A stretch of 63,878 nucleotides of DNA, counting the filler, from Candidatus Woesearchaeota archaeon (lineage in GTDB: Archaea; Nanobdellota; Nanobdellia; Woesearchaeales; CAZJJJ01), in NCBI GenBank assembly GCA_046538795.1. It is 3 parts of 3 records of this genome, joined end to end, with 100 filler letters (N's around TTAATTAATTAA, not from the genome) between each part and the next. Parts side by side here need not be neighbours in the genome. Positions count along the whole stretch, not along the records: positions 29,498 to 58,847 come from JBKHIF010000010.1; 2 more parts are not named here. The stretch is one strand, 5' to 3'. Below are positions 1 to 63,878 of this stretch, in pieces (position 1 is the stretch's first letter; every line of letters begins with the position of its first letter). A program made the translations under genes and the position numbers. The notes under the pieces were generated by a model. That model was not told where the DNA came from. It saw only the letters and a program-made list of their open reading frames with translations, and ran no database searches.

Positions 1-191
1 CGAAAACAACATTGAATAGCAAAGCTTGAAGAAAATAAACGCCGGAGCTGGGATTCGCTAGAAATTTTAAAAAAATTTCTGCGTGCAGAAATTCTAAAAG
101 AATTTCTCGCATGAACCCAAGGGTTCAAATCCCTATCGAAAACAACATTGAATAGCAAAGCTTGAAGAAAATAAACGCCGGAGCTGGGATT
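1..191. repeat. 55-bp exact direct repeat (1-55 = 137-191) of the tRNA-Ser 3' end plus downstream flank, with a double-hairpin insert
   Basis: CGAAAACAAC...GCCGGAGCTGGGATT occurs at 1-55 and 137-191 (period 136). Hairpins at 60-80 and 87-107. Inverted T-arm GGGTTCAAATCCC at 121-133. Confidence 0.95.
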
Positions 192-259
192 TGAACCCAG
201 ACATCCGTGAGGAAACAAGATTTCCAGTCTTGCGCGGTACCAGATTGCGCCACCCCGGC
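176..259 (-). tRNA. tRNA-Ser(GGA)
   Basis: Cloverleaf: acceptor GCCGGGG/CTCCGGC, anticodon arm CAAGA-CTGGAAA-TCTTG, long variable arm, T-loop TTCAAAT. Confidence 0.95.
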
Positions 260-366
260 ATTGTAATTCTATATGAAAACTAGACGTCATTTAAAAAACT
301 AACTGAAAAATAGAAAAATTGCCATATAGCACAAATACCTATAAAACAAAAGTAGCGAAAAATCAG

Positions 367-388
367 ATAGCTTACTTTTGTAAGCTAT
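367..388. terminator. Perfect 9-bp hairpin just downstream of the pilin-like gene cluster
   Basis: ATAGCTTAC-TTTT-GTAAGCTAT about 10 nt after the stop of 398..910. Terminator role is an inference. Confidence 0.35.
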
Positions 389-397
389 TAAAAATTA

Positions 398-910
398 TCA
401 ACAGGAATATCCTTCAACACAAGATCCATCACAATTAATAGGATTTCCAGATGAATCAATCATAGGAAAAATCCTGACTTCGCCAGAGGTCTTGTTTATT
501 ATGTTGCACCCTTTAGTAAGGTTGATATGTGTCTGATAGTAGAATCTTACGACTGTAAAATTTTCGCTTCCTATAAAACTATCAGGCTGAAGATAAATTA
601 TAACTTCACTGTTGTTGCTGTTTTCAGGTCCTGTTCCCGGATTGTAGGGATTTATGTTGATATTGTAATTCATGCCATCAATAGTACCCGGGAGCTGAAG
701 TTCCTTGTAATATCCATCTTCTACAAGGCTTGCAAGCCTAATTTCATTATCTAAATAATCAGCAAGCTCATAGACTTTTCTTTTTTGATCTTTCTGATTT
801 GCATCACCAATATTGTCTGAAAGTGCAAAAAATATCATTACAAACACAAACATCATGAAACCTATAAGAACAGTAAATTCAATGCCCGCCTGAGATTTTT
901 TTAGTAACAT
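398..910 (-). CDS. Type IV pilin-like protein with class III signal peptide
   Basis: N-terminus KKSQAGIEF followed by a hydrophobic helix (Q+1/E+5 pattern). Confidence 0.8.
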   Translation of the reverse strand: MLLKKSQAGIEFTVLIGFMMFVFVMIFFALSDNIGDANQKDQKRKVYELADYLDNEIRLASLVEDGYYKELQLPGTIDGMNYNININPYNPGTGPENSNNSEVIIYLQPDSFIGSENFTVVRFYYQTHINLTKGCNIINKTSGEVRIFPMIDSSGNPINCDGSCVEGYSC

Positions 911-916
911 TATATT

Positions 917-1390
917 TCAGTTTATGTTTCTTTGTATATGTACATAATCCCCAAAAGATTCTATCCTAAATGTCTTTAAACCCTCTGATACAGCGTCTTT
1001 CATGCTATAATCAGCAGTAAAATTAGCAGTTATGTTAACATTGCTGAAATAGACAAGATCGCTGTTCCCTCCAAAAAGACTAACATTGAATACTATCTCT
1101 GTAAGGTTGGATTCAGGAGGGTTTTTAGGATTGATGTGTATTGAATTTATCCTATCAGGAAAAGTCACTCTCAAAGTTGTTCTGGAATTCTCTCCGAAAA
1201 AATATATTGATTCTGACTGAGCAATCATCTCACGCCCAATCCTGTTTATCTGGTTGGCTGCAACAATCTGATTAGATGAAGAAGTATACTGAGAAAAAAT
1301 GAATAATGTCGGTATAAGCATAGTAAAAGCAATGCCCATAACTATAAGAAACTCTACTGACTGCTGACCTCTTTTACCAAAAAAATGCAT
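917..1390 (-). CDS. Type IV pilin-like protein with class III signal peptide
   Basis: Likely start MHFFGKRGQQSVEF then a hydrophobic helix. Start trimmed from the longest ORF (1465). Confidence 0.8.
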   Translation of the reverse strand: MHFFGKRGQQSVEFLIVMGIAFTMLIPTLFIFSQYTSSSNQIVAANQINRIGREMIAQSESIYFFGENSRTTLRVTFPDRINSIHINPKNPPESNLTEIVFNVSLFGGNSDLVYFSNVNITANFTADYSMKDAVSEGLKTFRIESFGDYVHIQRNIN

Positions 1391-1469
1391 ATCATAAATT
1401 ATTAACTTGTTGGTATATAAAATTTGCGAAGAAAAAGATAAAGATAAAAAAAAGAAAAAAATCAAAAGT

Positions 1470-1985
1470 TTAATTTACCTGAGCATAAACTTCTCCATTT
1501 ATTGTGTGTTCAAATTCTGGTGAACTTTTTGCTGCCCAATAAGTTAACTCAACTACAACTTTGGATTTTGTGCCTGGAACAATTCCATTATCTTCAAGTT
1601 CACAAGCCTGGGTATTAAATTCAAAATTATGTGTTTCTCCATCTCTCCATGTATAGTTGAATTCTGGATAACCAGCAGCCACTTGTTCATCCCAATCACA
1701 TGGTATATTAAATCCATCGGGTGTTGTAAGATTCACTTCACCTACTCTTACAGTCTCTCCAATATTATTTGTAAGTCTTAATATGACACGATCTTCACCA
1801 CTTGCATCCAAGATAAAGTCACTACAGGTGACTTCTGAACCGAAGTTGCATCTTTCAGGAAGATACCTGCTTGGATTCAAGACTCCAAAATAAGCTAAAG
1901 CTCCAATCATTATCAGAGCTACAAGGAATGCCCAACCATATGTTGTCAGGAATTCCAACGCCGACTGACCTTTTTTCGTAAACAT
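1470..1985 (-). CDS. Type IV pilin-like protein with class III signal peptide
   Basis: MFTKKGQSALEFLTTYGWAFLVALIMIGALAYFGV, a typical DPANN pilin N-terminus. GGAGG SD precedes ATG 1985. Confidence 0.85.
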   Translation of the reverse strand: MFTKKGQSALEFLTTYGWAFLVALIMIGALAYFGVLNPSRYLPERCNFGSEVTCSDFILDASGEDRVILRLTNNIGETVRVGEVNLTTPDGFNIPCDWDEQVAAGYPEFNYTWRDGETHNFEFNTQACELEDNGIVPGTKSKVVVELTYWAAKSSPEFEHTINGEVYAQVN

Positions 1986-2155
1986 AATTACATCCTCCCT
2001 TTTTATTTTAGTACCAGTTAAATGTACATTTTTGTATATTAATATATTCTTGTGGTTCAAATCATATTTAAACTTTTCGAAAAATATCTTGACAAAGGCT
2101 AAATCGTCTATTTAAGCAATAAGCTTAATAAATCTTCATAATAATCAAAGTTCCA

Positions 2156-3118
2156 ATGAAAATAGGCAAAGTAAAATTGGATAATCCAATAATCCTTGCA
2201 CCGATGGCTGGAATCACTAATATTGCTTTTAGGATATTATGCAAAAGATATGGTGCAGGATTGGTATGTTCAGAGATGATATCTTCTGAGGCATTAGTCA
2301 GAGGAAATATCGAAACCAGTTCTCTTATTAAAATATCAGAAGAAGAAAAACCGGTTTCTATACAGATATTCGGATCAGACCCAGAAACGATGGCAAAGGC
2401 TGCAAAGATTATAGAAAAAAGATCAAATTGTGATATTATAGATATAAATATGGGCTGTCCTGCAGGAGATATAGTAAATCAAGGATCAGGAGCAGGCCTT
2501 TTGAAAAATATTGATCTGGCAGAAAAAATAGCATCATCAGTAGTTAAAGCTGTAAATGTCCCTGTAACTGTAAAGATAAGAATAGGAATAAGAAAAAAGA
2601 TTACTGCTGTTGAGACTGCAAAAAGGCTTGAAAAAACCGGAATAAAAGCAATATGTGTTCATGGAAGAACACTTTACCAGGGATACAAGGGGAAAGCTGA
2701 CTGGGACATAATAAAAAAAGTCAAGCAAGCTGTAAAAATTCCTGTTATTGGAAATGGTGATATAGATTCTCCTGAAAAGATTAAAATATATCTGGAAAAA
2801 GATTTCTGTGATGCTGTAATGATAGGAAGATATGCAATAGGAAACCCACACATATTCAAAAAATTATCTTACTATAATAAAAACAAAAAATCAGAAGAAC
2901 AAAGTGCAAAAGAAAAGATATATGATTTTTTTGAATATCTGAAACTTGCAGAAAAATATGCTTTAGATAATACGTCTGCTCTTAAGAATCAGGCACAATA
3001 TTTTACAAAAGGACTTTACGACTCAACTACATTAAGAGAAAAGATAAACAACTGTGATGATATGAACAAACTTAGAAAAATACTTGAAAGTTATCTAAAC
3101 GAAATCAAGCAGGAGTAA
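2156..3118 (+). CDS. dusB: tRNA-dihydrouridine synthase (DusB-like)
   Basis: LAPMAG, NMGCP, HGRT, GNGDI and MIGR motifs. Confidence 0.9.
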   Translation: MKIGKVKLDNPIILAPMAGITNIAFRILCKRYGAGLVCSEMISSEALVRGNIETSSLIKISEEEKPVSIQIFGSDPETMAKAAKIIEKRSNCDIIDINMGCPAGDIVNQGSGAGLLKNIDLAEKIASSVVKAVNVPVTVKIRIGIRKKITAVETAKRLEKTGIKAICVHGRTLYQGYKGKADWDIIKKVKQAVKIPVIGNGDIDSPEKIKIYLEKDFCDAVMIGRYAIGNPHIFKKLSYYNKNKKSEEQSAKEKIYDFFEYLKLAEKYALDNTSALKNQAQYFTKGLYDSTTLREKINNCDDMNKLRKILESYLNEIKQE

Positions 3119-3557
3119 GTTTGATCTTCTTTGGCTTATCTTTTTTCTTTTCGACAAAGACAACTGCCTGATGAGGACAGGAAAAAAAACACTCGCCATC
3201 GCATTCTTCTGAATCGCCCACCTGCTTTGAGAATATAAGCCCTTTTTCTTCTACAATCTGATAATTTTTACCTTTTGAATGAGTTACACAATACTCGCAA
3301 GCTTCACAGAGTTCAGGATGCATAACTTTCACATATTTATCGTTGTCTATATCATTAAGAATTATTGCCTTATCATCACACACAGAAAGACATTTTCCAC
3401 AGAAAGTGCATTTATCAGGATGTGAAAATACTGCTACGATCTTTCCATCAACATCCTTCATCTCAAAACAATCTTCAGGACAAATATGAACACATTCCTC
3501 GCATGCAGTACATCTGTCATTGTCAACATGATCTATATGAAAACGTCTTTTCACCAT
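3105..3557 (-). CDS. Multi-[4Fe-4S] ferredoxin-like protein
   Basis: CTACEECVHICP, CTFCGKCLSVC, CEACEYC and CDGECFFSCP motifs. Confidence 0.85.
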   Translation of the reverse strand: MVKRRFHIDHVDNDRCTACEECVHICPEDCFEMKDVDGKIVAVFSHPDKCTFCGKCLSVCDDKAIILNDIDNDKYVKVMHPELCEACEYCVTHSKGKNYQIVEEKGLIFSKQVGDSEECDGECFFSCPHQAVVFVEKKKDKPKKIKLTPA

Positions 3558-3677
3558 CTTATCACTTTCTCTTCATTATGATTTATGACTGCCACCAACC
3601 CAATAAATATCAATATTATATATGCATTTTAGTACTCAGTTAAAAAGGTTGTGTTTAATAAGATTTTTTAGCAGATT

Positions 3678-4406
3678 TCAGTCGCTGCAAATCGGACATA
3701 AAGGATTATGTTTTATCTTTATTTTCTCAAGATTATTGTTCCATATATTTAATCTTAGGATAATATTGGTTTCAATTTTTTCGTTTATTAAGAATTTTAT
3801 TGCAGTCATTGAAGCTATTGCTGAAATTCCAGTTGTTATTGTATTCAGTACACCTAATTCAGAACATTTTCGGGATTTCATATTTTCATTATATATACAT
3901 CTTAAACACGGAGATTTATTAACATTGTTTTCAAAAAAAATCACATTCCCTGTTTCTTCTATAGCTGAAACATGAAGAAGCGCAATTCTTTTTTTTATGC
4001 AGTACTTGTTAAGAAATAATCTTGCTTCCATATTATCTGTACAGTCTATTACAAGATCAGAATCATCTAATAATCCTGCTGTCAGAAGATCATCTTCTGA
4101 AACAAATTTTTCACAAACAGATATAATGACATCTGAGTTTATTTTTTCCAGATGATTTTTGGCAGACAATACTTTGCTTTTCCCCACATCCTTTTCTGTA
4201 AACAGAGTCTGTCTATGAAGATTGACAAGTTCTACAGAATCTTCATCAAAAAGTGTGATGTTTCCTATTCCTGCTCTGACAAGCAGATCTGAAACAGAAT
4301 TTCCAAGAGCGCCTGCACCTATTATTGAAACTTTTGCAGATCTCAATCTCTTTTGTGAAGTTTTGCTGAAATTCTTGTAGATTTTCTGTCTTTGGTAGCG
4401 ATCCAT
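3678..4406 (-). CDS. ThiF/MoeB (E1-like) adenylyltransferase
   Basis: GAGALG, D..VELVNLHRQ, DCTDN, and Zn motifs CLRC and CPIC. Confidence 0.9.
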   Translation of the reverse strand: MDRYQRQKIYKNFSKTSQKRLRSAKVSIIGAGALGNSVSDLLVRAGIGNITLFDEDSVELVNLHRQTLFTEKDVGKSKVLSAKNHLEKINSDVIISVCEKFVSEDDLLTAGLLDDSDLVIDCTDNMEARLFLNKYCIKKRIALLHVSAIEETGNVIFFENNVNKSPCLRCIYNENMKSRKCSELGVLNTITTGISAIASMTAIKFLINEKIETNIILRLNIWNNNLEKIKIKHNPLCPICSD

Positions 4407-4602
4407 ACATCAAGTTTAAATGAGCAGTATTTATTAAAGCTATCTCTTAAAACGCTCAAAACATATTATCAAAAACAAAAGCAAGTGTGCAATATCCTGG
4501 AATGAACAAAATATTTAAATAGTAGTTTTGACGATATCTGAAGAGTAATAAAGCAGTTCACTAAAAGAGTATGTGCTTTATAGCAAGGGAGAGGTCTATA
4601 AA

Positions 4603-4878
4603 ATGAAACAGGCACCAAAAGGCAAAGAGTTCCAGTTCTGCAACGGAGATTCTGCAAAAAGCTTCGGTCAGTTCGTAAATCTTGTGAAAAAACTTTCACC
4701 CGATGAATTTTCTCATCATGTGAATGCTGACAGAAATGATTTTCATAACTGGCTTGGCGAATGCATAAGTGCAGATGTTGCAGAAAGCATAAGAGAAGCA
4801 TCATCACATAGAGATGTTGTTGAAAAGCTTTCCGGACATGCTTGGGAAGAAAACCATAAAAGAAAATTCGATTATTAG
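4603..4878 (+). CDS. Small DUF5752-like protein
   Basis: F.FCNG...FSHHV...RNDFHNW pattern. SD-like GGGAGAGGT precedes ATG 4603. Confidence 0.6.
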   Translation: MKQAPKGKEFQFCNGDSAKSFGQFVNLVKKLSPDEFSHHVNADRNDFHNWLGECISADVAESIREASSHRDVVEKLSGHAWEENHKRKFDY

Positions 4879-4928
4879 AAATTTTTGTGATATTTTATTT
4901 TCTTTTTCTTATATTATTTTACATCACT

Positions 4929-5071
4929 GTATGATCAAAAAGTGAGCTCACGAGGATTACCACAAGATTTTTACTAAAATCTTGTAAAAAGTAGTCAAGT
5001 AGGGTATTCTTGCAGAAACCCTACGAAATGGAAAAATAGAAGTATAATCAAAAAGTGAGCTCACGAGGATT
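4929..5071. repeat. Duplication of the tRNA-Arg 3' end plus flank, with two hairpins between the copies
   Basis: ATCAAAAAGTGAGCTCACGAGGATT exact at 4934-4958 and 5047-5071. Hairpins ACAAGATTTT-TACT-AAAATCTTGT (4962-4985) and GTAGGGT...ACCCTAC (4999-5024). Confidence 0.9.
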
Positions 5072-5149
5072 CGAACCCCGATTAAGCGGTTGCTTCTCTT
5101 ATAACTTAAGATCCGAAGCCGCTTGTGCTATCCATTACACCATGAGCCC
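5056..5149 (-). tRNA. tRNA-Arg(TCG) with 22-nt canonical 37/38 intron (5091-5112)
   Basis: Acceptor GGGCTCA/TGAGCTC, anticodon stem AGCGG/CCGCT, strict BHB (CTTC/GAAG central helix, TCTTA/TAAGA outer helix). Confidence 0.93.
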
Positions 5150-5286
5150 TTATTAGTAAAAGAATCAATTAAGAAGTTTATTTAAGCTTTTTTAATTATT
5201 TTAAAAAATTTGACAACAGAAATCACATCTTCGACTAAGCTTTTAATTTCAACTTAAGTTAAAGACAAGCCCAAGCAACAATTTCT

Positions 5287-5577
5287 TTACTTTTTCTTAA
5301 GCTTAATCTCTATGGTTGAAACCCTGACATCCTTGCCATCCTGATTCTTGAACTCTTCTGAATCAATCTGGATATCTTCCACTTTGACAGAATCTTCAAG
5401 GAATCTTTTCGAAGCGACTTCGCAAACATCTACGGCTCTTGATATGAACTTACCTCGAGCTTTCACAATCACTTCTTTTGCGTTTTTTGTCGTGAACTGC
5501 ATGACAACGCTAGTCACATAGTTCATAAAAGGCTTTCCTCCAATAAATATGGAGTTGTCTGATGTCATATTCGTCAC
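5287..5577 (-). CDS. albA: DNA/RNA-binding protein Alba
   Basis: IFIGGKPFMNYV, KARGKFISRAVDV, VSTIEI. Confidence 0.95.
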   Translation of the reverse strand: MTNMTSDNSIFIGGKPFMNYVTSVVMQFTTKNAKEVIVKARGKFISRAVDVCEVASKRFLEDSVKVEDIQIDSEEFKNQDGKDVRVSTIEIKLKKK

Positions 5578-5602
5578 CCGTGTTGTTTATGTGTCTGATG
5601 AA

Positions 5603-5797
5603 TCAGATTGTTTCTTTTTCTTTGACCATCCTTGTAGCATAGCCTGACACAACATTTCTTAGTTTTTTTGAAGGAAACTCTGCGTATTTCTCTATCTTTT
5701 CCTTGTTTTCACTAAAATTTTCTGTCAACTCGTCTTCGTGCTCCTTGAAGATGTCTTTTGTAAGTCTCTTGATCAATTTTGTCTTTATTCGTCCCAT
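5603..5797 (-). CDS. rps17e: 30S ribosomal protein S17e
   Basis: MGRIKTKLIKR, F.ENK, SKKLRN..SGY.T. AAGGAG SD. Confidence 0.95.
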   Translation of the reverse strand: MGRIKTKLIKRLTKDIFKEHEDELTENFSENKEKIEKYAEFPSKKLRNVVSGYATRMVKEKETI

Positions 5798-5980
5798 TTT
5801 GTACTCCTTCAATTATATTATTGTCTTGTCTTTTTCTAAATTTATCAACAAAAAAAGTATAATTTAAGATATGGTAGTAGTATCTCATTTATAAAACTTA
5901 TTGAAAATGTAAAGAAGAATACTATTTTTAGACCTTATTTACGCAATATAACGCATTTTCAGACCTCATTAAAAATAAAT

Positions 5981-6172
5981 TTATTTAAGGAAATCTGATC
6001 TGAACAGACCTTTTCTAAAATCGGATTTTATATCTCCTTTTTTCAGGAACTCTGATGTCTGGCCTGCATAGTCAAGCAAAATCTTTGTATCGATCCTTCT
6101 CAAATCAATATTATCTAGACGTTCCATATTCTTTTTTGTAAGTTCAGGCAGTTCTCTTCTTAGGTTTTCCAT
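5981..6172 (-). CDS. Hypothetical protein
   Basis: 63-aa ATG ORF filling an intergenic gap. No recognisable motif. Confidence 0.5.
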   Translation of the reverse strand: MENLRRELPELTKKNMERLDNIDLRRIDTKILLDYAGQTSEFLKKGDIKSDFRKGLFRSDFLK

Positions 6173-6299
6173 AAATATCTTGAAAAAATATTCTGTATTT
6201 AAAACTTTGCTTTACATAAATAAACAGCAAAAAACGAAAAGCAAGCAAAAGATTTTAATAATATCGAATCAAAAATAATTTTTAAAAAGAGGTGCAAGT

Positions 6300-7085
6300 G
6301 TGGGACTTTTCAGAAATTTCATGATAGGCTTAGTTTTTATAGTGCTTATTATGGTATTCGGAGGTCTTGCAATACATTATGTTGAAGATATATCTGTATT
6401 TGATGGAATTTATTATTCGTTTTTAAGCATAACCACGCTTGGTCCTCAGTTTGTCCCGGAAACAAGCATGGGAAGGTTCATAACAGGCATAATAGTTTTC
6501 CTTGGCGTAGGGACAATGCTTTATACTCTTACGATAGTCGCATCTGCGATAATTGAAGGAAGAACAAAGATGCTCCTTATGGGAATAAAGGGAGGAATAA
6601 TCAGAATGAAAAAAGAAAAAAATCATGTCATCGTCTGCGGATATGGAAGGCTTGGAAAATACATCTGCCAGACATTAAAAGCCGAAAAGAAAAAATACAT
6701 AATAATAGATAATGATCCTGATGTCTGCTCAAAACTTCTTGAAGAAGGCGAATCGATTATCCAGGGAGATGCTCTCAAGACAGAAATCCTTGAAAAGGCA
6801 TATGTCCAGGAAGCAACAGCACTTATCGCATCGCTGGGAGCAGATGCAGATAATATCTATCTTGTGATGAATGCCCAGGAACTTAATCCAAAGCTTCTTC
6901 TGGCTGCAAGGGCGGATGACGAAACTGCTGTTACAAGACTTCACAAGATGGGAGCACAAATTGTTGTTCTGCCTGAAGTTGTTGGAGGAAAACAACTTGC
7001 TCACGCAGTACTTCAGATAGAGCATACACAGCATCTTTCTACAATCAGCAGAAAAAAAATCGAAAGAGAATTATACGAAGTCTGA
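6300..7085 (+). CDS. MthK-like two-TM ion channel with RCK_N (TrkA-N) domain
   Basis: TM-pore helix-TM, then HVIVCGYGRLG, GDA, DADNI. Filter reads TTLGPQF. Confidence 0.88.
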   Translation: MGLFRNFMIGLVFIVLIMVFGGLAIHYVEDISVFDGIYYSFLSITTLGPQFVPETSMGRFITGIIVFLGVGTMLYTLTIVASAIIEGRTKMLLMGIKGGIIRMKKEKNHVIVCGYGRLGKYICQTLKAEKKKYIIIDNDPDVCSKLLEEGESIIQGDALKTEILEKAYVQEATALIASLGADADNIYLVMNAQELNPKLLLAARADDETAVTRLHKMGAQIVVLPEVVGGKQLAHAVLQIEHTQHLSTISRKKIERELYEV

Positions 7086-7110
7086 TAAAAACAAATTTAT
7101 TTTTTATTTC

Positions 7111-8385
7111 TTATCTTTGTTTTTTCAAAAGTATTAAGCTTAAGAAAAATAATCCTAATGGAATCAGAAAATAATATCCTGAGATTGCACCATCAAAAAG
7201 CATTGCCTGTTTTAGCATCATTATTTCTGTATTAAGAGGCATGATCCTTGCAAGGAATCTTATAAGTCCGGGCATCAGATCTAAAGGATAGAACATTCCT
7301 GATAAAAACAACAGCGGAAGAGTAATGATAAGTGATATGAGAACTGCAACACCTTCACTGTCGCTAACAAGTCCGATCAAAAATCCTATAAGACTATTTA
7401 CGAGTGAGATAAAGAGAAGGGCCTTAATAAGAAGAATGAGATTTATCTGATATGTTGCACCAAATGCAAAAAACAAGACAAGTATTATCACAAACTGTAT
7501 CATTGCTAAAGAAAAGAAAAATAGTGTTTTTGAAAAAACATAGCTAAACATAGAACTGTTGCTTGCTCTTATCCTTGAAAACAGATTTGTCTTTCTGTCA
7601 TAGATTACTCCAGTTGAACAAAGCATCAGAAGAAGAAACAAGCTAAGTATTGAAAACAATGGAGCAATACCTATCTCTATCATCTTGTATTCTGGATAGA
7701 CTCCTTTCTTATGGGTTATCACTGGTGATGATACAAATCCAGGATCAAGTTTTGATATCTTTTCAAGATCTGATTTTGCATTTTCAATATTTTCTTTTGC
7801 AGTTGAAAAAACAGGATTATCCAAGACTCCGATAAGATCAACTGCAAGTTCTACTTTTTCATAAGCAGAAGAACTCTTGTCTTTCAATTCCTGAGAAAAT
7901 GATCTTACAAGCTGATCCTTAAAAGGCTGTATCGCAATATCTATCTTCCATGAAGCAAGTGATGAAATTGATGTCTCTGAATTATCATAATAAAGCGTCA
8001 ATGCTTCCTGTCTGAAATTTTCAAGATTTTCTGTAAAACCAGAATTTATCACAACACCGAAAAGATTTTCTTTACGTTTTATCGATTCAGTCATCTCAAG
8101 AGTGCAGTTTTCATCGGTCCTTCTTGTAACAGTGAAAGAATCAAGCGACTGCATCGCCTGAGATGTAAGGTAAGAATCATCATAATCACAGACCATTATT
8201 TTTATGTCTGACTGCGAGCCTGTTAATGTGAAAACATATATCATTCCTATTAGAAGAGGAAGAAGCAGGGAAAGATACAGATATTTTTTTTTTCTGAAAA
8301 GGAGTGTGAAATCCTTTCTTAAAAAACCTGTGATGCTCAAAGGCAGGACTGCTATTTTTCTAAGAATCCTTTTTGCAGAACTCAT
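7111..8385 (-). CDS. ABC-2 type transporter permease
   Basis: N-terminal TM, extracellular loop, five C-terminal TMs, LSGMFYP motif. Confidence 0.88.
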   Translation of the reverse strand: MSSAKRILRKIAVLPLSITGFLRKDFTLLFRKKKYLYLSLLLPLLIGMIYVFTLTGSQSDIKIMVCDYDDSYLTSQAMQSLDSFTVTRRTDENCTLEMTESIKRKENLFGVVINSGFTENLENFRQEALTLYYDNSETSISSLASWKIDIAIQPFKDQLVRSFSQELKDKSSSAYEKVELAVDLIGVLDNPVFSTAKENIENAKSDLEKISKLDPGFVSSPVITHKKGVYPEYKMIEIGIAPLFSILSLFLLLMLCSTGVIYDRKTNLFSRIRASNSSMFSYVFSKTLFFFSLAMIQFVIILVLFFAFGATYQINLILLIKALLFISLVNSLIGFLIGLVSDSEGVAVLISLIITLPLLFLSGMFYPLDLMPGLIRFLARIMPLNTEIMMLKQAMLFDGAISGYYFLIPLGLFFLSLILLKKQR

Positions 8386-9359
8386 ACTGACCTCACCTTT
8401 AAAAAAAGCTCATCAAGATTTGGTTCTCTAAATCCTTTCTCAAGATAATCAACATTGATCTTATCAAGATGTTTCAGAAAATAGTTTTTTTGTCCAACTG
8501 TTGTTATTGAAAACATCATGTAGTTCTTGAACATGTCAAGTATTGTTATGCTATGCGAGCGTGAATATTTTTTTATTCCTTCAAGCTGTTTTTTTGAAAG
8601 CTGCCTGAATTTTATTTCAAGTATATAGTATGTTTTTAGTTTTGCTTTTATTTCTCTTAATTTTCCTTTTGCAAATATTTTGCCGTAATTCAGTATTACA
8701 ATCTTGTCTGCAAAATGTTCTGTTTCAGAAAGCATGTGTGTTGTAAGAAGTATTGTCTTTCTCCTGTTTTTAAGATGCTCAAGAAAATGCCACAATAATT
8801 TTCTGTTGTAATAATCAAGACCAACAAAAGGCTCATCAAGTATTACGACTTTTGGATTATGAAGAAGAGAAACAATAATATTAAGCCTTACTTTCTGTCC
8901 TCCGGATAATTCATCAGGATATCTCGTGACAGGAACATTAAGCTGCAAAGTATTCATCAAATTTTGCCCTGCCTGCATTGATTTGGATTTTTCAAGCCCG
9001 TTTAGGTAACCAAAAAATATAAAATTTTCTTCAATCGTCATGTTTGGAATAATTGATAATTCCTGCGGTACATAACCAATATCTTCTTTTGCAAAATCCT
9101 TTGTATTTCCCAAAACCTTTATATCTCCTTTGTAAGGCGAGGTTATAGCTCCTGATACAAGATTAAGAAATGTTGATTTTCCAGAACCTGATTTTCCAAC
9201 GATTGCAACGATCTGGCTTGTCTTTACATTCAAGCTCAGGTCTTTTAGAATCTCATTTTTGTCGTATGAAAAGCGAACCTTTTTTGCAGAAAGAGGTTTT
9301 CCTCTGATAGTCCTGAAAGGGCTTGTCGCTTTCATCCAAACTTTCTTGATCCTGTTCAT
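8382..9359 (-). CDS. ABC transporter ATP-binding protein
   Basis: GKSGSGKST, LSGGQ, ILDEP, TTH. Overlaps the permease start by 4 nt. Confidence 0.95.
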   Translation of the reverse strand: MNRIKKVWMKATSPFRTIRGKPLSAKKVRFSYDKNEILKDLSLNVKTSQIVAIVGKSGSGKSTFLNLVSGAITSPYKGDIKVLGNTKDFAKEDIGYVPQELSIIPNMTIEENFIFFGYLNGLEKSKSMQAGQNLMNTLQLNVPVTRYPDELSGGQKVRLNIIVSLLHNPKVVILDEPFVGLDYYNRKLLWHFLEHLKNRRKTILLTTHMLSETEHFADKIVILNYGKIFAKGKLREIKAKLKTYYILEIKFRQLSKKQLEGIKKYSRSHSITILDMFKNYMMFSITTVGQKNYFLKHLDKINVDYLEKGFREPNLDELFLKVRSV

Positions 9360-9450
9360 AAGAATAATTCAAAACTTCATATTTATAAAAATATGTATTG
9401 TTTGGTTTTGTTAAGATTTTTAAAGAGAAGAAAATTCATTTTTGATAATT

Positions 9451-9548
9451 GCCGAGGTCGCATAATCTGGTATTGCGCCGGTCTCGAAAGCAAAGACCGA
9501 AACAACCGGTTCCTTAATGGTATATGGGTTCAAATCCCATCCTCGGCG
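9451..9548 (+). tRNA. tRNA-Ser(CGA) with 15-nt intron at 37/38 (9489-9503)
   Basis: Acceptor GCCGAGG/CCTCGGC, anticodon stem CCGGT/ACCGG, long variable arm, T-loop TTCAAAT, relaxed splice motif. Confidence 0.88.
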
Positions 9549-9600
9549 TCATTTCCTAAAACAATAATTTTTTAAACCAATCCTAAAAGACTTTGTTATT

Positions 9601-10386
9601 ATGGCATTTGAAATAAATAAAAAACCAATTATAATTGCAGGTCCGTGTAGTGTTGAATCTGAAGAACAGATCATGAAGATTGCACAAGAGCTTTCAAAAA
9701 GAGGAATAAAATTTCTTCGTGGCGGAGCATACAAACCAAGAACTAGTCCAGATTCTTTTCAAGGCCTTGGAAAAAAAGGTGCAATGCTTCTAAAAAAAGC
9801 AGCAGATAAGCATGGAATGAAAACTGTTTCAGAAGTTCTTACAATAGAACAACTTAAAGAAAGCTTTGATTATATAGACATAATCCAGATAGGTGCAAGG
9901 AATATGGCATCTTTCGGACTTCTGAAAGAGATAGGAGAACTCACAGCAGAAGACAAAAAACCTATTATTTTCAAAAGAGGCTTTGGTTCAACAATAAAAG
10001 AATTTGTTGCAGCCTCAGGCTATCTTTCAGATAAAGGAAATGAAAACATAATTTTCTGCCTAAGAGGTATAAGAACCTTTGAGCAAAGCGATTCATCATT
10101 TAGGTTTACTCCGGATATCGCATCAGTAATTGAACTAAAAGAAAAGTCTTCATATCCTGTGATATTTGATCCATCGCATTCAGGTGGAAAGAGAAAATAT
10201 GTAAAAGACCTAAGTGTTGCAGCCCTTTCAATAGGTGCTGATGGTCTTATTGTGGAAGTCCATGACAATCCTGATAGCGCACTTTCAGATAAAGATCAAC
10301 AACTAAACTTTGACGAATTCAATTCTCTTATGGATGAACTTGAAAAAATAATCTTATCTAATCGCTCTTTTCAAAATCAGGTATAA
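9601..10386 (+). CDS. aroF: DAHP synthase, class I-beta, without regulatory domain
   Basis: AGPCSVES, RGGAYKPRTSP, IGARNM, RGIRTFE, DPSH, EVH..P..ALSD. Confidence 0.88.
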   Translation: MAFEINKKPIIIAGPCSVESEEQIMKIAQELSKRGIKFLRGGAYKPRTSPDSFQGLGKKGAMLLKKAADKHGMKTVSEVLTIEQLKESFDYIDIIQIGARNMASFGLLKEIGELTAEDKKPIIFKRGFGSTIKEFVAASGYLSDKGNENIIFCLRGIRTFEQSDSSFRFTPDIASVIELKEKSSYPVIFDPSHSGGKRKYVKDLSVAALSIGADGLIVEVHDNPDSALSDKDQQLNFDEFNSLMDELEKIILSNRSFQNQV

Positions 10387-10552
10387 GTATTGGGATACCA
10401 TCTTTAATTTCATATTCCTGTCCACATTTTGAACAAACCAGAAACTTGTGATCGTCAGAATAATGAAGATCTCCTTTGCATACTGGACAGGATAATATGC
10501 TCATGAATTTTTCAACATCCTTATTATTTTTCTTGTCTTTATCAGCCATCAT
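10358..10552 (-). CDS. Trm112 family methyltransferase activator
   Basis: LSCPVCKG.L, LVCSKC...YEIKDGIPIL. Confidence 0.85.
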   Translation of the reverse strand: MMADKDKKNNKDVEKFMSILSCPVCKGDLHYSDDHKFLVCSKCGQEYEIKDGIPILIPDFEKSD

Positions 10553-10741
10553 AATGTCACTTCCAAAGTGAAAATCAATAGTTTTTTAAAGATATTCTTT
10601 TTGATTTCTCGACGAGAAACCCCAAAAAACCAAAAGCTTTATATATGAAACATTCATACAATTTATAAATTTATGTATAAATTAGTATATAAAAGATAAA
10701 TTCACGTAAGATCGGGGGTTGGTTGATGGTGAATTATTCTG

Positions 10742-11677
10742 GTGGTAAGAATGCACTATGTTAAAAAATGTCCAGAGTGCGGTTCGATAAATCTTTTCTT
10801 CAACAAGGAGAAAGGTGAAGTTATCTGTAAGGACTGCGGACTTGTCATTGAAGACAAGATGGTCGATTTTGACCAGGAATGGAGAGAATTTGATGGTGAC
10901 GATGCTGCTCACAAGAGGAGAACAGGCGCACCTATGAGCTATACTCAGTATGACCAGGGTCTTGGTACAGAGGTCGGTCAGAAAGGTGATCTTTACAAGC
11001 TCGGAAATCAGGATCGTAATAAATTCTTCAGGTTAAGAAAATGGCAGTACAGAATATCTACTGCTATTGAAAGAAACCTTAAACTTGCTTTAGCAGAACT
11101 TAAGAGAGTATCTTCTTATCTAAAGCTTCCAAAATCTGTTGAAGAGGAAGCTGCAAGGATATATACTCTTGCTGTCCAGAGGGGCTTAGTAAGAGGAAGA
11201 TCTATGGAATCTGTGGTTGCAGGAGCATTGTACGCAGCATGCAGAAGACATGAAGTTCCAAGGACTCTTGATGAGCTTTCTGAAGCTTCAGGAATCGAAA
11301 AAAAAGAGATCGGAAGGACATACAGGTTCGTTACAAGAGAACTGGGAATAACCATACTTCCAAGCAATCCTGCTGATTATATTGCAAGATTTGCTTCAGC
11401 TCTGAGCTTAACTGCTGAATCGCAGTCAAAGGCAATCGAAATCCTTGAGATGGCGCAAAAGCAGGAATTGACTTCAGGAAGAGGCCCTACTGGTATTGCT
11501 GCAGCTGCACTTTACGTATCTGCTCTTATACATGGTGAAAAAAGGACCCAAAGGGAAGTCGCTGATGTTGCTGGTGTAACTGAAGTTACCATAAGAAACA
11601 GGTACAAAGAGCTTCTTGAAGAACTTAAGCTTGACAAGGAAATCAAGAAGACCAAGAAAAAGAAAAGAGGCGAATAA
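10742..11677 (+). CDS. tfb: Transcription initiation factor IIB
   Basis: Zn ribbon CPECG/CKDCG, EWREF, two cyclin folds, TQREVA.VAGVTEVTIRNRY. Confidence 0.98.
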   Translation: MVRMHYVKKCPECGSINLFFNKEKGEVICKDCGLVIEDKMVDFDQEWREFDGDDAAHKRRTGAPMSYTQYDQGLGTEVGQKGDLYKLGNQDRNKFFRLRKWQYRISTAIERNLKLALAELKRVSSYLKLPKSVEEEAARIYTLAVQRGLVRGRSMESVVAGALYAACRRHEVPRTLDELSEASGIEKKEIGRTYRFVTRELGITILPSNPADYIARFASALSLTAESQSKAIEILEMAQKQELTSGRGPTGIAAAALYVSALIHGEKRTQREVADVAGVTEVTIRNRYKELLEELKLDKEIKKTKKKKRGE

Positions 11678-11726
11678 GCCTTTTACTTATTTTTTTTCTT
11701 AATCAGTTCTTTATTTATTTCTTTAG

Positions 11727-13799
11727 TCATATAAAAACAGCAGTCTTACTTTCTGTCTTAATACCTGTTATAAAAAGATAATTCCAGAATAATCCTTTTT
11801 TCTTCTCTATGTTTACAGATAGTCCTGCCTCATGAAATATATCTTCTATTTCTTTAGGATCTTCTATCCAGTTATTATTTGGAAGTATCTTGAAGAAATC
11901 AACATAATCTACAAAACATATCTTGCCGTTTCTCTTAAGTTTCTTGCTCATGTCTTTGAGAATCTGCCTTACATCCTGCATGTAACTTAGCATTCCCATG
12001 CTTATAATCACATCTACAACACCAACATCAGGATGCAGCCTGTTTACCTGCTCTTCATCATGGATGAGTATGACGTGTTCATGTCCGTCTTTCATGATCC
12101 TTTTGTTTGTAATCTGTATCTGCTTTTCAGATATGTCAACAGCATATACTCTTCTGTCTGGAGAGACTCTTCTTGCAATCTCTTTTGTAAGCGTACCCAC
12201 ACCGCACCCATATTCAAGTACTTCTTTGTCTTCGATATTTCCGAGAAATTCAAATATCTGCCTCTTTATCTTTCTTGGAACAAAGAAAACATCTGTCAAG
12301 GCCTGGATATGCGCAATCATATCATTTGCTTTACGGATAGCTCCAGGATCAAAATACATCAATAGAAGTATGAAAAGCGGAATCCCTACTGCAATCAACG
12401 AAAGCCCAAAATTTACAGTATGCATGGCATGACTGTCACTATATACCCAATATCCAACTATACCCATGTTAAATAATATCAAAAATATTCCTATAGGAAA
12501 TGCAAATGACAATTTGAATGTCCTTTCCTGATTAGGTTTTTTTACCCGAAGGGTTAGTAAAGCGACAATAACAAAAGAATATAGCACAAGGACCATCGGA
12601 AGTAAAAGATGAAGCAAAGATTCATATGAACCTGCAGCAACTACTGTAAGTATTGCAACAACCACTGTCTGAAATATAATCGCTTTATATGGCGTCTTTC
12701 TTACTGGATGAAGCTTTGATAGCTGAGCCGGGAACAATTTATCTGCAGCAAGGGTCTTTATAAGATCAGGAGCTGCAACTATCCAGCCTGCAACACTTCC
12801 TATAATAGCAACAAAACAAAGTATTGTGAAAACATCGTATCCTTTGGGTCCATAGAACGCTTCGCCCAATCTTGATATGGGTGTTGCAACATATTCAGGA
12901 GAGCCTAAAGTGTTTGCACCAACACCGTTCATCATTGAAAAAACATAGGTAAGGGAGATAAGGACTATCAGAAAAGTTCCAATCAATAGTGCCCTTGGAA
13001 CATTTTTCTTACCATTTTTGACCTGGGGAGAAAAAAAGCATACAGACTCCCAGCCAAAAAAAGTTTCTGCTATGAAAAATAATGTCAAGAATACAGATGA
13101 TGGTCCTTTAGGCATGAATGGTTCAAAATTTCCTGGCTGAAGACCATTCGACCAAGCAGGCACTATCAATGCCATTAGAGTTGACATAGTAATGAAACCA
13201 AATGTGACAAGCATCACTGTTCCTGTTTCCATGCCTAAGTATGCAACATAGTTGAACATAAGTATGAATATGAAACACACTGCAACAATAAGGACTTTAG
13301 GCGATGTCTCAAATCCAAGTATATCTATCGTACTTATACCTCCCAGAGGAAGTAGATAGGAGATTGCGCCAACTATAAGCATTGCGATAGTTACATATCC
13401 TGCAAGCATAGTCATCCAGCCTACAAGAAATGATGTGAATTTTCCGAATGCTTCTTTGCAGTATTCATATACTCCACCGCCAAATGAAAACATGCCTGAT
13501 AGTTCAGCAAATACTGCTGCCATCCCCATCGCATAAACTGACATAATTACCCACGATATAATAGAGGCTGCGCCAGATTCTCTTGCACCGACCGCAGGAA
13601 GAAAATAAACACCAGTACCTAGTATGGAGTTTATAGTTATTATGATAAGAGCAGGAAGACCGATTACTTTTGCAACTTCAGCTATCTTAGAAGTGTTGGT
13701 AGAACTTTGCTGAGTTTGTTTTTCGTTATTATCAGATGGCTCTGGAGAGCTAGAACTAAAACTATTAAAATCTGGCGTCTGTTCAAGATTTCCATCCAT
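11727..13799 (-). CDS. APC family amino acid permease fused to a C-terminal class I SAM-dependent methyltransferase domain
   Basis: SILGTGVYFLP, FAEL, GGVYEY, FFGWES and about 12 TMs, then VLEYGCGVG, AVDIS and LK.NG. Confidence 0.9.
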   Translation of the reverse strand: MDGNLEQTPDFNSFSSSSPEPSDNNEKQTQQSSTNTSKIAEVAKVIGLPALIIITINSILGTGVYFLPAVGARESGAASIISWVIMSVYAMGMAAVFAELSGMFSFGGGVYEYCKEAFGKFTSFLVGWMTMLAGYVTIAMLIVGAISYLLPLGGISTIDILGFETSPKVLIVAVCFIFILMFNYVAYLGMETGTVMLVTFGFITMSTLMALIVPAWSNGLQPGNFEPFMPKGPSSVFLTLFFIAETFFGWESVCFFSPQVKNGKKNVPRALLIGTFLIVLISLTYVFSMMNGVGANTLGSPEYVATPISRLGEAFYGPKGYDVFTILCFVAIIGSVAGWIVAAPDLIKTLAADKLFPAQLSKLHPVRKTPYKAIIFQTVVVAILTVVAAGSYESLLHLLLPMVLVLYSFVIVALLTLRVKKPNQERTFKLSFAFPIGIFLILFNMGIVGYWVYSDSHAMHTVNFGLSLIAVGIPLFILLLMYFDPGAIRKANDMIAHIQALTDVFFVPRKIKRQIFEFLGNIEDKEVLEYGCGVGTLTKEIARRVSPDRRVYAVDISEKQIQITNKRIMKDGHEHVILIHDEEQVNRLHPDVGVVDVIISMGMLSYMQDVRQILKDMSKKLKRNGKICFVDYVDFFKILPNNNWIEDPKEIEDIFHEAGLSVNIEKKKGLFWNYLFITGIKTESKTAVFI

Positions 13800-13929
13800 G
13801 ATAGTATATCTAAATAAAACTACACTTTAAAAAAAAGAAGTAAAACTATAAAGTGGTAATAGGATTTAAAAAGACCAGACAATTGATTTCAACGAAAGAT
13901 TTAATTATCCTTGCTAACTTTGATAAGTT

Positions 13930-14622
13930 ATGAAAACAGCATTCCTTAAAAGCAGCTACAAAGAAAATGTAAAACTAGGACCTGAGGCGATCAAAAAACT
14001 GCCCGAAAAAATTGCTCTTGCAACAACCATACAGTTCATAGGTTCTATCGAAAACATAAAAAAAGATCTTGAATCCTATGGAAAAAAAGTTATCCTCATG
14101 AAAGGTGCACATTCTTCTGAAAAAGGACAGATGCTTGGTTGCGATATAACACGAAAGATGGTGAATTCGTTGGCCCATAAGGATTCTGATTGCTATCTTT
14201 TCATAGGTGATGGATTATTCCATCCAAAGCTTCTTTTGCTTTCACAGGAAGAAGAAAAGAGACCTCTTTTTTCTTTTAATCCAATAACAAAAGAGTTCTT
14301 TAAAGTTAAAGAATCTGAAATAAAAAATATTGAACGAAGATATAAAGGTGCTTTATTAAAATATCATACTTCAAAAAACATCGGAATTATCGTTTCTACA
14401 AAACCAGGCCAGAGCAGACTCAATAAAGCTATCGAACTTAAGAAAAAACTAAAAAAAGAAGAAATAAATGCCTACATATTCATATGCAACACACTTGATT
14501 TCAATGAGATGGAGAACTTTAATTTCATAGAATGTTTTGTAAACACAATGTGTCCCCGGATCAATTATGATGACTACATGAAGTTTCCAAAACCAGTTAT
14601 TTCTTATGAAGATATCGAATGA
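13930..14622 (+). CDS. dph2: Diphthamide biosynthesis Dph2-like protein, short form
   Basis: TTIQF, GQMLGC, GDGLFHP, STKPGQ, CPRI motifs. Confidence 0.85.
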   Translation: MKTAFLKSSYKENVKLGPEAIKKLPEKIALATTIQFIGSIENIKKDLESYGKKVILMKGAHSSEKGQMLGCDITRKMVNSLAHKDSDCYLFIGDGLFHPKLLLLSQEEEKRPLFSFNPITKEFFKVKESEIKNIERRYKGALLKYHTSKNIGIIVSTKPGQSRLNKAIELKKKLKKEEINAYIFICNTLDFNEMENFNFIECFVNTMCPRINYDDYMKFPKPVISYEDIE

Positions 14623-14664
14623 ATAATAAGATTTAAATTATTCTGATGATTATTTTCAAATAAT

Positions 14665-14784
14665 ATGACTTACAGAGACGACAGCAAGATAAGGTTTTTT
14701 GCAACAATATTTCGATATGTTGCATTCTCATTAATAATTCTTGGAGCAATATATGTGTTCTTTTTCCTTTATCTGAACAGATAA
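14665..14784 (+). CDS. Small single-TM protein (39 aa), below the ORF-track cutoff
   Basis: MTYRDDSKIRFFATIFRYVAFSLIILGAIYVFFFLYLNR, with a TATA-like element upstream. Confidence 0.5.
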   Translation: MTYRDDSKIRFFATIFRYVAFSLIILGAIYVFFFLYLNR

Positions 14785-14823
14785 AGCAAAATATATTAAA
14801 ACATAACCTGGTTTATTCAAATA

Positions 14824-16026
14824 ATGAAACCAGAATTGCTTGCACCTGCGGGAAATTTTGAGATGCTTAGTGCTGCAATAGATGCAGGAACAGATGCAAT
14901 CTATTTTGGAATAAAAGGTCTTAACATGAGAGCATCTTCAAGAAATTTTACTTCTTCTGATCTAAAAAAAATTGCAAAAAAATGTCATGATAAGAATGTT
15001 AAGGCATATCTTGCTATGAATACTATAATCTATGATGATGAGATAAAAAAAGTCAAATCAATTCTCAAAAAAGCAAAGGATGCAAATATTGATGCAATCA
15101 TCTGTTGGGATCTTTCTGTAATAAAGATTGCAAAAGAACTAAAACTTGAATTTCATATAAGTACACAGGCTTCTGTATCTAATTATGAGGCAGCAGAATT
15201 CTATGCAAAACAAGGCGCAAAAAGAGTTATCTTTGCGCGAGAATTAAAACTTGAAGAGATAATAAAAATAAGACATAAAATAAAAAAGAACAAGTTTGAT
15301 CTTAAGGTAGAAGTATTTGCTCATGGAGCAATGTGCGTCTCTGAATCTGGAAGATGTTTCATGTCTGAATATCTTTATGGCAAATCAGCAAATAGAGGAG
15401 AATGTATACAGCCCTGCAGACGAAATTATATCATAAAAGACCCAGAAACAAAAAAAGAACTCGAGATTGAAGATAATTATGTTCTATCGCCAAAAGATCT
15501 TTGCACCTTGCCATTTCTTGAAAAAATATATCCTTGCACAGATTCTCTTAAGATTGAGGGGAGAGGAAGAAGTCCTGAATATGTGAAAATTGTTGTTGAG
15601 GCATACAGGGAAGCTATTGATCTTATTGAAAAAAAGAAGTATGATGAAGATTCTAAAAAAAGATTAGTTGAAAAGGTAAAACAAGTCTATAATCGTGATT
15701 TTTCAACTGGCTTTTATATGGGACGGCCGATAAAAGAATTTACTGATTCATATGGATCAAAGGCAACTATGACAAAAAAATATATAGGTGTTGTTTTGAA
15801 TTATTTCAGAAAAGCAAATGCTGCAGAGATAAAATCTGAAGCAGGTATTCTTAAAAAAGGAGACACAATCCTTATAATCGGATCTACCACAGGTGTTGTC
15901 AAACAAAAGATTGAATCCATACAATATGAAGGAAAAAAAATCTCTTCAATAAAAAAAGGACAATCCGGCGGGATAAAAGTTGATTCTATCGTAAGGAAGA
16001 ATGATAAGGTTTATGTATGGATGTGA
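14824..16026 (+). CDS. U32 family Fe-S protein (TrhP/RlhA-like RNA hydroxylase)
   Basis: ELLAPAG, HISTQAS, HGAMCVSESGRC, NRGECIQPCR, KIEGR. Confidence 0.9.
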   Translation: MKPELLAPAGNFEMLSAAIDAGTDAIYFGIKGLNMRASSRNFTSSDLKKIAKKCHDKNVKAYLAMNTIIYDDEIKKVKSILKKAKDANIDAIICWDLSVIKIAKELKLEFHISTQASVSNYEAAEFYAKQGAKRVIFARELKLEEIIKIRHKIKKNKFDLKVEVFAHGAMCVSESGRCFMSEYLYGKSANRGECIQPCRRNYIIKDPETKKELEIEDNYVLSPKDLCTLPFLEKIYPCTDSLKIEGRGRSPEYVKIVVEAYREAIDLIEKKKYDEDSKKRLVEKVKQVYNRDFSTGFYMGRPIKEFTDSYGSKATMTKKYIGVVLNYFRKANAAEIKSEAGILKKGDTILIIGSTTGVVKQKIESIQYEGKKISSIKKGQSGGIKVDSIVRKNDKVYVWM

Positions 16027-16058
16027 TCTTTCAATAAAATAATAATTAAGATCAATAT

Positions 16059-16095
16059 TTGCCCAAATAATATTTATTTAATTGCCCAAAATAAT
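16059..16095. promoter_or_regulatory. Direct repeat TTGCCCAAA(A)TAAT upstream of the AbrB-PhoU regulator, possible operator
   Basis: TTGCCCAAA at 16059-16067 and 16082-16090, upstream of the TATA-like TTTATATG. Confidence 0.4.
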
Positions 16096-16139
16096 TACTT
16101 TTAGAAAATTATTTATATGAACAAATAATTAATTATCGT

Positions 16140-17054
16140 ATGAAGCGAAAGGTGAACCTTGTTGGACAAAATACTCTTACTATTTCTCTTCCCATAAAAT
16201 GGGTTGGTAAGAACAAAATCAAGAAAGGAGACGAACTAGAAATCAATGAAGAAGGAAAAATTCTTACTATAAGCTCGGATAATTATCCAATTAAAGAAAC
16301 AAAAAGCCTTAGATTATCAATAAAAGATATTTTTTCCCAAAGAACAATCACAATCCCATACATAAGAGGATATAATTATCTGAAGATTAACTTTGATGAT
16401 ATAAGAATGCTTGAAAAAATAGAGGAAACTCTCGAAAAGACTCCGGGATTCGAAATAGTAAAACAAGATGCTAATTATGTAGAAATTAAAAATATTTTTG
16501 GTGAAGACACAGAAGAATTTGAAAATGTCTTCGAAAGATTATACAATGTGGTATTAGTAGGTCTTCAGGAGATAAGTTCTGAACTTAAGTCTGGAGATTT
16601 CAAGAACACACTTCTTCTTGAAAAACTAAGCAGAGACAGTGATAAATATGATATTTTTTGCAGGAGAATGATGTACACTAAAAGCTATTCTGATGAAATC
16701 AGGAATTTTTCAATATATGCAACACTGAAAAACTATGAAGTAATAGGTGATATATTCAAGGAATACTATTATTTTATCAATAAAAACAAGGTTCCTAAAT
16801 CTTCAGAATTATCTAATCTTATTGAAAGACTTATATACTTAATCAAGTATTCCCACAAGATTTATTATTCCAAGGCAACACCAGAACATATAATTGAAAC
16901 CAAGAAAAAAAGAGATGAATTCAGGACAAAGTATAATGAAATATTTTCAGGATTAAAATCAAAAGAATCAATAGCTGTTATCGGGTTCATAAATCAATTG
17001 TTTTATGCGATAAACCATATATCTGAAGAGACATTATATCTTAATTCAGAATAA
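16140..17054 (+). CDS. AbrB/MazE DNA-binding domain plus PhoU-like helical regulator
   Basis: MKRKVNLVGQNTLTISLP.KW....IKKGDEL N-terminus, Y..GY, GFEIV, then a helical C-terminus. Confidence 0.8.
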   Translation: MKRKVNLVGQNTLTISLPIKWVGKNKIKKGDELEINEEGKILTISSDNYPIKETKSLRLSIKDIFSQRTITIPYIRGYNYLKINFDDIRMLEKIEETLEKTPGFEIVKQDANYVEIKNIFGEDTEEFENVFERLYNVVLVGLQEISSELKSGDFKNTLLLEKLSRDSDKYDIFCRRMMYTKSYSDEIRNFSIYATLKNYEVIGDIFKEYYYFINKNKVPKSSELSNLIERLIYLIKYSHKIYYSKATPEHIIETKKKRDEFRTKYNEIFSGLKSKESIAVIGFINQLFYAINHISEETLYLNSE

Positions 17055-17158
17055 TAAGATAAAAAACCAAATATGTATATGAACAAATTCAGTGAACAAC
17101 AACCTATATTTATATCATTCTGGACAAATTTAAATAATTCTTGATCATCATTATTTTG

Positions 17159-17671
17159 ATGGAATCTGATTTCAGGTTTTTGGACCCTAAAGATTATTAT
17201 GAATCTCAAAGAGACATATTATATAATTTGATCGAAGAGGAATATCCAAGATATTATGCTTATCTTGATTCTGAATGGCAGGGCACATATATCAATAATA
17301 AAGACAGAAACATGCCTGATGATGCTATTGACATGATAGCTTTTAGTATTGCAAATCGAAAATTAAGAGAACTATATCAAAAAATAGATGACAGCCTTCT
17401 TCATGAATTAAAAACAAGTGAAGGATATGCTAAGTTTGAAAAATATCATTTTACAAAACAAAAACAATATCTCCTTCAAAGAATTAAAAACGAAAATCCT
17501 GAATCTATAGAAGAAGCGATGGAAATATGGGATGATATTGCTGAATCTTGTATTGAAAACAGAACTGAACATCCAGACTACCAATTAAATTTTCCTGAAT
17601 ATTTTTTTGCAAATTGGGGTCTTAGAAAATTCTATGTACATGTTAAAAGAAATAACCTTAACTATGATTGA
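17159..17671 (+). CDS. Hypothetical protein
   Basis: Long ORF with plausible composition. Likely start MESDF. Confidence 0.6.
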   Translation: MESDFRFLDPKDYYESQRDILYNLIEEEYPRYYAYLDSEWQGTYINNKDRNMPDDAIDMIAFSIANRKLRELYQKIDDSLLHELKTSEGYAKFEKYHFTKQKQYLLQRIKNENPESIEEAMEIWDDIAESCIENRTEHPDYQLNFPEYFFANWGLRKFYVHVKRNNLNYD

Positions 17672-18512
17672 TACTTTTGCTGTTTTTTAGTCCTAATAGT
17701 TTATACAATAATTTTCCTAAAAAATAGCTTTCATGCGCAAAAGTCTTTTTAGGAGAATGTTCTACTATATCGCAGGCCAAAACTTCTTTGGTATCAAATA
17801 TCACTTTAAGATATTCAAGCATCTCATTCCAGAATAATCCTCCTGGTTCAGGAGTTCCTGTTGTTCTTATAAGGCTTGGATCAAACACATCAACATCTAT
17901 CGAAACATATACCTTATGTTTCAGCCGGGATAAGAAATGCAGGAGATTTTTCCTGTGGCCTCCAAAAGCAGGTATTGCATTTATGTGATCTTTATTGCTT
18001 ATCGTTTCAGCCTCATCTCTATCCAAAGATCTTATTCCTATGATAAGAACTTCATGATTATAAGATGCATATTTCGAGACACACCTGTGATTGTATTTTG
18101 AACCATTCCATGAATCAAAAAGATCAGCATGTGCATCAAACAAGATCACTGAAAAATCTTCATGGTTCTTTTCCATGCCCTTAAGAGCTCCAATAGTTAC
18201 AGAATGATCTCCTCCTAATGTTACAAGAAATTTATCTTTGATCTTAGATACTGATTTTGCAATAGAAGCAATAGCAGTTTCTGGTTTTTTTGAAGTAAGT
18301 TTGAGCGGATTTAGAAGACGTATGCCCTTTTCATAGCTCTCCGTTCCTGTAAACTCATCATAGTATTCAAGCTGATAGGATGATTTTATAATTGCAGCTG
18401 AGCCGTGTTTAGCCCCTTTATCTCCAGTCATGTTACCTTCATATTCTACTGGCAGGATATAGTTGTAAGAATTCTTTCCAGCATATTTTTGGGGAAGGTT
18501 CATAAAATTCAT
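17658..18512 (-). CDS. speB: Agmatinase (ureohydrolase family)
   Basis: GGDHS, DAHAD, SIDVDVFDP, TGTPEPGG. Confidence 0.9.
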   Translation of the reverse strand: MNFMNLPQKYAGKNSYNYILPVEYEGNMTGDKGAKHGSAAIIKSSYQLEYYDEFTGTESYEKGIRLLNPLKLTSKKPETAIASIAKSVSKIKDKFLVTLGGDHSVTIGALKGMEKNHEDFSVILFDAHADLFDSWNGSKYNHRCVSKYASYNHEVLIIGIRSLDRDEAETISNKDHINAIPAFGGHRKNLLHFLSRLKHKVYVSIDVDVFDPSLIRTTGTPEPGGLFWNEMLEYLKVIFDTKEVLACDIVEHSPKKTFAHESYFLGKLLYKLLGLKNSKSINHS

Positions 18513-18552
18513 TTTATATCATCATTATTTTTTTATTCATATTAATGTGTTT

Positions 18553-19587
18553 CTAATCTACTATAACTGTATTCAGTTTTTCAAGATCACAAAAATCGCT
18601 TGTAAAGTTGTATGCTCCTGCATTTAGAAATACAAGTTCGTCTCCTATTTTTGGCTCGTCAAGATACACGCGATATCTGAAAAGATCAAGAGAACATGGA
18701 GTTATGCCTTTTACTGCATATGCTTTTCCTTTGCTTTTCTCAAACTCTCCTTTGATTCTGAGTTTTACAGGAACGATTATCGCATCCATGTCTGAGTTAT
18801 ATACTGATGCATTTACGATTATATTATTTTCGTATATCGCAACAATTCTTGCCCTAAGCTTTACAGCAGGTGCTGCGATGAACCTTCCGGGTTCTGTCAT
18901 CATCTTGATATTTTTTTTGTTAAGATATTTTTTTGTATCATTTATCCTTTTTAGTATTGAGGAGATTACGTCAACATTTGTATTTGCATATTCTGAAGGG
19001 AGTCCTCCACCTATGTTTATAACATCTATGGAGGCCAGTGTTCCTTTTCCAAACATGTTTTCTATTTCATATTTCAGGTTCCACTCTGCCATGTTCTGTG
19101 TTTTCCTATGAAAATGGATCCCTAATGATACTATTTTCTTGTTCTGCCTTAGTTTAGGTATTTTCTTGTTTATTGTTTCAGAATTCATTCCAAAAACAAA
19201 GTACCTTTCTGTCCTGATAGTATTTTCTTTTAGTTTTACCCTTAGCATAAGATCTATCTTTGCGTCATTTTTTTCAAGAAAACTTTCAAGCACTTCAAGA
19301 TCATAGGTGTTATCTACAACAAATCTTTTGACTCCTTTTTTCAAAAGCCTTATTATGTCATTTTTTGTCCAGCCCTGGACAAGAAACAAGACCCTGGATT
19401 TATCAGCCACGTTTTTAAGTTCGTTTTCCAGATGCATGCTAAAAAGGCAGTTTGTATATTTTTCGAGTATTTTTGTAATATGCGGATTTGTCTTGGAACT
19501 ATATGACACAATATCAGATATATCAACTATCTTTTTGTACTGCTCAATTACAATTTTTTTAGATAATTCAAAATATGCTTTTTTCAT
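18553..19587 (-). CDS. PLP-dependent basic amino acid decarboxylase (Orn/Arg/Lys, alanine-racemase fold)
   Basis: YSSKTN PLP lysine, GIHFH, INIGGG, EPGRF, G.TPCSLD, NAGAY. Confidence 0.88.
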   Translation of the reverse strand: MKKAYFELSKKIVIEQYKKIVDISDIVSYSSKTNPHITKILEKYTNCLFSMHLENELKNVADKSRVLFLVQGWTKNDIIRLLKKGVKRFVVDNTYDLEVLESFLEKNDAKIDLMLRVKLKENTIRTERYFVFGMNSETINKKIPKLRQNKKIVSLGIHFHRKTQNMAEWNLKYEIENMFGKGTLASIDVINIGGGLPSEYANTNVDVISSILKRINDTKKYLNKKNIKMMTEPGRFIAAPAVKLRARIVAIYENNIIVNASVYNSDMDAIIVPVKLRIKGEFEKSKGKAYAVKGITPCSLDLFRYRVYLDEPKIGDELVFLNAGAYNFTSDFCDLEKLNTVIVD

Positions 19588-20525
19588 CTTTTCAATAACC
19601 CGTCTTCTTTCAGTTCTTCAAGGGCCCTTATCATTGCAAGAGGAAACATGATTGTTACATCGCCAATCACTGTTGCTATGTCAGATTCATCTTTTACCTT
19701 GCCCCATGATTTTGCTTCTTGAGTTGTAGCTCCAGACATTGATCCTGAACTTTTGTGCGCTGTTGTCATATAGACTGCATACTCTGCTCCGCCGTTAAGA
19801 AGTGTTGCAAGTATTGCATGATGCTTTGAAATGCTTCCGCCCAATGCTATGACAGCTTTTTTCTCATCCTGGCTTGTTGCAAACAGGATGTTTCCAAAAT
19901 CCTTTACAACATCAACAATAAAATCAGGATGATTCTGCTGATATAGATAAAGGTGAAATCCCAACGCCCCATCGGTTATCGCAGGACAGAATATCGGAAC
20001 ATCATTTTTTGCTGCCTGATAAAGAATTGAGTTTTCATCTTTCTGCATGAAGCCAATCTCTTTCAAAAGTTCTGAGACTGCCCATCTTTTCTGCTTCTTG
20101 TAGAGTTTGTCAAGCATTGGTTTTATGAGATCTTCAAAATTCATGTAGCTTTCATTTTTTATAAGAAGATTTCCCACCCTGTTTATACCTTTTTCATGAA
20201 GCTCTACATCATCTGTATCGAAATTTCCTACAGTAAACTTTTCACCTTGCGACTTCATTATATCTTCTTCAAGGCCGCCTGCTGTCGTGACTATTACATC
20301 AGGTATGCCAAGCCTTATCAACTGTGCAAAAAATCCTCTTAAACCAGATGTCACCATGTTTGATGTGAATGTCAGAAATATCTTTGCACTGTTCTTTTTC
20401 ATCTTGACTATGCAGTCTCCTGCTTTTTTCAGTTCAATGCTTTGGAACCCAATCTCTCCGAAGCGATCTACAAGATCCTTAACTTTCATACCTTTTTTCC
20501 ACTTGAAATCATTTACATACTGCAT
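19584..20525 (-). CDS. dhs: Deoxyhypusine synthase family protein
   Basis: FTSNMVTSGLR, NRVGN, PAITDG, GSMSGA, EAKSWGK with the catalytic Lys. Confidence 0.93.
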   Translation of the reverse strand: MQYVNDFKWKKGMKVKDLVDRFGEIGFQSIELKKAGDCIVKMKKNSAKIFLTFTSNMVTSGLRGFFAQLIRLGIPDVIVTTAGGLEEDIMKSQGEKFTVGNFDTDDVELHEKGINRVGNLLIKNESYMNFEDLIKPMLDKLYKKQKRWAVSELLKEIGFMQKDENSILYQAAKNDVPIFCPAITDGALGFHLYLYQQNHPDFIVDVVKDFGNILFATSQDEKKAVIALGGSISKHHAILATLLNGGAEYAVYMTTAHKSSGSMSGATTQEAKSWGKVKDESDIATVIGDVTIMFPLAMIRALEELKEDGLLKR

Positions 20526-20545
20526 TTTATACCTCTATAATCTGA

Positions 20546-21304
20546 CTAAATCATTCCTTTCTTTCCAATAAAAATCGTTAATGGATATTCTCCTTTTTCA
20601 AGTAAATAGTCATCATAAATACCATCTAAAGATCTTATTTTCATTTTGAACCCAGCATTTTTTAAAACATTATCCCATATTTTTTCAGGAAAAAGACCTG
20701 CTTTAGATTCTTCAATATATTTGCTAAGTTTTCCGTTTTTACGTATTAAATAAAGCAATGTAATTTCATATGTATTTGGAACAAAAGGGTTAACATAATT
20801 ATTTTCTATCACAGTCACTTGTGTTTTACCTTTTTCTCCAGTATAAGCAAAATTATTATTGTGAAAAGTTTCTTTTGTTTTACCCACTATCATTAAAACT
20901 CCACCAGGTTTTAAATGTACAGCTGATGTTTGTATGGCTTGTTTTAAATCATCTAATGATACCATATAATCAATACTATCTGGAATAATGACACAGTCAA
21001 ACTGACGATTCAAACGTATTGTACGCATATCTCCTTCAAGATATTCAATTTCCGGGTTAGTTTTTTTCGCTTTTTCCAACATTCCAGTACTTAAATCAAC
21101 CCCTGTAATTTTGTAATATTTTTTAAAATGAAAATCATGCCCTCCTGAACCACATCCAAGATGTAATACAGTATTAATCGGCTTTTCAGCTGTATCATTG
21201 ATCAAGCCAACATATTTATTTACTTCATCTTTGTATTTTTTGGAATCAGCAAGAAAATCCTCTGTCCATGCTAACTCATTATATGAAATCCAATTTGAAG
21301 CCAT
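20546..21304 (-). CDS. Class I SAM-dependent methyltransferase
   Basis: VLHLGCGSG, GVDLS, GDMR, HLKPGG. Confidence 0.9.
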   Translation of the reverse strand: MASNWISYNELAWTEDFLADSKKYKDEVNKYVGLINDTAEKPINTVLHLGCGSGGHDFHFKKYYKITGVDLSTGMLEKAKKTNPEIEYLEGDMRTIRLNRQFDCVIIPDSIDYMVSLDDLKQAIQTSAVHLKPGGVLMIVGKTKETFHNNNFAYTGEKGKTQVTVIENNYVNPFVPNTYEITLLYLIRKNGKLSKYIEESKAGLFPEKIWDNVLKNAGFKMKIRSLDGIYDDYLLEKGEYPLTIFIGKKGMI

Positions 21305-21575
21305 TTTTTTATTTCTCCATTATTATAATGTCTTGATAATATTCATTCGTTGGGTATTGCACATAATTTATAATATCTAAAATTGATGATTTAAAATTTT
21401 GTCAAAATTGAAACACAATTGTTGTTTTTAATTGATCGCAGAAATAAAACTAACTAGAACCTGAAGTTATATGTACTGTACCTGTAAAAAAATCTTGAAC
21501 TCATAGATAGAATTAATCAGATGTTGTTTATAAATGTAATGGATAAATTGAGTTCTAAAGATCCAATAACTCAAA

Positions 21576-21626
21576 CCGATGGCTCTTCCCTAACCTGCTC
21601 GAAGAGTACCCTTGCAGGGCAAACCC
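21576..21626. ncRNA. Candidate structured RNA element (H-type pseudoknot potential), family unidentified
   Basis: GC-rich island in AT-rich intergenic DNA with interleaved pairings CTCTTC/GAAGAG and CCTGC/GCAGG. Confidence 0.35.
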
Positions 21627-21649
21627 AAAATTTAGAAAAAAGAAAAAAA

Positions 21650-22144
21650 TCATTTCATCATGCTCTTTAGATCTTCTTCGAGATTTTCGAGATCCTCTTC
21701 ATGCTCTACTTCATCCTCCATGATCTTTCTTATCATATTGAATGATATAGGATCATCTCCAGTCTTAAGCTTATCGAGAATTTTCTTGTAAGTCTCGATT
21801 GCACACTGTTCACCTTCTATATTTTGGCGAAGTATTGCTCCAACACTTGAATCTTCCGGCGCATCGTAACCGCATCCGCTTTTTTTCAGCAATTCTTCCG
21901 GACTTAGCAAAGGTGTTCCTCCCAACTGTATTATTCGTTCTGCAAGCATATTGGCATGCTTAAGCTCTTCTTGTGAATGCTCGTTTAGTTCTTCTTCAAC
22001 AATTCCTCTCATAGGTCCTTTTACAACTCTTGCACCTATCCAATACTGGTAAACTGCAAGCCATTCATCAGCAAGCGCCTTGTTCATCATATCAATAAGC
22101 TCCTGTACATCCATCCCGACTATCTCTCTACCTTTTGTTCCCAT
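21650..22144 (-). CDS. Ferritin-like (bacterioferritin/DpsL-type) protein
   Basis: ADEWLA.YQY, EELKHA, ERIIQLGG.P, EQCAI..Y, DEVEHE. GGAGGT SD. Confidence 0.9.
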   Translation of the reverse strand: MGTKGREIVGMDVQELIDMMNKALADEWLAVYQYWIGARVVKGPMRGIVEEELNEHSQEELKHANMLAERIIQLGGTPLLSPEELLKKSGCGYDAPEDSSVGAILRQNIEGEQCAIETYKKILDKLKTGDDPISFNMIRKIMEDEVEHEEDLENLEEDLKSMMK

Positions 22145-22278
22145 AATATATACCTCCATATATTCTATTATCACAGAAATTTAATATCTAAACAAATGCT
22201 AAAATTACGACCCCGATAATTAATAATAAACTAATAAAAGGTAAGATTTAAAGTATTTAAAAAACTATAGTTTAAACT

Positions 22279-22563
22279 ATGAAAATCAAAAAAAACCTGA
22301 TAGTCCAGTCAATAATTATTATTTTACTGATAATTGCACTGATAATATTTGACTTATCTCTTAATCTGGGGAAGTTCAGTGGTCTTGTTTTCTCACTATA
22401 TCTGTCCTATGCATCCATCCTTATATTCATAATAAACGGAATAACATCCATGGTGTATTTTTTCAGGAAGAAAAATGAAAAATCTAAATCTTTCTTTCTT
22501 GTAGGATTGATATTGGGAATTATCGGTATTTTGGTTGCATATATTGGCGGAAGATTATTCTGA
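22279..22563 (+). CDS. Small membrane protein (three TMs)
   Basis: Three hydrophobic segments. Confidence 0.65.
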   Translation: MKIKKNLIVQSIIIILLIIALIIFDLSLNLGKFSGLVFSLYLSYASILIFIINGITSMVYFFRKKNEKSKSFFLVGLILGIIGILVAYIGGRLF

Positions 22564-22617
22564 TAAAAAAGAATCATTCCAAAACATTAATATATCATCT
22601 TTACAAATCGATTTATC

Positions 22618-23286
22618 ATGGGGTTATTCAAAAAAAAGAAAGAAGAAGTGCTTGTAGTGCCAAGAACAAAACTTTTTGGTGATGACAGAGAACGATTCTT
22701 CCAGGGATTCATGCCTAAAAAAGGGACTTCTTTTGAAGATGTAATTATAGAAAATAACCAGTATCTTCTTAGAAAACATACTTCTGAAGAGCAGAAAATT
22801 CCTGCAGAAAATGATGAAAATTTCAAGCAGATCATACCATATGCTATACTTAGGAAGAAAGACAAGTTCTTTGTATATAAGAGGACAAAAAAGGGAAACG
22901 AAGAAAGGCTTCATGAGAAATTTTCTTTGGGTGTTGGAGGCCACATCAATCCTTTAAGCATGCGCAGGATGAACAAACTTATCAGGAAAGGTTCAGAACT
23001 ATCAATAATAGATCATGGAATGATAACAGAATTAGAAGAAGAGATAAAGCATAAAGAAGAAAAGCTAAATTACAAAATCATAGGTTACATAAATCATGAT
23101 GGTAATGAGGTTGGAAGAGTACATTTCGGAATAGTATATCTTATAGATCTTTCAGACGATATCGAGATAAGAGAAAAACACAAACTTGAAGGAACCATGA
23201 TGACCAAAGAAGAGATTGCAAAGATAAAAGACAAGTTTGAAGAATGGTCACAGTTTGCATGGACTCATCTCCTTATAAATTATTGA
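22618..23286 (+). CDS. NUDIX family phosphoesterase (YmaB-like)
   Basis: FKQIIPY, E.RLH.K.SLGVGGHIN, ELEEE, VGRVHFG. Confidence 0.85.
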   Translation: MGLFKKKKEEVLVVPRTKLFGDDRERFFQGFMPKKGTSFEDVIIENNQYLLRKHTSEEQKIPAENDENFKQIIPYAILRKKDKFFVYKRTKKGNEERLHEKFSLGVGGHINPLSMRRMNKLIRKGSELSIIDHGMITELEEEIKHKEEKLNYKIIGYINHDGNEVGRVHFGIVYLIDLSDDIEIREKHKLEGTMMTKEEIAKIKDKFEEWSQFAWTHLLINY

Positions 23287-23295
23287 TTCTGTTTT

Positions 23296-23430
23296 CTATA
23301 ATGCAATCAGAAATATTGAGCCGATAACTATGCCCAGACTAATACCAAAAATAATCCCTTTTAGAAAACTTTTCATCCTATAATCAGAAATGTCAAGGTT
23401 TTTTAGATTTTGGACAATATTTTTGACCAT
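23296..23430 (-). CDS. Small single-TM protein (44 aa), below the ORF-track cutoff
   Basis: MVKNIVQNLKNLDISDYRMKSFLKGIIFGISLGIVIGSIFLIAL, with GxxxG-spaced TM glycines. Confidence 0.5.
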   Translation of the reverse strand: MVKNIVQNLKNLDISDYRMKSFLKGIIFGISLGIVIGSIFLIAL

Positions 23431-23518
23431 GTTAAATATTTATATCTTAATTATTTAAAAAACTTGTTCTAGTATTAACGTCAATATTTAAATATAGAAC
23501 TTCATTTTACCCAACAAA

Positions 23519-25141
23519 ATGAGCAAAACCAATAAAAAGGACAAAAATAAGGATAATGGACTTGACAACAGCAGACTTGTACACTGGGCAGACGTAGTAG
23601 TTAAACGTGTAATCGCCCAGAAAGGAGATAAGAAAAAATATGTTGTTGCTGCAGGAATTACACCTTCAGGAGTAGTTCATATAGGAAATTTCAGGGAGAT
23701 AATTACTGTGGACCTTGTTGCAAAGGCATTCAGGGATGCAGGAAAAGAAGTTAGATTTATCTATTCGTGGGATGATTACGATGTGTTAAGAAAAGTCCCT
23801 AAGAACATGCCTAATCAGGATATGTTAAAGAAACATCTTAGAAAACCTATTGTTGATATACCTGATCCTTTCGGAACCGAAGACAGTTATGCAAGACACC
23901 ATGAAGTAGATGTTGAAAATGATATCGACAAGGTTGACATTAGACCTGAATTTCTTTATCAGGCAAAAAAATACAGAAAACTTGAATATGTTGACGGGAT
24001 AAGAACAGCACTTAAGAACACCCGAAAAATAAAAGAGATACTCGATCAATACAGAAAAGAGCCATTAGAACAAGGCTGGATGCCTCTTTCAGGCTACTGT
24101 CCTGAATGCAATAAATACGATGTAACATTTTCAGATTATGATGGCAACAATATGCTCAGGATGACATGTTCTGAATGCAACAAAACTTATGATGTTGATA
24201 TCAGAAAAGCGCCATATCTTAAACTTCCATGGAGAGTTGACTGGCCTATGAGATGGGCTCATGAAAGAGTCGATTTTGAACCAGGAGGAAAAGACCACAG
24301 CACAGTGGGAGGATCATATTATACAGCCAAAGACATAGTAACATTATTTGATTGGGAAGCACCAAGCTATGAAAAATATGATTTTGTAAGCATAAAGGGA
24401 CTTGGAGGAAAGATATCTTCATCGATAGGAAATGTGATAACACTTAGAGAGTGTCTTGAGATATACGAACCAGAAATAGTAAGATATCTTTTTGCTGGAA
24501 CACAACCTAAAAGTGAATTTGCAATATCATTTGATCTTGACGTGATTAAGATATATGAAGATTTTGACAAGTGCGAAAGAGTTTATTTCGGTGAGGAGAC
24601 CATCAAGGAAAAAAAGCTTGCTAAAGAAAAAAGAATTTATGAATTAAGCTGTGTGAAGGAAGTTCCTAAGAAAATGCCTTTCCAGCCTTCATTCAGGCAC
24701 CTGACCAACGTAATACAGACTTACTCTTTTGATGAAAAAAGAATACTTGATTATTACAAAAATAACCTTAAATCAAAAGATGATGAAGGAAGGCTTAAGA
24801 AAAGGATGCTTTGTGCAGAGAACTGGCTTAAAAAATATGCTCCTGATGATTTCAAGTATGAGATACAAACTGAGATCAAAAAACAGGATATGGATGAAAA
24901 CATGAAAAAAATATTCTCTGAGATCATAGGTATACTTGAAAAAAAAGAATGGAATGAAGAAGATTTGCACAGTAAGTTTTATGAAATTGCAAGGAATAAT
25001 AACGTAGAGCCTCCTGATTTTTTTAAGTCAGCATATAATATACTTGTAAACAAGGAAAGAGGTCCAAAACTCGCACATTTCATAATAATGATAGGACAAA
25101 AAAAGGTTGCAGAAATGTTTTCAAAAGCAATAGGTGAATAA
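23519..25141 (+). CDS. lysS: Class I lysyl-tRNA synthetase
   Basis: HWAD, GITPSG.VHIGN, KLPWRVDWPMRW, GKDH, KISSS, GPKL. Confidence 0.97.
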   Translation: MSKTNKKDKNKDNGLDNSRLVHWADVVVKRVIAQKGDKKKYVVAAGITPSGVVHIGNFREIITVDLVAKAFRDAGKEVRFIYSWDDYDVLRKVPKNMPNQDMLKKHLRKPIVDIPDPFGTEDSYARHHEVDVENDIDKVDIRPEFLYQAKKYRKLEYVDGIRTALKNTRKIKEILDQYRKEPLEQGWMPLSGYCPECNKYDVTFSDYDGNNMLRMTCSECNKTYDVDIRKAPYLKLPWRVDWPMRWAHERVDFEPGGKDHSTVGGSYYTAKDIVTLFDWEAPSYEKYDFVSIKGLGGKISSSIGNVITLRECLEIYEPEIVRYLFAGTQPKSEFAISFDLDVIKIYEDFDKCERVYFGEETIKEKKLAKEKRIYELSCVKEVPKKMPFQPSFRHLTNVIQTYSFDEKRILDYYKNNLKSKDDEGRLKKRMLCAENWLKKYAPDDFKYEIQTEIKKQDMDENMKKIFSEIIGILEKKEWNEEDLHSKFYEIARNNNVEPPDFFKSAYNILVNKERGPKLAHFIIMIGQKKVAEMFSKAIGE

Positions 25142-25143
25142 AA

Positions 25144-25647
25144 ATGCCATGGACTGCATATACAAGAAGAGATTATGGACGAGAGATGCAAAGAGAAAGG
25201 ATACAAGAAGCCATAAGCTCAACACAGGAAAAGCTATATGGCCAAAAAAGTAAAAACCAACGAATTGATCCTGAAGGAGAATTATCTCTTTTGCATAAAT
25301 CTTCTTTGTTAGAATCATTCATGCTGGAATATCTCAAGGAAGATGCTGAAAAATATGAAGCTACAAAAAACCCGGTACATGCTGAAGATTTCCTAAGACA
25401 TTCTAAGAGATTTTTTCTGTTTTCAGAAAGAAATCACCCATATACTGTAAAGGTGCCTGATGACATGCGAGAACTCAAACGTTTTGGACTGCCTGAATGG
25501 CCTGAAACTGCTGATAATCTTAAGGAAAAAAGAAAAAGACATATAAGACATTATAACAGCCTTTGCAAATCATTTTATAGTGTATATGAATCAGTCAACA
25601 AAGATGCAGACAGGGAATTTGATCTTGAGGATATAATTGCAGGATGA
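25144..25647 (+). CDS. Hypothetical protein
   Basis: 167-aa ORF starting 2 nt after lysS. Confidence 0.65.
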   Translation: MPWTAYTRRDYGREMQRERIQEAISSTQEKLYGQKSKNQRIDPEGELSLLHKSSLLESFMLEYLKEDAEKYEATKNPVHAEDFLRHSKRFFLFSERNHPYTVKVPDDMRELKRFGLPEWPETADNLKEKRKRHIRHYNSLCKSFYSVYESVNKDADREFDLEDIIAG

Positions 25648-25654
25648 AAAATTA

Positions 25655-26461
25655 TCATCCTTTGTTTTTTGCCCTATATATCAGGAAAATTCCCAAGGCT
25701 ATCATTCCTATATACACAATACTGCTTACTATAGGAACTCTTGGCTTGTTCCAGCCAAGGCTGAACCAGCCTTGGTTACTTATCTCTGCAATCTTTTCGT
25801 CTCTATTGAATCTGCATCCGCTGCAACTCATATCTCCAGGCAGATAATCAAATTTGACTTCTCCTGTATAATACACCCTGCTATAAAAGTCAACATATCG
25901 ATTCACACCATCAGAGGAAGGAATTTCTTCATAACTAATTCTTGCAGGAACATTATATGAGTAATCAATAGACCATAGTCCAAGATTATAATAATTCGGA
26001 GTAATAAGTCTCCTGTAATCAAGCTCAAAAACCATCTCTGAATTAGGGTTTAAAGTGTATTCATTAAGGTAAGTTATCTGGCTTGTACTGTCTGATTCAA
26101 AAGATACCTGAAGCTCTTCTTCTAATCCATTTATCCTTAATTGAATTTCTTCTGGTTTATTAGGAAATGATATTGAAAGGTCAAGTCTTATTGAATTATT
26201 AGTCGGGTTGAAAACTCTTATCTCATAAAAGGCATCTTCATAATTATCTTTTCCAACAGTTACATCAAGGTCATATGTAGTGTTCACATAATTCCAAATA
26301 GGATTAAGGACATCTTTAGAAGGTTCTGCCTGAGTCTTTACTGGATTTACTGCATAATCCGGAGCCGCTGATGCTTCTGAGATAATAACAAGCGTAAATA
26401 ACTCCATCAAAAATAGCATGAAGATGATTTTTGATACTGTTCTTTTATTATTATTTACCAT
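25655..26461 (-). CDS. Secreted protein with C-terminal membrane anchor
   Basis: Signal peptide ending ASA-A, beta-rich body with CSGC, C-terminal TM and basic tail. Confidence 0.7.
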   Translation of the reverse strand: MVNNNKRTVSKIIFMLFLMELFTLVIISEASAAPDYAVNPVKTQAEPSKDVLNPIWNYVNTTYDLDVTVGKDNYEDAFYEIRVFNPTNNSIRLDLSISFPNKPEEIQLRINGLEEELQVSFESDSTSQITYLNEYTLNPNSEMVFELDYRRLITPNYYNLGLWSIDYSYNVPARISYEEIPSSDGVNRYVDFYSRVYYTGEVKFDYLPGDMSCSGCRFNRDEKIAEISNQGWFSLGWNKPRVPIVSSIVYIGMIALGIFLIYRAKNKG

Positions 26462-26462
26462 C

Positions 26463-27119
26463 TTATACCACCAGCAAAAGATATTGAAGTATAACATTGG
26501 CTATTACAAGACCCACAACTAATAATGCTCTATCATACACTGATTTATCGATTTTTATTTCTCTTCCTCTTATGAAATCAAGGACAAATTTTCCAAGTTC
26601 AATGCCTATCGATGTAGCTGCCATAACTGCAATCGCATAAAGCACGAACAAAAAAACAACTTTCAATGCTATGCCTGCAGGAGCAAATTCAAGCACTTCA
26701 GGAATTGATGCTCCTGCTGTAATCCCTATTATAAAAAGGTAAATGATTGAAGGTATGCCTATAAGAACACCTGTAGCTATCAATATCAATGCAGATATTA
26801 TGTTGTTTCTCATAACATATAACATGTCAATAGGACTTTCGCCTACTTGTTCATAAGATACATCAGGACGCACAGAAGAGTCAGCATACTGAAGATTATT
26901 TGAAAGATATTGTTCATGTATTGGATATATTACACCCACATTTTCCAATATAGGTCTTTTGATAAAATCAAGATAGCGCATGCTGTAACCCAAAAAAAGC
27001 CCTGCAAAAAAAAGTATAAGAGCAATCTTTACGAATCGATTGGACAACATTTCATGTATCCATCTTCTTATTTTTGTTCCTTTTGCTGAATGATTTTTTG
27101 CAGCATTTCTTTTTTTCAA
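26463..27119 (-). CDS. SpoIIM (DUF95)-like membrane protein
   Basis: Multi-TM protein with the NN motif (RNNIISALILI.TGVLIG.P). TTG start. Confidence 0.6.
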   Translation of the reverse strand: MKKRNAAKNHSAKGTKIRRWIHEMLSNRFVKIALILFFAGLFLGYSMRYLDFIKRPILENVGVIYPIHEQYLSNNLQYADSSVRPDVSYEQVGESPIDMLYVMRNNIISALILIATGVLIGIPSIIYLFIIGITAGASIPEVLEFAPAGIALKVVFLFVLYAIAVMAATSIGIELGKFVLDFIRGREIKIDKSVYDRALLVVGLVIANVILQYLLLVV

Positions 27120-27245
27120 TTTGATCCCTCAAAAACATATTGATTTTATATTAGCATATGAAGAAATTGCTGCAAAACTGAAAGTCTTTGATATTCCCTT
27201 ACTAAATTACAAGTTTTAACGACTTTAGTCAAGACGCAATTTCTA

Positions 27246-27270
27246 ATTGAAAACTTATCGAGTTTTCAAT
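27246..27270. terminator. Perfect 10-bp inverted repeat, terminator or operator
   Basis: ATTGAAAACT-TATCG-AGTTTTCAAT about 20 nt downstream of the ArsR-type gene. Confidence 0.4.
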
Positions 27271-27291
27271 AAACTAAAAGCTTCAAGCTAT

Positions 27292-28119
27292 TTAGAGTTT
27301 TTTTCTTCTCTTATGGCTATGTGTTCCAAGATGGTATATGAACAATCCTACCAAAAACAAAAGCACGGCATAAGATGCATATTGGAGTACAGGAAATCTG
27401 TTAGCCCTTTCTTTTGCAATAATGACTTCGTCTGTCACGTCCTCAGGCAAAGTTTGCCGGGGCATGATCTGGTTTGATTCGCTTTCTGGTGACTCAATTT
27501 CCGAATCACCATCATATATATCCGAATCACCATCATCTATAGAATCTTCTGCGGATTCATCAGTACTTTCTATAGAAGAAATACCAAGAGTTCTCATATC
27601 ATCACCTTCTCCGCCAGTTCCTGCAATTTCAGGATTATCTACAGGAGGCATTGATTCTGCCGACGGCATCCTGTTTGAGTTTCTTTGCACAGGGATATTT
27701 CCAAAATCTTGTGATGCAGCATCCTCTGCAAGAAACGGATTCTTTGGGACAGATGATAAATAAATATCATTGAATGTTGTGAAAAGGGAAAGCGCTGCGA
27801 CAAAAAACAAAGAAACAAGTATGACCCATATTTTTTTTCGTTCTGGGTATAAAAGACAACGGCCTTTTTCTGTAAGATCGTAATATTTCCATTTTCTTCC
27901 TTCATCCTTCTGCTTGACAAGACCTGCTTCTGCCATCTTATCCATGTGTTCTTTCACAGTAGCTACAGACAATCCTAAAACATCGGCCATCTCTGACTGA
28001 GTCTTTCTTCTTTTGCTTAGCTCTTTGAGTATTTCAACCCTTGTATCTACAGCCAGTGCCTTAAAGGTCTTTTGGTCAAGCACTATTTTTTCTTCATTAA
28101 AAGAATCCATATAAATCAC
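27292..28119 (-). CDS. Membrane-tethered ArsR-type winged-helix regulator
   Basis: FKALAVDTRVEILK.L, HTH, WKYY.LT.KG, then TM, acidic low-complexity loop and a second TM. Confidence 0.8.
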   Translation of the reverse strand: MIYMDSFNEEKIVLDQKTFKALAVDTRVEILKELSKRRKTQSEMADVLGLSVATVKEHMDKMAEAGLVKQKDEGRKWKYYDLTEKGRCLLYPERKKIWVILVSLFFVAALSLFTTFNDIYLSSVPKNPFLAEDAASQDFGNIPVQRNSNRMPSAESMPPVDNPEIAGTGGEGDDMRTLGISSIESTDESAEDSIDDGDSDIYDGDSEIESPESESNQIMPRQTLPEDVTDEVIIAKERANRFPVLQYASYAVLLFLVGLFIYHLGTHSHKRRKKL

Positions 28120-28583
28120 ATCAAACTGTCAGTTGAATATATTTTTTCATCATGATAAAATATTGAGATGCTTCCTGGTTCATGGTCAATCTCTATCTCG
28201 CCGGTTACGGTCTCAGGAGTTATTACATCAGCACACATCATATCTGAAGGTTCTGCAATTACTACAAGCCTTATCTGCACAGGATATGATTCTAATATAT
28301 TTTCATTTACATTAAGCGTATGGCAGGGAGTTGGCTTATCTATTGTTGCTTCGTATCTTAATAATTCTTTAACAGGATCATAATAAACATTAAAATCTTC
28401 TGCTTCATAGTTTTCTCCAATAAAAACATCAGAAATCCCATTATCATTAGAATCATCATCTATATCTGACTGCTGTGAGCATGCAACACTAATTACTGAA
28501 ATGATCAGAAATGATAATACAAGTAAAACCTTATTTTTCAGATTATTTTTCATTTTTATCATCTTATAGTTATTAATGATCAC
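28116..28583 (-). CDS. Lipoprotein-like secreted protein
   Basis: Hydrophobic leader ending VAC, then PTPCH, ESYPVQ and CADVI. Confidence 0.7.
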   Translation of the reverse strand: MIINNYKMIKMKNNLKNKVLLVLSFLIISVISVACSQQSDIDDDSNDNGISDVFIGENYEAEDFNVYYDPVKELLRYEATIDKPTPCHTLNVNENILESYPVQIRLVVIAEPSDMMCADVITPETVTGEIEIDHEPGSISIFYHDEKIYSTDSLM

Positions 28584-28664
28584 TTTTTAAAAAATAAAGA
28601 TGAATTTTCTTATTAATTAGATGAAGCTGTTTTTAAATATGTTGTTTTATTTTATGGCAGAAAC

Positions 28665-29397
28665 CTAATTATTTTGGCTAATTGCAAAAGTCTTTTTTCT
28701 CCATCCACCAAAAACATACCATAATATCGAACCGCTGCCGACTATGAAATATGACATCACAAATCCCCATGCAACAGCTATAACACCAGCACCATATACT
28801 ATGCCGACAAAGTAAGCAAATGGTATTGTCAATGCAAACATGCGCGTTGCATGGAATATCAATGGAAACATTCCCTTTCCCATTCCCTGAAATGCGCCGC
28901 CGATCATCTGGGCGATTCCCAAAAGCAAATAGCTTAACGGAAGCACTTTAAGGATATCTACACCTAAGGATATTACAGCAACCTCATCAACAAATATGCT
29001 TACCCAAAATCTTGGAAAGAGAAAAAACAAGAGTCCCATAAATATCACAAAAGCTGTCGCAATCTTTGAAGCAATCATAACTATCTGATCTATCCTGCTG
29101 AATTTTTTTGCACCAAAATTATGGCCAGTCATCACCATAACTGCCGTCATGAAACCTACAAGTGGCATGAATACTATAGATTCAAGACGAAACATTATAC
29201 CAAATGTTGCTATAGCAACAGTTCCAAATGAAGCTATGATAAGATTAAGGAACAGGAAAGAAAAACTCATTATGACCTGGGATAAAGATGCAGGTAACCC
29301 AACTTTGTAAATTTTCCTGATCAATAACCAACTGAATCTAAAATGTTTCAGATTAAATTCAAGGTGAGATTTTTTACGTATGAGAAGAAAATGTATC
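28665..29397 (-). CDS. MATE family efflux transporter, 5' part cut by the contig end
   Basis: GLPASLSQ, G.VAIATFG, G.NFGAK, FQGMG. The frame stays open up to the N gap. Confidence 0.88.
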
Positions 29398-29497
29398 NNN
29401 NNNNNNNNNNNNNNNNNNNNNNNNNNNNNNNNNNNNNNNNNTTAATTAATTAANNNNNNNNNNNNNNNNNNNNNNNNNNNNNNNNNNNNNNNNNNNN
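29398..29497. other. Artificial contig linker
   Basis: 100-nt N run containing TTAATTAATTAA (stops in all six frames). Confidence 0.97.
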
Positions 29498-30448
29498 TTT
29501 TTTATAGAACGAATATATTTTTTTACCTGTAACAAGATTTCTTCGTTTTGAATTAATTCCATTAAATCTTGCAGCTTCAATCATGTTATGGAGATACTTG
29601 TTTAAAAGTTCAAGAGGAAAAAACATTTCGTCGACAAGTTCTTTATCTTCAAGGTTCCATTCATTGTTTCCTTCATAGAAAAAACCAAATGAAGCATCTG
29701 TTTTTGACAACTGGCCCTTATTATTAACAGGAAACTTGATTTCATAGGTGAAATGTGGAAGAACAATGTCTTTTGGAAAGATCGTACTATTTCGTTTTGA
29801 TCTATGAAAACTATGAAGCAGAGAATTTTCTGGATCATATTCTACGAAAACGCGTCCTGAAGAAGTATCAAGTGCTTGGGATGTGAGAAGAACCTCTTTT
29901 CCGCCCTTTGGACTTCTGTGTTCATTCATATCTTCAACATACTCACTTTCAGTCAGTTCATCAATACATCTAAAGCGTCTTTTTGATATCAAATCATATT
30001 TTTTTTTATTTTTAATAAGCCAATGAGAATCTTCTTTTGATTTGATTTCCCCATAATTTGAATGAAATGGATCGAGCAAGTATTCTTTTCCACTAAGTTT
30101 TATTGTAATAAATGTGTGATTTCCTCGGGTTGCTTCATTAGGTGTCTCATATTCATAAAGCTCTTGCATTCCTTTTGCATCATATATCTTGGGTTCTAAG
30201 TTAAGCTCTTTTGCAACTAAATAAAGCATTCCTGCATAAGAAAAACAATCAGAATCATAACTCATCTCGTGTAAGAAATGGCCGCATCTTCCAGATTTGA
30301 TAGCATCAGAAAAACCATATATTACATGAAGAAATTCGCTATTATATAGTGAATTTGCACAGGATGACTTGTATTTTCTCCTGCGTTTGATCTCTTCAGC
30401 AACATATTTTGCCTTATCTACTGATTTTTTTGGAAATGTTGATTCCAT
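29498..30448 (-). CDS. Hypothetical protein with transglutaminase/NAT-like Cys-His-Asp motifs, 3' truncated
   Basis: SDCFSYA...A.EL.L, GNHTFI, YLLDP. Confidence 0.55.
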
Positions 30449-30466
30449 TGTAAAAAATTTAAAAAT

Positions 30467-30844
30467 TTAAAATCTCATCCTGTCGTCTATGGAAAGTCTC
30501 ACTTTTTCATCGCCAGATGAAGGTGAAGATCTTTTCTTTTCAACTGCTTTTTGCTGTTTCTTTGTAATTGAATATGTTGAACTTATCTCATATGAGCTGA
30601 CTGTAACATCTCCAAGAGCATTTAATTCAGTTTCTAATGCTTCGAAGCCTTCGTCTGAAATCAATTTTGAAGATACATCGTCTCCCATAACCTGGATTCC
30701 GTATTCAATTTTTTTTGGTTTTCCAAGAGTTGAATTGTTTGTTGATTCAAGTCTTTCATTGTACTCTGCAACCATTTTTTCAAATTTATCAGTGGTTTCT
30801 TTTGGTGTTGGTCCAAAAACAGTTATGTTGTAAGATTTGCTCAT
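30467..30844 (-). CDS. Hypothetical protein
   Basis: 125-aa ORF with AGGTGA SD. Confidence 0.7.
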   Translation of the reverse strand: MSKSYNITVFGPTPKETTDKFEKMVAEYNERLESTNNSTLGKPKKIEYGIQVMGDDVSSKLISDEGFEALETELNALGDVTVSSYEISSTYSITKKQQKAVEKKRSSPSSGDEKVRLSIDDRMRF

Positions 30845-31122
30845 GCAATCACCTTTGCGTTTTTAATTGATAAGAAACATTAATTTATTTAAAAAATATG
30901 TTAATTCTGCAGGTTAAAACTCACTTTTCAAAATATTTACTTGTCGGTATTGTGCGAACAGGCGTCTGTGTATTGATATGTAAATGTCGCCATCAAAAAG
31001 CAGAAATAATATCGACATAATTATGTTTTATGCCGATTATGGTTTCTAAAACATTTAAGCAAAAATAAAAAAATCTTGTTCTTTTGAAAATCAAAAAGTT
31101 TTAAGCAAAAATAAAAGAATAT

Positions 31123-31632
31123 TTACTCAAAATCATCTTCAAGTACTTCGGAACTCTCACTTTTCATCATATTTTTGCTTAATTTCTCATTTTTCACGAT
31201 TTTCTGGAGCTCTTTAATGTATTTCATCGTAGTCTCCTGGTGATTATTTACCTTTTGGACTGTCTTTTCAAAGGCCTGTTCAAGGGTATTTCCGTTCAAT
31301 TTGTAGCCGATTATTACCTTTCCGTCCTTGATATAGCTTGTTTTTACGATTAAGTTAAGTGCCATCCAGCGTTTTAAGTAATCATACATGGTTTGCCGTG
31401 TAATCCCTGCAAAATAGCCCATTTCATCGACAGTCATCACTGATAATTCAGGGTTTTTTTCCCTGTTTGCACGCTTTGATCTTTCATATAATTCAAGAAA
31501 TGTCCTGTACATCTTGTCTGTTGAACCCTCTTTTCTTGGCGAAAGTCCTATCCTGTTTATGATTACTTTTGCAAGCTCTTCAGAATTAGCATTCATTCCT
31601 GGTTCATGATTTGAAAATATGATCTTTTCCAT
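31123..31632 (-). CDS. Winged-helix DNA-binding protein with C-terminal helical extension
   Basis: MTVDEMGYFAGITRQTMYDYLKRW..LNLI.K helix-turn-helix, wing IGYKL, amphipathic tail. GAGGTGA SD before ATG 31632. Confidence 0.8.
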   Translation of the reverse strand: MEKIIFSNHEPGMNANSEELAKVIINRIGLSPRKEGSTDKMYRTFLELYERSKRANREKNPELSVMTVDEMGYFAGITRQTMYDYLKRWMALNLIVKTSYIKDGKVIIGYKLNGNTLEQAFEKTVQKVNNHQETTMKYIKELQKIVKNEKLSKNMMKSESSEVLEDDFE

Positions 31633-31849
31633 GATATTCACCTCTGGATTCTGGTAGGGATCCTGGTATATAAATGTATCCATTTGGCCGACAATGAGAC
31701 AATTTGCAATGAGTTGGCTAAAACTGCCAATACATTTTAAGCAGAATAAAAATAAAGCCATTTCAGCCAATTTATTGATTCACAAGATATAAACCCTTAT
31801 AAAAACACCAATTTTTGATCATATTTGCCTGAAATCGAATACTTTTCAA

Positions 31850-32120
31850 AATATTCGGGATTGTCCCGATTCACCAAATTCTGAATTTTTGACATTTTCG
31901 CCAAAAATCCCGACAGTGTCGGCATTATCCCTTGCATTTTGGCATAATTCCGAATGAAGAGTTTAAGTGTCATTTACCCTGAAATGCAGATTCCACGCTT
32001 TTGTTTCCAAAAGCAGGGGTTTTAGGGGGGTATTGGATGTTGTTTTGACATAATCCCGACAGATTATTCTAGTATACTATTTTGGTACATTTTTAGAAAC
32101 ATTGAATTATGCCAAATAAA
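31850..32120. repeat. Array of palindromic and phased repeats, consensus about TTTGRCATAATYCCGACA, with G-strings
   Basis: TCGGGA-TTG-TCCCGA 31855-31869; CCGACA-G-TGTCGG 31910-31922; AATCCCGACAG at 31906 and 32052; TTTGGCATAATTC 31938-31950 inverted at 32104-32116. Confidence 0.75.
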
Positions 32121-32327
32121 GCGCGAAATCCCTCTATTTTAGGCCGTATTTTGGCAAGTTTGAAGCCCAGGTATTCATTTTGATAAAAGTCATTTTTTGA
32201 TAAGAAGCATCATGTCCTCTGATATTGAATTTCTTAAGCGTTATCAGCAGAGAATCCGGAATTTAGTTAACTTATCTTTGAAGCATTAAAAGAACCAACT
32301 TATAAAGAAAGATTTGTTTCAAGACAA

Positions 32328-32519
32328 TCAAAGCCTGTTTAGCTGCTCTTTTTGAAGCGACTTAATCTCAGACCTTAATTCTTTGATCTCATCTCTCAAG
32401 GCCTGATTTTCCCTTTGAAACTCAAGTATCCAGGCCTGCATCGTAGATTTAAATGTATTCATATCTTCACGTGCGGCAGCAAAAGATTTTTTCACATTCC
32501 GTTTAAATGTTGTATCCAT
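32328..32519 (-). CDS. Small coiled-coil protein
   Basis: 63 aa with heptad pattern ENQALRDEIKELRSEIKSLQ. Confidence 0.7.
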   Translation of the reverse strand: MDTTFKRNVKKSFAAAREDMNTFKSTMQAWILEFQRENQALRDEIKELRSEIKSLQKEQLNRL

Positions 32520-32778
32520 GCAGTAGTTAAATTATAACTTATTTAAATAGGTTTCGGTCTAAATGTTTTAAGCGTTGCTATAAAGTTTTGTTTGTGTTGT
32601 GTGCGTAAATGTTTTAAGCAAAATCAAAAACTTTTGACACCGTTATTCGCCACTTTACCTTGAGCAATTCGGTATAGTTTCGTAGTTCAAAAAACGACAC
32701 CTGTTTCATAAAACAACAACATGAGTCGAGACTATACGGACAATTGTTTTTGATAAAAATTTTGTTCGAAAGTGAGCG

Positions 32779-32814
32779 TTTTATTTTTTATTTTATTTTA
32801 TTTTATTTTATTTT
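32779..32814. repeat. (TTTTA)n AT tract
   Basis: TTTTATTTTTTATTTTATTTTATTTTATTTTATTTT. Confidence 0.85.
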
Positions 32815-32897
32815 GTATCACTTTTTGTGTTGATTAAAGAAATCATAGATAACATAAATAAATGGTTTTAAATATCAGCATTTCAAAAATAAATATT

Positions 32898-33329
32898 ATG
32901 AAAAATGAAGTTATCAAAGATATGATCAAAGAGGCAAAAATTGCCATGAAAAATGCATATGTTCCTGTAACACATCATGGTGTTGGGGCATCGGTTCTTA
33001 CAAAAAAAGGAAATATACACAAAGGAGCTAATGTTCAAAGTGTGATATCTGGCCTTGGAACCTGTGCTGAGCGTGCTGCAATTGATAACATGGTCTCAAA
33101 TGGAGAATATTCAATCCAGGCAGTATGTGTTGTATCTAATTCTTTTATATATCCTTGTGGAGCGTGCCTTCAATATATAGGCGAATTTTCAGAGATTTCT
33201 GGAAAAAACATACCTATAATCATGGCAAATTCTGCAGGGAAACATAAGATAAAATACCTGCATGAACTGTTTCCGCACGTATATGGTCCACTAGAAAGTC
33301 ATAAGAACATAAAAAAATACAAAAAGTAA
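32898..33329 (+). CDS. cdd: Cytidine deaminase, homotetrameric type
   Basis: AYVP, VGA, G.NV, CAER.AI, PCGAC. Confidence 0.9.
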   Translation: MKNEVIKDMIKEAKIAMKNAYVPVTHHGVGASVLTKKGNIHKGANVQSVISGLGTCAERAAIDNMVSNGEYSIQAVCVVSNSFIYPCGACLQYIGEFSEISGKNIPIIMANSAGKHKIKYLHELFPHVYGPLESHKNIKKYKK

Positions 33330-33401
33330 AAGTGAGTTCTATTACTTGAATAGCCAGGTATTTTCATGCGATCTTTTTTTCATATAAGATAACTATGCAA
33401 T

Positions 33402-36092
33402 CTACCAGGTCAAGTATTTTTTCACAAATTCATTATCCTTTCTTAACAGCCATTTCCTGAACTCATCGCCGAAAAATATCAAGAGAGCAAAAGGCACTGA
33501 AAGTGAGAGTTCAAATAAAGTCAATGGTGCAGTTCCAAAAAAGGTATTTGCTGCCGGTAAAAACACCATTACTGAAAGCAGGGCAAGTTCAGTAAATATT
33601 CCTAATATGATAAGCTTATTTGAAAAGAATCCTGCGCTAAATACAGATTGTCTTCTGGTCCTGCAGATATATACGTCTGCAACCTGGCATATGACTATGC
33701 TTGCAAAGAAGGCTGTGATTGCTTTTTGATATATTGGGTTTGTTGAGGCAAGTTCAGTCCCCCAGGTCCAGCCATTAGAGAATAGCACATAAAAGTAAGA
33801 GAAGAATCCTGCTGCTGCCTGAAGCATACCCACAATCCCATAAGACATAAAAAGAAGTTTTCCTGTAAGGAGGCGTTCTTTTCTTGATCTTGGTTTATTC
33901 TGCATTACATCAACTTCAGGGTTTTCCGACCCAAGACCCAGTGCAGGCACAAGATCTGTTCCAAGATCTATTGAAAGTATTAATATGACTGTTAATGGGA
34001 GCGGTATATCAAGAAGTACAAAAGCAATAAAAGGAGTGATCTCAGGAATATTGCTTGTAAGTATGTATGCGATAAACTTCTTTATGTTTTCAAAGATAGT
34101 TCTTCCTTCTTCAACAGCATTAACAATAGTTGCAAAGTTATCATCCATGAGAACCATGTCTGATGCTTCTCTTGCAACCTCTGTTCCGATAATTCCCATA
34201 GAAACCCCCATATCAGCATTCTTTAATGCAGGAGCATCATTCACTCCATCTCCTGTGACTGTTACAACTTCACCCATGGATTGGAGTGCTTTTACTATCT
34301 GAAGCTTTTGTGCAGGACTTGTTCTTGCAAAAATGAGATTTTCTTTTTTCAGGTAATCTTTAAGGCGTTTTTCAGACATCTTTGAGAGCTGTTCTCCTGT
34401 AACAATGTTTGCTTTACCTTCATAAGGGATAATTCCTGCTTTTCTTGCTATTGCTTCTGCTGTTATGCTATAATCACCAGTTATCATGATGACTTTTATG
34501 CCGGCAGTTATGCATTTCTTGATTGCATCAGGAATCTCTTTTCTTGGAGGATCGATTATACCCACAAGACCCACATATGTAAATCCTTTTTCAGAGACCT
34601 TATCCTCTTTTGCCTGTTTCTGTGCAAACGCAAGTACGCGCTCTCCTCTTGAAGCTAGCTTTTCGTAGTATTTTAGCACCTTTTCTTTATCTTTAGGGCT
34701 AAGTTTTCTTGTTTTCTTGCCGTCATATATTTTGTCGCATTTGCCCAAGACAACTTCAGGCGCTCCCTTAAGGTGAGCTATTGTTTTTTTCCCGTCTTTG
34801 TTAAGTGTTATCATGCGTTTTGTCTTTGAATCAAAAGGAATCTCTGAGAGCCTTACAGACGCCCTTATCATGTCGTTTAATTTAGTATATTTTCTGGAAA
34901 AATCAAGAAGGCAGGATTCAGTAGGATCGCCTGAAAATCCTTTTTTAGAAGGTCTTGCATTATTGCAGAGGCTCATTGTAGAAAGAAGCCTGTCAAGATT
35001 AGGTGTTTGTTTTATACCTTTCTCAAATATGTTTTTTTCCTCAAAATTAAGGACAAGAGTATTCACTGTCATCTTATTTTGAGTAATTGTTCCTGTCTTA
35101 TCTGTGCAGATAACTGTTGTAGAACCAAGTGTTTCAACTGATTCAAGATTTTTAATGAGCGCATTTCTCTTGGCCATCTTCTTTGCAGATCTGCTCAGAG
35201 AAAGAGTAACTGTAGGAAGAAGACCCTCTGGAACATTTGCAACTATTATTCCTATTGCAAAAATCAAGCTTCCGATAAACTGCTGTCCCAGAAACAAGCT
35301 TACTAGAAAAAACACAAAACCTAGTACTAGAGCAATATTAGAGATAATCTTTATGAAATGCCTGATCTCTTTTTGCAAGGGTGTTACAACTTCTTTTGTA
35401 TCTTTTGTAAGCTGGACAATCTTTCCTATCTGCGTATCCATCCCGGTGCCAAAGACAACTGCATGGCCATTTCCAGACTGTATCATAGTGCCCGAGAAGA
35501 TCACGTTTCTTGACTCAAGAATGTTATCGCTGGTGCACTCAATCTTTCTCAATTGAGGCTCTGATTCGCCTGTTATTGATGAATTATCCACCTTAAGAAG
35601 ATTTGCTTCTATGAGCCTTGCATCTGCAGGCACCTTGTCGCCTTCTGCAATGTATATAATATCTCCAGGAACAAGATCAGCAGTTTCAAGCTCGACCTGT
35701 TTTCCATCTCTTATAACAGTTACTTTGCTTGGAAGCATCTTCTTGAAGCTTTCCATGATCTTTTCTGATTGATACTGTTGTATGAACGTGAAGATTGCAT
35801 TAAGAAAGACAACTCCGACAAGAGCAATTCCAATGTACAGGTTTCCCTGACCGGGCGATACTGATTCGGCAAAAAATGCAAGTCCTGATCCAACTAAAAG
35901 AAGCAGTGCAAAAAAATTTGTGAACTGAAGAAAAAATTTAACGATAGGACTAACTTTCTTTTTTGTTTCAAGAACATTTTTTCCATGTTCTTTCAACCTA
36001 TCTCTTGCATCTTTTTCGCCAATGCCAGACTCTGATGTGTTTAGTTTTCTGAATAGCTCATCTATTGAAATCTTATGTTCCTTGTTCTGCAT
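33402..36092 (-). CDS. P-type cation ATPase, Na+/K+-ATPase-like (P2C)
   Basis: TGES, VANVPEGLL, DKTGT, KGAPE, TGDGVND, TSNIPEI, IDLGTD. Confidence 0.93.
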   Translation of the reverse strand: MQNKEHKISIDELFRKLNTSESGIGEKDARDRLKEHGKNVLETKKKVSPIVKFFLQFTNFFALLLLVGSGLAFFAESVSPGQGNLYIGIALVGVVFLNAIFTFIQQYQSEKIMESFKKMLPSKVTVIRDGKQVELETADLVPGDIIYIAEGDKVPADARLIEANLLKVDNSSITGESEPQLRKIECTSDNILESRNVIFSGTMIQSGNGHAVVFGTGMDTQIGKIVQLTKDTKEVVTPLQKEIRHFIKIISNIALVLGFVFFLVSLFLGQQFIGSLIFAIGIIVANVPEGLLPTVTLSLSRSAKKMAKRNALIKNLESVETLGSTTVICTDKTGTITQNKMTVNTLVLNFEEKNIFEKGIKQTPNLDRLLSTMSLCNNARPSKKGFSGDPTESCLLDFSRKYTKLNDMIRASVRLSEIPFDSKTKRMITLNKDGKKTIAHLKGAPEVVLGKCDKIYDGKKTRKLSPKDKEKVLKYYEKLASRGERVLAFAQKQAKEDKVSEKGFTYVGLVGIIDPPRKEIPDAIKKCITAGIKVIMITGDYSITAEAIARKAGIIPYEGKANIVTGEQLSKMSEKRLKDYLKKENLIFARTSPAQKLQIVKALQSMGEVVTVTGDGVNDAPALKNADMGVSMGIIGTEVAREASDMVLMDDNFATIVNAVEEGRTIFENIKKFIAYILTSNIPEITPFIAFVLLDIPLPLTVILILSIDLGTDLVPALGLGSENPEVDVMQNKPRSRKERLLTGKLLFMSYGIVGMLQAAAGFFSYFYVLFSNGWTWGTELASTNPIYQKAITAFFASIVICQVADVYICRTRRQSVFSAGFFSNKLIILGIFTELALLSVMVFLPAANTFFGTAPLTLFELSLSVPFALLIFFGDEFRKWLLRKDNEFVKKYLTW

Positions 36093-36136
36093 ACCCTCAT
36101 CACAATAGAATTTTTCGCTCAGGCAATATATAAAAC

Positions 36137-36718
36137 TTAGTTACTCTTCACAAGTTGAAACTCAACTGATCTTTTAACAGGTTTTTTCTTAAAAAGCAAC
36201 TCCAGTTCAAAATTTGAAAGAAGATATTCTGAAGAAGTTCCTTTTCTGGAATGTCTATTGTCAGGATTTATTCTATCTGTAAGGATTCCCTGAGCCCAGA
36301 ATGGAAGATCCTGATCTACATCAAAGCGCAGTTCTTTTATAAGAAGATATTTTTCTGCATTTCCATCCTCCACATTATACAAAAAGTTTGTCTTGGGATA
36401 AATGTAGGGTATCTTAGTGTTATTCAGGGACAGACTAAATTCCGGTCTTTCCTGATTATCAAAATCAAGAAGAAAGCTTCCCAAATCATCAGGAGAATCC
36501 AACTTTCGCGCAGTTTCCAAATCCTTTAAGACATTTTCTCCTATGCCGTCAAAAATAAATATCCTGTTATCAAGAGAATCTCTTTCAGATATTTCTATTG
36601 CCCGCCTAAGTTCATCTCCTCCTATACTATATAATCCATTTGGACGGGACAAAGAACTGACAAGGAAATAAGGCCCCTTAAAATGTGCGGATATATTTGA
36701 ATAATATTCAATGTCCAT
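36137..36718 (-). CDS. Hypothetical protein
   Basis: 193-aa ORF with no recognisable motif. Confidence 0.6.
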   Translation of the reverse strand: MDIEYYSNISAHFKGPYFLVSSLSRPNGLYSIGGDELRRAIEISERDSLDNRIFIFDGIGENVLKDLETARKLDSPDDLGSFLLDFDNQERPEFSLSLNNTKIPYIYPKTNFLYNVEDGNAEKYLLIKELRFDVDQDLPFWAQGILTDRINPDNRHSRKGTSSEYLLSNFELELLFKKKPVKRSVEFQLVKSN

Positions 36719-36803
36719 TTTATATAATGTCTATTAAATAAAAGATAAAAAGGTAATGTTTAACCAAACCATAAAATATTAAGAAAAAGAAAAAAGAAAT
36801 GAG

Positions 36804-38069
36804 TTATTTTCTGCTTTTTTTTCCAATAGAAAATCCGACAATTCCGACAATAACTGAAATTGCAACAGTTAAAAAGATGCCATTTCCTCCAAGTCCAGAA
36901 GCTGCGCCGTCTTCAATGTTTATTGACATGCTCTTACTATCGACAATAACTTCCTGACCATCAACACCTCTTATCTCAAGGTCAAAAAGATAAGATTTTG
37001 GTTTTGCATCCTCATCCACTGTGAAAGTAAGCACAGCTTCGCCTGAGTCGCCAGATCTCATCTTTCCGATAAAATCAGATTTTTCATCAAATTCAAAAGG
37101 CTGTGTCGCTTCTTTGAACAATTTTAATGAGACACTGTCTGCCTCATCTCCACCCTTATTTAAAACATTTATTCTCATGGTAACCTCAGAACCCGGATAA
37201 ATTTTTTCAGGTGTTGTCTCAACAGATGCAATTTCAAACCTTGCACTATCCTTTATGGGGATCTCAAGAGGCAACAAGATATTTTTATATTCATTCTCGT
37301 CATCTTCTTCTTCTTTATAACTAATATTAAGATAAGACATATAAGTTCCGCCAGCAAGATAATCAGCAGTATCAACATAGAATGTTGCTGTCTTTGGAAC
37401 TCCGGGCTGGATTGTTCCAAGAGTTGCTCTGTCAGAATATCCATAGTTTGGCATAATTCCTTCAGGAAGATCTATTTCAACGAGTACGTTTTCTGCATTT
37501 GCATCTCCAATGTTTGCTATATCTACATCTATTCTTGCTTCTTCAATATCTGCTATAAGTTTTTTTGGCGAAGTCACAAGATTTCCAAGGACAAAATTTG
37601 AATTTTTTCGTTCTCCCACCCTTAGAGTGTAGTCCTCAGATTTCCAGCCAGAATCATCAGCACTCTTATATCTAAGTGTTGCATCATACTCTCCTTCCAA
37701 TGCATCATTATCCACTCTTATCTTGTAATAAAGGATGTAATATTCATCTTCAATTGTTGAACCAAGCCATCTTTCAACTTCTTTTACAGCATTATCTGCC
37801 CCATCAAAATAAAAAGGATATTCAAGCTGAAGCTCAAATACAAGGTCGTTTATCTGTGCAGAACCAAGTTTTTCTACTTTCCATCTTAATTCAAGATATT
37901 TGCCTGATTCTGCAGGATCAGGATCCTGATTAAGAAAAGTAAGCCTGATAAATGAACTGTCCGCAGCATGTGCAGGTAGAACCCCGACAATCATAATCAT
38001 GCTGATTGCAAGAACATATAATGTTCTGTAAATGTCAGTTTTCATCTTTAAACCTGTTTTTCCGATCAT
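36804..38069 (-). CDS. COG1361-type S-layer-domain protein
   Basis: Signal peptide, QDPDPAE.G, repeated N.G...A..V Ig-like domains, C-terminal TM. Confidence 0.85.
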   Translation of the reverse strand: MIGKTGLKMKTDIYRTLYVLAISMIMIVGVLPAHAADSSFIRLTFLNQDPDPAESGKYLELRWKVEKLGSAQINDLVFELQLEYPFYFDGADNAVKEVERWLGSTIEDEYYILYYKIRVDNDALEGEYDATLRYKSADDSGWKSEDYTLRVGERKNSNFVLGNLVTSPKKLIADIEEARIDVDIANIGDANAENVLVEIDLPEGIMPNYGYSDRATLGTIQPGVPKTATFYVDTADYLAGGTYMSYLNISYKEEEDDENEYKNILLPLEIPIKDSARFEIASVETTPEKIYPGSEVTMRINVLNKGGDEADSVSLKLFKEATQPFEFDEKSDFIGKMRSGDSGEAVLTFTVDEDAKPKSYLFDLEIRGVDGQEVIVDSKSMSINIEDGAASGLGGNGIFLTVAISVIVGIVGFSIGKKSRK

Positions 38070-38070
38070 T

Positions 38071-39267
38071 TTAATTCCTCCTCTTATTGATCATAAGATT
38101 TGTTTCGTTTATTAATTTCTTAAATATTTTTTTTGGATTTTTGAATCTTTTTTTCTTTTTTCTTGCTGGGAAATATCTTTCTGCAACTACCATGAGCGCT
38201 GGAACAACAGTTATTGCTGCAAAAAAACATGCAGTTATTCCATAGCTCATTATATCGCCAAATTCACCCATCATGGATAATTCTCCCATGGACATTGCCC
38301 TGAATCCTATAAGGGCTGAAAGAGTAGTTGTAGCCATAGGCATAAACACTCCGTTCATCGTGGTTTCCATTGCTTTTTCAGGATTCTTGTCTTTTAGCTC
38401 ATGCCTGAATCGGGTTATTGTTTGTATGCCAAAATCTATTCCGATCCCCATTATCATAGAGATTACCCCTGATGTTGCTGAACTTAAGCTCAATCCCCTC
38501 AAACCAAGATAGCCAAACGCCCAGAGAACGCCAATTGCAATTACAGAGAGTGGTGTCAAGCTATACTTAATAGACCTGAAAAGCAAAACAAGAACTATAA
38601 TAATTCCAAGGAGAGAAATTTGTGACGTTCTTCCCATGTCAGGACCTATCTGCTCTTCTATTATAGGATCTGCAACAGTTTCTCCTGCTAAATTAACTAT
38701 TGTGCCCGCAGGTTTCTCAACCTGATTGATTATGGCCTGTAGTTCGTCGACAAGTTCTGCACCAGAATAATCATCAGAAAGACTAAGTCTTATGAGTGCG
38801 ATTTCATAATCACTGCTGATATAACTGTTATATGAGGGGTTGGATGTCATCTCGATTATCTCTCTTCTTGACTTAGGCAGGAATCCATTGTTTTGTGATT
38901 TAAGAAGGGTTGCAGGGCTGTTTACAGCTGTTATACTTTCAACAGTGTCAGCCATCTTTCCGATAATATTCATATATTCAATTATATCTCTTGTTCTCAC
39001 ATCTCTTGGTTCTCCTGAAGCAGGATACTTCGGATCAATTTCTATTACAATCATAGCACTTGCATCGCCGCCAAAGTTATCCCCCAGTATTTCAAATGCA
39101 GTTATCACTTCATAATCCTCAGGAAGCATGTCTGAATTGTCCATTGACTTTGTGCCTACATTTGAAGCAAACATAAACGCAGCAACAGAAACCACAGCTA
39201 CAAGTGCAAGTATTATAAATGGATGATGAGATACAAATGATGAATATTTTTTTATTATGTTTTTCAT
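38071..39267 (-). CDS. MMPL/RND family transporter half
   Basis: TM1, extracellular loop, five TMs; GIGIDFGIQ...RF. Confidence 0.88.
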   Translation of the reverse strand: MKNIIKKYSSFVSHHPFIILALVAVVSVAAFMFASNVGTKSMDNSDMLPEDYEVITAFEILGDNFGGDASAMIVIEIDPKYPASGEPRDVRTRDIIEYMNIIGKMADTVESITAVNSPATLLKSQNNGFLPKSRREIIEMTSNPSYNSYISSDYEIALIRLSLSDDYSGAELVDELQAIINQVEKPAGTIVNLAGETVADPIIEEQIGPDMGRTSQISLLGIIIVLVLLFRSIKYSLTPLSVIAIGVLWAFGYLGLRGLSLSSATSGVISMIMGIGIDFGIQTITRFRHELKDKNPEKAMETTMNGVFMPMATTTLSALIGFRAMSMGELSMMGEFGDIMSYGITACFFAAITVVPALMVVAERYFPARKKKKRFKNPKKIFKKLINETNLMINKRRN

Positions 39268-39268
39268 C

Positions 39269-40447
39269 TTACATCCCTTTCTTCTTGTTTGCTGAATGTT
39301 TTTCGCTGTATCTTTTTGTCATTTTCTCTGTGTACCAATGATGGAATTTCTCTTCGAAAGTTATTATCACAGGTTCTATGAATACTGCAGCGACAAGGCA
39401 ATAGAATATACCAAGCGCAAGGCTTATGCCCAATTTCTGAAGCATGGGCATAACAGATATGGTAAGTGCAAGGAAGCCTATTATAGTAGTTGTCCCTGAA
39501 CCAAGTATTGCTGAACCCACTCCAGGAACAGCAACCTTAAGGGATTCAAGCTGATCTTTCCCCTTCTCACGTTCTTCGTGATATCTTGTATACATGAAAA
39601 CACCAGATTCAACACCAAGTCCAAGTATCATTGCTCCTAAACCTGCTGTTGCAACAGATATCTTTATGCCAAGCCAGCCTAATGTTCCCATAGTCCATAT
39701 AAGTCCTATTATGAGTGGAGTAAATATAAGGAGTGCTTTGGGTATGGATCTTTCCATGAGAGATAAAAGGATAAGTATTATTATCGATGCAAGGATTATT
39801 GTATATATAGAATCTTTACCAAGAAGATCAAAAATAAGCATTCTCATAGGAGGATTTCCTGTAAACATGACTTTTATTCCAGGAGGCTTTGAAAAATCAT
39901 TAATAGTTCCTTCTACAAGTTCAGTCATTTCATTTATCTTCTTGTCAGAATTTCCAAGATCTGCTGATATGAACATAACCATGGTCTTGTAATCTCTGCT
40001 TATGAATGAATTTGCAGCAGGCACATTGGATAAGGCCTCCTTTATTCCTCTGTCTGAATCCAGAGGAAAACTTCTTATAAATGTAACCGGACTTGTCACG
40101 CTTTCAATAATCGGATTGCTTGTAAGCGAATCCTCTAATTTGACAAGATAACTGAATGATTCTTCAGATCTTATATCTCTTGGTATGGACCGGGCATCAA
40201 TAGAATCATCAAGCTGAAATATTACAAAAACTGTATCCTGCCCGGAAAAAGTGTCCTGGATTTTTTCATTAAGTATCATTATTGGAAGATCCTGCGGCAT
40301 CTCTTTTGTAAAATCAGACTGCATCTCAACTTTCCCTATTCCAAGAGCAAGAAAGACTGTTATCATAAAGACTACAATTATTATGGGAATACCATGTTTT
40401 TTTTGCAATACTGCAACCGATGAAAGCATTTTTTCAAGAAAACTCAT
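39269..40447 (-). CDS. MMPL/RND family transporter half
   Basis: Same topology; GLGVESGV...RY.EE, TTIIGF. Confidence 0.88.
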   Translation of the reverse strand: MSFLEKMLSSVAVLQKKHGIPIIIVVFMITVFLALGIGKVEMQSDFTKEMPQDLPIMILNEKIQDTFSGQDTVFVIFQLDDSIDARSIPRDIRSEESFSYLVKLEDSLTSNPIIESVTSPVTFIRSFPLDSDRGIKEALSNVPAANSFISRDYKTMVMFISADLGNSDKKINEMTELVEGTINDFSKPPGIKVMFTGNPPMRMLIFDLLGKDSIYTIILASIIILILLSLMERSIPKALLIFTPLIIGLIWTMGTLGWLGIKISVATAGLGAMILGLGVESGVFMYTRYHEEREKGKDQLESLKVAVPGVGSAILGSGTTTIIGFLALTISVMPMLQKLGISLALGIFYCLVAAVFIEPVIITFEEKFHHWYTEKMTKRYSEKHSANKKKGM

Positions 40448-40956
40448 TTAAGCATCCTCCTTAACTTGCCATCTGCATCTTCCAAAATCTTATTCACCTT
40501 TGCTTTGTTATCAAAATATTTATTTTTCATAACTATTTCAATAAGTGCATGTTCAATAGATTTCCAATGTGAAATCAAGCCGGTCATCTGTGCAGTCATC
40601 TTGTCTGCCTGTATTTTTTCAAAAAGGCAGACTGCTGCCTGGTTTTCTTTATCTTCACCCAATTCACCCATGACCCTTAAGTAATCAAGATGTTTTAGCA
40701 TAAGATCTTCTTTTTCTTTCATTATGCGCTTTATTGAAGACCGTCCTTTTGCGGACAATGAGTATATCTTTTTGTTTCCATCAGGTTCCATGTCAATAAC
40801 TTTGTTTTCAAGCAGATCCTTCAGGAGCGGATAGATTGAGCCAGGTGATGGCCTTTTGCCCAAGGTTTCTTTTAATCTTGAAAGAAGCTCATATCCTGAA
40901 CAGCCTTTAGTTTCAAGTTCCTTTAGTACAAGTATTTTCAGATATCCCCTCATCAT
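40444..40956 (-). CDS. PadR family transcriptional regulator
   Basis: RGYLKILVL, SGYEL, PSPGSIYPLL, KKIYSL..KG. Confidence 0.9.
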   Translation of the reverse strand: MMRGYLKILVLKELETKGCSGYELLSRLKETLGKRPSPGSIYPLLKDLLENKVIDMEPDGNKKIYSLSAKGRSSIKRIMKEKEDLMLKHLDYLRVMGELGEDKENQAAVCLFEKIQADKMTAQMTGLISHWKSIEHALIEIVMKNKYFDNKAKVNKILEDADGKLRRMLK

Positions 40957-40958
40957 TA

Positions 40959-40984
40959 TCGATTACCGATATATCGGCAACCGA
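40959..40984. promoter_or_regulatory. Palindromic operator candidate for PadR autoregulation
   Basis: Perfect core CCGATATATCGG (40966-40977) within a 26-bp imperfect palindrome between the TATA element and the padR start. Confidence 0.7.
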
Positions 40985-41216
40985 ACATATTTATATATGT
41001 TTTGTTTATTAAAAACCAGGAGACAGTACTTTTTTATTTGCCCCACATGAGTAATCTTCGAGCAGCACGATGATGTGACTTTATTAATTTTCAATTAGAA
41101 ATTGTGTCTTGGCGAAAACCGTAATACCGCACACTTTAGTATGGGTTTAGTATGGGGATAGGCTTAAGCAGCAATTTCATTATCTGATAAAAAAATCTCA
41201 CAAGATCAACAAAATA

Positions 41217-41663
41217 ATGAGAAGGTTTTTAAACATGAATGATTTTTTTTGTAATATGTTTGAATTTGGCATACCTGGAATTGGATTTTCATTTGGGCTT
41301 TTTGGACTTGCAGCATTCATATTTTGGATCTGGTCCTTGATAGATTGTATAAGATCTGATCTTAAGACAGATGAAAAACTTCTTTGGGTACTTATAATCG
41401 TAATACTTAATTTTGTGGGTTCTGTAATATATCTGGTGGTCTATAAAAACCAGGGTAAACATCTCACGAGAAAACATGCACAAAAAGGAAAGCATCTCAA
41501 AAGAAGCAAACAAAACAGGGTTATCGCAGGTGTCTGTGGAGGTCTTGGAGAATATTTTGATATAGATCCTACTATCATAAGGCTCTTGTTCGTGCTTGCA
41601 TTTTTCTTTGGCTCAGGTTTTCTTGCATACATCATCATGTGGATAGTAATGCCTGAAGAATGA
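41217..41663 (+). CDS. PLDc_N plus PspC domain membrane protein
   Basis: WIWSLIDC...KLLW.LII.....GS.IY, then RS..NRVIAGVCGGLGEYF.IDPT.IRL. Confidence 0.85.
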   Translation: MRRFLNMNDFFCNMFEFGIPGIGFSFGLFGLAAFIFWIWSLIDCIRSDLKTDEKLLWVLIIVILNFVGSVIYLVVYKNQGKHLTRKHAQKGKHLKRSKQNRVIAGVCGGLGEYFDIDPTIIRLLFVLAFFFGSGFLAYIIMWIVMPEE

Positions 41664-41764
41664 TTGCCTTTTGTGAAATTCTATCATTATCCTGATTCTT
41701 GCTCATATATTTTGCAAACTGCAAAACCAAAGATTTAAAAATCATTATTTTGATAAATTATTGT

Positions 41765-43207
41765 ATGGCAAAAAGGACACTAAAGATCGCATTTGTACAT
41801 TACAACATAGGAGACAATGATGGGGTTAATTCTGTCATGAGAACCAATGCTCTTGGACTTCTTGAAAAATACAAGAGCGTAAGAATATATCTTATAGGAA
41901 GCATTCTTAGACCTCTTATCAAGGGCTATAAGTCAAGGGTTAAGCATGTTGATGTGCCTTTGATGGATATCCTTAATCATGAAAACAAGGAAAGAATTAC
42001 AAACCAGGATGTTTTTGATTATATGAAGATGGGTATGGAAATCTATCATGAACTGGACAGGGTTCTTAAGAGAATGGATTACGTAATGATAGAAAATCCA
42101 AACCTTGGAGCACATCCTGCAGTCACATATGCTTATTATAGGTTTGTCAAAAGAAATTATCAACTCAGAAGCAAGAGAAAAATTGTATATAGGATACATG
42201 ATTTCGCAGAAGACAGAAGAGGTAATTTTATCGATCTACTTAAATTTAAAGGAACAGAAAGTTCGCCCTACTGGCACAAAGTCATCTTTCCTAAAGCAGG
42301 CGGACTGAGTTTTGCAGTCATCAACAATAAAGATATGACACGGCTTCAAAGTCACGGCATTATTGAAGAGAACAGGGCATTTTATCTTCCGAACCCCATA
42401 AATGAAAAACTTGTCCAGGATGATACTGAAACAAGCGAAAAGTTAAGGGAGACTATGATAAAAAAATATGAATTGGGAGATGACGCCATAATAATTTATT
42501 ACCCTGTAAGGATTGTCAGAAGAAAAAATATCGAAGAGGCAATTTTCATTACAGAACTTCTTAGGCAAAAGTTTCAGAAGAACTTTGTTTTAGCAGTAAG
42601 CTTAAGGGTTCACGGTACGATAACAGACCAATATTATGATACTCTGAAAAATTTTGTAGAAAAAAACAACCTCCCAATCATACTTGGAATGAATGACCTT
42701 GTCACACTACAGAGAACACATACTAAAAAAGGAAGCATCAAGACATATGGTGTTGGTGATATGTACAACATAGCCGATAAGATCATAACAACATCGTACC
42801 TTGAGGGCTTTGGCATGTTCTTTATAGAATCATGGTTTTTTAAAAAAGCGATCATTGGACGAGATCTTCCTGATGTCACAACTGATTTCAGGACTTCAGG
42901 AATAAGACTTGAACACCTATATAATTCACTCATCATAGACAATACTGATTTTAAGAATTATGGTAACTTATCTGAAAGACTGAAACTCGTTCTCAAGCTA
43001 AGAAATCCAGAATTTTTTGAATCATTTTCTAAAGAAAACAAACAGGCACTGACCAGTCTTTATTCTCTTTTTGACAAGAGAGAAGAAAAAAAGATAATAT
43101 CTGAAAACCATAAGGTTGTAAAAAAAGTTTATTCGAACGCAACGACAACAAAAAAGATAATGGATGTTTTCAGAAAGACGCCAAAAGAACTCATACTTAA
43201 AAAATGA
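41765..43207 (+). CDS. GT-B (family 4-like) glycosyltransferase
   Basis: DGV..V, IHDF.ED, PVRIVRRKNIE, SYLEGFGMFFIESW. Confidence 0.85.
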   Translation: MAKRTLKIAFVHYNIGDNDGVNSVMRTNALGLLEKYKSVRIYLIGSILRPLIKGYKSRVKHVDVPLMDILNHENKERITNQDVFDYMKMGMEIYHELDRVLKRMDYVMIENPNLGAHPAVTYAYYRFVKRNYQLRSKRKIVYRIHDFAEDRRGNFIDLLKFKGTESSPYWHKVIFPKAGGLSFAVINNKDMTRLQSHGIIEENRAFYLPNPINEKLVQDDTETSEKLRETMIKKYELGDDAIIIYYPVRIVRRKNIEEAIFITELLRQKFQKNFVLAVSLRVHGTITDQYYDTLKNFVEKNNLPIILGMNDLVTLQRTHTKKGSIKTYGVGDMYNIADKIITTSYLEGFGMFFIESWFFKKAIIGRDLPDVTTDFRTSGIRLEHLYNSLIIDNTDFKNYGNLSERLKLVLKLRNPEFFESFSKENKQALTSLYSLFDKREEKKIISENHKVVKKVYSNATTTKKIMDVFRKTPKELILKK

Positions 43208-43208
43208 A

Positions 43209-43850
43209 TCATTTGAGAACATCTCCTCCTTTCATAAACCACATGTAAAGGTCAAGTTCTGCATGGTTCATTTTAAGCTCGTTTGCCAGAACATCAAGCT
43301 TTTTTTCTATCTCTGGATATGATTTTTTGTTCAGTGTTTTAGGTTTTTCTTTTAACAGGTTATTTTCAATCATGAGATTTATTATATGCCTGTCAAGTAT
43401 TGCAAGATCAGTATAACCCACATTTCTCAAGAAATGAGATGCTTCTTTGTAACCCATGCCTTTTATGTTTTCAACAAGCCATTCTCTTGCCCAGTAAGTA
43501 CTGTATTCATCTACAAGATTCTGTATCCTTGTCTTTATGTCAAGATGTTTTCTTGCATCAAGAATAAATTTTGTTTTGTTGTTGTGGAACCTGTGCTTGT
43601 TGTCTATTATACATTGCCTTATTCCATTTTCATCGAGATTACAAAATCCTTTTGCTCCAAGCTCGTCCTGTATTTTGATTGCTGTTCTTGCTTTTGAATT
43701 TGCAGTCAACAGGCAAAAACATAATTCAGAAAACCATTCCTCTTTAGGCTTGTTCTGGAATGATTTAAAATCAGATAACCTTTTAATAATTTTTTCTCTT
43801 AATTTTTCATCATGAGAAAGCTTTTTTATCTCTTCTGCAAGTCGAGTCAT
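43209..43850 (-). CDS. ogg: 8-oxoguanine DNA glycosylase/AP lyase
   Basis: ELCFCLLTANS, HRFHN.K, IKGMGYKEASHFLRNVG, AILDRH, LDLYMW. Confidence 0.93.
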   Translation of the reverse strand: MTRLAEEIKKLSHDEKLREKIIKRLSDFKSFQNKPKEEWFSELCFCLLTANSKARTAIKIQDELGAKGFCNLDENGIRQCIIDNKHRFHNNKTKFILDARKHLDIKTRIQNLVDEYSTYWAREWLVENIKGMGYKEASHFLRNVGYTDLAILDRHIINLMIENNLLKEKPKTLNKKSYPEIEKKLDVLANELKMNHAELDLYMWFMKGGDVLK

Positions 43851-43886
43851 GATTGAAAGAATAATTATTCATTTAATAAATTTTAT

Positions 43887-44513
43887 CTAGAACTTAAATG
43901 CGCTTGGACATATTTTATTCAAGACACAGCCAGCGCAATCCGGCTTCTGAGCTTTGCATACAGCCCTTCCGTGATAGATTAAAAGATCAGTTATGTTTCC
44001 CCATTCTTTTTTTGGGATCACCTTCATAAGGTCTTTTTCAATTTTTTGGGAATCTGTATTTTTTGTAAGACCAAGCCTGAATGATAATCGTTTTACGTGC
44101 GTATCTACTGCAATTCCTGATATTTTTCCAAAGCCGTGGTAAAGGACAATGTTTGCAGTCTTTCTTGCAACACCCGGAAGTTTAGTTAATTCGTCCATGG
44201 AATCAGGAACAGTTCCATCAAACTCTTTAATGATCATCTTTGATGCTTTTTTTATGTTCTTTGCCTTGTTCTTATAGAATCCTGTTGATTTTATTTCCTG
44301 CTCTAAATCGTTTAGCTTAGAATCAGCCAAGTCTTCAGGACAAGTATATTTCCTGAACAAACTTTTTGTAACTATATTAACTCTCTTATCAGTACATTGT
44401 GCAGAAAGTATTGTTGCAACCAATAATTGAAAAGGATTTTCGTAATTCAATGATGGTTTTACAAAAGGATATTCTTTTTTTAATAAACCAAGTATATTTT
44501 TTACATAATCCAT
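43887..44513 (-). CDS. nth: Endonuclease III
   Basis: LSAQCTD, LPGVARKTAN, VDTHV, C-terminal CKAQKPDCAGC...C Fe-S motif. Confidence 0.95.
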   Translation of the reverse strand: MDYVKNILGLLKKEYPFVKPSLNYENPFQLLVATILSAQCTDKRVNIVTKSLFRKYTCPEDLADSKLNDLEQEIKSTGFYKNKAKNIKKASKMIIKEFDGTVPDSMDELTKLPGVARKTANIVLYHGFGKISGIAVDTHVKRLSFRLGLTKNTDSQKIEKDLMKVIPKKEWGNITDLLIYHGRAVCKAQKPDCAGCVLNKICPSAFKF

Positions 44514-44564
44514 AGAGAATAAAAATAAAGAATAAGAATAAAAAACTATTGTTAATTATCAGAA

Positions 44565-44759
44565 TTACTGCTCTGTTACTTTTATTGCATCGACTGGACA
44601 TGCTTCAGCAGCAGCCTTTGCTGATTCTGAGTCTGTTTCAGTAGAAATTGCTTTTGCCTTGTTATCTCCGCTCATCTCAAAAAGATCAGGAGCAGTAGCA
44701 GCACAAGCACCACAACCAATACAGGTTGCCTCATCAACTTCAATCTTATATTTTGCCAT
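44565..44759 (-). CDS. Monocluster ferredoxin
   Basis: CIGCGAC...AP.LF.M...EACPVDAI. GGAGGT SD. Confidence 0.9.
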   Translation of the reverse strand: MAKYKIEVDEATCIGCGACAATAPDLFEMSGDNKAKAISTETDSESAKAAAEACPVDAIKVTEQ

Positions 44760-44868
44760 GAAAATGACCTCCAATTTATCAATAAAAATTCACAAACCAA
44801 GCCTCTATAAAAACCTTCTGTTTTGATAGGATGGAAGAAATTCATAAACATATATAAATAGGCCGTAA

Positions 44869-45993
<1,125 letters not shown>

Positions 45994-46037
45994 AACTTGT
46001 CAAAAACTATAAAAACAACATCTTTATTTCTATATCT

Positions 46038-46469
46038 GTGCCAAATACAAAAAAGAAAAAAGTGAAAAAGATTTCCAGAAAAGAAAGCTTAATCAACCGA
46101 ATAAGAAAGAAGATTGAGCACACTGAGAATCTTAGCTATTCAATAGCAAGATATGTTCCTCTTATTTTCGGTGCACTTTGGCTTCTCGTTGGAATAATCC
46201 AGGAATTTACTATGGATGCAACCCTTTTGGGATTTATATTTAGCTCATTTCCCGGACTGATCATAATCTCTTCATCTGTAATTGCATTGAAAGACGATCT
46301 TATAGGAGGAATAATCTTAAATATCATAGGCATAGCAGGGATAATCCTTATATTTTCAGCAGAATTTACATATCCTTCCAAGATACTTATGGTGACAACA
46401 CTTTGCCTTCCGCTTCTTATACCTGCGATACTCCTTATACAGAACAGATTTTTTAAGAAAAAGAAATAG
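46038..46469 (+). CDS. Four-TM membrane protein
   Basis: Basic N-terminus and four hydrophobic segments. Confidence 0.65.
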   Translation: MPNTKKKKVKKISRKESLINRIRKKIEHTENLSYSIARYVPLIFGALWLLVGIIQEFTMDATLLGFIFSSFPGLIIISSSVIALKDDLIGGIILNIIGIAGIILIFSAEFTYPSKILMVTTLCLPLLIPAILLIQNRFFKKKK

Positions 46470-46518
46470 GGCATTCATGTTATTGAAAATTTCACAAGAA
46501 AAAATTGAAGTTTAAAAA

Positions 46519-48000
46519 TCAAATATTAGCAGCGACTCTCTTAAAATGAAAACCATATATGGTAAAAGTCACGACTTCTGGAAAAGCTTTGGGATATCTG
46601 AAAATAGACTTGAAGAGAAGTTTCCAGTAATATTTTCTTTCTTTATCGATTATTCCAAGTTTCCATATTGAAAGAAGAAAAGCCTTGATTTCATTCAAGT
46701 TAAGACCTCTTGAAATTTGTTTAGGATTATAATTTTCAAGAAATCTAAGTATTCTTTCATAATATTTTTTTGGAGAATAGATTGTTTTCAATATTTTTTT
46801 ATAACCTTCTTTAAGGATTTTAGGATCCATCTTAGGTATGAAATTAAGCGTTCCATCAGTATTATTCCCGTTGCTATCTGTAATTATTCGCCCTTCTTTT
46901 TTGAGTCTTCTGTAAAGTTTTGTGCCTGGTATGGCATTCAAAAGCCCAACCATTGCAGTTACTACGCCGATTGTTTGGATAAATTCAATCTGACGTTCAA
47001 ATATAGAATGATTATCGCTGTCAAATCCCACGATAAATCCTCCCTGGACCTGAAATCCATTCTGCTGTAGGATCTTAACAGAATCTACCAGATCTCTTTG
47101 CGTATTCTGAAACTTATTGCATTCTGCAAGGCTTTCTTTTGAAGGAGTCTCAAGACCCAAAAAAACAGTCTTGAAATTAGCATCAGCCATGAGAGTCATC
47201 AGTTCCTGATCATCTGAAAGCTCTAGAGATGCTTCTGTTAAAAATGAAAAGGGATAATTTTTTGACTTCTGCCACTGTATTATAGACCTCAAAACCTCTT
47301 TTACTTTTTTTTTGTGTCCAATAAAATTATCATCGACCACAAAAACAGAACCTCTCCATCCAGCTCTATGAAGAGAATTCAATTCTCTTATCATCTGGGA
47401 AGGTGATTTTGTTCTTGGGATGCGTCCATTAAGAAGCGTTATATCGCAGAATTCACAATCATAAGGACATCCTCTTGAGAACTGTACAAGCATGGTTGCA
47501 TAATTTTTTTTTCTGATAAGATTCCAGTCAGGAACAGGGCTAAGACTTAAATCAGGCTTCTTATCTGAAGAGTATGTTTTTTTCAGGACATTCTTATTAT
47601 TAATAAGATCATCAAGAAACATAGGAAAAGTAATTTCTCCTTCATTAAGTACAAAATGATCTATTTCAGGGAACTCAGAAATGTTGTCCTGTGAAAAAAG
47701 AGGGCCGCCTGCAACAACAGTCTTTTTATGCTCTTTTGCACGCTTAACAACATCTTTTACAGAATCTTTCTGGACAATCATTGCGCTTACAAAAATATAA
47801 TCCGCCCACATTATGTCTTTATCATTAAGATTATCTACATTAAGATCCAGAAGTTTTCTGTTGATTCCTTTGGGAAGCATGGATGAGATTGTCATCAAAC
47901 CTAATGGAGGAAACGCAGCTTTTCTTGAGATGAATTTAAGAACATGCTCAAAGCTCCAGAATGTTTCAGGATATTTTGGATATATGAATAATATGTTCAT
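46519..48000 (-). CDS. B12-binding radical SAM protein (DUF4070-type)
   Basis: PPLGL.T, GGP, SRGCPYDCEFC, DDNF, GFIVGFD.D. Confidence 0.9.
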   Translation of the reverse strand: MNILFIYPKYPETFWSFEHVLKFISRKAAFPPLGLMTISSMLPKGINRKLLDLNVDNLNDKDIMWADYIFVSAMIVQKDSVKDVVKRAKEHKKTVVAGGPLFSQDNISEFPEIDHFVLNEGEITFPMFLDDLINNKNVLKKTYSSDKKPDLSLSPVPDWNLIRKKNYATMLVQFSRGCPYDCEFCDITLLNGRIPRTKSPSQMIRELNSLHRAGWRGSVFVVDDNFIGHKKKVKEVLRSIIQWQKSKNYPFSFLTEASLELSDDQELMTLMADANFKTVFLGLETPSKESLAECNKFQNTQRDLVDSVKILQQNGFQVQGGFIVGFDSDNHSIFERQIEFIQTIGVVTAMVGLLNAIPGTKLYRRLKKEGRIITDSNGNNTDGTLNFIPKMDPKILKEGYKKILKTIYSPKKYYERILRFLENYNPKQISRGLNLNEIKAFLLSIWKLGIIDKERKYYWKLLFKSIFRYPKAFPEVVTFTIYGFHFKRVAANI

Positions 48001-48059
48001 AGATTGATAAAAATAAAGCATCTTATATAAAACTATGCTCTAAGAAAAAACAGGCAAGT

Positions 48060-48351
48060 TCATTTAATAACTTCATCTTTAGTGCTCAGGTAATAGAAAA
48101 ACATAGATCCAAGGAATATAACAAGACCAAAAACAGTTATTATGAAAAAAAGATTGTCCATTTTTGAGTTTTCAACATGTTCTACAACCATGCCTGTAAT
48201 AGACGCATCAAGAACTATTATGAATACTGAAAAAACTACTATGCTTACAAGAACTACTGTAACTATGATTTTATTTTCAGAAGAGAAAAGACGTTCAGCA
48301 AGTTTGTCATTACTTTCAATGGTTTTTTTTTTGAGTGTCTTTTCCTGCCAT
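48060..48351 (-). CDS. Two-TM small protein, apparently frameshifted in an A10 run
   Basis: ATG 48351 lies about 25 nt after a TATA element but reaches the TM-coding frame (with SITGMVV) only if A10 (48323-48332) is read as A9. Confidence 0.5.
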
Positions 48352-48399
48352 ATCAATACAAAATTAATCTTGACATTAATAAAATTTTTGGAAATGCAA

Positions 48400-49158
48400 T
48401 CAAAGGCCTGTTGGAATATCATGAAATATGGAATCCACCTTGAATTTCTTTTTTATTACATTTGAAAGCTCTTTTACACCAAGTATTTCTGTCGCATGGT
48501 GGCCTGCAAAAATAACATTCATATTTTCATCCTTTGCAGAATGATATAATTCAACAGTATCTCCTGTTATGAAAATGTCGCAGCCTTCATTCACTGCATC
48601 GTAAAAAGCAGAATAACCGCCGCCGCCGCTAACTACAGCAACTGTTCTTGCAAATTCCCTTCCAAAAGCAAGTGTCGTGCATTTTGCACCAAGTTCAGAT
48701 GAAAGCCTAATGTCAATCTCTTTAACAGCCATAGGGGGTTTAAATTCTCCTATCCATCCTATCTTTTTGCCATGATAATCGTGGAAATCACGCCGTATTT
48801 TTGCACCAAGAAGTTTAAGGAGCATCACGTTGTTGCCAGAGTCAAAATGAGCATCAAGAGGAAGATGTGCTGCGTAAAGTGAAATCTTGTTTCTTAATAG
48901 AAAATCTATGCGTTCTTTATGCGTGTCTTTTATTCTTGGATCAGCACCGTCCCATAAAAGTCCATGATGGACGACTATCATTTCTGCCTTAAGTTCAAGA
49001 GCTTTCCTGAAAGTATCAAGTCCGGCATCAACTGCAAACAGGATTTTCTTGACATCAGAGTTTCCTTCAACCTGAAGCCCGTTATAACTCCTGTCTTTAA
49101 AATCTTCTATAGAAAGATGTCGATCAAGAAAGGATGTGATTTTTTTTAGTTCTTCCAT
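48400..49158 (-). CDS. Nif3-like dinuclear metal-centre protein
   Basis: NGLQVEG, HHGL, HLPLDAH, GHHATE, PTGL. Confidence 0.93.
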   Translation of the reverse strand: MEELKKITSFLDRHLSIEDFKDRSYNGLQVEGNSDVKKILFAVDAGLDTFRKALELKAEMIVVHHGLLWDGADPRIKDTHKERIDFLLRNKISLYAAHLPLDAHFDSGNNVMLLKLLGAKIRRDFHDYHGKKIGWIGEFKPPMAVKEIDIRLSSELGAKCTTLAFGREFARTVAVVSGGGGYSAFYDAVNEGCDIFITGDTVELYHSAKDENMNVIFAGHHATEILGVKELSNVIKKKFKVDSIFHDIPTGL

Positions 49159-49260
49159 GCAATTTTATTATGGAGATTTCATTTATATTAATTTCTGTTT
49201 GACTTTCGAAATATTTAAATAAGTGTTTTCCAACAAACTGGAAAAGGTGAAACAATATTT

Positions 49261-50499
49261 ATGACATTCGATATTGTGGTTTTGACAATTCTGATTATTT
49301 TGTCAGGCTTTTTTTCAAGCATTGAGACAGCTCTTATGTCTATAAGCAATGTGAAAGCAAGACAGCTTTTTGAAAAAAAGAAAAAGGGATCCAAGCATCT
49401 AAAGCTTCTTAAAGATGACCCTCACAGGCTTATTGTAACACTTCTTCTTGGAAACAATCTTGTTAATATAGGTGCAAGCGCCCTTGCAACATCTGTTGCA
49501 ATAGATCTTTTCGGAAGCTACGGAGTTGGTATTGCAACAGGAGGAATGACTCTCCTCATATTGGTTTTCGGTGAAATCTGTCCAAAAGGCATTGCGATAA
49601 ATAATGCTGAAAAGATATCTCTTAAGTTTTCTCCTCTCATCTACCTGTTAAAACAGATCCTGATGCCATTTGTTTTGGTGCTTGATAAGGTGACAAAGTT
49701 CATAACAAACATGTTTGCTCCACGAAACAATGAAGAACCGCTGGTAACTGAAGAAGAACTAAGAGATATAGTCATGATAGGCGCTAAAGAAGGATCAATA
49801 AATACGCATGAAAAAACCATGATTGACAACATATTTGAGCTTAATGATACTACAGTTGAAGAAATCATGACCCCACGGACAGATATGTTTGCAGTAAATG
49901 CCAATTCACAGATACAGTCTGTTATTGATGATGTTCTTAAGAATGGACACACAAGAATTCCTGTCTTTGAGAAATCTATGGATAATGTTACTGGAACAAT
50001 ACATGTTGCAAATCTTTTTGAAGCTGTCAACAAGAATAAGACTCATAAAAAAATAAAGTCTATCAGGAATCAGGTAAGATATGTTCCAGAGACAAAAAAA
50101 ATCGATGAACTAATAAGGGAATTTCAAACAAATAAAGAGCAGATTGCAATTGTGATCGATGAATTCGGCGGCGTATCAGGACTTGTTACAATGGAAGATA
50201 TTATTGAAGAGATAGTAGGGGAGATCTATGACGAGGGCGAAAAGATTGAATATCCTATAACAAAAAAGGGCGCAAATGAGTGGATTGTTGTTGGAAACGC
50301 AGATATTGAAGATGTTGAAAAAAAGACAAAGATAAAATTCAATGCTTCTGAAAACGTGAATACTGTAGGCGGTTATATCATGGAAATGCTTGGAAAGATC
50401 CCTAAAAAAGGAGAAAAATTTGCCATAGATGGTTTTGAGATAAAGGTCGAAAACGTAAATAGAAGAAGAGTAAAATTAGTACGGCTTGTCAAGAACTAG
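49261..50499 (+). CDS. CNNM/CorB-type protein (DUF21, CBS pair, CorC)
   Basis: SGFFSSIETA, GNNLVN, FGEICPK, MTPR, DEFGG..GLVTMEDIIEEIVGEI. Confidence 0.93.
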   Translation: MTFDIVVLTILIILSGFFSSIETALMSISNVKARQLFEKKKKGSKHLKLLKDDPHRLIVTLLLGNNLVNIGASALATSVAIDLFGSYGVGIATGGMTLLILVFGEICPKGIAINNAEKISLKFSPLIYLLKQILMPFVLVLDKVTKFITNMFAPRNNEEPLVTEEELRDIVMIGAKEGSINTHEKTMIDNIFELNDTTVEEIMTPRTDMFAVNANSQIQSVIDDVLKNGHTRIPVFEKSMDNVTGTIHVANLFEAVNKNKTHKKIKSIRNQVRYVPETKKIDELIREFQTNKEQIAIVIDEFGGVSGLVTMEDIIEEIVGEIYDEGEKIEYPITKKGANEWIVVGNADIEDVEKKTKIKFNASENVNTVGGYIMEMLGKIPKKGEKFAIDGFEIKVENVNRRRVKLVRLVKN

Positions 50500-50705
50500 T
50501 GACTAATGCAATTTTTTTCTGAACACACAAATAAGAAGATATAAAACAAAAAAGATATAAAGGATTATATATATGTATAGTTATCAGAAGAGAGTGAATA
50601 TATACGACAGTTAAAAAAGAAGATTACGATAATATAAGAGAAGACATTTCTGAATACTTAGCTGATTCTCCATCGCTTCCTGTTGAAACATGGTATCTTG
50701 ATTCA

Positions 50706-51383
50706 ATGATTAGGATTAGGACAAATCACGATGATGCTGTTGCGCTTAACCAAGAAATAGAAAGCACAAGAAGCGAACTAAGCAACTTAATTGATTCTGT
50801 AAAGACAGGAGAACCAGATCTAGAAAATATGATTGGATTGAATGAAAAGCTTAAGTCACTTGATAATTCAAGGATGAGATCATTTGATCCAACGCATGCG
50901 CCTGCGTTCATATTGGTGATGAATTACGATGGCTCTGATCCACGTCAGGAAAAATATACTTTCAATGGAGACAAATTTGATGAGCCAAAATATCCAGATT
51001 CTGGACTGTTAAACAGATTAAGAGCTATATCAAAACAAGACAATGCCTGCCTTATTTTACCAGATGGCGGATTGCTTGCAAAGCACGTCTATTTGTGCAA
51101 CCTGAACCCGGAAAGTGTTGTTAAAATGAACGGTTATGATCCTGACTCAAGCTATGATATGGCGCTTGCTCAGGGTTTCAGAAAACCTGTCGGCGCAAGA
51201 CACAGGAGCGCTCTTGCATATTCATATCACCTAAGGTCCAGAAAAGATGAATCAGGAATCATAGTATATACTCTTTCAGAAGAATCTGGTGATATAAGAC
51301 GAATGAAAAATGGCAAGATAACCCATTCTACAGTACCATTTGAAGGCCTTGAACAGGCAACCCAGAAATCGAAACCTATTTAA
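50706..51383 (+). CDS. Diadenylate cyclase (DisA_N/DAC) domain protein
   Basis: GARHRSA and LSEESG.I motifs. The DGA motif reads DNA (QDNACLI). Confidence 0.75.
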   Translation: MIRIRTNHDDAVALNQEIESTRSELSNLIDSVKTGEPDLENMIGLNEKLKSLDNSRMRSFDPTHAPAFILVMNYDGSDPRQEKYTFNGDKFDEPKYPDSGLLNRLRAISKQDNACLILPDGGLLAKHVYLCNLNPESVVKMNGYDPDSSYDMALAQGFRKPVGARHRSALAYSYHLRSRKDESGIIVYTLSEESGDIRRMKNGKITHSTVPFEGLEQATQKSKPI

Positions 51384-51412
51384 ATACCTTAGGAACACTT
51401 TTTTTCTAAGAT

Positions 51413-51508
51413 GCCTCTGTAGCTTAGCAGGTAGAGCGTGCGGCTGTTAATTCCTTATTTCAGGAAAAAGAAACCGCAAGGTCACCAGTTCGAGTCTGGT
51501 CAGAGGCG
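51413..51508 (+). tRNA. tRNA-Asn(GTT) with 23-nt intron at 37/38 (51450-51472)
   Basis: Acceptor GCCTCTG/CAGAGGC, anticodon stem TGCGG/CCGCA, BHB-like intron with TTCCT/AGGAA helix. Confidence 0.92.
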
Positions 51509-51622
51509 TTTTTATCCTTTCTATAGAATTATTCTTCATAATAATAATTTCGGAAAAGTTACAGAATTTATCTCAGTGTCTCCATAACATTTTTATACAT
51601 GTGAACCAAAAATATTCATATC

Positions 51623-52636
51623 ATGGATTTTTTAAAAAAACTAAAAAATGATTTTATTCTTTGCGCTGAAGGCTATCTCTTCGAAATGGAAAGACGCGGT
51701 TATCTTAAAGCAGGTCCTTTTGTTCCAGAAGTAACAATTGATTTTCCGAAAGCTTTAGAAGAACTTCATAATGAGTTTGTAAGAGCAGGTTCTGATGTTG
51801 TCTTGGCATTTACATATTATGCCCACAGAGACAAGCTTAAGATCATTGGACGGGAAAACGATCTTCTTAAGATGAACAAGAACGCTTTAAAGATCGCAAA
51901 AAAGGTAGCTAGAGAAAACAAGGTTCTTTTTGCAGGAAATATTTCAAACACCTGGGTGTATGATCCTAAAGATGAAAGTTCAAAAAAGACTGTAAGAAAG
52001 ATGTTCACAGAACAGGTCAGATGGGCAAAGGATGCAGGTGTTGATTTTGTAGTCGGAGAAACATTCGGCTTCTTAGGAGAAGCTGAGATCGCTCTTGATG
52101 TCATAAAATCTTTTGGTCTTAAATCAGTCATCACATATGCTGTTAATTCATCTGAAAAAACATGGGATGGTTATTCCTGGGTAGAAGCATGCAAAAGGAT
52201 AGAAGATCTGGGAGCAGATGTTGTGGGGTTAAACTGCTTAAGAGGTCCTGATACGATGATGCCTTTACTAAAAAAGATAAGAAAAGCTCTCAAAGGAAAT
52301 ATGGCCGCACTTCCAGTCCCATATCATACGACAAAAAAAGAACCCATATTCCAATCATTCAGGCACAAGGGGAAAAGGGCATTTCCTATAGATATGGATT
52401 CATATGTAATTCCAAGATGTGAAACCGCAAGGTTTGCAGCTGAAGCAAGAAAATTGGGTGTGAATTACATAGGTCTTTGCTGCGGAGCAGGCCCTCATCA
52501 CATAAGAGCCATGGCAGAAGAACTGGGGAGAACTGTTCCTGCAAGCAAGTATTCTCCTGACATGAAGCTTCACGGTTTATATGGCACAGATAAGGTTGTC
52601 AGGAAAAACTACAGGTCACATAGAAAAGACTGGTAG
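51623..52636 (+). CDS. Homocysteine S-methyltransferase (BHMT-like)
   Basis: AEGYLFEMERRGY.KAG.FVPE, GLNC..GP, GLCCG Zn ligands. Confidence 0.9.
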   Translation: MDFLKKLKNDFILCAEGYLFEMERRGYLKAGPFVPEVTIDFPKALEELHNEFVRAGSDVVLAFTYYAHRDKLKIIGRENDLLKMNKNALKIAKKVARENKVLFAGNISNTWVYDPKDESSKKTVRKMFTEQVRWAKDAGVDFVVGETFGFLGEAEIALDVIKSFGLKSVITYAVNSSEKTWDGYSWVEACKRIEDLGADVVGLNCLRGPDTMMPLLKKIRKALKGNMAALPVPYHTTKKEPIFQSFRHKGKRAFPIDMDSYVIPRCETARFAAEARKLGVNYIGLCCGAGPHHIRAMAEELGRTVPASKYSPDMKLHGLYGTDKVVRKNYRSHRKDW

Positions 52637-52681
52637 CTAAATGAAAATATTTTTATAATCATTTCTCATCTTTTAATTTTT

Positions 52682-53149
52682 ATGGAATCCCCAATTATAG
52701 GCATGGTGTTGTTCCTCCTCCTGATGTTTGCAATGGCACATCTTGTTTTCATAGGAACTGGCCAGATATATACAATGAAGACATCTGTTGATTCAAGGGT
52801 CATAGACGATACAAAGAAAAATTCTGAAATCAGCATAATTGGGATCGAGTGTTCTTATGATCACAACCTGAATACAACAAACATCCTTGTTAACAATACA
52901 GGAAAAGAAAAGCTTCATCTTAAAAGGATAGACTTATATTATCCAGAAAGGGTTCCAAGAAATGAGTCAAACAGGACCATGAACATAACAAAAGAGACTG
53001 ATCTTATAGATCCTGGACTATGGAATCCTAAAGAGATACTTAATATAACCATTTTCAAAAAATTAACCAATCTATCTGAGAATATGTTTATTGTAGTTAA
53101 CGAATATGGTTCATCTGCAAAAACCAAATGTAATTCTACTTTTGGATAA
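52682..53149 (+). CDS. FlaF/FlaG-like surface protein
   Basis: N-terminal TM, V.NTG...L, W.P.E.L.I, V.EYG. Confidence 0.55.
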   Translation: MESPIIGMVLFLLLMFAMAHLVFIGTGQIYTMKTSVDSRVIDDTKKNSEISIIGIECSYDHNLNTTNILVNNTGKEKLHLKRIDLYYPERVPRNESNRTMNITKETDLIDPGLWNPKEILNITIFKKLTNLSENMFIVVNEYGSSAKTKCNSTFG

Positions 53150-53255
53150 ATTCTGATACAATTTGATCAGAACGATTGAAAAACCATAACATAAGTGTAT
53201 TCAATAAAAAACTTTATATATAAACTAGGATTTTTTCGAATAATCATAAGACAAA

Positions 53256-53329
53256 GGACCCGTAGCTTAGCCTGGTGGAGTGCTCGACTGATAATCGAGT
53301 GGTCCGGAGTTCAAATCTCCGCGGGTCCA
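53256..53329 (+). tRNA. tRNA-Ile(GAT)
   Basis: Acceptor GGACCCG/CGGGTCC, anticodon arm CTCGA-CTGATAA-TCGAG, T-loop TTCAAAT. Confidence 0.96.
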
Positions 53330-53361
53330 TCTTATTTCTTTTTAATTATTTTTTTAAGTTA

Positions 53362-53418
53362 GAGATTTGACTCCTGACATGTCCGGTGTTCAAACGCAAG
53401 AAATTTTCAAGGAAAATT
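53362..53418. repeat. Degenerate inverted and direct copies of the tRNA-Ile T-arm followed by an AT-rich hairpin
   Basis: GAGATTTGA-CTCCTGAC (53362-53378) versus the tRNA reverse complement GAGATTTGAACTCCGGAC. GTCCGGTGTTCAAA (53381-53394) matches 53302-53315 at 13/14. Hairpin AATTTTC-AAG-GAAAATT follows. Confidence 0.8.
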
Positions 53419-53426
53419 CATATTGA

Positions 53427-54422
53427 TTAGGCAGACCGCCTTCCAGAAGAAAGACCATATTTTTTTAAGAATAAGTTTTTGATCACAAGACCAAATTCAT
53501 ATTTTGGAGTTCCGTTGCCTGCAACATGTATGACCCATGTACTACTTAATTCATCACCATTATTTGAAATAATGCCTGCATAGACACAAATGCCTTCTTT
53601 TCCTTTGATTCCTTCTGCATGCTGACCAGTAAAATTTTCACAACGTATCTCGATTACAGGAGGCATTGCGGCTATTTTTCGTTTCACATCAAAGAACAAT
53701 GCATAATTGACAGCAGGTCTTGGACCAGTAAATTTAATACCAAAACCATTTTTTTTGATAAAATCCACATCATTTAAAACACCTGATTTGATTTCACGAA
53801 TCAGTTTAGGAGCATAAAATTGCCTTAGAACGTTTATTGCATAGTTTTTAGATTGGTTGTCTGAAAAATTATCGAGATTAACAACAGAAACATTAGATGG
53901 AAATTTTGTACTAGGAACTTTAATAAAGTTATGTTCAGATTCAGGAACAGTTTTCACAAGTTCCTTTGTCTCATCTATTATTTCTCCGATAAGAACAGAA
54001 AGGCCTTCATCCATTTTTATTGTCTGTAATATTTCGCTTTGCACTTTTTTGAATTGTTCATCTGAAAGTGTTTTCTCAAGCTCTTTAACCTGTTTTTCAA
54101 GATCGCCTCCTTTTGCAAGTATTGCAAGAAGATTTCTTCTGAAAAAATCAGCTTTTTGCAATAGAGCCATCATTTTCTTGTATTCGTAAGGATTGGAACC
54201 TTTAAAATCTATAAGTGCCTCTTCAAGCTTAACAAATGAATTGTTAAAATGCTTTTCGATTTTCTCTTCCCTGTTAAGCTTTCTTTCAATATGCTTTATC
54301 TCCTTTGCCTTGTCATTGGCTGAAACAGCTTTTTCTACCAGTCTTTTCAGTACAAGAAGCTCATGCAGTTCTTTGTGAAGATTTCTTTTTGATATCTTTT
54401 CAAGACTTTCAATCTTTGTCAT
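53427..54422 (-). CDS. Hypothetical protein with N-terminal coiled coil and C-terminal alpha/beta domain
   Basis: E/K-rich heptads over roughly the first 155 aa. Confidence 0.7.
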   Translation of the reverse strand: MTKIESLEKISKRNLHKELHELLVLKRLVEKAVSANDKAKEIKHIERKLNREEKIEKHFNNSFVKLEEALIDFKGSNPYEYKKMMALLQKADFFRRNLLAILAKGGDLEKQVKELEKTLSDEQFKKVQSEILQTIKMDEGLSVLIGEIIDETKELVKTVPESEHNFIKVPSTKFPSNVSVVNLDNFSDNQSKNYAINVLRQFYAPKLIREIKSGVLNDVDFIKKNGFGIKFTGPRPAVNYALFFDVKRKIAAMPPVIEIRCENFTGQHAEGIKGKEGICVYAGIISNNGDELSSTWVIHVAGNGTPKYEFGLVIKNLFLKKYGLSSGRRSA

Positions 54423-54521
54423 ATATCTTGAATTGATTCATTCATATAAAAATCTTATTGAATTCAAGATTATCTTAATGAAGAGATAAATTTTTAAAAG
54501 GACACAGAATCCCCCAATCTT

Positions 54522-54770
54522 ATGGATAATTCAACCATAGACACAAAAATAGTACAGGATGCACGCAAATATCTGGACAGGATAAAGGCATTTCATGAAC
54601 GAAATGGACCTCATCCTGAAATCCCTAAAACACCTGCAGAAATAGCAGCGAACAACCTATATCTTTCAAGGATGCCTCCGCTTAATCCAAGATATAAAGG
54701 AACCCAAGGATTGTATGAGATAGAAGATCATGATATAATGAGATTTTACCAAAAATTTCATAAAAAATAG
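54522..54770 (+). CDS. Hypothetical protein
   Basis: 82-aa ORF with upstream TTTTTAAAA TATA element. Confidence 0.55.
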   Translation: MDNSTIDTKIVQDARKYLDRIKAFHERNGPHPEIPKTPAEIAANNLYLSRMPPLNPRYKGTQGLYEIEDHDIMRFYQKFHKK

Positions 54771-54779
54771 TTGTATAAA

Positions 54780-55526
54780 TCAGATTTCTGAATCAGGATC
54801 ATATGCAGAAAATCTTGAAAATACTTTTTTCATATATTTTTCGCTGTTATGTATAATCTCTTTCCATCCTTTTTCTTTAAGTTCATCTCTAAGGAAAGCT
54901 ATCTGAGAATTTCCATCACCAAAATCTACACCCAAAGGATAGTTTTTCAACCAGAAATTGAGTATGTTAAACGCTTCATATCCTGGATAACCAGTCGTAG
55001 CTCTTGCCAGGTTCTCATCAAGGCCTTTTAACCTTACAAGAAGAGCATAGTTATATGCAGTATTGTTATTCATGTTCTCATTCAAATTATTTGCTGTATC
55101 AAAGCATGATTTACTCACATGCCTAAAAGCGCTTCTTGGATCCTCATGAACTGCATAAGGCTTGTTATCAAGATATTTTGAAAAAGATCTTTTGACTATA
55201 TCAACAACTGTTTCATCTTCAAGAAGCTTATCCTCGATGGATTTCATAGGAGATATTTTTGCAAACTGATGTTTTGACAGAGCAAACTCTACCAGCTTGA
55301 TAACAATCTCAGAACCTCCTTCAGATTCCATCAAGTAGGGATCAAATCCCAAATCGACAATGTCGTTTTTAGAATCAACTTTTACATATACAGACGAATC
55401 AATAGGATTAAGCTTAAAATCAGGAATGTGCTCTGGAAAATAATCTATACAAGCCCACTCGACAACTTTTCTGAACTTGTCTGTATATTTTGTTGGTGCA
55501 TAGACGGTAATTTCGTTCAGGTCCAT
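54780..55526 (-). CDS. Hypothetical protein
   Basis: 248-aa ORF. Confidence 0.65.
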   Translation of the reverse strand: MDLNEITVYAPTKYTDKFRKVVEWACIDYFPEHIPDFKLNPIDSSVYVKVDSKNDIVDLGFDPYLMESEGGSEIVIKLVEFALSKHQFAKISPMKSIEDKLLEDETVVDIVKRSFSKYLDNKPYAVHEDPRSAFRHVSKSCFDTANNLNENMNNNTAYNYALLVRLKGLDENLARATTGYPGYEAFNILNFWLKNYPLGVDFGDGNSQIAFLRDELKEKGWKEIIHNSEKYMKKVFSRFSAYDPDSEI

Positions 55527-55622
55527 TATAAAAAGAAGCAGAAATTTATTTATAAATCTTGCTTCCCGCTGCTAAAATTCAAATCATAAACTATTTAAAC
55601 CACTTAATTTTAAAATCAACTG

Positions 55623-56063
55623 ATGGGGAAAAAGAATCTTTCACTCAAAGGCAAAAAAAGAGATGAACTTATAACTATCCTTCAATCTATACAGGAAAAA
55701 GAAGGTTTTCTTTCTAAAGAGAAATTAAGAGACACTGCAAAGGATATGAACATACCATTTGCTGAAGTCTATGGTGTTTCTACATTCTACAATTTTTTCA
55801 AATTCAAGAAAGAAGGAAAATACCAAATACAGGTATGCAGAGGAACCGCCTGCCATATTAAGGGCTCAGGCACCTTGTTTGAATACCTTAAAAAGAAACT
55901 GAACATAGAAGACAAGGAAACCACAGGAGATGGACTTTTCACACTTCAGGCAGTTAATTGTCTTGGAACATGCTCTCTTGCTCCATGCATGATGATCAAC
56001 GGAACTGTATATTCAAAACTCACAGAAAAAAAAATAGATGAAATACTATCACAGCTGAAATAA
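55623..56063 (+). CDS. hydC: NuoE-like [2Fe-2S] subunit of a trimeric [FeFe]-hydrogenase
   Basis: VSTFY..F, VCRGTACH, CLGTC.LAP. Confidence 0.9.
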   Translation: MGKKNLSLKGKKRDELITILQSIQEKEGFLSKEKLRDTAKDMNIPFAEVYGVSTFYNFFKFKKEGKYQIQVCRGTACHIKGSGTLFEYLKKKLNIEDKETTGDGLFTLQAVNCLGTCSLAPCMMINGTVYSKLTEKKIDEILSQLK

Positions 56064-56064
56064 G

Positions 56065-57783
56065 ATGTCAAGAAAAGATTTAGAAAAGATAACTATTGGA
56101 ATGGCGACCTGTGGAATCGCTTCTGGCGCAGATGTAGTCAAAAAAGAGCTTGAAAAACAGGCAAAGGATATTTTAATAGAAAAGGTTGGATGTCTAGGAT
56201 CTTGCTATCTGGAACCTATAGTTGAACTTAGGTTTAAGGATAAATCGCTTTATTTCAAGCAGGTAAATAAAGAGACCATCCCAAAGATAATCTCTGCGAT
56301 AGATAACCCCGAAGCAGTTGAAAAAGAGCTTCTTATAGATTTTGAAGATCCTTTCTTTAAGAAACAGGTAAAGCTTGTTACGAAAAATGTTGGAAAGATA
56401 GATCCATTCTCACTTGAAGAATATGAAAAGACAGGAGGATTTGAAGGCCTTAAAAAAGCGATCGAAAATTCTCCAGAGCAAATAATCGAAACAATTAAAA
56501 CATCTAAATTAAGAGGCAGAGGCGGTGCTGGCGCACCTACATCCATGAAATGGACTTTTATCGCAAAAGCTGAAAAACCCAAATATCTCATCTGCAATGC
56601 AGATGAAGGAGATCCCGGAGCATTCATGAACAGGGCAATATTGGAATCAGACCCATTCAGGCTTTTTGAAGGTATGTTAATCGGAGCATATGCAACTGGC
56701 TGCGAACAAGGAATAATATATGCCAGGGCAGAATATCCTCTTGCAATAAAGACTTTAGAAAACGCAATTGAACAACTTAAGAAAAAAAAGTTGTTAGGAA
56801 AAAACATACTGGGAAAGTTTGATTTTGACATCATCATAAAAAAAGGCGCAGGAGCTTTTGTATGCGGAGAAGAAACTGCACTTATGAAATCTGTTGAAGG
56901 AAGAAGAGGCATGCCTCAGACAAGGCCCCCGTATCCTGCTGAAAGAGGAGTTTACGAAAGGCCTACAAACATAAATAATGTAGGAACATTCTGCCATGTA
57001 GCAACAATATTTCAGATTGGCGTAAATGAATATATCAAATACGGTACAGAAAAGACTGGTGGAACAAAGATAATATGCATTGCAGGAAAAGCAGATAATG
57101 CAGGAGTAATCGAAGTTCCTTTTGGAATTTCTCTTAAAGAAATCATATATGATATTGCAAAAGCACCTGCAAATTTCAAAGCAGTACAATGCGGAGGACC
57201 ATCTGGCGGGTGCATACCTAAAGACAAGATAGACATTCCTTATGATTATGAGACAATACAATCTCTGGGAGCCATAGTCGGTTCAGGCGGCATGATTTTC
57301 ATGGATTCAAAAAACGACATGGTCGATGTCGCACGATATTTTCTTAATTTCACAAAAGAAGAAAGCTGCGGAAAATGCATACCATGCAGGGAAGGAACAT
57401 TTAGATTATATGAGCTTCTTGAACGTTTTCTGTCGCACAGGGTTTCTGAAGACGATATTGATTTTGCAGAAAAGATGTGCTACTATATCAAGGATTCTGC
57501 AGTGTGCGGTCTGGGACAGACTGCTCCAAACCCAGTACTTACAACCCTCAAGTATTTTAGAAATGAATATGAAAATTATATCATAAAAGACGATTTTAAG
57601 ACATATTTCATAACCCAAAAATGTGTCGGATGCGATCAGTGTACAACTGTGTGTCCGCAAAAATGTATATCGGGAGACAAAGGCAAGCTCCACACGATTG
57701 ATCAGGAGAAATGCATCGAGTGCGGCGCCTGTTACAAGCAGTGCAAATTTGATGCGATCATAACAAGAGCAGATGATGAATAG
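56065..57783 (+). CDS. hydB: NuoF-like FMN/NAD(H) diaphorase subunit of a trimeric [FeFe]-hydrogenase
   Basis: RGRGGAG, NADEGDPGAFM, CGEETAL, GGPSGG, ESCGKCIPCREG, C-terminal 2[4Fe-4S]. Confidence 0.92.
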   Translation: MSRKDLEKITIGMATCGIASGADVVKKELEKQAKDILIEKVGCLGSCYLEPIVELRFKDKSLYFKQVNKETIPKIISAIDNPEAVEKELLIDFEDPFFKKQVKLVTKNVGKIDPFSLEEYEKTGGFEGLKKAIENSPEQIIETIKTSKLRGRGGAGAPTSMKWTFIAKAEKPKYLICNADEGDPGAFMNRAILESDPFRLFEGMLIGAYATGCEQGIIYARAEYPLAIKTLENAIEQLKKKKLLGKNILGKFDFDIIIKKGAGAFVCGEETALMKSVEGRRGMPQTRPPYPAERGVYERPTNINNVGTFCHVATIFQIGVNEYIKYGTEKTGGTKIICIAGKADNAGVIEVPFGISLKEIIYDIAKAPANFKAVQCGGPSGGCIPKDKIDIPYDYETIQSLGAIVGSGGMIFMDSKNDMVDVARYFLNFTKEESCGKCIPCREGTFRLYELLERFLSHRVSEDDIDFAEKMCYYIKDSAVCGLGQTAPNPVLTTLKYFRNEYENYIIKDDFKTYFITQKCVGCDQCTTVCPQKCISGDKGKLHTIDQEKCIECGACYKQCKFDAIITRADDE

Positions 57784-57833
57784 GATCATCTTCAATATCA
57801 AGATAATACTCAAAAACCAACACAAGATAAAAA

Positions 57834-58847
57834 ATGGCAAAAATAGTTATCAATGAACAGGAAATTGAAGCAGACACAAATGAAACAATACTGGATGTAG
57901 CATTCAGGATAGGACTTGAGATACCTCATTTTTGTTATGAAGAAAAGGTTTCAAGACCTGCCGGTTGCAGGATGTGTGTCGTTGAAGTTGATGGTGCAAG
58001 AAGCCTTCTTCCATCTTGTGTTACAAAAGTAAAAGATGGCATGATAATAAAAACCCATTCAAAACGTGTCCTTGACTCAAGAAAGATGACTTTGCAGCTT
58101 CTTATGGCTAATCATCCTTCATGTCTCCAGTGTTCAAGAAACGGAAACTGCAAGCTTCAGAAGTACTGTGAAGAGCTTATGATTGATGAGCAGATTTTCA
58201 AACCAAACAGAGATATGAAAAAAGATTCCAATACTGTTATGACAAGAGATAACAGGCTTTGCATACTTTGCGGTCAATGCGTGAGATATTGTGATGAAAT
58301 TCAAAGCGTCCACGCAATCGATTTTATGAAACGAGGGGTAAATACATACATAGGATGCGCTATGGATATGCCTATAGATGAAAGCGTCTGCGTCGGATGC
58401 GGACAATGCGTGCTTCATTGCCCGACAGGAGCATTGGAAGAAAGATATGAAATCGAGCCTGTTGTAAACCTGCTTAACCAGTCGATTGAAGACACAGACA
58501 AATATCATCTTGTAGCTCAGATCGCACCTTCTGTAAGAGTGACTGCAGGCGAATTATTTGGCTATGAGCCTGGAACTATTATTACAGGAAAACTCGTTTC
58601 TGCCCTTAAAAAGATGGGTTTTGATGCTGTGCATGATACGAATTTCAGTGCAGACTTAACTATTGTTGAAGAAGCAAACGAACTTATCGAAAGGATAAAA
58701 AATAAAGGTACACTTCCTATGTTCACATCTTGTTGTCCAGGCTGGGTTAATTTCTTTGAAAGGTTTTATCCAGAGATGGAAGATCACCTGTCATCATGCA
58801 AGAGTCCCCAACAGATGCATGGTGCAATAACAAAAACATACTATGCA
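57834..58847 (+). CDS. hydA: [FeFe]-hydrogenase catalytic subunit, group A3-like, truncated at contig end
   Basis: [2Fe-2S], HxxCxxC, two CxxCxxC clusters, APSVR, D..FSADLTI.EE, H-cluster motif TSCCPGW, SSCKSPQQM. Confidence 0.93.
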
Positions 58848-58947
58848 NNNNNNNNNNNNNNNNNNNNNNNNNNNNNNNNNNNNNNNNNNNNTTAATTAAT
58901 TAANNNNNNNNNNNNNNNNNNNNNNNNNNNNNNNNNNNNNNNNNNNN
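58848..58947. other. Artificial contig linker
   Basis: 100-nt N run containing TTAATTAATTAA. Confidence 0.97.
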
Positions 58948-59585
58948 GTTATTGCAAGTATCTTATTTATTGGTACTGAGCGGTATTTAATTAGGAATTC
59001 TATTCTTTTCGTAAGGACAGTTGTTTTTCCTGAGCCTGCTCCTGCTATGCAGAGTATCCTTTGAGAATTATCAATTATGGCTTTTTTCTGCTCATCATTA
59101 TATTTTCCCAAAAAAAAATCAAGATTAGAAAATATCTTTTTATCTTCTTCAGTGATCTCAGTTATTTTTTTTATGCAGGTGCTAAAAGTCTCAAGTGTAG
59201 AACCAGTCTCATCAGGATTTGAAAGCTCAGTTCTGCCTTTTGCAGTAAGCATAATCACAGGCATAAACTTGTTCTGCGGAAGCTTTGATATCTCAATAAG
59301 TCCGTTTAATACCATCTTATCTACAAGATCATAGATGTCCCTATAATCATAAAGATCAAGCGCTCCAAAACCAAGAGAGCTGTCAAGTGAAAGACGCTTT
59401 ATCCTTGATGTACTCTCACCTCTCAAGACCTCTGCAAGAAGCTTTCTTCCCACAGGATAATCCAGTTCATCAATCAGCCTTAACACATGTACATGGTCAG
59501 GAATCTGATTGTCCAGCACAGAAAGCTCTTTTTTTATACCCTCCGGAAGCTTAAGAGAACCATCTTCATCAAACTCGATATCCAT
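58948..59585 (-). CDS. UvrD/PcrA-like helicase with N-terminal RQC-like domain, 3' truncated
   Basis: G...LAEVLRG, FGAL, LT.KG (RQC-like), then N.EQ..AI, AGAGSGKT, ILAI. Confidence 0.88.
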
Positions 59586-59689
59586 CAAAATATAGGATAA
59601 TAGATGATTTATATTTCTGTCGGTGGGTTTTACGGAAATGTTTTAAAGTTGCAAAAAATATATAAAGCATCCTTATACCTTAATTTATC

Positions 59690-60493
59690 ATGCCAAGATG
59701 CAAGAACTGCGGCGCAGAGGTTGGGGATCAGGATGTCTTCTGCGGCAAGTGCGGAAATCCTGTCTCAGGAAAACCAGTTTCTTTTGATGAACCTGAAGAG
59801 ATAAAACATGAATCTGAAAAAAAGGATAACACAGTCAAGCCGATCAAGAAAAAACAAGACCCTTTCGAGATAGAAGAGATGACTGAAGTTTACCACAGTT
59901 CTTCAAGAACAAAAAAAGCAAAATTATTCTACTATGCTCTTATAGGAATAATAATAATCGCTGTACTACTTACCCTTTACGGGCTTGGAAGAGAGCTTTT
60001 CACAGGATCTGATGAGACGCAAGAGCCTAAAAACTGCCCTTTTGAATGCTGCCTATCAGAAAATACTGACAATTATACTGCAAAAGCATGTTTAAATGAG
60101 TATGCATCATGCGAAAACAATGAATGCGTGCTTCCTGCCTGCGATTCTGAATGCTGTGAAGGTATCATGCATGAAGAAAAATCATGCGAAGAAGATTCCT
60201 TTTTTTGCGAAAACAACACATGCATAAGAAAAGACTGTCCTTTTGAATGCTGCACCCAAGGAGATGGATATGCATTAAAAGAATGTGAAAATCAGGGAAG
60301 CTGTGTAAACAACCAGTGCCTTCTTTCACCATGCCCAAGCGAGTTTGAGTGCTGTTATGACGAACTTGAATATGAAGATAAGGAATGTCCGGCAGGAAAA
60401 ACTTGCGTAGAAAGAGAATGCAAAAACACAATAATAGAAATGATAAAAGGATATAAAGATACTATAGTAAGCCTTTTCAAGGCGTTTCTATAG
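59690..60493 (+). CDS. Zinc ribbon, TM and four six-Cys extracellular repeats
   Basis: CKNCG...FCGKCG, a TM, then repeats of the form CPFECC...K.C.....C.NN.C. Confidence 0.8.
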   Translation: MPRCKNCGAEVGDQDVFCGKCGNPVSGKPVSFDEPEEIKHESEKKDNTVKPIKKKQDPFEIEEMTEVYHSSSRTKKAKLFYYALIGIIIIAVLLTLYGLGRELFTGSDETQEPKNCPFECCLSENTDNYTAKACLNEYASCENNECVLPACDSECCEGIMHEEKSCEEDSFFCENNTCIRKDCPFECCTQGDGYALKECENQGSCVNNQCLLSPCPSEFECCYDELEYEDKECPAGKTCVERECKNTIIEMIKGYKDTIVSLFKAFL

Positions 60494-60995
60494 TCGCTTC
60501 AATCTCCTTAATCCTTCTTTTAAGGTTGTCAATTGTCCTTGTGTTGTCCTGCTGCTTCATCATTGATCCGCACTCAGGGCATCTGAACTCAAATTCCATT
60601 GCAGAATCAAAGTTCAGCCTTGTACACATGTTTGGACATATGAAGTATGAATTAAGATTTGCAACCTCTTTATTTAGCCTTTCTTTAAGGACATCAACCT
60701 GATCGATCTTAATCTTATTGATAAGATACTTTACAGTTTTAAGATTAAGAGTCCAATAGCTTATATACCATCCCTTGATCTTGTCTTTTTTCCTTATATA
60801 GGTCACAAGGTTAAAAGTATGAAGCCTGTAAAGCATGTTTCTTACCCTGTTTACCTCTTCATTAAGAGCTTCAGCTATCTTGAATTCTGAAATATTGCTT
60901 TTCCCCTTTAGATACTCGACCACAGGTATGACATCTTCGCCTACCACCTGCACGATAGTATCATGTATCATCTTGTTTGTCAATCGCATTTTCAC
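60477..60995 (-). CDS. tfe: Transcription factor E alpha
   Basis: SEFKIAE, VRNMLY.L, GWY.SYW, Zn ribbon CPNMC/FRCPECG, DN. Confidence 0.93.
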   Translation of the reverse strand: MKMRLTNKMIHDTIVQVVGEDVIPVVEYLKGKSNISEFKIAEALNEEVNRVRNMLYRLHTFNLVTYIRKKDKIKGWYISYWTLNLKTVKYLINKIKIDQVDVLKERLNKEVANLNSYFICPNMCTRLNFDSAMEFEFRCPECGSMMKQQDNTRTIDNLKRRIKEIEATIETP

Positions 60996-61199
60996 AACAC
61001 ATCCCCCGATTTGTTATAAGTATAATATTGAAATTACTAGTATATAAATGTTTTGATTTTTGTTGCTATTTATGAGTAGTTTTGAACAAATTTAACTAAA
61101 ATCAGCATACATGGATAAGATTAGATAACTCAGATTTCCCCCTCGCTAAAACATATTTTTAGGCTTATTCATTTATATAACTTTTGTTTAAGCTATTGA

Positions 61200-61643
61200 T
61201 TATTGATAAAATGCCAAGAGATATTCCTTTATATCGCAGTAATATTTCCGGGTATCATCGTCCAGGCTTGAATTTTCATAAATCCTATCTATTAGCATCT
61301 CAATATCAGAAAGCTTGTCAGAAGATATCATTTTTTTCATGTGAAATAATTTTGTTTTTGAGATTATGTCCTTAATTCTTCTATTGTTTAGTTGGCTTGT
61401 TTCACTTTCCCTGATACTGATAAATACTTTTGAAATTTCCCTGTATATTCCGGCAAGTTGGTTTGAAGGATTCATAGAATTGATATATGAAAAAATTTTA
61501 AATGAGTCTATATAATTTTGACATCTTATGGCAGATTCACCTTTACCAAAAAGTTCTTCTTCAGAAAATTCTTTGTAATGATCAATTTCGTCTTTAACTT
61601 GATCAAAAATATCTATTATTTGAAAATCAGGCAATTCATTCAT
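61200..61643 (-). CDS. Hypothetical protein
   Basis: 147-aa ORF. Confidence 0.55.
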   Translation of the reverse strand: MNELPDFQIIDIFDQVKDEIDHYKEFSEEELFGKGESAIRCQNYIDSFKIFSYINSMNPSNQLAGIYREISKVFISIRESETSQLNNRRIKDIISKTKLFHMKKMISSDKLSDIEMLIDRIYENSSLDDDTRKYYCDIKEYLLAFYQ

Positions 61644-61667
61644 TTTTACATTTCCATCTTTTATTTT

Positions 61668-62849
61668 TTAAAGATCAACTACATAATCTTTTACAGGCAG
61701 CTCAACCTGTGTTGTCTTATATTCCTGTTCATCAAGAAGCGGTCCTGATAAATTTTCTTGTCCCTTCTTAACCAGCTTTTTGTAAAGATAAGGCAGTTCC
61801 TGATCTATTATGCCTTTAAGAGATAAAAGCTCTCCGAAAGAAGCCTCCTTAGCAATCGCGTCCTGTGAAAGATTAGCTCTCATTGCATCTATATCACCAG
61901 TCTCAGATATAGGTTTTGGAGAAAGCCTCCAATATCCTCCGAAATGATGTATGTTGATTCTGCCGTCTTTTGTCTCTTCCAATGCAACTACATATCTCAT
62001 GCATCCATCATGAAAATCATTGTCTTTTTCTGAATAGATAGGTTTTGATGGAACAAAAGGCTCTGCTATTAATCCAGGAGAATAATCAAGTTTTTCAGGA
62101 TCTATGTTATCCAAATCAAGTATAGTTACATCTTCTCCCCTTGCGCCTTTTGAAGGCTTTACAACTATATACTGTGGATTATATTCATCTATCAGGTCTT
62201 TTATGCCGTTTTCAGTATATTCATAGCTTTTTGCCTTGAGATATCTCTGGTCGCTAAAAATTTCATCTGTACAGCTCTTATCTTCAAGAACATCCTCTAA
62301 TCCAACAAGGTTGTCTGCAATATTTCCAAATCGTTCTTCCCATTCTGGATGAAGGTCTGAATAATTCTCTTTATTGTTTCCAAATTTTCGCTGTATGTAA
62401 GGAATCTTGTCTTTTGAGATCTTATCAAGGATAATATCTGATCCTTCCATCCTTGAGTTAGGTTTTCCTGCATCCTTAAGCCGTGCAGAAACATATGCCA
62501 AAGGAGCATTGCCAAGCCCTTTGAGATAATCTCTTAAAGCCTTATCACAATAATTGTCATCAGGTGTATTTTCTGAAGGAGGGCTGGTAAGTCCAAAGCC
62601 TCTTGTTCCTGAATTAATCCCGTTTATTTCTATTATCTTTGCATAGTTATCAGGAGTGACTTTTATATCAAGACCCAAGACTGCAAAAGATTTCAGGGAA
62701 TCCATATCATAGAATTCATCAGGTTCTTTAACAAAGACAGATGGTTTAAGCTCAGGCTCCTGATACGATCTTTCTGGATGATTATATAAGTCTCTATTTA
62801 CCATGTCTTCAAGAATTATTTCTCTCTCATCTTGAGTTGTCAGGTTCAT
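61668..62849 (-). CDS. Circularly permuted ATP-grasp-like protein
   Basis: GLDIK......IIEING near the N-terminus precedes EDK, VVKPSKGARGEDV, IAEPFV and ANLSQ. Confidence 0.7.
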   Translation of the reverse strand: MNLTTQDEREIILEDMVNRDLYNHPERSYQEPELKPSVFVKEPDEFYDMDSLKSFAVLGLDIKVTPDNYAKIIEINGINSGTRGFGLTSPPSENTPDDNYCDKALRDYLKGLGNAPLAYVSARLKDAGKPNSRMEGSDIILDKISKDKIPYIQRKFGNNKENYSDLHPEWEERFGNIADNLVGLEDVLEDKSCTDEIFSDQRYLKAKSYEYTENGIKDLIDEYNPQYIVVKPSKGARGEDVTILDLDNIDPEKLDYSPGLIAEPFVPSKPIYSEKDNDFHDGCMRYVVALEETKDGRINIHHFGGYWRLSPKPISETGDIDAMRANLSQDAIAKEASFGELLSLKGIIDQELPYLYKKLVKKGQENLSGPLLDEQEYKTTQVELPVKDYVVDL

Positions 62850-62894
62850 TTCATATATAGGTAGTGAGAAATTATTTAATAAATTAATCCAAAA

Positions 62895-63707
62895 TCAACC
62901 AAGATTCAGTTTTTGTACAGCTTCTTCCAAGCTTATGACATTAGATTCATCTACAGCTTCGATTTCATTAGGAACAATGCAAAATGAATTTTCTTCTGGT
63001 GAATTGACAATTAAATCTCTTATTGCAAAGATGTTTTCAGGTTTTGCTTTTTCCCTTGTCCTTTTTATGGACGCTGTCAAGCATTTTCTATTATATGCTC
63101 CGCCAAAATAAAGATCATCTGAAGAAAAATCCATAAGCTGGTTTTCATACAAAGGATCTCCTCTATTATATTGTGTAAATATGACCCTGTCAAGAAGACC
63201 CTTTTCTAAAAGAAGACTGCTTGAAGCTGCATAGTGATGCACTGTGTCAAGAACAACAATTCCTGTTTTTTCAGGATCACGTTCCATTTCAAGAAATTCA
63301 ATAAGTTTTTGAACATAATCATCTGATTCTTGTTTTACAAATTGTCCCAAAAGACAATCCTTATGTGTTAACTGAAGATAGAATGGATGTGTAAGCATAA
63401 CTGTTTGGTTTGCTTTTTTTGGCTTTTCATAGGCATCTTCATGTTCTAAGCAAAGCCTCAACAATTCGTTATCATTTGCAAACTCATATCTGCTGCTTGC
63501 ATAAGAAGATGGAACAGTTATATTTATTTTAATATGATCTTTAAACTCACTAAAATTATTGTTAACTGCAAATTCATCATTTTCAGAAGACATCCTTGAA
63601 GGAAAACTAGCATAGACATCATCATTTGACCTGTTAAATTTCCTCTTTTGCCTTTTAGCAAACAACATAGTCCATGAAATTAATGATCTGTTTTTAAATC
63701 TTTCCAC
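62895..63707 (-). CDS. Hypothetical protein, possibly isochorismatase/cysteine-hydrolase-like fold
   Basis: LTHPFY and LYFGGAYNRKCL motifs. Confidence 0.5.
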   Translation of the reverse strand: MERFKNRSLISWTMLFAKRQKRKFNRSNDDVYASFPSRMSSENDEFAVNNNFSEFKDHIKINITVPSSYASSRYEFANDNELLRLCLEHEDAYEKPKKANQTVMLTHPFYLQLTHKDCLLGQFVKQESDDYVQKLIEFLEMERDPEKTGIVVLDTVHHYAASSSLLLEKGLLDRVIFTQYNRGDPLYENQLMDFSSDDLYFGGAYNRKCLTASIKRTREKAKPENIFAIRDLIVNSPEENSFCIVPNEIEAVDESNVISLEEAVQKLNLG

Positions 63708-63794
63708 ATTTATTACTCAGAAGGGGTTATTCTGCACATTTATTATCTAAAAGAGAAAGATTAAAATAATAATCCTTATTTTTTCAGAGAAAAC

Positions 63795-63867
63795 GGGCTC
63801 GTGGTCTAGTGGCTATGATGCTGCCTCGACACGGCAGTGGTCGCCAGTTCAACTCTGGCCGGGCCCA
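63795..63867 (+). tRNA. tRNA-Val(GAC) with C at position 33
   Basis: Acceptor GGGCTCG/CGGGCCC, anticodon arm CTGCC-TCGACAC-GGCAG, T-arm GCCAG-TTCAACT-CTGGC. Confidence 0.9.
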
Positions 63868-63878
63868 TTATATTTCTA

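Follow-up and report, generated by a model that had tools for sequence, protein, structure and literature searches.

AspA, of the AspA-ParB-ParA system of Sulfolobus pNOB8, is reported to be a dimeric winged-helix (wHTH) protein that binds a palindrome beside its own gene and spreads over 200 bp (PMC5120986). SegB of the Sulfolobales is described as having one full site per chromosome, segS, which lies near the gene of the binder and may be both centromere and operator (PMC12139799, PMC5120986). At origins of the Orc1/Cdc6 type, and at the WhiP-associated oriC3, published descriptions likewise place repeats beside a gene for a wHTH-bearing protein, in a long intergenic stretch (PMC4010727).

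The locus described here lies in a window (the whole stretch of DNA that was analysed, 63,878 nucleotides) made of three MAG contigs of a Candidatus Woesearchaeota archaeon of the order Woesearchaeales (C45, C46 and C78), with N joins. To our knowledge, DPANN archaea have no known mode of segregating or organising their small chromosomes, and a literature search that covered subscription journals only in small part found nothing on Woesearchaeota chromosome segregation, centromeres or palindromic intergenic sites. The locus consists of a gene for a winged-helix protein, A, and a module of phased boxes. In our preferred reading, to which we give a probability of roughly one half, it is a centromere-like or chromosome-organising site with its own predicted binder.

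The regularly spaced, semi-palindromic boxes near the gene of a predicted dimer recall Ss-LrpB-type autoregulators, in which a dimeric binder recognises such boxes near its own gene, but A has no Lrp/AsnC domain, no regulon was found for it in three genomes, and the module is independent of promoter position. With AspA, the locus shares a predicted dimeric winged-helix protein, a putative palindromic binding site near its gene and an extent of about 200 bp that could hold several dimers. However, A and the module are without a linked parB or parA, and the module comprises five sequence-defined boxes and a fixed spacer, where a single 23-bp site with spreading is described for AspA (PMC5120986); sequence and fold searches gave no match between AspA and A. 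SegB and segS offer a similar parallel, one full site per chromosome near the gene of the binder, yet a segA operon is lacking here, the module can occur away from its gene, and its distance from oriC is 10–33% of the genome, against 7.6% reported for segS (PMC12139799, PMC5120986). Since no motor is linked to it, the locus falls outside the AspA and SegB types despite the resemblance.

The five-box module and its spacer

The locus is found 1.4–3.3 kb into the 29-kb contig C46, among housekeeping genes (PAC2, a methyltransferase, RpoL, UppS and ribosomal L1 and L10), and its named relatives are Woesearchaeota and Nanoarchaeota records. Contigs from two public runs, either of which may be where this DNA came from, have identical sequence at the locus, at a depth equal to that of the flanks and flat over 6 kb, so the locus is not a collapsed repeat. 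The stretch 31633–32327, described from sequence as the longest non-coding stretch, is indeed the longest gap between open reading frames in the window, also when alternative upstream starts are allowed (557–566 nt against 479–482 nt for the next). The features, in window positions, are as follows.

31853..32061, minus strand: five-box module S5-S4-S3-S2-spacer-S1, about 200 bp long and present once in the genome (best cluster of the genome, and profile)
32043..32061, minus strand: box S1, 23 bits
31937..31955, minus strand: box S2, 18.7 bits, 106 bp from S1
31917..31935, plus strand: box S3, 20.1 bits, 20 bp from S2
31897..31915, minus strand: box S4, 12.5 bits, 20 bp from S3
31853..31871, plus strand: box S5, 14.7 bits, 84 bp from S2
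31956..32042, no strand: fixed-length 87-bp spacer with 10-bp AT/GC periodicity, 57.5% AT
30942..30960 (12.7 bits) and 30999..31017 (14.3 bits), no strand: two boxes downstream of A (matrix scan)
31123..31632, minus strand: gene A, encoding a winged-helix protein of 169 aa that has a long dimerisation helix at its C terminus and is the presumed box binder (model pLDDT 90.5)
31667..31693, minus strand: probable promoter of A, read from sequence as a TATA-like run (31667–31676) and a half box (31688–31693)
31048..31111, plus strand: second box family (D1), 18 bp, two copies 46 bp apart, with extra copies at 31730 and 32607
32328..32519, minus strand: gene C, encoding a 63-aa coiled coil with homology to the N-terminal coiled coils of D and B, two linked wHTH families
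32779..32814, plus strand: simple pentamer repeat

The repeat unit is a 19-bp pseudo-palindromic box. A box matrix trained on 45 homologous loci, with the present locus excluded, finds seven boxes here at 12.5–23 bits, five upstream of gene A and two downstream; homologous loci have boxes downstream of A as well. The sequence-only reading had described the repeats through nine motifs and six half-sites, all of which lie where it placed them. Its 18-letter consensus has an exact copy at 32044 and a copy with two mismatches at 31938 but is too narrow, the copy at 30942 being four mismatches away. A 6-letter core occurs five times in three spacers, against 0.23 expected from the genome. The period near two helical turns that had been proposed extends across the family: inter-box distances have a period of 21.2–21.4 bp (R about 0.56, against a null maximum of 0.24; 174 pairs from the 26 loci left after prior removal of 8 close relatives).

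At least one box is present in 43 of 46 non-redundant loci of A homologues, a count that is partly circular because 45 of these loci form the training set; three distant homologues (L015–L017) have none within 700 bp upstream or 400 bp downstream. The module was recovered in 42 of 69 screened loci. Its S1–S2 spacing is 105–109 bp in 36 of the 42 and 116–118 bp in the other six, and its S2–S5 spacing is 84–87 bp in 26 modules and 94–95 bp in 11 (ranges searched, 100–124 and 84–95 bp, with at least three modules out of register), so that the variants of the module are one helical turn apart.

Between S1 and S2, the homologous spacers (87–89 bp) have a mean identity of only 44% and keep the 10-bp alternation of AT and GC. 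The periodicity of the spacer in this genome falls in the top 0.1% among 4000 genomic 87-mers, and 18 of 33 homologous spacers exceed the genomic 95th percentile (two out-of-register rows dropped). Two elements that the sequence-only reading had counted toward an origin are present and take on a different aspect here: the G-strings at 32016–32030 are one GC phase of the periodic spacer and no part of an ORB, and the (TTTTA)n tract, at which the public contigs end, lies 700 bp outside the module, with nothing tying it to the module.

Alternation of AT and GC every 10 bp is reported to be favourable to archaeal histone wrapping, at 30 bp per dimer (PMC8096283). Two histones are encoded in this genome, and a Pfam histone match occurs in 57 of the 64 genomes in which a module was found by profile. 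No canonical histone was found in the other seven, which include both single-contig genomes, G031 and G298, where short histone-fold proteins only are present. A wrapped core therefore need not be a canonical 90-bp hypernucleosome, and the idea that histones must wrap the spacer is weakened by these seven genomes.

Protein A and its pairing with the module

The model of A (pLDDT 90.5) has a single wHTH, a 50-residue C-terminal helix and no ATPase domain, and the protein matches no entry of the family databases at the curated cut-off. Its fold matches are generic; the best, TrmBL2 of the Thermococcales, shares a wHTH followed by a long dimerisation helix, with a Z of 7.6 (rmsd 3.5, 113 residues aligned), a value that common arrangements also reach. 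The C-terminal domain of TrmBL2 is missing from A, which apparently has one specific site, in contrast to the genome-wide binding described for TrmBL2 (PMC11840125). WhiP is not among the listed Pfam, NCBIfam and PDB results for A. A homodimer held by the long helices is predicted with a score of 0.83, against 0.00 for the best control, with contacts agreeing to at least 98% and pLDDT of at least 86; in calibration, the mark was reached by 20 of 30 solved homodimers and by 1 of 23 monomers.

Homologues of A number 541. The protein is conserved at 43–83% identity. Of 401 genomes in the order, 119 have it, in one copy each and with E < 1e-59 throughout, while about 70% of the order has neither A nor the module. 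A phylum-wide search, whose sample of genomes from other orders is of unstated size, lists A matches only within the order; this tally and those of A, B and D over the 401 genomes count in a few genomes marked as unpublished (G393, G405 and others), on which none of the other results depends. A cluster in Aenigmarchaeota, scored 0.94 by features, is a lead only.

Pairing was assessed with a module profile, R1, built from 16 natural modules and applied to 149 genomes picked from the 401 by completeness and family spread; these are kin and hence not 149 independent trials. R1 gives a single match at E <= 1e-6 in each of 64 of the 71 A-positive genomes, at least one of which also supplied a training locus (66 match at 0.01), leaving seven without a strong match. 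It matches at that threshold in none of the 78 A-negative genomes, 13 of which have weak matches that reach 4.9e-4 at best. The array and its wHTH protein, paired by the sequence-only reading, thus co-occur strictly, and the single-copy homologues flanked by the motif that it anticipated are found. Most of the 78 genomes that lack both A and the module carry B, the coiled-coil/wHTH gene that faces A in 22 of 47 loci; B, present in 346 of the 401 genomes, mostly module-less ones, was ruled out as the box binder. Protein A is the likely binder of the boxes, as judged from this co-occurrence.

Whole-genome matrix scans of this genome (G000), G031 and G298 each give a single cluster, at gene A. 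It scores 60 against 13 for the next best in this genome, 83 against 14 in G031, which was among the training genomes, and 65 against 16 in G298, which like this genome was excluded from training. Single boxes elsewhere in the three genomes have no shared target gene behind them and define no regulon, so the motif is not one of ordinary promoters, in agreement with the earlier reading, and A appears to have one site.

The 64 modules vary in their placement relative to A. Forty-four lie less than 1 kb upstream, mostly in the same orientation and at a minimum of 187 bp from the gene match; seven lie 1.4–3.8 kb upstream with other genes intervening, and 11 lie downstream, one of them by 40 kb. 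Two are on another contig than A, in one case through a contig-end split and in the other (G300) with no box at all at A. Twelve are inverted, and in G362 the module lies between convergent open reading frames. At least 19 of the 64 are downstream, more than 1 kb upstream, or detached from A. A module that persists when inverted, downstream or 4–40 kb away is more than a promoter operator, and the combination of a conserved A having one site cluster with a site that persists wherever it has moved suggests a function that resides in the site itself.

These observations bear on the alternative that survives best, a long-range autoregulatory switch in which module-bound A would loop to the promoter and downstream boxes and set its own level, with no structural role. 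Ss-LrpB and phage repressors are models for such a switch. A separate single full box lies 30–130 bp before the start of A in 30 of 46 homologous loci (a half box only in this genome), which suggests an autoregulatory site at the promoter; boxes flank A on both sides, most modules are within 1 kb upstream, and the fold of A is that of ordinary regulators. Nevertheless, the module is intact 2–40 kb from A, downstream of it, inverted, or between convergent genes, and as no other target was found, a strongly conserved regulator would regulate only itself. We regard the switch as possible but doubtful.

The 63-aa coiled-coil gene C, which the sequence-only reading had put forward as a possible partner, is a member of a linked family: it matches the N-terminal coiled coils of D (94.9%) and B (90.8%) in hhalign, although coiled coils can match non-specifically. 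C is near A in 11 loci and adjoins the module where this is separated from A (G233, G362 and G300). D is found in 118 of the 401 genomes, and the 44 of these that also have A contradict the notion that A and D, present in 119 and 118 genomes, replace one another. D has its own tandem array, with a different core, in 6 of 15 B loci of A-negative genomes. The present genome has no D proper; another coiled-coil/wHTH paralogue, on contig C77, has a third kind of array. The second box family occurs in 40 of 46 loci, with the two best matches of this genome at the present locus, and also at 7 of the 15 B loci of A-negative genomes. Across 47 neighbourhoods and 27 further loci, neither A nor the module has a recurrent neighbour that encodes ParA, an actin-like protein or another NTPase; the MinD/ParA-like genes of this genome are on contig C49, and SMC is likewise on another contig than the locus.

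The module and the replication origin

The sequence-only reading had offered two roles for the wHTH protein, replication initiator and chromosome-organising factor. The first is not supported: the skew switch is found at orc1/cdc6 instead of at the array, an oriC with ORBs is present elsewhere in the genome, and the module is richer in GC than the genome. The absence of Orc1/Cdc6 nearby, which had been noted, is correct; it is hardly informative, because the locus is near the start of its contig and the window joins separate contigs, and skew across the window is uninformative for the same reason.

In this genome Orc1/Cdc6 is encoded on contig C37, together with the four best ORB matches of the genome and an 87% AT stretch, and by these predicted elements the C37 locus is a textbook oriC. 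Of 208 complete Nanobdellota genomes, 206 are reported to have Orc1/Cdc6 (10.64898/2026.05.13.725050). Most of 33 orc1 loci have the same ORB/AT-rich layout upstream, and they supplied 81 ORBs for a matrix. With this matrix, no enrichment of ORBs was found upstream of A, where best scores average 0.7 bits and those of shuffles −0.6; the idea that the spacer hides ORBs was dropped on the same ground. The 19-bp box forms no cluster at the 33 orc1 loci, five of which have one or two matches. Unlike an Orc1/Cdc6 oriC, the module thus has no ORB and no AT-rich unwinding element between its boxes (the spacer is 57% AT in 17 modules, against 87% at oriC); the module as a whole is 59% AT, against 65% for the genome. 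Where A and orc1 share a contig (9 genomes), they are 109–336 kb apart; the array is 200–320 kb from orc1 in the two single-contig relatives, that is, 25.8% (G031) and 27.5% (G298) of the genome.

Raw cumulative skews (GC, AT and purine) proved uninformative in G031 and G298; they are dominated by gene orientation, and third-codon skew with a correction for gene direction was therefore required (in a strand-artefact check of the corrected skew, 23 of 51 own contigs were positive). The corrected T−A skew forms a single V in both genomes, each of which has one 100-N gap, so that closure is not proven, and it turns sharply at orc1: at 211 kb with orc1 at 212–213 kb in G031, and at 469.0 kb with orc1 at 468.4–469.6 kb in G298. 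The two genomes have opposite signs of the leading-strand skew. In the local comparison, G031, G298 and G114 show a flip at orc1 (|z| 2.0–6.2) and G238 shows no sign change there; the orc1 of G013, with 3 genes on one side, is uninformative. At the module there is no flip in G031 (−0.108 / −0.081), G013 (−0.315 / −0.296), G114 or G287, a marginal z of −1.9 at 30 kb that is gone at 60–100 kb in G298, and a small shift in G238 (z 2.2). The test covered these six genomes, G287 on the module side only. In these data the locus does not coincide with a skew extremum, an outcome that the sequence-only reading had itself named as contrary to an origin.

A second, dormant or conditional origin, with A as a non-Orc1 initiator (WhiP-like, and possibly plasmid-derived), is nonetheless suggested by a unique phased-box array adjoining a single-copy wHTH gene, and Sulfolobus oriC3 is described as WhiP-dependent and without an ORB (PMC4010727). 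A rarely firing origin may exist at the module, given a skew near zero around it in G298 and G114, the slight shift in G238, and the lack of a sign change at orc1 in G238. We consider it unlikely. Strong skew runs unchanged through the module in G031, G013 and G287, the flips are at orc1, the origin elements proper are on C37, the module is poorer in AT than the genome, and A has one wHTH and no ATPase domain.

A further candidate was a mid-replichore timing element, of which crtS and DARS are examples. It was suggested by the similar relative distances of the module from oriC in G031 and G298, and was dropped, since distance from oriC is conserved across all 321 orthologues (rho 0.63; 26% within 2 points).

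Candidate functions of the site

It is quite improbable that the module, with A wrapping DNA there as an architectural factor in the manner of ArgR and PepA at the recombination site cer, serves a recombinase as an accessory or topological-filter site or acts as a roadblock to replication forks or SMC. The fixed spacing and bendable spacer would suit such a role, and 5 of 15 A-negative genomes have a Xer-like integrase gene next to B; the module is, however, at mid-replichore rather than at the terminus, and no integrase recurs beside A in the 47 neighbourhoods and 27 further loci. TrmBL2, the top though generic fold match, is reported to stall SMC at dif (PMC11840125), yet common arrangements give Z values in the same range. 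The palindromes and the shifts of place and orientation might have suggested a structured non-coding RNA or the relic of a mobile element, but either is highly improbable given 0 consensus pairs among 16 sequences folded on one strand, no Rfam match, the occurrence of both orientations, and one copy per genome in a housekeeping neighbourhood.

The centromere-like or chromosome-organising reading, which corresponds to the second role offered by the sequence-only reading and has about an even chance of being right, draws on a module that is unique, strictly paired with A, mobile relative to the gene and away from oriC. In this mechanism, A dimers would load on the five in-phase boxes, one dimer per box, and the predicted homodimer with its two wHTH heads would fit a pseudo-palindromic box. 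With spacings in steps of about 21 bp, and variants differing by a full turn, the bound dimers would all lie on one face of the helix. The periodic spacer could then bend around a protein core and bring S1 beside S2–S5, so that A on the module would form a wrapped nucleoprotein knob that serves as a centromere-like anchor or chromosome-organising site. Through the separate promoter box, A would also repress its own gene. More speculatively, the coiled-coil proteins C, B and D may connect the knob to segregation machinery or to SMC, encoded at other places in the genome.

Several observations count against a centromere-like site. No NTPase gene is linked to it; the function must be dispensable or done otherwise in the roughly 70% of the order that lacks A and the module; the 44 modules close upstream of A, mostly in the same orientation, fit regulation; and most bacterial parS sites are described as closer to oriC than the module is (PMC12139799).

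A more specific version of the centromere-like reading is unlikely in its full form. Here the site would be an archaeal point centromere, in which two groups of boxes bracket a wrapped 87–89 bp spacer, a length that three histone dimers would cover in genomes with canonical histones, and A, B, C and D form a kinetochore-like complex, with no linked ParA, that segregates or anchors the Woesearchaeota chromosome. The paralogous coiled-coil/wHTH proteins with arrays of their own would be lineage-specific versions of the same design.

If the module were merely a regulatory switch, it would be a modest curiosity. A further outcome is that the order's true oriC is placed at orc1, where the ORB consensus is clear and three genomes give skew support. 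The module and A are found together in about a third of Woesearchaeota, and the pair offers a defined 200-bp DNA, a 169-aa putative binder with a predicted dimer, and candidate coiled-coil partners.

The replication origin and its relatives

The real replication origin of the studied genome (G000) is located on contig C37, not on the contig of the five-box module, at about 1540-2600 (locus L001), upstream of orc1/cdc6 and DP1. There, four ORBs, the origin repeats recognised by Orc1/Cdc6, score 22-31 bits and surround a stretch that is 87% AT. The same layout recurs at most of the 33 orc1 loci of the order, and their unwinding stretch carries a conserved palindromic AT element.

Solitary near-perfect ORBs lie outside the oriC cluster in two single-contig relatives, G298 (C1:870429, 32 bits) and G031 (C1:202120, 28 bits). 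Single strong copies of the 19-bp box were also seen, in G031 at C1:197337 (22 bits) and at locus L184 (20 bits). The two genomes belong to the same family, and in each the box is no more than about 16 kb away from orc1.

The replication-linked T-A skew of the leading strand, taken over whole contigs, has opposite signs in G031 and G298, although both belong to one order; skew is extreme in G013, at about 0.5 at third positions, and in G238 it keeps its sign across orc1.

Histone-fold, MinD/ParA-like and tRNA genes

Further features were recorded in G000 and the relatives:

G031 C1:441959-442150, short histone-fold protein of about 55 aa, in a genome without a canonical histone match
G298 C1:1013714-1013884, the same, likewise without a canonical match
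G000 C49:3229-5856, three MinD/ParA-like genes in tandem

In the window, the second-longest non-coding gap (4805-5286) contains an ARAGORN tRNA prediction at 5055-5149 whose anticodon has four bases; it is possibly an intron-bearing or broken tRNA.

Coiled-coil/winged-helix families and a second box family

A further paralogue of the coiled-coil/winged-helix type has its own array of short repeats, which differ from the 19-bp boxes near the winged-helix gene A:

G000 C77:14414-15358 plus about 250 bp of upstream sequence, paralogue with its array

In A-negative genomes, family D adjoins family B at six loci (L279, L280, L282, L283, L285 and L286), where D has its own tandem 10-11 bp array; a Xer-like integrase gene is also present at five of them.

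A second, 18-bp box family flanks A and precedes the 63-aa coiled-coil gene C:

31048, 18-bp box
31094, 18-bp box
31123..31632, minus strand, gene A
31730, 18-bp box
32328..32519, minus strand, gene C
32607, 18-bp box

These boxes also occur at B loci in genomes without A, and B is a candidate for the protein that binds them.
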